In this document: positions 1-64,000 of the stretch, piece after piece
How the letters are laid out: each line of letters starts with the position of its first letter
Numbering within the stretch: position 1 is the stretch's first letter
NCBI GenBank assembly: GCA_025603075.1
Contig: MU626307.1
Span: forward strand, 56,901-120,900
Reading direction: 5' to 3'
Origin: Neoconidiobolus thromboides FSU 785
Lineage: Eukaryota > Fungi > Entomophthoromycota
DNA: 64,000 bases
Made by a program: the position numbers and the translations under genes
The notes under the pieces: generated by a model
The model's input: the letters and a program-made list of their open reading frames with translations, nothing else
The model's database searches: none
What the model was told of the DNA's origin: nothing

Positions 1-1422
1 ATGATTATAAAAAATTAAAATATTAGTAAAGCTTAAACATCCAACCATTAATATTACCTCATGTTTCTTTACATTATCTCTAATTGCTGGATCATCATAT
101 TTAATAGCAACTCTTTTCTTACATATGCTCATACGCTTTTTTAATACCTCTTCTTGCATATGTATCGCTTCTTCTCTTTTTTCTTCTCTAGCGATACTAC
201 TATCAACAAGAGATAATAGTTTGTTCAAGTTATAACGCAAATGGTTCAATTTGTTAATATAGAAGGTATCAGTCGCACGCGTACGCCTCTGAAGTTTAAT
301 TTCCCTTCTTCTAAAACAAAGATATGGATCATTTTCTGCTTTGATACTACGATCCAGCTAAATTAAATTAATTTATTAGTTTCTTAGATCTTAAACACAA
401 CTCACCCTCAAACGGGGCATGATGGTGTCACTATTATTCATTTTCTTGCGGCGGTTTATCCAATGTTGTAAAATTGCATTGAACTGCTTTTCAATAGATT
501 TACTTCTAGAAAAGGTTGTCTTTAATGTAACAAGTATATCATCAGGAATTTTAACGTTTTCTTCTTTCTATAGAAATGGTTTATGATTTAAAACAAAAAC
601 ATTTTATAAACAACTTACTGGATCGATTCTACCATCTGCCACTGCATCTTCTAATAGTTTTAAAATTTCTTCAAATCTAGACTCGTTTATTTTTTTCACC
701 GTTTGGTCTGAATATGTTTTGATGAAATTGTAATCTTCTTCATCCATGCAATAACTGATCCCAATAGAAGTATCATAATACTCTGTATACTTTATGTACT
801 CTTGAGGCTGTTGAAAATCAGGTTGATAAAATACCGAGTAATCATCTACCAATTTCGATGCATCTGGTGTTGGTATATAATTTGAAGCAACATGACCACC
901 TGTATAAGCAGCTTGTGCCGACTTTATTGCAGCTTGTAAATGATGTTCCTAAAATAATTCAATTAGACACGTAGACAAAAACTCGAATTTGATAGAAATT
1001 GTTAAAAAATAAATAGTTAAATTTGATTGGCTAAAGCATAAAATTATGTAAAGCTGAAGTCACTTAGAATTAGTCAATTTCAGCCAATTAACTTGCGACA
1101 AACATAGAGAACAAATGGCTGGAATTATTATTATGGAATATAGTGATAATATGTGATAAAATACACAAAACTCATATAAAATCCATTAAAGCGTTGACAA
1201 AAAGGTAACAAAGTGGTATAAATAATGGATAAAAAAGAATAAAAAGGATAAAAAAATAAACGATATTACCTCTTCTTCTTCTTTTTCAACTCCTGTCTCA
1301 ATTTGAACTGCACTTCGTTGAGAAGTGAGCGCTTCAATATCTGGAGCATCTTCAGTCTTGATTAAAGGTAGGGCTTTTTTGATATCTACCTTTCGGCTTC
1401 TAAAGTTCATTCTTGTGCTCAT
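1..1422 (-). CDS. EPL1: Enhancer of polycomb-like protein (NuA4 subunit), multi-exon, 3' part runs off the left edge of the window
   Basis: Spliced reading gives MSTRMNFRSRKVDIKKALPL...GVEKEEE|EHHLQAAIKSAQAA...IPTPDAS and DPYLCFRRRE, characteristic EPL1/EPC motifs; GT-AG introns restore frame. Confidence 0.9.
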
Positions 1423-2441
1423 TGTTTATACCTTGTCAAATAAACTAGATCTTTTGCTCAATATACGCTCCTACTAACCTACTTTTATATATAAACTACA
1501 CTTAATATTGAATATATATAAAATTCTTTTTAAACAACAACCCCAGTATCTATAGGGGATCAATGCGTATAACACAAACTACTACTCTGATTGGATACTT
1601 TAACTTATTATTGATTCTCATTTGCTAATTAAGGATCAAACTGCATCTCTAATTGGTAGCTAAGCTTTTCAAAAAATCAATTGGCTAATTAGTGATTTCT
1701 TTCTCCTTATTATTCCCTTTTATCATCTCTCATTTGGCAATTTCGACCCATTAACAAAATGTTTGGTTGATAAAATGAACAATCCATTTAATTGGCCGCT
1801 AATTAGCTGATTTCAGCAATTTAACCTTAGGTAAATTTAGATAAACCTTTAAAGTTTAAATAACCTGTGTTAAATATAATGAGGAACATTATTAGTACAA
1901 ATTTCTATGAAAAATAAAACTTAATGCTTTAAGCTTTTTGTCTTATAAGATATAGTTAACAGTTAATACTTGTAATTTTACTGAGTTTTATTCTTTTTGA
2001 GACCTGTTATTGTAACATTTGTTCTAAATCCCTGTAATTAAACCAAACAAACATAAGACTCACTTTTAAATTATTTTATTGTTTTAGCCAATAATTTTCA
2101 TACAAAACTGTATTGAAGAAACGTTTGTTAAAAATAATCATTCATAATCATTTAGTATTATATAATATGGTTTGAATAGCTTGAATTAATTCATGATTTG
2201 ACTTTTTTAAAAATTAAAACTCAAGATTTTATAAATGTTACAGTTTAGTCAAATCACTATTATATAGTTAAATCAACTATGACGTTATACAAAAATATAA
2301 TCAGAGCTCATAATATTCTAATACAATCCTTAATACTGAGCAATAAATGAAGTAAGAAGATTTAAAAAAAGCTTGAAAATATATAATTTTATATTTTGAA
2401 ATAAGTATGAAAAATCTATAGAGCTGTGGTTATGAACGAAA

Positions 2442-4538
2442 TTAATTTTTAGCGGCAGGGATCTTGTTAGAAAACTTTTTAAATTTGGCTACATAGAATC
2501 CATCCATATTGTGAGTGTGAGGATAATACCTTTTAGTTAAATTCAGAGTAGGATGAAATTTCTTTTCATTGAAACTAAAAAATAAATAAGTTATAATATA
2601 TAATTATATATATGTTACCTTGTAAATCCATCAACTCCAAAAGTAAGTCCAGTATCAACTAACTTTACATTTCCACGCTTCATAAGTGCATAATTAACAA
2701 CAGATTCATTTTCTTCAACAGTAACTGAACAAGTTGAATAAACTAAATATCCACCTGTTTTAGAGTTAGCATCAATGGAGTCAATAGCTGCTAAAATTAG
2801 TTCTTTCTGTAACTTAGATAACATGGCGAAATCTTTTTCACTCTAATTTTATTATAAGTAACAAATAAATATACATATATTAACTTACCCTGCTTAATTT
2901 GACAGAGGGATCCTTAGATATAACACCAGTACCTGAACAAGGAGCATCTAATAAAATACGATCAAATCCTCCAATTACTTTTGGAAACATTCTGCCATCG
3001 TAATTGCATACTACTGAGTTTTTAACACCTAAATTGTATCATGTTAAGTTATTTGAAAGCCACATTATGAGAAAGAAATTACCTAATCTATGGATATTAG
3101 CTTTAAGAGATTTGGTACGATCTTTAGTAGAATCATTGGCAAATATACAACCAGTGTTTTTCATTAAAGCGGCCATATATGTAGTTTTTCCACCTGGAGC
3201 TGAACACATATCCAAAACAAATTCACTGGGTTGAGGATTTAAAGCAACAACTGGAAGCATAGAAGAAGCAGCTTGGAGCATATAATGACCGGCTAAATAC
3301 TCTGGGGTAGCACCCACTGGGACATTTGAGTCGAAAACTTGTAAACCTACTTTACTCCATTTCCCTAATGGGTCAACATTAATACCTCTACCAATTAATG
3401 CCTGCGCTAAATCTCTACGACGAGTTTTTAAAGTATTGGTACGAATAGTTACTGGACGTGGCACTTCATTTGCTTCAAAGAAATCAATGGCTTCAGATAC
3501 AGGGAATAATCCAATTAATTTATTCGTTAGTTCTATGGAATATCCATAGTATAATGATATATCTCGAACTAATTGATCAATATAATCACTACGATACTTA
3601 TTAGGATCTCTTTGATGCTTAAAATCATTCAATACACGAACAATTTCTTGTATTCTTATTTTAACATCTGCTAAATCTGGAACCTCTTGTTTTTCTTGTT
3701 CAATTTGCTCTTCATCAGGTAATTGGAACCTATCCTCTTCTTCTAATTCTTCTCTCACTTTTGCATCCTCTATTTCCTCTTCATTTAATTTTTCATCTTC
3801 TTCTTGTTTTTTGTTTAGTTTTATCGCCTCTTTCTCAAACTCTGTTAACTAGAAAATATACTTGTTCAAATAATAGAAATAATGATAGCTTTATAAATTA
3901 CCTTTTCTTCGTCTTCGTCTTCCTCTTCCTCTTCCTCATCCTCTTCTTGTTTCTCTAATTCATCTTTGTTATCGAATTCATCATCCTAAGGTAAAATTAT
4001 AAGCCATTTGCATTCAATGTTAAGAGATAATACTAACAGGTAGATCTAATTCTTCGGAATCATCAGAGTCATAAGTCTTTCTTTCAACGATGTTATTAAG
4101 CTTAGGTTTCAACCATTTATTATTATCATCACTGAATCCAACAGTCCTAACGAAGAAAATTAATATGTTATTATGTATAGCCATCTAAAACTATACCCTT
4201 TACGTTTTAATTCTGGGTCTTCTTCGTCACTTGAGTCAAATAAATCGCTAAAAATAAGGTTAAAAAGAGAAAGAAAGCTAGGATTTAAATTACTTTTGTG
4301 GCAAAGCTTCTTCTTTTTCAACATCATAATCAAATAAGTCTACTTCTTCATCACTATCTTCATTCTTTTTGACTTTATTCTTCTTTTCTTGAGCTACTTT
4401 TTCTTTTTTTTCTTGCTTTGCTTTTGGTTCTTTCTTTTTATTACTCTTGATCTTTTCTTTCTTTTCTACTTCTAGGATCTTTGGTTTTGGATCTGGCTGA
4501 TGCTTTAACTTTCTTTTCTTTCCTGCTATTTTGGCCAT
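2442..4538 (-). CDS. NOP2: 25S rRNA m5C methyltransferase Nop2, multi-exon
   Basis: Motifs [61 protein letters not shown]; acidic/Lys-rich N-terminus. Confidence 0.95.
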
Positions 4539-5330
4539 ATTTATTTAAAAATGAATTTTTTATTATTTCAAAATTGGAATCGAATTATTTTAAGTTAGAG
4601 TTGGGATCGTATTTTGGGATTTAAATAAAAATTCTTTAAACTAATGTTACTAAATCTAAGCAATATCAAATAAGATTTATACATAGTTGTTGAATTAGAA
4701 CAAAATTCGTAATCTTAATTTATTCCATAGCGTAACTTTTGATTGTTAGGTATCATTTATAAAAGATACATTAATGCTAATAATGCTATTATTATGTGGT
4801 ATTTTTATTACTACTTGTACTATAAAATAAAGTTATGTAAAACTAACAACACACTGATAACACTTGAGCAAGAGATATATGATCCCTTGGTTTTATTAGC
4901 TATAGCTCTATGCTTATTTTAGTATATAAGATATAACCTTGATGAAATAATTTTTATCAAAACAAAGTGCTTATAATTAAGTTTAATATTTATGCTACAT
5001 TATAACATTATAATAAACCTTTATTTTCCTTTTAATTTAATAGTTTTTATAACATTTTAAGTATTAAATGAATATCTACATTGAAAATTTTAAGCTTTTA
5101 ATTTATAAATTTAATATAAACTATTACCATTCGCGATTTAATGTTTTTTATTTAAATTTATTGTAGTGGAAGTATAGCTAAGAATGAAATAGCTGGTTTG
5201 AATTTTTTAGAACAATAACAGAATTCAAATATGTAAATGAATTGTTTAATATTTATAATTTAGCAGATGTCTGATTTATAAACCTTACCTTTATACTTTT
5301 ATAGCAGTAAAATTACTATAAAGATATACA

Positions 5331-5431
5331 TGGGGATGTATTTTTGTGCTTAAGAATTTTACTAACAGACTTTCCGCTTAAATAGCGCTCAAAAAATCGA
5401 AAAAATAATGAAGTCAGAAAAAACACTCTCA
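5331..5431 (+). mobile_element. ~100-bp MITE-like element, copy 1
   Basis: TGGGGATGTATTTTTG...TTTTACTAAC...AAATAGCGCT...AAAACACTCTCA; flanked by CA/CA. Confidence 0.8.
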
Positions 5432-6592
5432 CATGTTAATTTCAAACATCTGATGATAATTTCTCAATAAATAAAACATCATAGATTTAGCAACTATTCA
5501 AAAGTTCTAATACTTTATTTTATATACTAATTGTTTTTGGAGTTGTAGAGTATTAGACCAAATATGCTTGTCATTATTTTAAAATCGAATAAAAGGTTTT
5601 AATAATCTAAAACTGTGTTTATTGCTTATTTATTACAATTGTTTCTAAAAATTATAAACCCATTTAAATTAAATTCACATCAATATCTTTATAGTCATAT
5701 TTACTAATATCATAAACATTATATCGTTTATAATGTTTTCAACAAAATGCCTATTATTTTATTATTATGACCCTAAAAATTGTTCTTATAAAAACAACAA
5801 AAAGTTAAATTTGATAAGTTAGTAATAATAACTATCAAAATTAGGAGTAAAATAATTAATAATTAATGTGTTAGTAGTAGTATGCTAGTAAAAATCATTA
5901 AATGTTATCAGTGATATACTAATAGTTTTTTATAGAAGGCACTTCGTCCTTTAAAAGTTCATTAATCATGCTAGATTCTTATTGTGATTAAGATGAAATC
6001 TATATAATATTATATAAGCTTAATAAAAACAAGAATAAACTTCATTGTATAAATTATAATGTTATTCAAACTAATTTTATTAGATAAGATAGTAAAAAAA
6101 AATTTTTTAAATATGTACTACTATCGTTTTTAAATTTTAACAACTATTGCTCTTGAAAACAAGTCAAGAAATAATTTTGTAAAATGTTTAATTTAAGCAA
6201 TACAGAATTTACTCAAGTCCAATGTTTTTATTATTTATTCGATAAACTATATAAACACTACAATGTTTTTAGATAACGAAAATCCTAAAAATTTACTTTT
6301 TCAATTCTACCAAAGTAAAAGTTAAAAATTTGCCATTTTTAGTTTAATAAGATCTGAATTTAAAACCAGCAAACCTTGAAGGTATGCAGCATGATTGGCT
6401 ATTTTTCTTAATGATATTCAAAGTCTGTCAGCGATCAAAAATAACTTTAATAAATACAAAATTAAAGAAGTAATAAGTGACTGCTTTTTTAAAAAACTTA
6501 AATATTTGTTACTTCAAAGTACAAGTTGATAGTTATAATAGTTATATAATTTTAATTTTTATAGAGTTTATTTGTTTTTAGTTTATAAACAT

Positions 6593-9500
6593 ATGAAATT
6601 ATCCAAACTTTCTTTTTTCATTGTGCAGGTCACATGGATTATCGCTAGAAAAAGTTACAATGATGGCGATGACTGCCCAGCTTCAGGAGAAAAATGTGCT
6701 TATGATGGGGGCTCTTACCAACTAAGGGACTATGGCACCCCTCCATGCTGGAGCGCTGTCGATAAAGAATGGAAGTGCAAACCTAGAGTAAATGAATCGA
6801 ACTGTCCAGAGGGATTTATAGATGTTGAAGACACATGTGGTTTTGATCCTCTTCCTCCACCACAATGTCCTTTACCTGATGATAATTGCAAATTGGAAGG
6901 CAACATATTTATTGCCAAAAATGCAAGTAAGAAAGAAGACGATTTCCCTTACTGTTGGAATAAAAATCCTGATAATACATGGTCCTGTAAAAGTAGCTCG
7001 GCAGAATGCGATATCAATGGCAAGGATTTAAGAGAATGTTTCAAACTAAAACCTGTTTGTCCAAAACTCCCAACAGAAACATGTCGCTTTGGTTTAACGC
7101 TAGACGTGCCAGCGAGTGGACCATATATCAACAATGCAGTATGCTGGAGCAAGAATTCAAATGGTGAATGGGAATGTAAAAAGAAAGAAGGTTTTGATTG
7201 TGCTCAGTATGAACTAGATATTACAAACTGTTTCAAAAAGAAATTATGTCCCGAAAGAAAAGATCCATGTCTTTATGATGCTAAAGTTTATAAAATTGAT
7301 ACTATAGGTGCACCAAAATGTTGGAGTAAAACTAGCTTTGGTTGGAATTGTAAATTCCCTCCAGCAGGAACCGATACATGTAAAAATGAAGATACTGATA
7401 TCGATACGTGTTTTCCAGAAGATAAAATATCATGCCCTAAATCTTATTATGATGCTTGCAAATCTGGTAACTCGACCTATATTGCTGGCGATGCAGGAGA
7501 TAACGATTGTTGGTCAAAAACCAAAGACGGAGATTGGAGCTGTAGGCCAAAACCAAATAATTCAAGCATTTGTGGTAGAGGTGAAGTTGATGTATCTATT
7601 TGTGGGGTACCTCCATTACCCTCTCCTGATTGTCCAACCAAATACAATGAAACCTGTAGATCGATTGATGACTCAGATGAATTGGCTGGAGAGCCAAATG
7701 AGTTCGTTTGCTGGAAAAAGAACGCTTTAAAAAAGTGGGTATGTTCGCCAAAAACCAATGGAAAAAACACTTGTGAGCCTGGAAATTTAGATATAACCTC
7801 GTGTACTTTAGAACCCCCACCAGTGCCGGAGTGCCCCAAAGATTACTTCACACCATGTAAAGATATCGATAATAAAGAGTTCTTAGCGGGCAAACCATTA
7901 GGCAATGTATGCTGGTATAATTCTGGCTTCAATAGATGGGGTTGTACAGCGAGGTCTAAAGCAACAAATCTATGTGAACACGGCTTATTAGACATTACTA
8001 GATGCAATATTGAACTTCCCACCCCTCCTTCATGCCCATCAGATACTGAAACTACATGTATAACACCGAATGGCATAATAAACAGATCCAATGTCCAAAA
8101 TAACGTATGCTGGTCAATTAAAAACAAGAAATGGCATTGTAATCCAAAACCCAAAGGTAGTGGGAATTGTGATGTAGGTGAGCTTGATATATCCCAATGT
8201 TCTGGTATATCAAAACTACCATTTAATTGCCCAAAAGAATATCAAACTCTTTGTAAAAGCAAGGAGGGTTTTAAGGCTTTTGGTAGAATAAAGCATAACT
8301 TTTGCTGGAAGCAAGACACATCCACTAAATCATGGGAGTGCCAAACTAAAGTAAATGGTACATGTAAAGAAGGTTTTCTCGATATACAGCTATGTTCTAA
8401 ACCAGAAATTCCTGCTTTTAACAAAATGTGCCCTTCAAAGTATGAAACTTACTGTAAATCTAAAGACGGTTATAAAATGGCAGGAGAGGAAACAAAAGAC
8501 ATATGCTGGGAAATCGATAGTAATGGAGATTATATTTGCGAGGGTTTATTAGAAAATACGAATAGATGTAAACCATTAAAAATCAACATTTTAGCATGTA
8601 GTTTGCTCCCTCCAAGCCCACCAAAGTGCCCAACAAAGTCAACCGATTATTGTATGGCTGGAGGGCGTAAAATTATAGCTGGAGAAGTTAAAATTAATTC
8701 TTGTTGGGGTATTAGTCCTTCAGGAGGATATTACTGTATTCCTAAAGAATCCAATGGAACTTGTAAACCAAGCTTAGTAGACATAGATAAGTGTAATATT
8801 CCTGCTCCTCAACCCACCCCTTGCCCTAAAAGAAATGATAAATGTCATTATCAAGGAAAATCATATGGAATTTATGATGAGTCGACACCAAAATGTTGGG
8901 TGAAAGATCAAGAGAAATGGGAGTGTGAGCCTATTTTTTCCCAATCAGCAAAATGCCCAGGTAATGCTGTTGATATTAGCAAATGCTTTCCTCCACTGCC
9001 AAAATGCCCTGCCTCCTTTACCAGTGTATGTCAAGCTCCAAATTCTGAGCAAAAAATTATGGCTGGGAAACCTGGCAATAATGTTTGCTGGAATAAAAAT
9101 AAGCAAGGAGATTGGGAGTGCTACCCAATGGATATTGGTGAGAAATATTGCAGTCCAGGATTTCTAGATGTCACTACATGTTCATTACCTTACCCAAAAG
9201 TTCCATCATGTCCAAAGAGTTATACAGATGTAAGTTTTAGTGACAAGAAACTCGTCCTAGCTGGTGAGCCTGGAATAAATGTATGTTGGTCTTTCCAAGG
9301 AAATAATAGATGGATTAGTTCACCAAGGCCAAACAAATATTTGGCATGTAAACCAGGTGACTTAGATATCACTACATGTAACTTTGTTAAACCAAACCCT
9401 CCACCATGTCCAGAAAAATATCAAACGCGCTGCACTAAGGGAAGTGATTCAATTTTAGCAGGTAAACCTGGAAAGAATGTATGCTGGAGATATAATGGAA

Positions 9501-10165
9501 AATCGTGGGATTGTAATCCTAAGGAAGAAAGTCTTGAAGAGTGTAGATATAATGAAATAAATGTTAATAAATGTAGTTTGGAAGCTCCAGAAACCCCAAG
9601 CTGTCCTAAGGATTATTTAACAGAATGTGAAGATAGTGAGGGTAAAAAACATACTATTAGTAACCCTGGAGGAAAAATATGTTGGTTTTATGATTTTTCA
9701 GATGGATTTAATTGGAAATGCTCTTCGCCTTTGAGCAAAGGTAAAGTTGGATGCAATGATAATCAATTAGATATCAGCAAATGTGAGATTAAGAAGCCCG
9801 CTACTCCAGAATGTCCACCTATTTCAGCAGTTTGTAAGATGAATAACAAAGTTTATGAACTCAAAGATTCTAAGTCACCATCTTGTTGGAAGCCCGGTTA
9901 TGTAGGATATGATTGTATTAATAAGGTGGAAGGCAATCCAGCTGAAGTATGCCCATTGGGCTACGTTAATAAAGATATATGTAAATATGAGGTACCGGAA
10001 TGTCCTCCCAAAACCTCTATTTGTCGTTCTGAATACAGTATTCATAAATTTAGTGATGAAAGTACTCCTAACTGCTGGTCAAAGTTCAACTACGAATGGA
10101 AATGTATGAAGCCTGAACATGGTGATAAGTGTCCTATCAATTCTATTGACATTAAAAAATGCTAA
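6593..10165 (+). CDS. Secreted cysteine-rich protein with 18 tandem ~66-aa 6-Cys repeats (unknown family), intronless
   Basis: 3.57-kb open frame in AT-rich DNA; ATG 6593 begins MKLSKLSFFIVQVTWIIA (signal-peptide-like); 18 CW motifs counted, each in a CP..C..CW..W.C..C..DI..C unit. Confidence 0.9.
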   Translation: MKLSKLSFFIVQVTWIIARKSYNDGDDCPASGEKCAYDGGSYQLRDYGTPPCWSAVDKEWKCKPRVNESNCPEGFIDVEDTCGFDPLPPPQCPLPDDNCKLEGNIFIAKNASKKEDDFPYCWNKNPDNTWSCKSSSAECDINGKDLRECFKLKPVCPKLPTETCRFGLTLDVPASGPYINNAVCWSKNSNGEWECKKKEGFDCAQYELDITNCFKKKLCPERKDPCLYDAKVYKIDTIGAPKCWSKTSFGWNCKFPPAGTDTCKNEDTDIDTCFPEDKISCPKSYYDACKSGNSTYIAGDAGDNDCWSKTKDGDWSCRPKPNNSSICGRGEVDVSICGVPPLPSPDCPTKYNETCRSIDDSDELAGEPNEFVCWKKNALKKWVCSPKTNGKNTCEPGNLDITSCTLEPPPVPECPKDYFTPCKDIDNKEFLAGKPLGNVCWYNSGFNRWGCTARSKATNLCEHGLLDITRCNIELPTPPSCPSDTETTCITPNGIINRSNVQNNVCWSIKNKKWHCNPKPKGSGNCDVGELDISQCSGISKLPFNCPKEYQTLCKSKEGFKAFGRIKHNFCWKQDTSTKSWECQTKVNGTCKEGFLDIQLCSKPEIPAFNKMCPSKYETYCKSKDGYKMAGEETKDICWEIDSNGDYICEGLLENTNRCKPLKINILACSLLPPSPPKCPTKSTDYCMAGGRKIIAGEVKINSCWGISPSGGYYCIPKESNGTCKPSLVDIDKCNIPAPQPTPCPKRNDKCHYQGKSYGIYDESTPKCWVKDQEKWECEPIFSQSAKCPGNAVDISKCFPPLPKCPASFTSVCQAPNSEQKIMAGKPGNNVCWNKNKQGDWECYPMDIGEKYCSPGFLDVTTCSLPYPKVPSCPKSYTDVSFSDKKLVLAGEPGINVCWSFQGNNRWISSPRPNKYLACKPGDLDITTCNFVKPNPPPCPEKYQTRCTKGSDSILAGKPGKNVCWRYNGKSWDCNPKEESLEECRYNEINVNKCSLEAPETPSCPKDYLTECEDSEGKKHTISNPGGKICWFYDFSDGFNWKCSSPLSKGKVGCNDNQLDISKCEIKKPATPECPPISAVCKMNNKVYELKDSKSPSCWKPGYVGYDCINKVEGNPAEVCPLGYVNKDICKYEVPECPPKTSICRSEYSIHKFSDESTPNCWSKFNYEWKCMKPEHGDKCPINSIDIKKC

Positions 10166-10418
10166 TTTATTGATTCTTTAAATAAAACAGTTAAACATTT
10201 TATTTAAATTATTTGTAAAATTTAAAATTTCTAGTTAATTTAAAGACTACCTTTTTGTTTATTATATACATTGATATCATTTTCTTTAAAATAAACTATT
10301 CTATATTATAAAATGAATGAAATGAAATAAAATCAACACTCTAAACAAAGAAAATTAAGATGTTGTATTAAAAAATGTATTGTAAATAATACATGTGTAA
10401 ATAAGATACATCCTTTTT

Positions 10419-11271
<853 letters not shown>

Positions 11272-11586
11272 TCCAAATTATTAAAATCGGTTTATTCATC
11301 AAATTAATAAAAAATAAAAGTCTTTTAGGCATAAATTCATTTTAATAAAATTTTGTTCTTTAATCGGTTTAGTATTCCCTAAATTATTGTCTTATGTCTT
11401 TAGGTTAATATGAAATTTATGAGTTAGCTATTATTATATGAATTTATAAAGGGGTGTTAATAATCAATCGACAAAATCATATAAACCAGTATGTATCATA
11501 AATTGTGATATAGCTGTTCAAACGATAAAAGTAAACAAATAGTCAAAATATAATTTTATTTAAATATGCATTTTAAAGTCTTAATC

Positions 11587-12313
11587 TTATACTGGAAGTC
11601 TAAACTTTTGTCCATACATAACCCTAAAAAAGATAAATACCTTAACAAAATTCTATAAAATAAACTTACTTTGTAACATATATATAAAAGAAATCAGCAT
11701 AAAGGGCAGTCTGAACAATACCTGCAATAACAGTGTAAGGATGAAAAATATTTTCAGTGTTGTAGCGATAGATCCAATTAATTATATAAAGTCCACGATA
11801 AGCTCCTAAAGCAAAAAGATAATGTGTAGTAATGTTCTCTGCCTCTCCTTTACGAGTTAACATAAATAATTGTGGAAAAATAGCTACCGCTTCTAAATAA
11901 ATAGAAAATGTCCATATAATCTAAAACTATAAGTGATATTAAAATTTTACAGTAATCATTACCTCATAAACCTCAAATTTTTCATGAAACAATAAAGCCA
12001 AGATGGCTGCCCCAACGGCCAAATATTCGGCACGAAATAAGTCGTCTCCTTTATTATAGGTAGGCTTCAACTTATATTGCATAAGATATACGACATAAGC
12101 TGATGATGCTATGAAAAAGAGACGCATAACAACAAGATAAAGACTTCCATAGTACCAGAAAAGGTTCAAATAACGGGTACCAAATACAGCCAGATATAAA
12201 ACTTGAGACTTTAAAGAAATACCTGAACAAGAGTTGGTTTGAGTGATCTTTAACAATAAAATTAGGATTGATGCTAAGTGTAGCATATCCCCAAGTAATC
12301 GAAATATATTCAT
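11587..12313 (-). CDS. ERD2: HDEL/KDEL ER lumen protein retaining receptor
   Basis: [63 protein letters not shown]. Confidence 0.95.
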
Positions 12314-12650
12314 TGTGATAAGGATAATCTAATAAAAACAAGTCAAGCAATTTTGTTAAATTTAGTTTTATAGCTCATGTCATCAATATATTTGTTATCT
12401 TTTTATTAGCTCCTTTTAAAGAAACTTTGGTTTTATTGGCTTAGCCTTTTGTTACAAGTCCTTTTTTATTGGCTTTTAGTGAGTCTAAAATGTGATGTAA
12501 CTTTCTTGTCAAAAAACCGAATAAATTTGCCCAAAATTTTATCAAAAACTTAATAACTATTTCATTCAATAAATTAATATAGAAATTGTCGTTTTTAAAT
12601 TCTGTAGCATTATAAATTGAAGTAACATTAATAGAATAATAAATTAAAAA

Positions 12651-13549
12651 ATGTTTAAATGGTTGTTTGTGATATTATGTTTAATAAAGTAATTAAAATC
12701 AATAGCTTTTAATAAAGTACTAATATTGCTAGCTTACATCAGGCAACAAAAACATTTAAAATCGAAGGGAGATTGATTCCATCTGAAGATTTTCCAGGTA
12801 TATTATATACCAATAGCATCAATTTTACGTAATAAGAATTTAGTTTTAGAAACTTTTACTAGTGCTACACAAGCGCTTTTGAATGGGGGGATTATAAGGG
12901 CTAGAATTCAAAACAACGGGAAGTTTATCTTGTAAATTGTTTAGTATCTATTTTAGTTTGAATAATTAATTTGAAAAGATTTGAAGTTCCAGAAGGCAAT
13001 CACACCGTCTCATTTTCAAGCAACGTCTATCAATTCCCATTGGTATTACTTTTCATTTTTTAGCTATGTTTTATAATTATTATTAGTTGAGAGTGAATGT
13101 TGGGCAAAAGGATAGTAAAAAAGTGGTAGTTTTTCCACTAAGGGAAGGTGCTGTACTTGATGCTATCGGCGAAGAAGTTGATTACCCTATAAGAGTTTCC
13201 CCAGTGAGGAAATTTGACTATTTTATGGTAATTTGAAAAAGATAGGAAATGGAAAAATATTAAAATGGATGAAATTATAGAAACGAGAAGAATTTAATAT
13301 TATAAGTTTATTCTCGAACCCCATGCTGTTAATGTCATTGGTCTCTTTGGTATTGGTATTCTTCGGCCCCAAACTTATAGGTTCTCTAGGTAAGTGCTTA
13401 TTCAACTATATTCATTATTATAACCCTTTTTAGATGAAGAAACTTTGAAAGAAGTCCAAGAAAATCATGATAGTTTAACTGGTGGTTTTAATTTAGATAA
13501 ATACCAAAATGCTCCATCTCTATCTGAGAGATTAGCCAAATTCACATAA
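12651..13549 (+). CDS. EMC7: ER membrane protein complex subunit 7-like, multi-exon (missed by the ORF track)
   Basis: Manual splicing gives signal peptide MFKWLFVILCLI, then LLNGGIIRARIQNNGKFIFEVPEGNHTVSF and KREEFNIISLFSNPMLLMSLVSLVLVFFGPKL. Confidence 0.75.
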
Positions 13550-13605
13550 TTTAATGTTAATTACATGAATAAAAATATTAATTTTATTACAAATAATTTG
13601 GTAGA

Positions 13606-14794
13606 CTAATAACGTCTTTTCTTATGAAACTCAGGATGATACCGAGAATAGCTCGTTTCTTGATTTCTATTTAATAATTTATCCTCTCTTTCTTTTTCTT
13701 TCTTTTCTCTTCGGAGTCTAGCTTCCCTCAATTTTTGTATACGTAATTCCTATCATAATTATTGTCAGTATAATATTTTGAATTCATTAACGTATATTAC
13801 TTTATCCCCTTCAGAACTTTGTCTGTTCCCTACTTTGATTATTTTCGTATCTCTTTCAGATTTCTCGCTTTCTTTTTTATTTAAACTTGTTCCATAAGCA
13901 GGATCTCTACGCGAGAGTCTCTTTTTAATATCATTTAAAGGATCATTAAATTTCAAAGTATGATGAGATGATATTTTGTCTCTGAACAAAGTTAACAAAA
14001 AAACTTTCAAAAGTAGTAATAAAATACCTTGATAAAACCAATTCATCATTTAGAGTTTCCTTATTTTTGAGATACCATGATCTTTTGATTTGGTCTAGAA
14101 GGTATTAATTTCAAATTACCAAGAAAACTAAAGATAATCACCTTCTTTTCTTACTAAATAATTCTCTTGAGCTTCCTTTTTCTTTTCAATAGCTTTTCCT
14201 TCATCTACTTCCGCTTCATTTTTGTTTGCTATAGTAAATAACTAAAACATTATTAATATTATATAAGAATATAAAAATGTTACTTTTTCAGGTCCTTGTT
14301 CAATAAAGTCCGTAAAAAAATCTTTAGGCATCTCTTTCTTTAAATAACTTCTATCCTCTTTATTAAAATCAACATTGTTTCTCTCCCATATTGGCTTCTC
14401 TTTCCTCTTTTTATCTTTTACTTCAATAACTGCGTTCCCTTTTTCAGGTACAAAAAGTCCATACTCTTCCTTAATTTCCTCAGTATTTATTATCTCTACT
14501 TTATTGTTTTTATCATCCTCTAGTTGGTATCTGTTTTTAGCCAATGACCGTAATCTATTTAAGCGTTTTTTATCATTCTATAAAACGTAAATTATATCAA
14601 CTTTGAATTACTTTGAATTACTTCTTTCTTTATAACTTCGTCTTTTTCCTCCTGTTCTTTTGCTGCTTCCTCTTCATCTTTCAATACCTTTTCTCGGTTT
14701 TTAGCGCTATAAACATGCCAGCTATAATGATTTTTAAGTATAGATGCTTCTAGCTTTTAGAATAATCCTACCTCTTATGGTGTAAAATATTCAT
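13606..14794 (-). CDS. LENG1: LENG1 / CIR N-terminal domain protein (spliceosome-associated), multi-exon
   Basis: Spliced N-terminus MNILHHKSWHVYSAKNREKVLKDEEEA matches the LENG1 start; charged coiled-coil remainder. Confidence 0.75.
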
Positions 14795-14981
14795 TTTTAT
14801 CAATTTAAACTAAAACAAATTTTGCTTTTTACAGCAATCAACTAATATTATTGAATTCCATGAAATAAAATGAGCCAATAATTGTCATTTACTTTAAATA
14901 GTTTCAAACTTAGATTACTAATGTTACAAGCAATTATAAAAAACATTCTCATTCAATTATCTAAAATTATAACAAAATAAG

Positions 14982-16007
14982 ATGGTGAAACCAGAAGAAG
15001 CTCCAGAACACTGCCCAGTAACTTTCAATACATAACTTAGAAGCTATTTAAAAATTTTATTACCAGGGAACAGAATCAAATAATGCTGGAAAAGCAGACG
15101 CTTGTGCAGGTTGTCCAAATCAACAGATATGTGCAACAGCACCTAAAGGCCCGGATCCAGGTAGGCTTAAAAATAAAATAACTTAGATTAGACTAACCCA
15201 AAATTAGATTTATTCCTAATAAAAGAGAGATTAAGCCAAGTTAAACATAAAATCTTAATTTTAAGCGGGAAAGGAGGAGTAGGAAAGAGTACATTTACCA
15301 CCCAATTAGCTTTAGCTTTAAGTCAAGATGAAGATGTTCAAGTAGGATTGATGGATATCGATATATGTGGGCCAAGTATACCAGTCATGCTAGGTGCAGA
15401 AGAAGAAAAAGTACATCAAACTGCAGCTGGATGGACACCAATCTATGTAAAGGATAATTTAAGTTTAATGAGTATTGGATTCCTTTTAGATGATGAAGAC
15501 GATGCAGTGATATGGAGAGGGCCTAAAAAGAACGGTATAATTAAGCAGTTTTTAAAAGAGGTTGAGTGGGATGATTTGGATTTTATGTTAATGGACACGC
15601 CACCAGGAACTTCTGACGAGCATCTCAGTATTGTGTCGTTTTTAAAGGAGAGTGGCGTAACCGGGGCTGTTGTGATTACAACCCCATCAGAAGTGGCTTT
15701 ATTAGATGTTAGAAAAGAGATTGATTTTTGTAATAAGGTAAAGCTACCCATCTTGGGTGTGGTTGAAAATATGGCAGGCTTTGTATGCCCTAACTGTGAA
15801 AATGAGTCTACTATATTCCCCCCTACTACTGGTGGTGCTAAAAAAATGTGTGAGGAGCTGAACCTTGATTTACTTGGGTCCATTCCTCTGGATCCTAAAT
15901 TGGCCCAATGCTGTGATGAAGGAAAAGACTTTTTACAGCTGTTCCCTAATGCTAAAACTAGTTTGGAATTATTATCCATAGTAGATAAATTAAAGGCTAA
16001 AGTATAA
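14982..16007 (+). CDS. NBP35: Cytosolic Fe-S cluster assembly factor
   Basis: N-terminal EHCPG...[10 protein letters not shown] ferredoxin-like motif, [26 protein letters not shown]. Confidence 0.95.
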
Positions 16008-16270
16008 AATAACCAGATTGTATATTCTATTTTAAAGTATTGGGCAGCATTAGGTACTCAGATGACAAATGAGTTAAAATTTTAGTTAAAATATATATAT
16101 GAAATAAATAAAAATTAAGATTAACTATTAATTTATTACTATTAATTTATATTATGAGTACTTGATGTAATTGAATAGTTGCTTTGTCCTAGCCTAACAA
16201 TAAATAATAAATACCACCACAATTATTTTCTATCTTAAATAGCTTAGATTATTAACATAAATTAAACAAT

Positions 16271-18489
16271 CTATTTTTTAGCTGAATGAAGCTCAACACT
16301 CATAAGTGCTTTTTTAGCCTCAATATTTCCAAATTTAGCCGCCTGATTAACTAATTGTAGCCCTTTTTCTATATCCATTTTGACTCCTTGACCTTTAATA
16401 TAACAAGTTCCTAAATGATAGAGCGAAGACTTGTCCCCTAATTGGACTGCTTGATCAAAATAATGGACTGCTTTTTGGTAATATATGTCATTGTTCTCTT
16501 TTGATTGAGCTAATTGGTAATAATGGTTTCCTAAAAAATCTAACGCCTTAGAATGCCCAGAGGCTGCAGAAAGTTCCATATAATTAATGGCTTTCTCTAT
16601 ATCTTTTTTACATATATCCTTATACCCCCAATAATGATACGTACCTAGATAGTAAAAGGCTTGTATATCACCATACATAGCCAACCCTTGGAATATTTTA
16701 TAAGCTTGTGGTTTTTTAGAGTTTTGATGATAATCAATCGCTCGTTCCATATCCCTTTCTATACTTTCTATTTTATAACTTTCTATTTCCGGAGATCTAA
16801 TCGATGAGTTTTTCAAATCTCTTGTTATGTTATTTACTGTTATATCAATTGGCCCATTGCCTACTTTTCGAACAAGAAGCGGCATCTTGTTTTTAGCCTC
16901 CTTTTGGTGCTCTATAATTTTTTTTCTAGGGCTGTTTTCCACTAAATAAAGTTTAAAATATTACGTTTTAACGTATATAATAAAATCTTACATGATGCCT
17001 CGGGATTTAATTTTGTCCAGAATAATTTAGTATTTGTTAACTCAATTATACCGTCAGTGTCTAATCCATAAAAATCATTTTCAATTTGCTTTTCTTTAAA
17101 CATTTTGTTATAAATAGATTCGAATTGAGCAACCAATGTATCTGAACCTGGTCTTGAATTAGGCTCGAAGTTCCAAGCTTCACTAATAAGCTCTGCTAAA
17201 TCATCAGGGAACTGAGATAAATTTTCGTGCTTTGGATTTACGCTGAAAGAAGCTATAGAAGAAGGATTATGTAATTCACCGAATGGAGTTCTTTCAGCAT
17301 AAATTGACCACAACAATAAGCCTATTGAATAAATATCCCCTTTGAAAGACCAAACATATTTTTGTTTAAAACTTTCTGGTGGCATAAAAATAAACTCACT
17401 AAAATCTTTGTTCATACCTAAATTTGTGTGATGTAGGTTATATTCCTTTGAGAACTCAAAGCCAGACAGTTTTAGGTCATAATTATCATCAAATAGTAAA
17501 TGGTTTAAATTTAAATTACGATGAATAATATTTAATTCGTGCAAATAATCAACCACTTCTAGAAGTTGCTTCATCCATTTAAATTTTAGAGACAAAGTCT
17601 TTTCTATATTATTATTCGAAATTATTTGCTTTAAATTACCATTACTACAATAATCCATAATTAAACCAGTTTCATTACTATTGATCCATAACCCGTGAAT
17701 TTTAATAATACTTTCACACTCGCTTAATCGACCGACCATAGCCGCTTCCTTTTTTAACTTGAGTAAAATTTCCTTACTTATCCCTTTGTACCTCCTTTCC
17801 ATCACTGGTTTCCCACGATATCTCTTTAAGATTAATTTATGGCTCCCTTTTTCACTTATAACTTTTTCATCTTCATTTTTACCTTCCTTTTCAATCTCAT
17901 ATTTTTTTAAATCATTTGAGCACCCACCTTTGATCCCATCAATATCTTTAATAATATTTGTTTTGTTAGTTGTTGCTGAGTCTAATATCGTTGATATCTT
18001 TTTCAAGTCATGAATAGTACTATTAAACGTATCCCTTACTCTTCTTAAATTGTCATTGAAAGCATCATTCGATCCATTGTTTTGATCCATCTGTTCAACT
18101 ACTAGGGTGATTTGTTTCAATTGTTGAGTAGTACATTGCATCTCACTTAACCACTGTATAATCACCTTGTTATTTTGTTCTTTATTAATAATTCGAATAA
18201 ATCTTCCACTTTTACTCAAAGCTATTAAACAAGAATGAATACCATCGAGCAAAATCATATATTGCTGAATGGAACTATAGAATAAAATTTGTTCAAACCA
18301 AAAATGGTGCTTTGGATATATCTCAATTAAAGACTGGATATATTGCTTACTTAGCTTAATTTCATGTGCTAAAGCTTCTCGGATACTACTATTATGTTTT
18401 AGTTTGTCTACTGAGCTATCAATATTTGCTAGAAAAATCACGCATTTGTGCATCAAATTGATTGCAGAGTCCTTTTGAGCTGTTATCAT
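16271..18489 (-). CDS. Helical-N-terminus / MLKL-like pseudokinase / Sel1-repeat protein; two track ORFs joined by a 50-nt intron (16942-16991)
   Basis: GTAAGA...TTTAG phase-1 intron fuses SSC-frame exon 1 to LENSPRK in frame; kinase fold with PVMER, HRN, GFE, PPE; three Sel1-like repeats (AFYYLGTYHYWG, ALDFLGNHYY, SLYHLGTCYIKGQGV). Confidence 0.85.
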
Positions 18490-19215
18490 TATAAAAATTG
18501 GATAAATTAAAACTTAGAGATTATTGATGTCTCTTTTTATATAATTTATCTTGTTGTCTTATATAGTAATTGTAATTGTAATTAATTAATTTTATGTTTA
18601 ATTTTAATTTTAATTTATGGCTTTTTGATTTGTTTTTAAATTAAGTAATTATACAGTAAAGTTTGTTAATAACTTCTAAATGACAGTAACTGTATTAGTA
18701 ACAATAACAAAACCCTTATCAAACTATCACCATCTCAACCAGTTATAGCTTTAACAAATATACTATACTTTCTAACTATATATTTTAAAAATTTGTCTTA
18801 AACTTCTAGCTTTTAACAATAAACCAACCATCTGTTTAATTTTAATTATGTGCTAGCTAATGTTAATTTTACTAATCAATAAGCTATAATATTGAGCTAA
18901 TTTCGAGCTTGACACTTAGATTTATATTCCCAAATAAAAAGCTAAGAAATACTCATTTAACTTTAAACAGATATAGCTTTAAAATTGATGTTACTGATTC
19001 AAATTGCCATTTTTAGTAATAAAGAATGATTCACTCATAAAATACATTAGATGAGTAGTTTAAAATAACAATGTAATATCATTAATTATGATGTGCTATT
19101 AGTTATGTAGTCCCTATATTCGAATACTCATCGTATAAATATTAAATCATTTCATAATATTAGGGGAAATTCTCTATGTTTTGAATAAACATGTGAATAT
19201 TTTCAATAAGAGATA

Positions 19216-19312
19216 TGGGGATGTTTTTTGTGTTTAAGAATTTTATTAACGATCTTTCCACTCATAGTGCTTAAAAAATGGGAAAATAAGGAAATCAAAA
19301 AAAACATCCCCA
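19216..19312 (+). mobile_element. MITE-like element, copy 2
   Basis: TGGGGATGTTTTTTG...AAAACATCCCCA, TA on both flanks. Confidence 0.85.
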
Positions 19313-19429
19313 TATATTAAATTATTCTTGTGTAAATTCCGAATGAGGTTTATAACTTTCAATAGAAAAGAATATTAACAGCTATCAAATATTAGGTTAT
19401 TAGTAGCAATGAATTTTCAGTGAAGAATA

Positions 19430-19530
19430 TGGGGGTGGATTTTTGTGTTTAAGGATTTTACTACCAATTTTTCTGCTTAAACAATGTCTAAAAGATAGAA
19501 AAAGTAATGAAGCTAAAAAAAACACCCTCA
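19430..19530 (+). mobile_element. MITE-like element, copy 3 (diverged)
   Basis: TGGGGGTGGATTTTTG...AAAACACCCTCA, TA on both flanks. Confidence 0.75.
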
Positions 19531-20460
19531 TATGTTTCAAGTAAAAGGTAAGGTTGGGAATTACAATGCTAAGGTTTTTACTATCTTCAAATTTCTATTG
19601 TTTTATCAATGACGAAGTGTTCTTTGGTTAACTATAACGAATTAAAAATTAATTGTAGCTTTCTTTGAAATATAAAATTTTAAGCCTATTATTGTTAAAT
19701 AATCTAATTAAATTTAAATAGTAAACACGAGAAAAATCAAAGTATAACATTGAACATTTCTCGTATGTTGTATGATACAAAGGCTAAAACTATTTTAAAA
19801 GATAAACAAGTAAATATATAAATTATAAAATAAAGCTTCAGTAATTGTGTTAGCTTTTTGTAGGTTAGTAGTGAACACTATAAATTATCTGGAATTTGAC
19901 TTCTCAATCTTAAAATAACTTTATTTATTTCATTTTTATTAAGAATTTCACTAGTAGTACTATAATAAATAAACAAAAAGACATAAAGTTTTATGAAAAA
20001 CTTATAAAAAATACTTTCCAAATACTTTTTTAAATAAATGTTAGGATATAGTTATAATTGTATTATTATTGTAGATAAACAACATTCAATTTTGTATCTA
20101 TTTTATATTTAAAAACTAAATAAACTACGATTTAGATACAAATTAACCAATCAAGATTAAATGCATAGGAAATTGAATTTTTTTGACTTGCTTGAGAAAT
20201 AATACCAAAATTAGCGTTGGATAAACCCTCTCTTACCATCTAAAGGGATTCATCTTCGAAACTTAAATTACCGATTAACGGAATAGTGACGAGGCAAAGG
20301 TACTATAAGAAACTAAACATAGATACATCCATCAAAAATTTAGAACTAGAATCAACGATAGATATAATTAATTATACAAAAAACACAACTTTTAGAAACA
20401 AAGAGATTTTAAAATTATATAAATGATGAACCTAACATAAAATTAAAGAAACTAGTAAAA

Positions 20461-21068
20461 ATGCTTATTCCACAGACCAACCGTAAACTCATTTATGAAA
20501 CTCTTTTCAAAGGTAATTTAGATTATCAAAAAAGAGGACAATGATACTAATTTGAATAGAGGGTGTCCTTGTTGCCAAAAAGGATTATGATGCCCCTCGC
20601 CATCAAGACATTAATGTCCCAAATCTCCACGTTATTAAGGCTCTCCAATCCTTAGATTCTCGTGGTTACGTTAAGACCAGATTCTCATGGCAATATTATT
20701 ATTACTCTCTTACTGATGAGGGTATTAATTATCTCCGTGAATATCTTCACCTTCCGGAATCCATTGTTCCAGCTACCCACAAAAAAGTTGAACGTCCAAC
20801 TCAAGTTCGTTCAAGTGGACAAAGTAAGAATCTTGACTAATTAATTTAGATTTTTTTATTCATATTTTAGACTGGGATGGTGAACGTGGTCACCGTGGTG
20901 ATCGTGATGATTATCGTCGTCGTGATGACGGTGCTAAAAAAGAAGGTGCCTCTGGTGACTTCAAGCCAGAATTCGTAAGATTATTATTTAGAAGATATAA
21001 CATTAAATATTAACTTGTATTAGCGTGGTGGATTTGGACGTGGTCGCGCTCCTCGCACTGAAAACTAA
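20461..21068 (+). CDS. RPS10: 40S ribosomal protein eS10, 4 exons
   Basis: [26 protein letters not shown]...[42 protein letters not shown]. Confidence 0.95.
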
Positions 21069-22076
21069 TAAATAATTTAAAAAGGTTTACTTTAATTCAC
21101 GAAATATATTTATAGGGTTTGTATAAAAGGAATTTTAAAGTTTTTATCAAATGATGTAAAGTGAATTGTACTTCTTATTAACATGTTTTAGAGAGTAATA
21201 AGTTAAAATGAGATTTAAATAAGTTTGTTTGAAGAATAGAAATATTCAGAATCAATAAAGGGGCTTGTATAAGGTTATATATCTATTTAAAATTCAGCAT
21301 CAAGTCAATCGCTAAATAGTATTTTATGTTCCATTTATAAAGCATAAGACTGTAATAAATAATAGGATTCAAATATTTGTTTAGATAAAAGCGATATTTT
21401 ACAAAAAAGAGCAACACCAAAACTAATGTTTAGTTTATTATGATGTTAATAAATTAAGTGTTTGTTGGATTAGTCTATACAAGTTAATTTAATTAAGAGT
21501 AAGCATTAATCTCCTTCAATAAAATGAGTTTTAAAAATGGACTAAATAAAGTTTTTTAAAAATATTATCTTTTGTAGAATGTATAGATATACGTTTTAGA
21601 TTATGCTAAGCTTTCCTATATTTTATATTTGACTAATTTTCATAGAATCTATATTTAATAAATAAATAGGACACTGAGATGGAAATAGATTTATATTAAG
21701 CATAAATAATAACAGCTGACAGATTTAATTTAAATCATTTTAAAAAGTTATTTGAAATTTAATAACATCAAATCTGATAAATGCTGTATCATGTTTTTGT
21801 TCCGAATTTAACTATTAATATTTTTAATTTTTATAAAAAATAAACAAAACATTGAACAATAATTATATCATTAGATTATGTGTTGTGTAACTTATTTTTT
21901 GCATTAGAATTAGTAGAATCCTTTTTAATCTACTTTCATCATGATATTTAAATCTATAACAGATAGCTAAAATCGTAAACTTATAAAGCCAAAATCTCAA
22001 TCCAATGTTACTTTTTTAATAATTGAAGTAATATTGGTCATAGCTATAAATAATACCAAGCTCGAAAGTATAAAAA

Positions 22077-22150
22077 TGCTTCAGCCCAGGTTCGAACTGG
22101 AGACCTTCACCTTGTAAGGGTGACGTGATAACCAACTACACTACCGAAGC
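22077..22150 (-). tRNA. tRNA-Val(UAC)
   Basis: 74-nt cloverleaf GCTTCGG..CTGAAGC-A, anticodon arm TCACC-CT TAC AA-GGTGA, TTCGA loop; T-run downstream. Confidence 0.95.
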
Positions 22151-22423
22151 AACCTAGTCGGAATATTGGGTGGAAAAGGAGTTTTAGATTGCCAATTTTC
22201 AAGTAATATAAATAACAATTAAATTGAGATCATATTATACAATAGTTAAAAAATAAAAATAAAATGAATATTCAAAAAGATGTATATATATTATAAAGAA
22301 AAAAAGCGGCAAATCTCCAAGGAGTAAAAGTCAAAGTACCTCAAAAATAAGCGAAAGAAGAAAAGTAGTAACTAATGCTAATAAATATTCGACCCAGCTA
22401 ACGAATAGCTTTGTAAGTTAACT

Positions 22424-23203
22424 TTAACTTTCATTCTCAAATGTGACAAATTGAAACCCATCTCTAGCTCTACTCCTTCTTTTTTTACCTCTTTCTTTTA
22501 AATTATTAGTGACTGGTAAAATAGGTTGCATCATTTCTTGATATTGGGTATCAAAAATGGACATACAATTTTCTTCCATTTGATTATTTTTTAACATGGA
22601 AGTGAATAATTCCCTTAACCTTTCCCTTGAAGGCAACTGTACATTAGGACACATCAATTTTAACATATTTAAAAAAGCAGGAGATTCTAAACTAGATAAA
22701 CTTAAAGAGTCTTGTAAGATCCAACGAACAATAGCTTCTTCTAATTGAGCTTCAGAATGTTGATTATTGTCCATTGTTTGTACATTATTTAAACTTAAAA
22801 ATGGGTTTTCAGGTCCCTTTTGGCCATTTTTTGGTATTGAAAAGATACCATGTTTTTTATTTAAATGTCGGATCAATGTATCAATTCGTGTACTGGGTTT
22901 ATAGGAACGTGTACAGTTACTGCATTTGATTAAATCTTCATTTTCTTTATCGAAATAATAATACGCATTCGTTGTGTTACCTATGTTTAAGCTATCTTCG
23001 TATAGACGGAATGTATGCAATTGATCCTTAGGTACGTCCATACTTGATTTTATTTGTTCTTGTGACGGGTTACCAAGGTCTTCGTCGTCTTCATCATCAT
23101 CGTCCATCTCTTCTTTGGCTCCAAAATTAAGTTTTATATCGCTTTCTTCATCATCTAAAAATAATTCATCACCCATATTGATCAAATCTTTCATATCTTC
23201 CAT
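22424..23203 (-). CDS. BED zinc-finger protein with hAT-transposase-like N-terminal helical segment, no catalytic domain, intronless
   Basis: KCSNCTRSYKPSTRIDTLIRHLNKKH (C2H2 BED spacing) followed by IVRWILQDSLSLSSLESPAFLNMLKLMCPNVQLPSR; basic C-terminal NLS-like KKRRSR. Confidence 0.75.
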   Translation of the reverse strand: MEDMKDLINMGDELFLDDEESDIKLNFGAKEEMDDDDEDDEDLGNPSQEQIKSSMDVPKDQLHTFRLYEDSLNIGNTTNAYYYFDKENEDLIKCSNCTRSYKPSTRIDTLIRHLNKKHGIFSIPKNGQKGPENPFLSLNNVQTMDNNQHSEAQLEEAIVRWILQDSLSLSSLESPAFLNMLKLMCPNVQLPSRERLRELFTSMLKNNQMEENCMSIFDTQYQEMMQPILPVTNNLKERGKKRRSRARDGFQFVTFENES

Positions 23204-23465
23204 TGTATACTTTTATTTTTTAGGTTAAATTAAGTAAAAAATTCAAAGTTGTTCATTCTGTTTACCCCTTGATTAGGTCTGTCAAGTTCCATTTTTATTG
23301 GCTGAATATCATGTTTTGTTTAGGTTGACAAATTTGTTAATTTGAATTGGAAGCAATTTCTGTGGTTTTATTGGTAGAATAGAGAAATATGAAAAACTTC
23401 GATTTTTTTACAGTTTTAAAATCATTAAATACTTTTTTTTATAGATTTAATATTAATAATTTAGA

Positions 23466-24637
23466 ATGTTTAAATTAATCAATAGAAATAGAGCTAATTT
23501 AGTACCAAACAAGAGATCGTTTACTACTATTAGTAGTTTACTGGAAAAACAAGATGTCCATTCCGATGCTTCAATGAGAAGTAATATTTTATATTAGCTA
23601 ATTAGATTAAGTATAATATTTTATATTTAGAAATTGAAAAATTAAAACAAAGATTTTGGAAAGAAGTACAAATTGAAACTAGTGAAGGTAAAATAGTTTA
23701 GATTCATATAAAAAATAAATGAAGCAAAACAGTAACAACAAAATCTAGACGGTTATCACATCTGTTTAGATCATCGTAAAGTAAAGACACCTGCTGGAGC
23801 CCCTTTAGCAATTCCATTAAATCGACCCAGTTTTGCACATTTAGCAGTATTAGAATGGCATTCTCAAGAAAAAGCACTGAAACCTCATTCTTTACCATTA
23901 GTGAGTTCCTATTTATTATATATAAAAATAGAAACTTAGCTTATGAATTGAATATAGACTTCGTTAGCAGCTCGAGCACAAGATGGAATGCAAACGGAAG
24001 ACAACAGACACCAAGCTATGAAGGAATTATTGAAATATTTAAATACAGACTCTTTATGGTAATTAATTGATAAATGAAAATGATTTTAAAATAATATATA
24101 CATATATATTAGTTGTCAATTACCTCATCCAGAAAAATTAGTTCGATTACAAGATCAACATTATACCCCGATTTTGGATTGGGTTAAAAAAGAATATGGT
24201 TTGATACTAAATGTATCTAAAGATATACTATCGAATAATCAGCCGGACAATGTTAAAACTGGATTAAGAGATTTAGTTTTGGAATTTGATCCTTTAGAAT
24301 TAGCTGGTACCTATTAGTTTATTTAATTATTTAATTAAGCTAATATTTAATATTATTTTTATTGTAGCTTTTGAACGTGCTTGTATATCTACCAAATCTT
24401 ATTTGATTGCATTAGCTTTACTCAAAAAACAAATTTCAGTCGAAGAAGCTGCTCAAGCCGCTCATGTGGAAATCAATTTTCAAATTGAACAATGGGGCAT
24501 GGTGGAGGATAGTAATATTTAATTTAATTTTTATATTCTTGTATTAAATTAATCTTTTATTTTTAGCTCATGATTTAGATTATCATCTACTTCGAACTAT
24601 GCTAGCTTCTTCAGCTATGGCTACTACTAAAGATTAA
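23466..24637 (+). CDS. ATP12: Mitochondrial F1-ATPase assembly factor, multi-exon
   Basis: Basic presequence, QRFWKEV, LDHRKVKTP, EWHSQEKALKPHSLPLTSLAARA, VEEAAQAAHVEINFQIEQWGMVED. Confidence 0.9.
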
Positions 24638-24904
24638 AAAAACTCTGTTACTTATAATTTTAGCTGTTATCATTTGGATTATAATAGAATAGTGGTATTT
24701 AATTGGTTGATATTGTGTTGTTTTTATGCTTTGTTATTTGCTATAATTTAAAAAAGTTGTAAATATATTAATGTCTTAAAATTATTTATTAATTTAATGT
24801 TATCTAATATTATAACGAGTGCTATAAATGAGAGATCAAAATATTCAAATGAAAAAAATCATGTAAAAGATGATATGAAAGAAAAGGGATGAGAAACTGA
24901 GTCC

Positions 24905-25440
24905 TTAAATCACAGTAGTAGCAATAATAGGGGTGGCCACATTATAATAACCTAAGTAAAGGGAATTAGTAGCAAAAGGAACAATATATAAACCTAATAA
25001 AGCTAAAGAGATAAGAATCCAAAGAGCAAAGGTAATAGAAGAATGACCAGTATAATGGAAAACAGTCATAAAGAACAAAGAAAACATAATAATTAAGGAA
25101 AAGATATCTCCTGCAGTTCGATTACCTTGACCAAAACAATTAAAAATTACACCAACGGATAAAAGTAAAAACCCATCTAATAGCGTTCTCTCTGCTGCTA
25201 TGGCTGCGCGGAAACGGGCATGCTATAAATAAAGGATTAAAATTAAGCTATTAAAGTTTGTATTAGTTTAACTACCTGAGTTGCAGATACATTGGCTGCT
25301 TCAGCTTCAGTTGTGTTTGTATTTTCAGTTGGTTTTGAGGCATTAAATTGGAAGAATCGTAAGGCAAAAGAAGATATAAACCATAATAAAAATACTACAA
25401 AGACTGAACTAAATTGAATGATATAATCGTGTTGAAACAT
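24905..25440 (-). CDS. Small multi-pass membrane protein of unknown function, 2 exons
   Basis: Two track ORFs joined by a GTAGTT..TAG intron; 4-5 hydrophobic segments. Confidence 0.6.
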
Positions 25441-26215
25441 AATGAATAGTTAATATATATTAATATAATGGGATTTGATTGATAGATAAATGTATAAAAA
25501 TAAATCTAGAAAAAGAAATTAAGTTTATAAATTAAAAATTAAGATTATTTATATAGATTTCAGACTCAATTTTGTTATATTAAATCTTTTTTTTCCGTAC
25601 CTTTTTTAGTACTCGGACTTTTATTTTAAACTATAATTCTTTTTAGCAGTTAGTTATTTACTTTATTTAAATAAGCTTTATTTTTCCTTTGTTTGAGAGT
25701 TGAAGTTTTTTTTAAAAGAATATTGTTTTTTAGATCCTCTTATAATAACGTTAAATTCCACTATTATCTTTTTTGTTGATATAATAATGATTGTATTTAT
25801 TAGTTGAATTAGCTAAAATAGTTCTTATTTTATAGAATTGATACTAAGTGGAAGTGTTTCATAATTCATTAAATTATATCAACTGAGTTTCTTTTAAATT
25901 CCCGCTATTTAATTTATTTTAATGAAAAAATAATACATCAAAATTCAAAACAATAATCTATCTTATTAATAATAAAATAGAAACATTAAATTGAACATTA
26001 TTATTTAAAATCCATATAATATAATAATATTTAAAAAAACAGCAATGATTATTTGAATTATTTTAATTTCAGTTAAAATTCAATTTAGTTTATCTTTAGT
26101 TACCGTTACTTAATTCTTTTCAACAAACCAACAATTAAAAAATTAGTATATATTACTATTAAAAAGTTAACACTTTTATTTTCAAAACCCGAATTCTTTA
26201 TTATCATAAATCTCA

Positions 26216-26467
26216 ATGAACCCATTACTGTTACTTACATTTACATTAAACTTAGTCTCTGCAGCCACTTTACTCGTTGGTGGTGGTATATGTCCAAACA
26301 AAGAGGATACTTGTACTACTTCAGATAACCAAAAATTTACTAAGGGAGCACCAAACGCCCCATTATGCTGGTATAAATTTGATGAAAATGATACATTTAG
26401 TTGTAGATATAGCTCAGATGGTATATGTATGGAAGGTATGGGAGAAGTTAATTTCAATACTTGTTAA
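26216..26467 (+). CDS. Secreted 83-aa single-domain 6-Cys protein, same domain as the 18-repeat protein
   Basis: Signal-like MNPLLLLTFTLNLVSA then CPx5C x17 CW x10 C x7 C x11 C-stop. Confidence 0.75.
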   Translation: MNPLLLLTFTLNLVSAATLLVGGGICPNKEDTCTTSDNQKFTKGAPNAPLCWYKFDENDTFSCRYSSDGICMEGMGEVNFNTC

Positions 26468-26554
26468 TTTATTATTTTAGAATAAAAGCATAATGAAAAA
26501 TAAAATTTGTTAGAAAAATAATTTTAAATTTATTATACAAAATAAAATAAATGT

Positions 26555-26928
26555 TTAAATAGATGGTAATAGTAATAAACCCCAAACAACCCCAACACAA
26601 TATACTAAATAGTTACTAATAATAATAGCACCCTTTGAATTATTAACTACGTTTGTTTTCTTTTTAGAAAATGTAACAAAAGTTACATCACTTTCTTTAC
26701 TCTTTTTACTTAATGAAGTAGGTGCACTTGGTAATGTTACATTTGAGGGTACTAATAATACACCTGGTTGTCCAACACATTCTGTATAACATTTAAGCAT
26801 TTCTGATGGGTTTGAATCTGCTAATCCTTTACAGGCACTTTTACATTTGCTATCCTCTGCTTTCGATGAGCTAGGGCCACTCTCTTTACTATTTTGATCT
26901 GTTACTTTAGTAGGACCCGGAGTCGGGC

Positions 26929-26962
<34 letters not shown>

Positions 26963-27168
26963 TTGATTATTATTATTTTGATTATCGTTAATATTCATGT
27001 TATTAACATTATTCATACTTGATGGTTTTGATTCAAATATGTTTGGTTTGCTTAATGAAGAAGTAGGTAATAAATCATTTTTTTCACCTTTAGAAGTAGA
27101 TACTAAGACTGGTTTAGGTAATATATCATTATTTATTAATTCTAAATCATCAGTTATCCTATCATTTG

Positions 27169-27199
<31 letters not shown>

Positions 27200-27359
27200 T
27201 CCTTTCTCTTTATTTTCTATTGTGTCTATTGAAGCTATTATAATATTAGTTTAGATTATGTATTAATTTACTAAATAGAATAATATTACCTAAAGAATTC
27301 ATATTTTGTCTTAAAGCAGAGTAGATTAAAATATAGCAATGTAAATAAATCAATCTCAT
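26555..27359 (-). CDS. Putative GPI-anchored Asn/Ser-rich surface protein with a CX3C...CX3C mini-domain, 2 exons
   Basis: Exon 1 MRLIYLHCYILIYSALRQNMNSL, GTAAT..ATAG phase-1 intron, exon 2 in frame with the 26555-27016 ORF; two poly-Asn tracts; hydrophobic C-terminus YLVYCVGVVWGLLLLPSI. Confidence 0.7.
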
Positions 27360-28092
27360 TGTTTAATAGAATACAGAAATGTTTTAATAATTAAAAATTA
27401 AAGAAGAAATAATTGTACTTTTATTTATTATTTATACACATTTAATAAAACTTATCTTAAAACTAAAATTTACCTTCTATTTCGTTTCATTTATAAATTT
27501 TGATTTGATTATTGTTAGTGTTTTATTTGAAATGCTCCTTTTGTATTTTTTGAAACAAACTTAGACTAGCATTGAGTACTAATTATTTGAAAAAATCATC
27601 TTTTAAACAATGTCATTTTCATTGTACTTTTCTATTCTAATAGCTATTTTTAAAACTAGCTGATTATTGACTAATAGCATTGTAAATACTTCATAATAAG
27701 ATAGGTTACTTTTATAATCATTAAATTCAAATTAAAACAATAAATTCAAAAATAATTTGAACAAAAAGTTTATATAGCTTTATCTTATTTTTATACAGTG
27801 TGTATTACTAATGAGTTTTAAACTAATATAAGATTAAAAAATTTAATATAAAGTTAAAAAAAACTATTGAATAAATCACTATTAATCGCTGAACTAGTTT
27901 CTAAAATTAATATTTCTATCCATTAATTTATAATCGACAAAATGCCTCTAAGAAAATTGAAAGTGCTTCAATAATACTTAACCTTAACTACAATAATTGA
28001 ATAATCAACACTAATATTAACTTCAAATAGTCATTATCTTCTGCTTGTTTGTTTTTTAAATATCTTATTATCGTCTCGTATTTTAACAAGTT

Positions 28093-28166
28093 GCTTCGGT
28101 AGTGTAGTTGGTTATCACGTCACCCTTACAAGGTGAAGGTCTCCAGTTCGAACCTGGGCTGAAGCA
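28093..28166 (+). tRNA. tRNA-Val(UAC), identical to 22077-22150
   Basis: Same 74-nt cloverleaf; TTTTTT terminator follows. Confidence 0.95.
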
Positions 28167-28388
28167 TTGAGATCTTTTTTATCTAAAATTTTAATATTTG
28201 CATTGTTTGATGAAACTATACATGTTAAAATATACCCAAGAATTTTACTAACACTTTTTCTGTTCTAATAAAACTTAACTGATATGAAAATATATTTTTT
28301 TATCAAATTAAATAACACTTAAAACATTATAAGGTATAGTTGTAAATTGAAAGTTAATTTAAAATATTATAGTTATCACTTAAATATA

Positions 28389-28432
28389 TGAGGGGGGTGT
28401 CTTTTTGGTTTCATCAAGTTTCCATTTTTAAG
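28389..28432 (-). mobile_element. MITE-like element, copy 4 (right half only)
   Basis: TGAGGGGGGTGTCTTTTTGGTTTCATC...TCCATTTTTAAG matches the reverse complement of the element's right end; another fragment (AAGAATTTTACTAACAC) lies near 28238-28260. Confidence 0.55.
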
Positions 28433-28476
28433 TTTTCCCTCCTTATTTTAAGGAAAAAAAATATTGAAACAAAAAA

Positions 28477-28548
28477 GGGCTCAGCAGGGAATTGAACCCT
28501 GGACCTCTCGCACCCAAAGCGAGAATCATACCACTAGACCACTAAGCC
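28477..28548 (-). tRNA. tRNA-Pro(UGG)
   Basis: 72-nt cloverleaf GGCTTAG..CTGAGCC-C, anticodon arm CTCGC-TT TGG GT-GCGAG; T6 terminator. Confidence 0.95.
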
Positions 28549-28696
28549 ACTGAGAGTGATCTTAGAAATAATTTATATAGTACAAGATCTTAATCTTTAG
28601 TGATTCAATAGCTTCAAAAACTGAAAATCCATTTAAACTACACAAACTCAAAATTAATTTTATTTCTTTTAAGCTAAATCCAACTTTTAAAACGAA

Positions 28697-29563
28697 ATGG
28701 GAGTTGTATGGTAACTAACAATCGAACCAAAAAAGATAGATATTAAAAAATCATGCAGTGTAGCGCGTTTGAGCGAAGAGCAAGGGATGTCGGGATTAAG
28801 TTTCCAACAATTAATTGAACATACCGAAAAAGTATTTAATGGTCGCTCAATGAATCGATGGCAAGTGAATATTAATTTGTATAAAGATAGTGCGATTGTA
28901 ACTCAAGCACGAAAAAATGGGGCCCATTTAATTAATCAAAGAATAGAAAATTTAAGCATTTTACAACAATATAGTTTAGCGGAGTTGAAAAAACATTCAA
29001 ATAATCAATTGTTTTGTTTTAAAAGTAGTAATATGGAGAAAGGGTTTTCTTGGAGTGGAGAATCAATTATTGAAGCGGAAGGTACTATCTTTGAACTTAT
29101 GAAAAAGTTGAAAAATGTTTGGACGGTTAGACAAACTGCTAGTATTGAGGTTAGATAATTCCTTCTTTTGTACTGTTTGTCTAATGCATTTTAGGGTTTG
29201 GAGTATATGATTGGCGACTTTTTACTGAGATTTGGTTCTTTATATATTAGCAAAACTTATAAAGGAATTATTCTAGAAGTAATCAAAAAGGAATTGAATT
29301 TAAATTAAATAGTAATACTTTATTAGGTAGAATATAAACCATGTACATCTCCAAAATATTATCGCTTAGTAACGGAAGAGTTTTTGAGAGAATTTTTGAA
29401 AGATTTAATTTCAAAAAAAGATCCTTCAAGTCATATCCGAAATTTAACCATTTGTGATATCAATCCCTTATTAAAACAAAACGCTATTTCAACAAGAACT
29501 TTTGGACCCTTTCATATAGCTTTACAATACAAAGCAATCATTGAAAAAGATAAATTATTTTAA
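28697..29563 (+). CDS. MED20: Mediator subunit 20, multi-exon
   Basis: Spliced MGVVC start; GLEYMIGDFLLRFGSL...KGIILEVEYKPC matches the Med20 core. Confidence 0.7.
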
Positions 29564-29694
29564 TTAAAAAAATTGTATACTTGCTTTTCAATTTATTAAT
29601 TAATCTTTCTGTTTGATCATTTTTATTTTAATAAGCACTACTTTAGGCTCGTATTTTCAAAAAAAATTATACTATGATATAACTATTTAGTTTA

Positions 29695-32600
29695 TTATCT
29701 TGCAATAGAAAGTTGATTATTTCTAGATATCAAAGGTATTTCATCCAACCCGATTTCGCTTCTGCTTGAATTAAAATTATGATTTGAAAGTTCAGAATGA
29801 TTGACAAAGGATAGATGTCTCAATACGTCCTTTTTTGTTATTAAACCTAATAATTTTCCATATTTTGTTACTAACACATATCTTAAGCCCTATAAAGTTT
29901 TATTATTACTATGATTTATTTACTAGTTTTTATACTTTACCATATTAGAAAACAAGGAGATGACCAATTCCATAGGCAATGTTAATGACACTGTTATAGG
30001 AGTCTAAACAACAAACAATTAGCACTATTCTATTGTTGATTATAAAATGCTATTACATGATCTGTCCAACTTCTGATATCTAAAAAGTTATTTGATTCTA
30101 AAATGGTGAGTGAATGGGCATCGATAATATCAAATAAGCATGGTGAGTTCCCATCAATTCCAGGTTGCTGAACCCCTTGTTCTATAAAAATAATTATTAC
30201 TTTATTGCCCTATCGTTATGTGATTACTCTACCTAATGCTGTACGTAATTCAGATCTAGATATGTATCCTACCAAAGTAGTATCCGAATTTGATTTAATA
30301 ATTGGAAATCCTTTAAAATTAGAATATGATAGCAATTCATCTAAGCATAACACATAAATATATTGTTGCTATATTATAAATGTTACTTACTTAATGTTTC
30401 AATATTTGGTCCGTTAGCCGGTATTGTTACTAAATCTTCGATTCTCGTCATAACATTACCTGCTGTATAATCATGCTGATACTCTTCTTTATTATCTAAG
30501 TATGGATATCCATATAAATTGATTAATCCATGTGTGAGTCCACCTGGTCCAAAAGCATCTCCTACCCACTTACTTGTCATTACTGATGATTATTAGCTTA
30601 TGTTATAGTATATTAATATAATGTCATGAAATTACCTGCCATCATAATAGGTAAAGCATAGGTCAAAGCGCCAGTTAACTCAAACATAATAATAACTAAA
30701 GAAACTAAAATAACAAACATTATTTCTATAGCATACTGTACTACAATGTATTTGTACCTGTCATACGAGTCATTCCGCCCATCATAGCAGCAGCGCCGAC
30801 CATAGCATAAGTACCTGGAGAAATACATGGTTTACCGCCACAAGAAGAAAAAAGGAAAAGTGTGGGATAAGACCTAATAATACTTTAACACAAGTAAAAT
30901 AAAATAAGTGATTTATAGCTTGCCTCTGCCACATATCGACTAAAATGCCCATAACTCTACCTAGACAAGCACCGATCATCATAGAGGGCATATAAAATCC
31001 AGCTGGTATTTCTAAACCAAACGTAAAAATAGCTAAGAAAAATTTGAGTAAGCCAGCTATCGTCAATAATGTCATTGTCATTGGTAATCCACTTTTGCTA
31101 ATTAAAATTAAGTATTTATATAATCATGAGAATAATATTTTTACTCACAAAGTCCTGGATATAGCCCAGGTTCTGTATCACACTCTTTAAACAAGTTAGA
31201 CAATAGCTCAGATGCATCCACTCTATATTATTAATATTATATTATAGTATTATAGTATATTATTATTACCTCATATAGATATTAGGATATGAAATAGCAG
31301 CCGTAATTAAAGCAATAGAAAATACTTGTTGAATGGGATATTTAGCTAACCAAGAAGAATGTATATAGGAAGTCACTTTGAGATTCAGTCTTATAAACAA
31401 AGCTCCCAATAAACCCTAAAAAAATAAACACGACATAATACTAATGAATAATAAGAGTTACTCCAATAGCACCCAACAACAAGAAGAAAATCATTTCAAA
31501 ACCATGCCAATTAGTTGTATATGCCACTTGAAAATGTACTAAATTACCAGTACGGAAGGGATTGATTGCCTTTGATAAACATTAACTCAAATAATAAATT
31601 AAGGTTACTATTATTTACTTTTAATGTAACTGCTGCCATCATAGCACAAAAAAAGGAACGCCACATAATTTTATAGGGGAAATAATATGATACTTCCTAT
31701 TATTTTTTTAAAATTAAATTTAAATCACAAAAATTATAAAGTTACTTCTAATGAATATAAGACACCTCCAATTGGTGTACCGAACGCAACTGAAATACCT
31801 GCAGATGCTGCAGCTGATAAGATTTCTCTTTTCTTAGCTAAATAAAATAAATTTGCTATCTTAATAACAACATTTATTAAATTTACCTTCATTAAATCTA
31901 TACTTGTTAAAAAATCTCAAATAAAAATTTCCAATACAACAAGCAATATGTACTAAGGGCGCCTCTTTACCTAAAGTTAATCCAGAAGCAACAGCTAAAC
32001 ACTACTTTGTTTAATTATTACTAAGTCATCAATAAATAGAAACTTACGGAACCAATAGTTTTAATCATAAGAGTCCATTTACCTAAAAAGCCACGTATAA
32101 TAAAACCAGCTAAAATAGTTTTAATTTCAGGTAAACCAGAGCGAGAAGCATAAGGTGCAAATTTATATACTAAAAAAGCACAACTTGTAGCAAATAATGT
32201 CTACTTGAAATACACAATATAATATAGTAATATATAATATAATATAAAAAAGGCTAAAATTAATACATTTCTAAAAAATAAATAAATGTTTTTTACTCCA
32301 GAAAATAAAAATATTAAATATTGGATCAAATAATTCACTGAATAAGATTCAATCCTAAACAATAAATACCATGGTACCCATTCATCACAATCATTGTAGC
32401 CTATAAGTTGTTATTAAATATTTGTTATTATTATATGCTGTTATCTTTAGTATTATTATAAAATAGATTATTACTATCATAGCCCCAACAGCAAAAAGAT
32501 TGGTTGATATAAAATCCAGTAGAGCAATAGCCTATTCTAATATCAGCCAACCAATCTGAAATAATATCAATAAAAGCAGCGAACACGCCGCAGGTAACGC

Positions 32601-33257
32601 CTAAAAAACAATTATTAAATTCACCATTATAAAAAAACAATTCTAAACCTTACCAATAAATAAAACAATAATCCAAGCAATAGAAGCATCCCACCAAATG
32701 AATAAAAAATTAAAAAACCCTTTCTTTTGAATAATTTTTTCTTTTCTTATCCTTTCTTTTTCAAAATCAAAATTCCAATCAATGGCATTAAAATCGTCAT
32801 AAACCCTTAATCTCGATTCTCTTTCTTCAAACTGTTTATAATCAAACCAAAAATCATCTACATTTTGAGGTGTACTTGGTATACTTAAGTTTCCAATTCC
32901 ATTATTATTACCACTACTACTCTGTTGTCGACTAATAGTAGGTGTGACATTGCTATCTTTACCACTTACATTATTATTATCATTTAAAATTTCTCCTTCA
33001 TTACTTATATTAACCTCTAAACTTGGTATTCGAAACCGATTATTAGTTAATAAACTATTCTTTCTTCGATTTTCTAATTTATTTTTTTTAAATGTTAGTG
33101 GTAATGCTCGAGTGATATCTCCACCATCTACCACTTGGGTATTACTTTCATTAAATATATTATCTTTCTCATCCTCAATTTCTACTCTTATCTCATCTTG
33201 ACTTTCTAGTTCTAAAGATTCTTCTTCATTCCACGGGTTGTTATTAAACTCACTCAT
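29695..33257 (-). CDS. GEF1: CLC-family Cl-/H+ transporter with CBS domains (Gef1/CLC-3-like), many introns
   Basis: [74 protein letters not shown]. Confidence 0.9.
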
Positions 33258-33395
33258 TTTAAAACTTTATAAAAATAAAAATGATGTTTTTGATAAAATT
33301 CAATCTATTAATTCAGCGTAATCAAGAACCTATTTAATAATTATTCTTTGTAATGAAAAAATTACAGATTTGATCACCTGCTAACTTTATTAGAA

Positions 33396-33467
33396 GGGCT
33401 CAGCAGGGAATTGAACCCTGGACCTCTCGCACCCAAAGCGAGAATCATACCACTAGACCACTAAGCC
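33396..33467 (-). tRNA. tRNA-Pro(UGG), identical to 28477-28548
   Basis: Same 72-nt cloverleaf. Confidence 0.93.
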
Positions 33468-34676
33468 ATTTATATAATAATATATTTATTTAATTATATA
33501 AACTAATATTAACATGCATTTTATTAAATACTTACTATTTTAAATCAAAAGCAATAGTTGGGCTTCATTAAATAGAATAGACAAAGTATTATATTGATCG
33601 CGGTACTGATCAACAAGTAAACCAAAACTATTTTTGTTTTAACTTGTAAGATTACAGCGAGAGTTCGACTTTGAGTATTTTTTTCAAATTGTATGAAATA
33701 ACATTTTAGAGGAAATGGGGCTATAAATACAAGTTCAATTGGAAATGATGCAAAAAAAATAACAAGTAGTTAAGCTATTAAATGAAATAAAATATTATAA
33801 TATACTGGTTTCAGTTTTGAATATCTATATAATTAATTAAACTGGGATATATTTACATCTTTATGTTGGGTTTTCATATTTAAAATAGATTCTGTTCTCT
33901 TATAGCTTAAAAGTTTCTTTATTTTAGAGTGGTTTTTCATTAAAAATATCAATTTTGAAAGTTAAAAATTCTTTTCCAAAATGTGACATTTCATACAAGT
34001 GGGTATTGATATATAAATAGCTGCGTGAATATTATTTATAACGGCTAAATTATAATCTAATAAGCTTTATAGTTAAAATCAAGAAGTTTTAAATAGTTAG
34101 TAATGGTTATCTTAAAAGTGGTTATGTTGATAATAATAGTTTTAATAAATTGCATTATTAAATGCCATCGTATTGTATGAAAATTATATCAATATTATGT
34201 TTAATTCCATGCCTTTTAGCTATTCAGTATACTTATCATATTTATTCATGTTTGTAAATATGTTTTACTTCTCTTACACTATTTAATATTATATAATATT
34301 ATGTACATTACTAATCAATGACTAAGAAAAAAAAATGAAATTTTGATATTTTCAAGCAGTTGACATGAACTTAGTTTATTGATTAGTAATAAACGAGCCA
34401 ATAAACGCCACTTAAATTCGAATCACTAAGCAAATTCAAAAAAATATAAAAAAGACGAACAAATCAATTAGATTCGGCCAAAACCACATAAAGTAAGTCC
34501 TTCTTTTATAACTCAATAAGTAAGTATTTAGATACATCCATTAAATATTAAAAGCAGCAACAAACGAAACAAAATAGATGGTAGAATAAATAACAAATTG
34601 AAATGGAACAAACAGAAATAAAAAAGATGAAATTGAAAGGAGTTATAGAATAGAATATTAAATGTTAATCATAGAA

Positions 34677-35383
34677 ATGGGTCGTCGTCCAGCTCGTTGC
34701 TACCGTTATTGTAAAAACAAACCATACCCAAAATCTCGTTATAACAGAGGTGTACCAGGTAAAATTATTAATGAAATTTAAAAAGGAACACAATTTTAAT
34801 GAACAAAAAAGATGCCAAGATCAGGATTTTCGATCTCGGACGTAAGAAGGCCTCCGTTGATGATTTCCCTCTTTGCGTCCATTTAATTTCTGATGAATAC
34901 GAACAGTTATCTTCTGAAGCTTTAGAAGCTGCTCGTATCTGTGCTAACAAATACATTGTTAAGATGAGCGGTAAAGATTCTTTCCATATGCGTGTAAGAG
35001 TCCATCCTTACCATGTTACCCGTATCAATAAAATGTTGTCTTGTGCCGGTGCTGATAGATTGCAAACTGGTATGCGTGGAGCTTACGGTAAACCAAATGG
35101 TCTTGTTGCCCGTGTTGATATTGGTCAAGTACTTATCTCCGTACGTACTAAGGATAGCAACAAAGCTGTTGTTATTGAAGCTTTACGTCGTTGCAAATAT
35201 AAGTTCCCAGGTCGCCAAAAGATCATTATCTCCAAGAAATGGGGTTTCACCAAACTTACCCGTGAAGAATACGTCGAACATCGTAACCAAGGACTCGTTA
35301 AGAATGATGGGTGCTATGTTAAATATTTAAACACTCATGGACCACTCCGCAATTATCTTAAGCGTATCGAAAACTCTGCTTAA
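34677..35383 (+). CDS. RPL10: 60S ribosomal protein uL16, 2 exons
   Basis: [27 protein letters not shown]|[14 protein letters not shown]...[24 protein letters not shown]. Confidence 0.97.
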
Positions 35384-35857
35384 ATACTTGTAATTTAACA
35401 TAAAATAAATTAGGGTAGTATTTAACTTGGAATAATGACAGTTGTTTTTTGAATAAAATATATTAATGACTTTAGGTTTGATACATAAAATTAGGTATAT
35501 AATTAGCAAATTAAAGAGAGAATAATAATTAATACAATGGAAATAATGAAAAGATTAAGGAAATAAAGAGATCGGATATTTATTGTAGAGATGTTATTGA
35601 AATTGTCTATAGAAAGATATAAAAATAAGGACTAAATAAAATAATAGCTTTACAATTTATTATCTAATATAATTTTAACATTTCTATTGTACAATTTAAG
35701 TATATTATTATTATTTTATTAAATAAACTACTTTAAATTTAAAGATCAATACTATATTTAGACAATATTATAAAAAACGTGGAACATTAAAAAATCATCA
35801 AATTAAAGTAAAAAAGTGAAAAAACAAAAGTAGCTTTTTTATAATTTTCAAAAAACA

Positions 35858-36269
35858 ATGAATTCCAGTAATAAAATGAATCGATCAATAAATAAGAATA
35901 ATACAAGTAGTACACCTACAATAAATCAACAGAAGAGGATACGAGAGATATTAAAAAAGAAGATCAAATTAAGAAAGCAGTTAGGTAAAACTTGTTATCT
36001 CTTTAATGATTAAATAATAAATAATAACAATGATGATAAATTTTAAAACTATAGAAAAAAAAGGGGTTGAAGATTTATCCATTGAAAAAACAACTCGAAT
36101 AGAGAAAGATTCGTCGATTATTTTTCCAAGATGTATTGAAGAAAAAGAACATCCTTTTGATAAACAGTTATTAAAAAAATATTGGCAAGAATGGCAACAT
36201 TTAACCAAAATAGAAGCGGTAGAATTATTAAACAAATTGAAACTTAAAGCACAACCAACTAAATTATGA
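35858..36269 (+). CDS. Hypothetical basic protein (~118 aa), 2 exons
   Basis: MNSSNK...LRKQL joined in frame by a GTAAAA..ATAG phase-1 intron to the 36030-36269 ORF; no recognised family. Confidence 0.5.
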
Positions 36270-36319
36270 TAATAATAAGTGATATAAAAATAAATAATCG
36301 AATTTATAATCCCAATTTT

Positions 36320-37486
36320 TTATTTGACATCTACATATTTCCTTTTCATTTGATATGACAAATCTTTTGGATTTCCCTCATTGCCTTTCTTATCAAATTG
36401 CTTATCTCTTTTTCACATTTAATTTTTTACTTTTATACGTCTCAAACTCTACTTTTTTATCCATATCATTAGTATCTAAATCCTTCCATTCTTCCTCCCG
36501 ATGTTTCCCAAATCGATGATTCAACTGGTTAGAATTATCGATAAAAAAATCGTTTCGACCTTTTTCTTGCCATTTAAAACTATCTGGTATATCTTCCAAA
36601 GCAGTCGAAAATTTATTATTTTCTTTTAATATAGAGTTAAATGGTATATTCAATTTTTGTTTCGAATCTAGTAGATGATGGAACTGTTTTTTTGGATAAG
36701 TGGAATAAGAGATATTTGAGCTAGTAACTAAGTTTTTTTTATTCATTCGATTGTGTGGTGTTTGTATTCTTGGAAAGGGTAAATCATTATTGGTTTCCGG
36801 CGTTAACGGTTGGTCTATTTAGATTAAAAAAATCAAAATCAAAAAACAATTCAATATTAAATAAAAATGAACTTACCTCTTAATTTAAACTTGACTGGTT
36901 TTATATCTCCAAACTCAACATTTTTAATATTCTTGGTTAAATTCAAACGCCCCAAAACACCAACTTCCTCCTTTCCTTCCTCACTAAAAAATTTATTATT
37001 TTCAAAATAACTAGACGTAAAATATTGAACGTGATTTAATAGAGCTGTTTGATACAATTCAAAACTTGGTGTTAAATCCAATAACATGGTTTCATTTAGT
37101 AGATTATCAATATGAGTTAGATATGCTTCATTTAACTGTCGTATCCCATTATAAAAATCGGTTAGCACAATTTCTTCTACCTGTCCTTTTTTGGTAATAG
37201 AGGTTAGAACACTATGGAGATTATTATTGTTTTCGATTGTTTTTTTAATGTCTTTATCTTCCACTGATTCCATTTCTTCAACTAGATTATTAGTTCCTAA
37301 TGGTGACAATTCTTCTTTTGTGTCATCTAGTTTTAAATAAAAAAATAAATTTGAAATAACTTTATACTAATTTTGAGCTCTACCTAATTCACTATCATTA
37401 TCTGGTCTTGATATTGGCTTTGTTGCATTCTTTTGTTGCTGCTGTATCTTTACTTGAGTTTTGGAGAAATTTTTGTTCTTTTTCAT
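36320..37486 (-). CDS. Hypothetical hydrophilic protein, about 4 exons
   Basis: ORFs 36857-37309 and 36402-36746 linked by short GT-AG introns; probable start MKKNKNFSKTQ; no recognised family. Confidence 0.55.
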
Positions 37487-37967
37487 ATTTTGGATTATTT
37501 TTTAAAAATTAAGAAAATTCAAGTTTGAATTTTAAAATTTAGCGTTTAAGATAATTCCCGATTTTTATGTAGAAACCAAGATAAGGGATATAACGTTATA
37601 TTCTTTTTGAAGGATCTATTTCGATTAAAAAAGTTGAATATTAGCTGAAATTACACAACTAATAGAACACAGCACATCTTTACGCTGGTATTTAATATCT
37701 CTCATATTCTTTGATTTTTAGTTGATAAAATTAGAATTCTATCAGCTACTAAATTCTAGTCAAATTTCCATCCAATCAAACCCTTAAGATTTTAAAGTTT
37801 CCTAGTAATCGATTGATCCAAAAATGGTCAATTTCAAAGTTCCTGGCTCCAATCAATAAATTCAACATCAATAGGCCACGTATTAAACAAGAAAGTAAAA
37901 TTCAACAATTTTAAAAGTTAATCATCTTTACCTATAATTATTCTAAAAAATTAAAAAATTAAAAAGG

Positions 37968-39363
37968 ATGGTAAATTAACAAATAGAAACAAATAGAACT
38001 CTTGATTGATTTTGTTGAATTCCTTTAGACAAACGCCGCTAATTCTGTCAATTTTGATTCTCAACATGAGGATATGATAGTAATTTTTAACAAAATAACA
38101 AATAAACTCATCAATTAATCCTCCTCCTTTACTTTTTTTTAGCATGATGTTCAATTAGATTACTATGGAAAACGATTAGCTTCTTGTTCCTCAGATCGAA
38201 CTATTCGCTTATTTGAAGTGGAACAAAACGAACAAAAATTAATTCAAGTACTAACTGGGTAAATTAAAATTAATCATCAAGTTTAAAATTACAAAAACTA
38301 ACTATTTTCAATTTTTAAAAATTCAATAACTGATAGCCATGAAGGACCGGTATGGCAAGTGAGTTGGGCACATCCTAAATTTGGAAATATTTTAGCTTCT
38401 TGCTCTTATGATGCTAAAGTGTTTATTTGGAAACAAATTAATAATACTTGGTCAATTATTAAAGAACATAACGTTCATACTTCTTCGGGTGAGTATATAG
38501 TTTATTGATTTGATTCAATTAAGCAATTAATTATGTAGTTAATTCGATCGCTTGGGCACCTCATGAACTTGGACCTATTTTAGCTTGTGCTTCCTCCGAT
38601 GGTAAAGTTTCTACCCTTAGTTATAAAGGTAAATTAATTCTATTATAGAAACTAATAACTAAATTATTTTAAAAAATTATAGAAGATGGAACTTGGGAAT
38701 CATCCATTTTTGATGCCCATGCTATTGGATGCAATGCTATTTCATGGGCACCACCTACTTTGGCTGGAAGTTTGACACAATCCACAGTCAACAAATCCGC
38801 TGCTTTGATGAGATTTGCTACCGCTGGTTGCGACAATTTGGTCAAAATTTGGACTTGGAAGTAAGTTAATTAAGATATCCATCAATATATATAGAATTAG
38901 CTACTAATTATTTATATTAATTCTTTATATTTATAGAGAAGATTTGTTGATTTGGAAAGAAGAAGAAGAGGTATTAGATGGTCATACAGATTGGGTTCGA
39001 GATATTGCTTGGGCACCAAGTATTGGATTTAACCAAAATATTTTAGCTTCTTGTTCACAGGTAATTAAAAAAATGAATTAAGTTTCACACTCTCATTTGA
39101 TCTTTATTCATCTATATACTAACATAATATGATATTTTCTATTATAATAGGATAAAACGGTGTTAATTTGGACACAGAATGGAAGTAATAATAAGTGGAA
39201 TAAAACAGTACTTAAAAGTGAGCCTTTTCCAGATGTCGTTTGGAGACTCTCTTGGTCTCAATCAGGCAATATATTAGCTGTATCTTGTGGTAATAATACG
39301 GTGTCTCTTTGGAAACAAAATTTAAATGGAGAATGGGAAACTTTTTCAGAATTAAAGGAATAA
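37968..39363 (+). CDS. SEC13: COPII/nucleoporin WD40 protein
   Basis: [73 protein letters not shown]; start ATG is a single-codon exon (position inferred). Confidence 0.95.
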
Positions 39364-39486
39364 AGTTTATAAGTGAATAAAATGAGCTGCTTTTTTTAAA
39401 TTATGATACAAATGGTTTTATGTTTTATGTTTTATTATTATCTAGATAGGAGAGAAGAGAAGCAAAAAGGAAAATTATGTTTATTT

Positions 39487-64000: not shown

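Follow-up and report, generated by a model that had tools for sequence, protein, structure and literature searches.

The window, a 64,000-nucleotide stretch of the Neoconidiobolus thromboides FSU 785 genome, carries a real, intronless gene for a repeat protein of ~130 kDa. Its open reading frame spans 6572..10165 on the plus strand with the first ATG at 6593, and the 1190-aa translation runs without stop or frame break to a C-terminus ...IKKC, followed by TAA; AATAAA-like signals lie 3′ of this stop codon. An identical 1190-aa sequence is present in NCBI nr, listed as a predicted protein. The neighbours are housekeeping genes (rRNA methyltransferase, KDEL receptor, NUBP), so a functional gene cluster around the locus was rejected. 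A second family gene lies in the same window; the family profile matches 26291-26464 within it, and its unspliced frame terminates on the sixth Cys of its unit. Features are collected in Table 1.

Table 1. Features of the 18-unit gene and of the second family gene (window coordinates; C1 to C6 denote the cysteines of a unit in order)
Feature	Residues	Character	Coordinates	Strand	Basis
Single-exon gene	1-1190	1190-aa, probably secreted repeat protein; TAA 10163-10165	6593..10165	+	ORF list and translation
Probable signal peptide	1-19	protein's sole hydrophobic window	6593..6649	+	all complete paralogues begin alike
Unit 1	28-82	short subtype, 6 Cys	6674..6838	+	
Unit 2	92-149	short C1-C2 spacing, long C2-C3 loop, 6 Cys	6866..7039	+	
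Unit 3	156-213	6 Cys	7058..7231	+	
Unit 4	219-273	short subtype, 6 Cys	7247..7411	+	
Unit 5	281-337	AG subtype, 6 Cys	7433..7603	+	
Unit 6	347-404	AG subtype	7631..7804	+	AlphaFold2-modelled, pLDDT 93.5
Unit 7	414-471	AG subtype	7832..8005	+	second in two-unit model, pLDDT 96.1
Unit 8	481-536	6 Cys	8033..8200	+	
Unit 9	546-601	6 Cys	8228..8395	+	
Unit 10	613-669	6 Cys, second Trp replaced by Tyr	8429..8599	+	
Unit 11	679-734	6 Cys, second Trp replaced by Tyr	8627..8794	+	
Unit 12	744-798	short subtype, 6 Cys	8822..8986	+	
Unit 13	805-863	AG subtype, 6 Cys	9005..9181	+	
Unit 14	873-929	4 Cys only, C2 and C4 replaced by Ser	9209..9379	+	
Unit 15	939-994	AG subtype, 6 Cys	9407..9574	+	
Unit 16	1004-1064	6 Cys, longest C3-C4 hairpin	9602..9784	+	
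Unit 17	1074-1130	short subtype, most divergent of the 18, 6 Cys	9812..9982	+	
Unit 18	1137-1190	short subtype, C6 is the protein's last residue	10001..10162	+	
Second family gene		signal peptide and one six-Cys unit	26216..26467	+	P0028 (KAI9295950.1) maps there

At the N-terminus a charged start precedes 13 hydrophobic residues that end in ...IIA, and the signal peptide would be cleaved after residue 19. Hydrophobicity along the 18-unit protein is confined to this N-terminus, so the sequence has neither a TM segment nor a GPI-type tail; a GPI-anchored or membrane protein was therefore rejected. The first-pass annotation had claimed this absence, and also that the protein ends on its final Cys, and both statements hold. 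Several paralogues likewise terminate exactly on C6. The extracellular location it proposed is supported by the signal-peptide-like N-terminus, the even Cys number per unit and the missing TM/GPI tail, so that the protein is very probably extracellular.

Apart from the signal peptide the protein consists of diverged ~55-residue modules joined by Pro-rich linkers, and of nothing else. It has 106 Cys, and the dipeptide CW recurs 18 times with a period of 59-69 aa. With boundaries set from C1 to C6 we delimited 18 units; the count of 18 given from first inspection stands, but six cysteines per copy is true of only 17, unit 14 having four. Every unit starts with C-P, and C1, C3, the Trp, C5 and C6 are invariant in the 18-unit alignment. 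The measured spacing is C1-x6/7-C2-x16-21-C3-x9-12-C4-x6-11-C5-x9-11-C6; the C-terminal motif spacing had been given as too long and is C5-x5-D-I-x2-C6. Two interleaved subtypes had also been described, and these reappear as spacing groups: C1-x6-C2 in units 1, 2, 4, 12, 17 and 18, most of them with P-x-CW, and C1-x7-C2 in the remaining units, most of them with AG-x-P-G-x-x-CW.

Pairwise identity between the 18 units averages 29.5% (range 16-46%), no DNA-level tandem repeat is detectable in the gene, and distances among its units are about the same as distances to units of other genes. A recent repeat expansion is rejected on the last two counts, and the earlier judgement of a strongly diverged, old array is upheld. 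Retention of the structural residues in every one of the 18 units, at ~30% identity, implies long purifying selection on each. Chance resemblance is excluded because the family profile gives E = 6.8e-183 with 18 separate matches, and every unit of the protein belongs to the six-Cys module family by this profile (alignment A2). The conserved profile positions are C-P, D6, C, G11, P-x-C-W, K28, aromatic-x-C, G41, C, G46, D/N-I and C. Across 140 domain instances the Trp after C3 is invariant (140/140) and the aromatic two residues before C4 is 91% conserved; conservation in the three aromatic columns is 55%, 100% and 91%. The conserved Trp pair could equally be buried core residues of a 55-aa domain. 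Variability in the unit alignment is highest, in both length and sequence, in the C2-C3 loop, a pattern that would suit a protein target as much as a glycan ligand.

No known domain accounts for the module. Against Pfam, the whole protein had no match at E up to 1; the 83 single units, searched with the cut-off raised to 10, gave isolated noise-level hits only, and the 29 relatives described below gave none. The first-pass annotation had anticipated this and had noted that the spacing does not fit hevein/CBM18, CBM14, WSC, CFEM, LysM or fungal dockerin, none of whose models matched. WSC, CFEM, LysM and dockerin (CBM10) were accordingly rejected in the protein, the 83 units and the relatives. 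CBM14/peritrophin-A (PF01607) matched neither the protein nor any of the 83 units, and the whole genome, searched in six frames with PF01607, gave no match either. CBM14 has the spacing C-x13-20-C-x5-6-C-x9-19-C-x10-14-C-x4-14-C, from which that of the module differs, and the module does not conform to a tachycitin/Avr4-like fold. CBM18/hevein (PF00187; eight Cys in ~40 residues) had no Pfam match, and comparison of profiles with the genome's own CBM18 domains gave a probability of 0.2%; CBM19 (PF03427) had no Pfam match and reached 4% against the genome's own CBM19. The genome has at least three CBM18 and at least three CBM19 matches, all at loci other than the 18-unit gene. Kunitz/BPTI (PF00014) gave no Pfam signal, and no BPTI-like chain appeared in the Foldseek/VIA fold searches.

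Paired losses of cysteines bear on the disulfides. Among family units C1 and C6 are lost together in 19 and C2 and C4 in two, unit 14 being one of these two independent cases; in all family proteins read by eye the losses are strictly pairwise. The disulfides are thus probably C1-C6, C2-C4 and C3-C5. AlphaFold2 modelled one unit (unit 6) with pLDDT 93.5 and pTM 0.75, and two units (units 6-7) with pLDDT 96.1, pTM 0.74 and linker values >90, although inter-domain confidence may be inflated by alignments built from paralogous repeats, most of them belonging to a single genome. Each module is, in these models, two short β-hairpins, and the inter-module linker looks stiff, which would give a rigid arrangement. 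Modelling a single unit and running Foldseek, as first suggested, thus yielded a confident model and no significant fold match; hits of the one- and two-unit models in PDB Foldseek, VIA (wide and second look) and the viral BFVD were all below significance. PDB sequence searches with the protein and the unit profile returned nothing, and the ESM Atlas no usable match for the whole protein or a two-unit part. The module has no known family or fold.

An exhaustive profile search was needed to find relatives because a word-based search of 5.8e9 proteins had returned no match beyond the 18-unit protein itself. The profile search, over 1.84e9 proteins, gave 29 family proteins. All named members belong to the Entomophthorales, where their annotation reads hypothetical or secreted protein; judged by these named relatives' sequences, the module is restricted to that group. 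In the N. thromboides genome the family profile has 99 module matches at ~20 loci, in genes with 1, 2, 4, 6, 8, 10 or 18 units; paralogue P0002, for example, is KAI9294023.1 of strain FSU 785. All complete paralogues have a signal-peptide-like N-terminus, and members with one or two modules are 80-150 aa long. P0004 has a Gly/Tyr/Lys/Pro-rich tail with repeated YKP-type motifs, and P0008 ends in a short Gly/Tyr tail.

In zygomycete fungi more than two-thirds of the small-secreted-protein orthogroups shared by at least two species lack Pfam similarity, and Entomophthoromycotina have >180 indicator groups (PMC9391592). The module family is probably among those lineage-specific groups, although the module itself is absent from the descriptions in that paper (Chang et al. 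2022, PMC9391592), and a protein of 18 units and 130 kDa lies beyond its definition of a small secreted protein. Literature covering the secretomes of Entomophthorales, cysteine-rich proteins and the relatives' locus tags yielded no description of the module, which is previously undescribed and has no name.

Since the protein lacks catalytic domains, a membrane anchor and processing sites, we tentatively favour, at somewhat less than even confidence, a non-enzymatic multivalent binder acting outside the cell. A C1-C6 bond would join the ends of a module, and the modules would therefore hang next to each other from a stiff Pro-rich backbone, where avidity on a repetitive surface could strengthen binding by all 18. 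The invariant Trp, the second aromatic and the third, semi-conserved aromatic might form the contact face. As to the ligand we are guessing: it may be a polysaccharide surface, either the insect cuticle or the fungus's own cell wall with its chitin or glucan. Binding is favoured by the three aromatic columns, by the lack of dibasic linker sites and of a TM/GPI tail, and by the retention of structural residues in all 18 diverged units. It is also favoured by the number of these modules in a genome where canonical chitin-binding modules are scarce (99 against three CBM18, no CBM14 and three CBM19, the canonical counts being minima obtained by six-frame search). Against carbohydrate binding, the module fold is unlike any known carbohydrate-binding module; many wall lectins have Ser/Thr-rich linkers, and the Pro-rich ones here speak against a wall lectin. 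The more specific proposal of a new carbohydrate-binding (chitin/cuticle) family, with a new disulfide-rich fold that arose in the insect-pathogenic Entomophthorales and whose ~100 copies in this genome take the place of the CBM14, CBM18 or LysM arrays of other fungi, we regard as possible but doubtful; if true, the new CBM-like arrays would serve cuticle attachment or would shield the wall from host chitinases and immune receptors.

The same modules could instead be inert, protease-resistant beads in a matrix protein that serves structure or adhesion in the cell wall or the coat of the conidia, being incorporated into an extracellular layer and possibly cross-linked by oxidation, with no specific ligand recognised. 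The composition of the mature protein (Lys 11%, Pro 9.6%, Tyr 3.7%) and the stiff linker of the two-unit model would suit this, as would the tails of P0004 and P0008; YKP-type tails rich in Gly, Tyr, Lys and Pro resemble DOPA-type glues. Secreted tyrosinases, also in its favour, are an indicator group of Zoopagomycota secretomes (PMC9391592) and are expanded in C. coronatus (PMC12387763). However, the 18-unit protein has no Gly/Tyr-type tail and ends on C6, there is no GPI signal or PIR-like repeat for wall linkage, the one- and two-module members look soluble, and purifying selection that extends to surface-type residues such as K28 and D49 suggests more than a spacer; we consider a matrix protein unlikely. 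To a multi-headed inhibitor or decoy directed against host proteases (e.g. of the phenoloxidase cascade), a chitinase or an immune receptor, in which divergence of the units would broaden the range of targets, we give a similarly low probability. Small inhibitor domains commonly occur in tandem arrays, and a module of ~55 aa with three predicted disulfides, probably connected 1-6/2-4/3-5, resembles Kunitz/BPTI. Variation between units peaks in the C2-C3 loop, the family occurs only in a lineage of insect pathogens, and its one- and two-module members look like effectors. Yet Kunitz, Kazal, TIL, pacifastin and other such models were unmatched, even weakly, in 83 units searched against Pfam; no BPTI or other inhibitor structure came up in fold searches, though the PDB holds many; and Conidiobolus-type species, which are mainly saprotrophic or facultative, also have a large complement of the family.

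Because N. thromboides also has single-module genes, including the one in the window, a module on its own is a viable product, and the long protein might then be a polyprotein cut in its linkers into 18 free modules, like progranulin or Ustilago Rep1. This is very improbable: the Pro-rich linkers are predicted to be ordered and hold no Kex2-type dibasic site (the sole KR is inside unit 12), for which reason a Kex2-processed precursor was rejected. A non-functional relic or annotation artefact is scarcely credible, since without selection a 3.57-kb frame would very probably not have stayed open at a genomic G+C content of ~27%, structural residues are intact in 18 of 18 units despite their low identity, and relatives occur in four species.

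Aphids, flies and cicadas have important natural enemies in the Entomophthorales, and N. thromboides is an aphid-killing fungus; to our knowledge, almost nothing has been established about the molecular basis by which the Entomophthorales adhere to, enter and hide in hosts. What is defined here is a lineage-restricted, genome-abundant and probably secreted module, confidently folded in the model and unlike solved structures. With 55 residues and three predicted disulfides it is a concrete, easily expressed candidate for binding and structural work. Chitin or cuticle binding, if true, would make it a new CBM family, and host-protein binding a new effector scaffold. The family profile allows annotation in other entomophthoralean genomes of members now labelled "hypothetical".

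Peritrophins (CBM14), the Jacob lectins of Entamoeba with their six-Cys chitin-binding domains, and the CBM18 arrays of Batrachochytrium bind polysaccharides multivalently and have no catalytic domain. Like the 18-unit protein, such arrays have a signal peptide and then only tandem small six- or eight-Cys modules; they share with the module family conserved aromatics, low-complexity linkers and one to nearly twenty copies per gene. They differ in having no sequence or profile similarity to the module and another Cys spacing, in Ser/Thr-rich rather than Pro-rich linkers, and in that the module fold did not turn up among solved structures; binding is putative here. Kunitz/BPTI arrays are alike in having tandem domains of ~55-58 residues with six Cys, a central β-hairpin and a short C-terminal helical turn, and their connectivity (1-6, 2-4, 3-5) matches that suggested for the module by paired losses. 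They differ in Cys spacing, and neither a PF00014 signal nor a BPTI-like structure was retrieved. This connectivity is common to unrelated families. EGFR/HER2 furin-like modules and granulin stacks, the sole recurrent disulfide-rich fold matches (below significance), resemble the predicted array as small β-hairpin modules pinned by disulfides into stiff rods.

The repeat gene occupies one open frame, with AT-rich non-coding DNA on its 5′ side and AATAAA-like signals 3′ of its stop codon; since the repeats keep their periodicity over the whole frame, no intron need be invoked. Translation from the first ATG gives 1190 residues, including 106 Cys, with 'CW' recurring every 59-69 residues, 18 times in all. 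We delimited 18 units (modules), each running 54-61 residues from its first Cys (C1) to its sixth (C6) and joined to the next by a linker of 5-11 residues, mostly Pro-rich. The first-pass annotation, made from the sequence alone, holds, apart from small corrections. Its six-Cys unit applies to 17 of the 18; in unit 14 Ser replaces both C2 and C4, which leaves four Cys. Its C3-C4 and C5-C6 spacings were drawn slightly too long. All 18 units have C1, P2, C3, C5 and C6, as well as a Trp following C3. The two subtypes that it distinguished are present: units 1, 2, 4, 12, 17 and 18 have a shorter C1-C2 spacing, most with P-x-CW, versus AG-x-P-G-x-x-CW in most of the others.

Residues 1-19 comprise a charged start and then a 13-residue hydrophobic run, the sole hydrophobic window of the protein; this signal-peptide-like start, with no anchor, upholds the prediction of secretion. 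Pairwise identity of the units averages 29.5% (range 16-46%), and Tandem Repeats Finder detected no DNA-level repeat in the gene. Each unit is about equally close to units of other genes and to its own neighbours, which argues that the array is old, as had been proposed.

Features located in the window (an empty cell means no value; single tRNA positions are as reported)
Feature	Position	Strand	Remarks
Open frame of the repeat gene	6572-10165	+	First ATG at 6593; stop TAA directly after Cys
Single-unit family member	26216-26467	+	Signal peptide plus one six-Cys unit; family profile match; 16 kb downstream of repeat gene
Polysaccharide deacetylase ORF	58909-59670	-	Chitin-deacetylase type, E 8e-34; 49 kb downstream of repeat gene
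tRNA gene	55015-55087	+	Directly abuts the next
tRNA gene	55088-55158	+	
tRNA genes (six)	22077, 28093, 28477, 33396, 56219, 58619		

The window, of about 27% G+C, contains tRNA genes and fragments of intron-containing eukaryotic genes (protein kinase, TCP-1, NUBP and polysaccharide deacetylase). A functional gene cluster around the repeat gene was considered and rejected, the neighbours being housekeeping genes (rRNA methyltransferase upstream, KDEL receptor and NUBP downstream); the deacetylase ORF is too distant to suggest linkage. Scores of the tRNA genes are identical in three pairs, suggesting duplicated copies.

By all tests applied, the domain is not a known one, and the earlier description of it as unrecognised stands. 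With the whole protein as query, Pfam gave no match at E up to 1; 83 single units gave one-off noise at E up to 10, and 29 relatives no match, none of them being fused to a known domain. PDB sequences were matched neither by the protein nor by the unit profile, and the ESM Atlas held no usable neighbour. Unit 6, modelled with AlphaFold2 from an alignment of the 83 units, gave a confident structure (pLDDT 93.5, pTM 0.75) of two hairpins from four short strands plus a C-terminal turn. Fold searches, including a second look (VIA), a viral library and a two-unit model, returned no significant match to a known fold. The CBM18 and CBM19 domains of this genome lie at other loci, and their profile-profile probabilities against the module are 0.2% and 4%, respectively; a six-frame Pfam search found no CBM14 anywhere in the genome.

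A word-based search returned the protein itself only. Because the novelty claim rests on absence of relatives, we ran an exhaustive profile search, which found 29 proteins at E 1e-3 or better among 1.84 billion representatives. Every name-bearing relative is from the Entomophthorales, the order of Neoconidiobolus thromboides (N. thromboides itself, Entomophthora muscae, Conidiobolus coronatus and Massospora cicadina), annotated as hypothetical, uncharacterized or "secreted protein" only; the other six come from ~1-kb contigs of public read assemblies. A literature search found no published description of the module. It defines a new domain family that is confined to Entomophthorales and has no detectable known fold.

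The 24.6-Mb genome of the window (G000) holds 99 profile matches, at ~20 loci, versus three CBM18, three CBM19 and no CBM14 domains, these six-frame Pfam counts being lower bounds. Family genes here carry 1, 2, 4, 6, 8, 10 or 18 units; all complete ones start with a signal-peptide-like segment, and several stop exactly on C6. The unspliced frame of the single-unit gene in the window likewise ends on C6; the public model KAI9295950.1 (87 aa) leaves this frame after residue 77, its last 10 residues differing, so its predicted intron may be spurious. A second 18-unit gene (P0002, KAI9294023.1; locus L018, G000:C106:36800-41600, minus strand) has a mean unit identity of 49%, up to 73%, which points to an array that is younger or homogenised relative to the window gene. 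On the same contig, P0004 (L004, G000:C106:15318-19400) has a low-complexity C-terminal tail rich in Gly, Tyr, Lys and Pro, in which YKP-type motifs recur and which brings DOPA-type adhesive proteins to mind; an assembly gap (Ns) interrupts its repeat array, and some units are therefore probably missing from the public 483-aa model. A 56-kb contig of C. coronatus (P0018, P0019, P0035 and P0036) carries at least three genes for a four-Cys module without C1 and C6; their consecutive locus tags indicate that they are probably close together, and their spacers are Tyr- or His-rich, not Pro-rich.

We aligned 140 domain instances to the family profile, and all six Cys positions were aligned in 98. 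C1 and C6 are both absent in 19 instances (C. coronatus, Massospora and one N. thromboides gene), and C2 and C4 in two, namely unit 14 of the window gene and the last unit of a paralogue on contig C246. The counterpart of the latter on contig C158 keeps both Cys, so these losses are two separate events. Some relatives have an extra Cys pair inside the C2-C3 loop; the seeming single-Cys gaps inspected were alignment-trimming effects. Such gain and loss in pairs suggests disulfides C1-C6 and C2-C4, implying by elimination that C3 would pair with C5. A C1-C6 bond would bring the module ends together, so that modules would hang off the linker chain instead of being arranged end to end. In the two-unit model pLDDT stays above 90 through the linker (pTM 0.74), from which we infer, with an alignment consisting of paralogous repeats, that neighbouring modules may have a fixed orientation. 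Besides the Cys, the conserved columns of the family alignment are P2, D6, G11, P23, K28, G41, G46, I/V/L50 and D/N49 (97%), and aromatic residues occupy column 15 (55%), W26 (100%) and column 33 (91%). Sequence and length vary most in the C2-C3 and C4-C5 loops.

The predicted product is large, opens with a signal-peptide-like segment and lacks any enzyme domain, anchor or dibasic processing site; a processed polyprotein is very improbable. Selection has preserved each module intact, and a non-functional relic is scarcely credible. The family has expanded within one fungal order. Product layout, selection and expansion together suggest a multivalent extracellular binder, our leading but tentative reading. 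The first-pass interpretation is supported in part: secretion, an unrecognised domain and an old array are upheld, and the conserved Trp pair would be a putative binding site. The modules might instead form a multi-headed inhibitor or decoy of host proteins, given their variable loop and a size and inferred connectivity that are Kunitz-like, but no inhibitor family or fold was matched, and we consider this unlikely. Rather doubtful too is a structural or adhesive matrix role, although the tail of the one paralogue P0004 and the tyrosinase-rich secretomes of these fungi (PMC9391592, PMC12387763) support it.

As ligand of a multivalent binder we tentatively prefer a polysaccharide surface, either wall chitin or glucan or else insect cuticle, on account of the three conserved aromatic columns, the paucity of canonical chitin-binding modules in the genome, and the architecture. 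Although its domain is new, the protein is of an already familiar kind, secreted and built as an array of small disulfide-rich modules, and its architecture resembles that of peritrophins, Jacob lectins and CBM18 arrays.

What the first reader, a model, noticed from the sequence alone, without database searches (positions are those of the whole stretch)
16271..18489. MLKL-like pseudokinase fused to Sel1 repeats: candidate fungal necroptosis-type executor or sensor
Seen in the sequence: a 50-nt intron (16942-16991) joins the two track ORFs into one ~720-aa protein with three parts, a ~190-aa helical N-terminus, a kinase fold and three Sel1 repeats. All canonical catalytic motifs are altered: no Gly-rich loop, VAIK to VMER, HRD to HRN (17515-17523), DFG to GFE (17455-17463). 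Established knowledge: mammalian MLKL is a four-helix-bundle plus pseudokinase with GFE in place of DFG, and mouse MLKL has HRN in the catalytic loop. The stretch HRNLNLNHLLFDDNYDLKLSGFEFSK closely parallels mouse HRNISSSSFLVAGGYQVKLAGFELSK. The N-terminus has an SKSGRFIRII segment like those ending MLKL/MCAfunc/HeLo-like bundles. Kinase-Sel1 proteins are expanded in some early-diverging fungi, but they are usually thought of as active TKL kinases. Inference: a membrane-disrupting cell-death module whose switch (pseudokinase) and ligand sensor (Sel1) are fused in one chain.
Basis: partly seen in the sequence, partly recalled or inferred. Interest (0 to 1): 0.85.

Follow-up and report, generated by a model that had tools for sequence, protein, structure and literature searches.

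The report
Fungal MLKL homologue carrying Sel1 repeats
This expressed, spliced gene of the insect-pathogenic fungus Neoconidiobolus thromboides encodes a relative of MLKL, the protein that punches holes in membranes during animal necroptosis, with an extra tail of Sel1 repeats, which makes it a good place to test whether fungi have an MLKL-type cell-death switch.

Summary
A minus-strand gene (18489..16271) has one 50-nt GT..AG intron (16942-16991). The intron is removed in RNA contigs of three public runs. The gene encodes the 722-aa NCBI "kinase-like protein" of Neoconidiobolus thromboides FSU 785. HRN, GFE and VMER sit at the stated coordinates.

- An exhaustive search found proteins of the same architecture in Conidiobolus coronatus, Entomophthora muscae, Massospora cicadina and two unidentified transcriptomes. 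SGFE and an Asp-less catalytic loop are conserved.
- The family profile's two best hits among all PDB sequences are full-length mouse and human MLKL (E 6.5e-45 and 7.6e-44). Each aligns end to end in one stretch: four-helix bundle, brace and pseudokinase.
- The N-terminus alone gives sub-threshold MLKL_N and MLKL hits. Its AlphaFold model (pLDDT 77.5) superposes on the human MLKL N-terminal domain (Z 9.5, 2.6 A over 120 residues).
- Strain variants are 22 synonymous to 4 non-synonymous.

Not shown: cell-death activity, the trigger, or a phylogeny that includes MLKL. Sel1 is the best-conserved domain, so it more likely binds a conserved partner than a variable ligand.

Fungal MLKL homologues are already mentioned in the literature. 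I found no description of the Sel1-tailed form. The scan's first readers noted two similar genes elsewhere in this genome.

The parts
16992..18489 (-). Exon 1: codons 1-499 plus the first base of codon 500
   Evidence: ORF and sequence; identical to P0001; covered by RNA contigs
16942..16991 (-). 50-nt GT..AG intron, phase 1
   Evidence: Skipped exactly by contigs in runs X1, X2 and X4; the junction matches P0001
16271..16941 (-). Exon 2: rest of codon 500 to the stop codon (16271-16273)
18085..18465 (-). Residues 9-135: four-helix bundle (helices 9-27, 34-57, 68-101, 103-135), MLKL_N/HeLo-like
   Evidence: AF2 model on the 7-sequence alignment, pLDDT 77.5. VIA-align: human MLKL NTD 6ux8 Z 9.5, rmsd 2.6 A over 120 residues; mouse 4btf Z 8.7. 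Profile hits to MLKL. Pfam MLKL_N sub-threshold in two orthologues.
17875..18084 (-). Residues 136-205: long helix (141-194), equivalent in position to the MLKL brace. It ends in the (V/K)EIPxxxxK-type motif (YEIEKEGK in this protein).
   Evidence: AF2 helix 141-194. Aligned to MLKL residues about 108-209 within one continuous stretch. Family alignment.
17095..17874 (-). Residues 206-465: TKL-type pseudokinase domain
   Evidence: Pfam Pkinase/PK_Tyr_Ser-Thr, E about 1e-30; PDB hits to MLKL, RIPK1, ZAK and JAK
17794..17805 (-). VMER in place of VAIK (beta3 Lys replaced by Arg). Orthologues have VAEK or VSEK, with the Lys kept.
17515..17523 (-). HRN in place of HRD: the catalytic Asp is lost. 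The catalytic-loop Asn is also absent (HRNLNLNH).
   Evidence: four of the five aligned relatives have HKN(I/L)KTSS, P0064 has a degenerate loop without this motif
17455..17463 (-). GFE in place of DFG. S-G-F-E is found in five of six family members; the sixth has SNFE.
   Evidence: MLKL has AGFE
16292..16759 (-). Residues about 561-716: Sel1 repeats (3 recognised by Pfam), the best-conserved domain of the family
   Evidence: Pfam Sel1 E 7e-13; 30-39% identity to the four relatives with an intact Sel1 region, against 15-20% for the bundle

Best explanation
The gene encodes a true homologue of MLKL. It has an N-terminal four-helix bundle of the MLKL_N/HeLo type, a brace-like helix and a catalytically dead TKL pseudokinase. 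A disordered linker and three or four Sel1 repeats follow at the C-terminus. It belongs to a conserved family in the Entomophthoromycotina.

By analogy with animal and plant MLKL, the pseudokinase and brace would hold the bundle in an inactive state. A signal would release the bundle, which would then oligomerise and insert into a membrane, causing ion leakage or cell death. That signal could be phosphorylation of the activation loop by an unknown kinase, or gain or loss of a partner bound to the Sel1 repeats.

Shown here: gene structure, expression, purifying selection, loss of catalytic residues, family conservation, and full-length homology to MLKL. Inferred: autoinhibition, the trigger, membrane permeabilisation, and any role in fungal immunity or self/non-self death.
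For: - Splicing and expression.
- Selection: 22 synonymous against 4 non-synonymous strain differences, pN/pS about 0.04, including 10:1 in the bundle-brace region.
- Relatives: the same architecture occurs in C. coronatus (845 aa), E. muscae, Massospora cicadina and two transcript contigs of unidentified species.
- Motifs: S/F/E of SGFE are invariant in the family. The catalytic Asp and Asn are missing in every member.
- Full-length match: the family profile searched against 177,635 PDB sequences ranks mouse MLKL 4btf first (157 bits, profile 11-455 to residues 9-465 of 469) and human MLKL 6lk5 second (154 bits, residues 4-469 of 471). Each is a single stretch.
- Kinase-only profile: MLKL scores 128-133 bits, level with ZAK (137) and above CTR1 and RIPK1 (128).
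- Control: a profile of the nearest active TKL-Sel1 kinases puts CTR1 at 207 bits, and MLKL is not in the top 60, so it scores under 172 bits.
- N-terminus alone: human MLKL at E 0.08 over residues 4-199; Pfam MLKL_N at E 0.02-0.04 over nearly the whole model in two orthologues; structural match Z 9.5 at 2.6 A; HeLo-like proteins dominate the AFDB-cluster hits; ESM features.
- Shared junction motif: EIPQRQIKSI in P0018 against EIPQEQIKEI in human MLKL, at the brace/pseudokinase boundary.
- Tree: the family is a 100/97-supported clade apart from 35 other TKLs.
Against: - No hit of the N-terminus alone reaches significance. Pfam MLKL_N scores 14-15 bits against a cut-off of 27, and the query itself gives none.
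- Helical bundles give middling Z-scores to many unrelated proteins, and designed helical proteins and CAMP factors rank above MLKL. Foldseek against PDB and Swiss-Prot did not list MLKL.
- With the family kinase profile, several active fungal or protist TKL-Sel1 kinases score higher (148-159 bits) than vertebrate MLKL (128-133).
- Part of MLKL's high rank could come from shared loss of catalytic residues.
- MLKL could not be included in a tree.
- There are no functional data.
- Sel1 is conserved rather than variable, so the sensor idea is weak.
Confidence: 0.78

Rival explanations
1. Independent assembly. A HeLo-like four-helix bundle was fused, within early-diverging fungi, to a member of the fungal TKL-Sel1 kinase family. 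That kinase then lost its catalytic residues. On this view GFE, HxN and the MLKL-like layout are convergent with MLKL, not inherited. The protein could still work like MLKL.
For: Kinase plus C-terminal Sel1 is a common layout in early-diverging fungi, and active TKL-Sel1 kinases are the best non-family matches of the kinase domain: 91 bits against 74 for mouse MLKL with the single sequence, and 148-159 against 128-133 with the profile. Each motif change needs few substitutions. The paralogues P0030 and P0045 in the same clade have GFG and GLN instead of GFE, so the motif is labile.
Against: The alignment to MLKL runs without a break through bundle, brace and pseudokinase, with similar lengths and a shared EIPxxQIK junction motif. 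The family is not nested among TKL-Sel1 kinases in the tree. MLKL ranks far higher for this family than for the control TKL-Sel1 profile.
Confidence: 0.15
2. A non-lethal signalling scaffold. The pseudokinase and Sel1 repeats assemble or anchor a conserved protein complex, and the N-terminal helices serve only for oligomerisation or localisation, with no membrane damage.
For: Sel1 is the most conserved domain and Sel1 repeats are typical adaptor modules. The gene is steadily expressed in ordinary RNA samples. No death assay exists. The query has lost even the beta3 Lys that its orthologues keep.
Against: The N-terminal domain resembles specifically the membrane-acting MLKL_N/HeLo/RPW8 group by sequence, features and structure. 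Constitutive expression is also true of MLKL, which is held inactive until triggered (established knowledge of MLKL).
Confidence: 0.25
3. An atypical but active protein kinase that uses non-canonical residues.
For: The overall kinase fold is intact, with Pfam E about 1e-30. Orthologues keep the beta3 Lys as VAEK.
Against: The catalytic Asp (HRD to H[RK]N), the metal-binding Asp (DFG to GFE) and the catalytic-loop Asn are all absent across the family. There is no Gly-rich loop, and the query has Arg at beta3.
Confidence: 0.04

Closest known systems
Mammalian MLKL (mouse 4BTF, human 6LK5)
   Same: The order and size of the modules match: four-helix bundle, brace, then pseudokinase. GFE replaces DFG and, as in mouse, HRN replaces HRD. 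The Ser-rich catalytic loop of mouse MLKL (HRNISSSS) recurs in four relatives (HKNIKTSS). An EIPxxQIK motif sits before the N-lobe. MLKL is the best PDB match to the family profile, aligned end to end.
   Different: This protein has about 255 extra C-terminal residues, a linker plus Sel1 repeats. The query has Arg instead of the beta3 Lys. No RIPK3-type partner or phosphosite is known. Identity is low, and the N-terminus is only marginally similar in sequence.
Plant MLKLs (Mahdi et al. 2020, as cited in PMC12881547 and PMC11476962)
   Same: They are non-animal MLKL homologues with a HeLo-type bundle, a pseudokinase and a lineage-specific C-terminal extension. ESM feature hits include plant MLKL_N/MCAfunc/RPW8 clusters.
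   Different: The plant extension is not made of Sel1 repeats (my own knowledge of the cited work). No direct sequence comparison was run here.
Fungal HeLo/HELL proteins (HET-S, HELLP) and HeLo-like N-termini of fungal NLRs
   Same: The predicted fold of residues 1-170 most resembles 'Fungal N-terminal domain'/PigL_N (PF17111, formerly Helo_like_N) proteins in the AFDB clusters and the ESM Atlas. A review notes that some HELL domains are joined to kinase or pseudokinase domains (PMC12881547).
   Different: Those proteins are triggered by amyloid templating or by an NLR in the same chain. No prion-forming or NACHT/NB-ARC part was seen here. The taxa differ: Dikarya against Entomophthoromycotina.
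Glomeromycotina kinase-Sel1 proteins, filed under the TCDB 'MLKL family 1.A.105' (PMC8778642)
   Same: They have a TKL-type kinase domain followed by Sel1 repeats, and they are the best non-family matches of the kinase domain.
   Different: The close matches checked here keep HRD and DFG, so they should be active. They lack the roughly 200-residue N-terminal bundle, and they fall outside the family clade.
Basidiobolus meristosporus 'MLKL' ORX91397.1 (PMC11476962)
   Same: It is an MLKL homologue already reported from a fungus traditionally placed in the same subphylum (my own knowledge), so MLKL-like genes in this part of the fungal tree are not unheard of.
   Different: I do not know whether it has Sel1 repeats or belongs to this family.

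Membership tests
MLKL family | N-terminal four-helix bundle (Pfam MLKL_N PF22215) recognised at Pfam's gathering score | tested here: not met
   The query N-terminus gives no Pfam hit. Orthologues P0164 and P0018 hit MLKL_N at E 0.036 and 0.022 (14-15 bits against a cut-off of 27), covering model positions 2-116 and 3-125 of 142.
MLKL family | N-terminal domain folds as a 4HB like the MLKL N-terminal domain | tested here: met
   The AF2 model (pLDDT 77.5, pTM 0.71) has four helices plus a long fifth. VIA-align gives human MLKL NTD 6ux8 at Z 9.5, rmsd 2.6 A, 120 of 152 residues, and mouse 4btf at Z 8.7. Caveat: Z below about 13 is not specific for helical bundles.
MLKL family | Collinear full-length homology: bundle, brace, pseudokinase | tested here: met
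   The family profile ranks 4btf (E 6.5e-45, residues 9-465 of 469) and 6lk5 (E 7.6e-44, residues 4-469 of 471) first and second of 177,635 PDB sequences, each in one stretch. The N-terminal profile alone hits 6lk5 residues 4-199 at E 0.08.
MLKL family | Pseudokinase: catalytic residues lost, GFE in place of DFG | tested here: met
   The query has HRN, GFE, VMER and no Gly-rich loop. Across the family, S/F/E of SGFE are invariant and the catalytic Asp and Asn are absent.
MLKL family | Kinase domain groups with MLKL in a phylogeny | not tested
   No tool delivered MLKL sequences as files, so MLKL could not be put in a tree. Surrogates: MLKL ranks level with ZAK at the top for the family kinase profile but is outside the top 60 for a control TKL-Sel1 profile. 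The family is a separate 100/97 clade among its 35 nearest TKLs.
MLKL family | The N-terminal domain permeabilises membranes or kills cells when released; activation is by phosphorylation of the pseudokinase | not testable with these tools
   This needs expression, liposome and phosphorylation experiments.
Active TKL-Sel1 kinases of early-diverging fungi | Intact HRD, DFG and VAIK catalytic motifs | tested here: not met
   The nearest TKL-Sel1 kinases have HRDIK and DFG.
Active TKL-Sel1 kinases of early-diverging fungi | C-terminal Sel1 repeats after a TKL-type kinase fold | tested here: met
   Pfam Sel1 E 7e-13.
Active TKL-Sel1 kinases of early-diverging fungi | Kinase domain nested within that clade | tested here: not met
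   In the ML tree of 43 kinase domains, the family plus P0030/P0045 form a clade (100/97) outside all sampled TKL-Sel1 kinases. The root is at the midpoint only.
Fungal HeLo/HELL cell-death proteins | HeLo-like N-terminal helical domain | tested here: inconclusive
   Foldseek against the AFDB clusters is dominated by PigL_N/'Fungal N-terminal domain' proteins, but at E about 1e-2 and TM 0.4-0.57. The atlas row for PF17111 has TM 0.52. There is no Pfam sequence hit.
Fungal HeLo/HELL cell-death proteins | C-terminal amyloid (prion-forming or RHIM-like) trigger motif, or an adjacent NLR gene | tested here: inconclusive
   The neighbours are a NUBP-like NTPase, a KDEL receptor and a BED-finger gene, with no NLR. 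No specific amyloid-motif search was run.

The most novel reading that the evidence does not exclude
The 4HB-brace-pseudokinase module of MLKL is an ancient eukaryotic cell-death switch that insect-pathogenic fungi have kept. In these fungi it is wired to a different trigger. A conserved Sel1-repeat domain in the same chain binds, or is released from, an endogenous partner and so sets off the bundle. That would be an 'all-in-one' MLKL that needs no RIPK3-type kinase.
Probability: 0.3. Interest if true: 0.8.

Novelty: new variant of a known kind. Interest (0 to 1): 0.58.

Why it matters
MLKL-driven necroptosis is usually described as an animal pathway, with relatives in plants. In fungi, the known necroptosis-like executors are HeLo/HELL proteins triggered by amyloids or NLRs.

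This gene belongs to a conserved and expressed family that keeps the complete MLKL module and adds a conserved repeat domain. The family spans Conidiobolus, Neoconidiobolus, Entomophthora and Massospora. It offers a direct way to ask three questions:
- Is the pseudokinase 'switch' mechanism older than animals?
- What triggers it where no RIPK3 is known?
- Can the Sel1 repeats act as the regulator?

It also corrects the bland 'kinase-like protein' annotation. It separates true MLKL-like genes from the active kinase-Sel1 proteins that have been loosely filed under 'MLKL family' in early-diverging fungi (PMC8778642).

Tried and rejected
- Single-sequence AlphaFold of the whole protein was useless (pLDDT 38.8).
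- Three word-index homologue searches found no orthologues. Only the exhaustive phmmer search did.
- Pfam gave nothing for the query N-terminus, even at E 10.
- Foldseek of the N-terminal model against PDB and Swiss-Prot returned only generic helical proteins such as IncA, designed repeats and GPCRs, and no MLKL. The shape search of the ESM Atlas was mostly unrelated bacterial helical proteins, apart from one PF17111 row.
- I looked for a functional gene cluster around the gene and found only housekeeping neighbours.
- I looked for copies in the window and found none.
- I wanted a tree that includes MLKL, RIPK and plant MLKL. No tool provides those sequences as references and long sequences may not be typed, so I used profile rankings against PDB and a tree of the nearest kinases instead.
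- I considered 'Sel1 as a fast-evolving ligand sensor' and rate it unlikely, because Sel1 is the most conserved domain.
- I considered contamination or recent transfer and rejected it. The base composition matches the window, the gene has a short intron, and related fungi carry relatives.
Full report
**Gene structure and expression.** The finding lies on the minus strand. ORFs 18489..16942 and 16942..16271 are joined by a 50-nt intron at 16942-16991. The intron starts GT and ends AG on the minus strand and is in phase 1. The spliced product has 722 aa. It is identical to the NCBI protein 'kinase-like protein [Neoconidiobolus thromboides FSU 785]' (P0001), with the junction NPEAS-L-ENSPRKK. Public RNA-derived contigs in three runs skip exactly these 50 bases. 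One 2268-nt contig covers 16171-18488 with no mismatch.

The other runs carry 26 single-base differences, from a different strain or close relative. Of these, 22 are synonymous and 4 are not, giving pN/pS of about 0.04. In the N-terminal helical part (bundle and brace, codons 1-205) the count is 10 to 1. The protein is therefore under strong purifying selection.

**Domains and motifs.**
- Pfam finds a kinase fold at residues 243-453 (E 1.5e-30) and Sel1 repeats in the C-terminal part (E 7e-13, 2-3 stretches). It finds nothing for residues 1-205.
- The catalytic-loop Asn is also missing (HRNLNLNH), and there is no Gly-rich loop.
- With the single sequence, the best solved relatives are JAK, mouse MLKL (E 5.6e-20), RIPK1 and ZAK, all at about the same level.

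**A conserved family.** The word-index searches found no relatives. The exhaustive phmmer search of 1.8 billion representatives did. These proteins align from the N-terminus through the kinase domain, and most also through the Sel1 repeats:
- Conidiobolus coronatus KXN69999.1 (845 aa)
- Entomophthora muscae KAJ9055772.1
- Massospora cicadina KAI0241771.1 (partial; its C-terminal region does not align with the Sel1 block)
- two full-length transcript contigs of unidentified species

In the alignment, S, F and E of SGFE are invariant. The C. coronatus, P0018, E. muscae and Massospora proteins have HKN(I/L)KTSS and VAEK. The query has HRN and VMER. P0064 has VSEK, SNFE and a degenerate loop in place of HKN. 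The loss of the catalytic Asp, the metal-binding Asp and the catalytic-loop Asn is thus a family trait kept across distantly related genera, not an accident of this gene.

Identity of the query to these relatives differs by domain (for Sel1 the Massospora partial model is set aside):

| Domain | Identity to relatives |
|---|---|
| Sel1 | 30-39% |
| Pseudokinase | 27-30% |
| Four-helix bundle | 15-20% |
| Brace and linker | 5-18% |

**Relation to MLKL.** I searched a profile of the full-length family alignment against all 177,635 distinct PDB sequences.
- Full-length mouse MLKL (4btf) came first: E 6.5e-45, profile 11-455 to residues 9-465 of 469.
- Full-length human MLKL (6lk5) came second: E 7.6e-44, residues 4-469 of 471.
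- Each is one unbroken stretch, so bundle, brace and pseudokinase align collinearly.

The N-terminal profile alone (7 sequences) hits human MLKL residues 4-199 at E 0.08 and five MLKL N-terminal constructs at E about 0.5. These were the only natural non-coiled-coil hits. That alignment shows a shared motif at the brace/pseudokinase junction: EIPQRQIKSI in P0018 against EIPQEQIKEI in human MLKL. Two orthologue N-termini hit Pfam MLKL_N over nearly the whole model, but below threshold (E 0.02-0.04). Language-model features of the query and of an orthologue both point to clusters carrying MLKL_N, MCAfunc, DUF7792 and RPW8.

With the 7-sequence alignment, AlphaFold gives a confident model (pLDDT 77.5, pTM 0.71). 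It has four helices (9-27, 34-57, 68-101, 103-135) and a long fifth helix (141-194). An exhaustive structural scan of 48,161 PDB representatives aligns it to:
- the human MLKL N-terminal domain, Z 9.5, 2.6 A over 120 of 152 residues
- mouse MLKL, Z 8.7
- the RPW8-like CC domain of NRG1.1, Z 8.2

Designed helical proteins and CAMP factors rank higher, and such Z values are not specific for helical bundles. Foldseek against the AFDB clusters returns the C. coronatus orthologue first. After it, the list is dominated by fungal 'N-terminal domain'/PigL_N (PF17111, formerly Helo_like_N) proteins. Foldseek against PDB and Swiss-Prot was uninformative.

**Is the kinase domain specifically MLKL-like?** I could not put MLKL in a tree, because no tool supplies its sequence as a file. 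I used three surrogates instead.
- The family kinase-only profile ranks MLKL (128-133 bits) level with ZAK (137) and above CTR1 and RIPK1 (128).
- A control profile of the nearest active TKL-Sel1 kinases ranks CTR1 at 207, ZAK at 193 and RIPK1 at 180 bits. MLKL is outside the top 60, so it scores under 172 bits. MLKL is therefore relatively much closer to this family than to ordinary TKLs.
- In absolute terms, several active TKL-Sel1 kinases score higher against the family profile (148-159 bits) than vertebrate MLKL does. Shared loss of catalytic residues must also add to MLKL's score.

A maximum-likelihood tree of 43 kinase domains puts the family in one clade (100/97) together with a second pseudokinase-Sel1 pair. 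That pair is P0030 from N. thromboides and P0045. The clade stands apart from all 35 other TKLs, including the Glomeromycotina ones. Within the clade, the query groups with P0064 and, weakly, with P0030/P0045, rather than with the C. coronatus/Entomophthora/Massospora group. The query is therefore probably a divergent paralogue lineage.

**Interpretation.** I rate common descent of the whole bundle-brace-pseudokinase module with MLKL at about 0.8. The main rival is independent fusion of a HeLo-like bundle to a TKL-Sel1 kinase followed by convergent decay, at about 0.15. In either case the protein is built like MLKL.

The proposed mechanism is inferred from MLKL biology, not shown here. It has three steps: autoinhibition by the pseudokinase and brace, release on a signal, and membrane insertion of the bundle. 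Because Sel1 is the most conserved part, I expect it to bind a conserved endogenous partner, as regulator, anchor or trigger, rather than to act as a diversifying ligand sensor. The query's beta3 Arg, where its orthologues have Lys, suggests it may not bind nucleotide even if they do. A non-lethal scaffold role remains possible, at about 0.25 for the function question.

**What is already known.**
- A study of metazoan MLKL states that MLKL homologues exist in fungi and uses a Basidiobolus meristosporus 'MLKL' (PMC11476962).
- A survey of early-diverging fungi filed Glomeromycotina kinase-Sel1 proteins under the TCDB MLKL family (PMC8778642). The close matches I checked are active kinases without the bundle.
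- I found no paper that combines MLKL with the Entomophthorales, and none describing an MLKL-Sel1 fusion.
- First readers of this scan noted two similar genes elsewhere in this genome. I did not check them.

**Verdict.** This is a real, expressed and conserved gene. It is a new Sel1-tailed variant of the MLKL family in insect-pathogenic early-diverging fungi. Its function is untested.

Noticed in passing
P0030 (N. thromboides KAI9297844.1, 561 aa) and P0045 (Logan contig, 739 aa); not in this window: This is a second pseudokinase-Sel1 subfamily, with HAN..GFG and HCN..GLN in place of HRD..DFG. It falls in the same clade as the MLKL-like family (100/97). Its N-terminus is not recognisable as MLKL_N.
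   Followed up: partly
P0002, P0165-P0168 (Rutidosis leptorrhynchoides, Tanacetum coccineum): These Asteraceae tandem kinase-like proteins were the top word-index hits of the family profile. Both kinase-like domains of P0002 have GFE in place of DFG (IIHRN..LSGFE and VIHGD..IVGFE). They may be plant GFE-type pseudokinases.
   Followed up: no
window 16171-18492: Runs X2-X4 (organism B) carry 26 single-base differences from the window in this gene, 22 of them synonymous. Run X1 is identical to the window. RNA contigs stop within a few bases of the ATG (18488-18492), so the 5' UTR is very short or was not assembled.
   Followed up: partly
window 15348-16007 (+), 11939-12313 (-), 22424-23203 (-): The neighbours are a NUBP/NBP35-like P-loop NTPase (convergent with this gene), a KDEL-receptor exon and a BED zinc-finger ORF. 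There is no NLR, kinase or other cell-death gene nearby.
   Followed up: partly
P0135 (ENA contig, 1280 aa, organism unknown): This protein has an HKN-type pseudokinase domain, then an HKD/DFG (apparently active) kinase domain and many ankyrin repeats. It scores 152 bits against the family kinase profile but falls outside the family clade.
   Followed up: no
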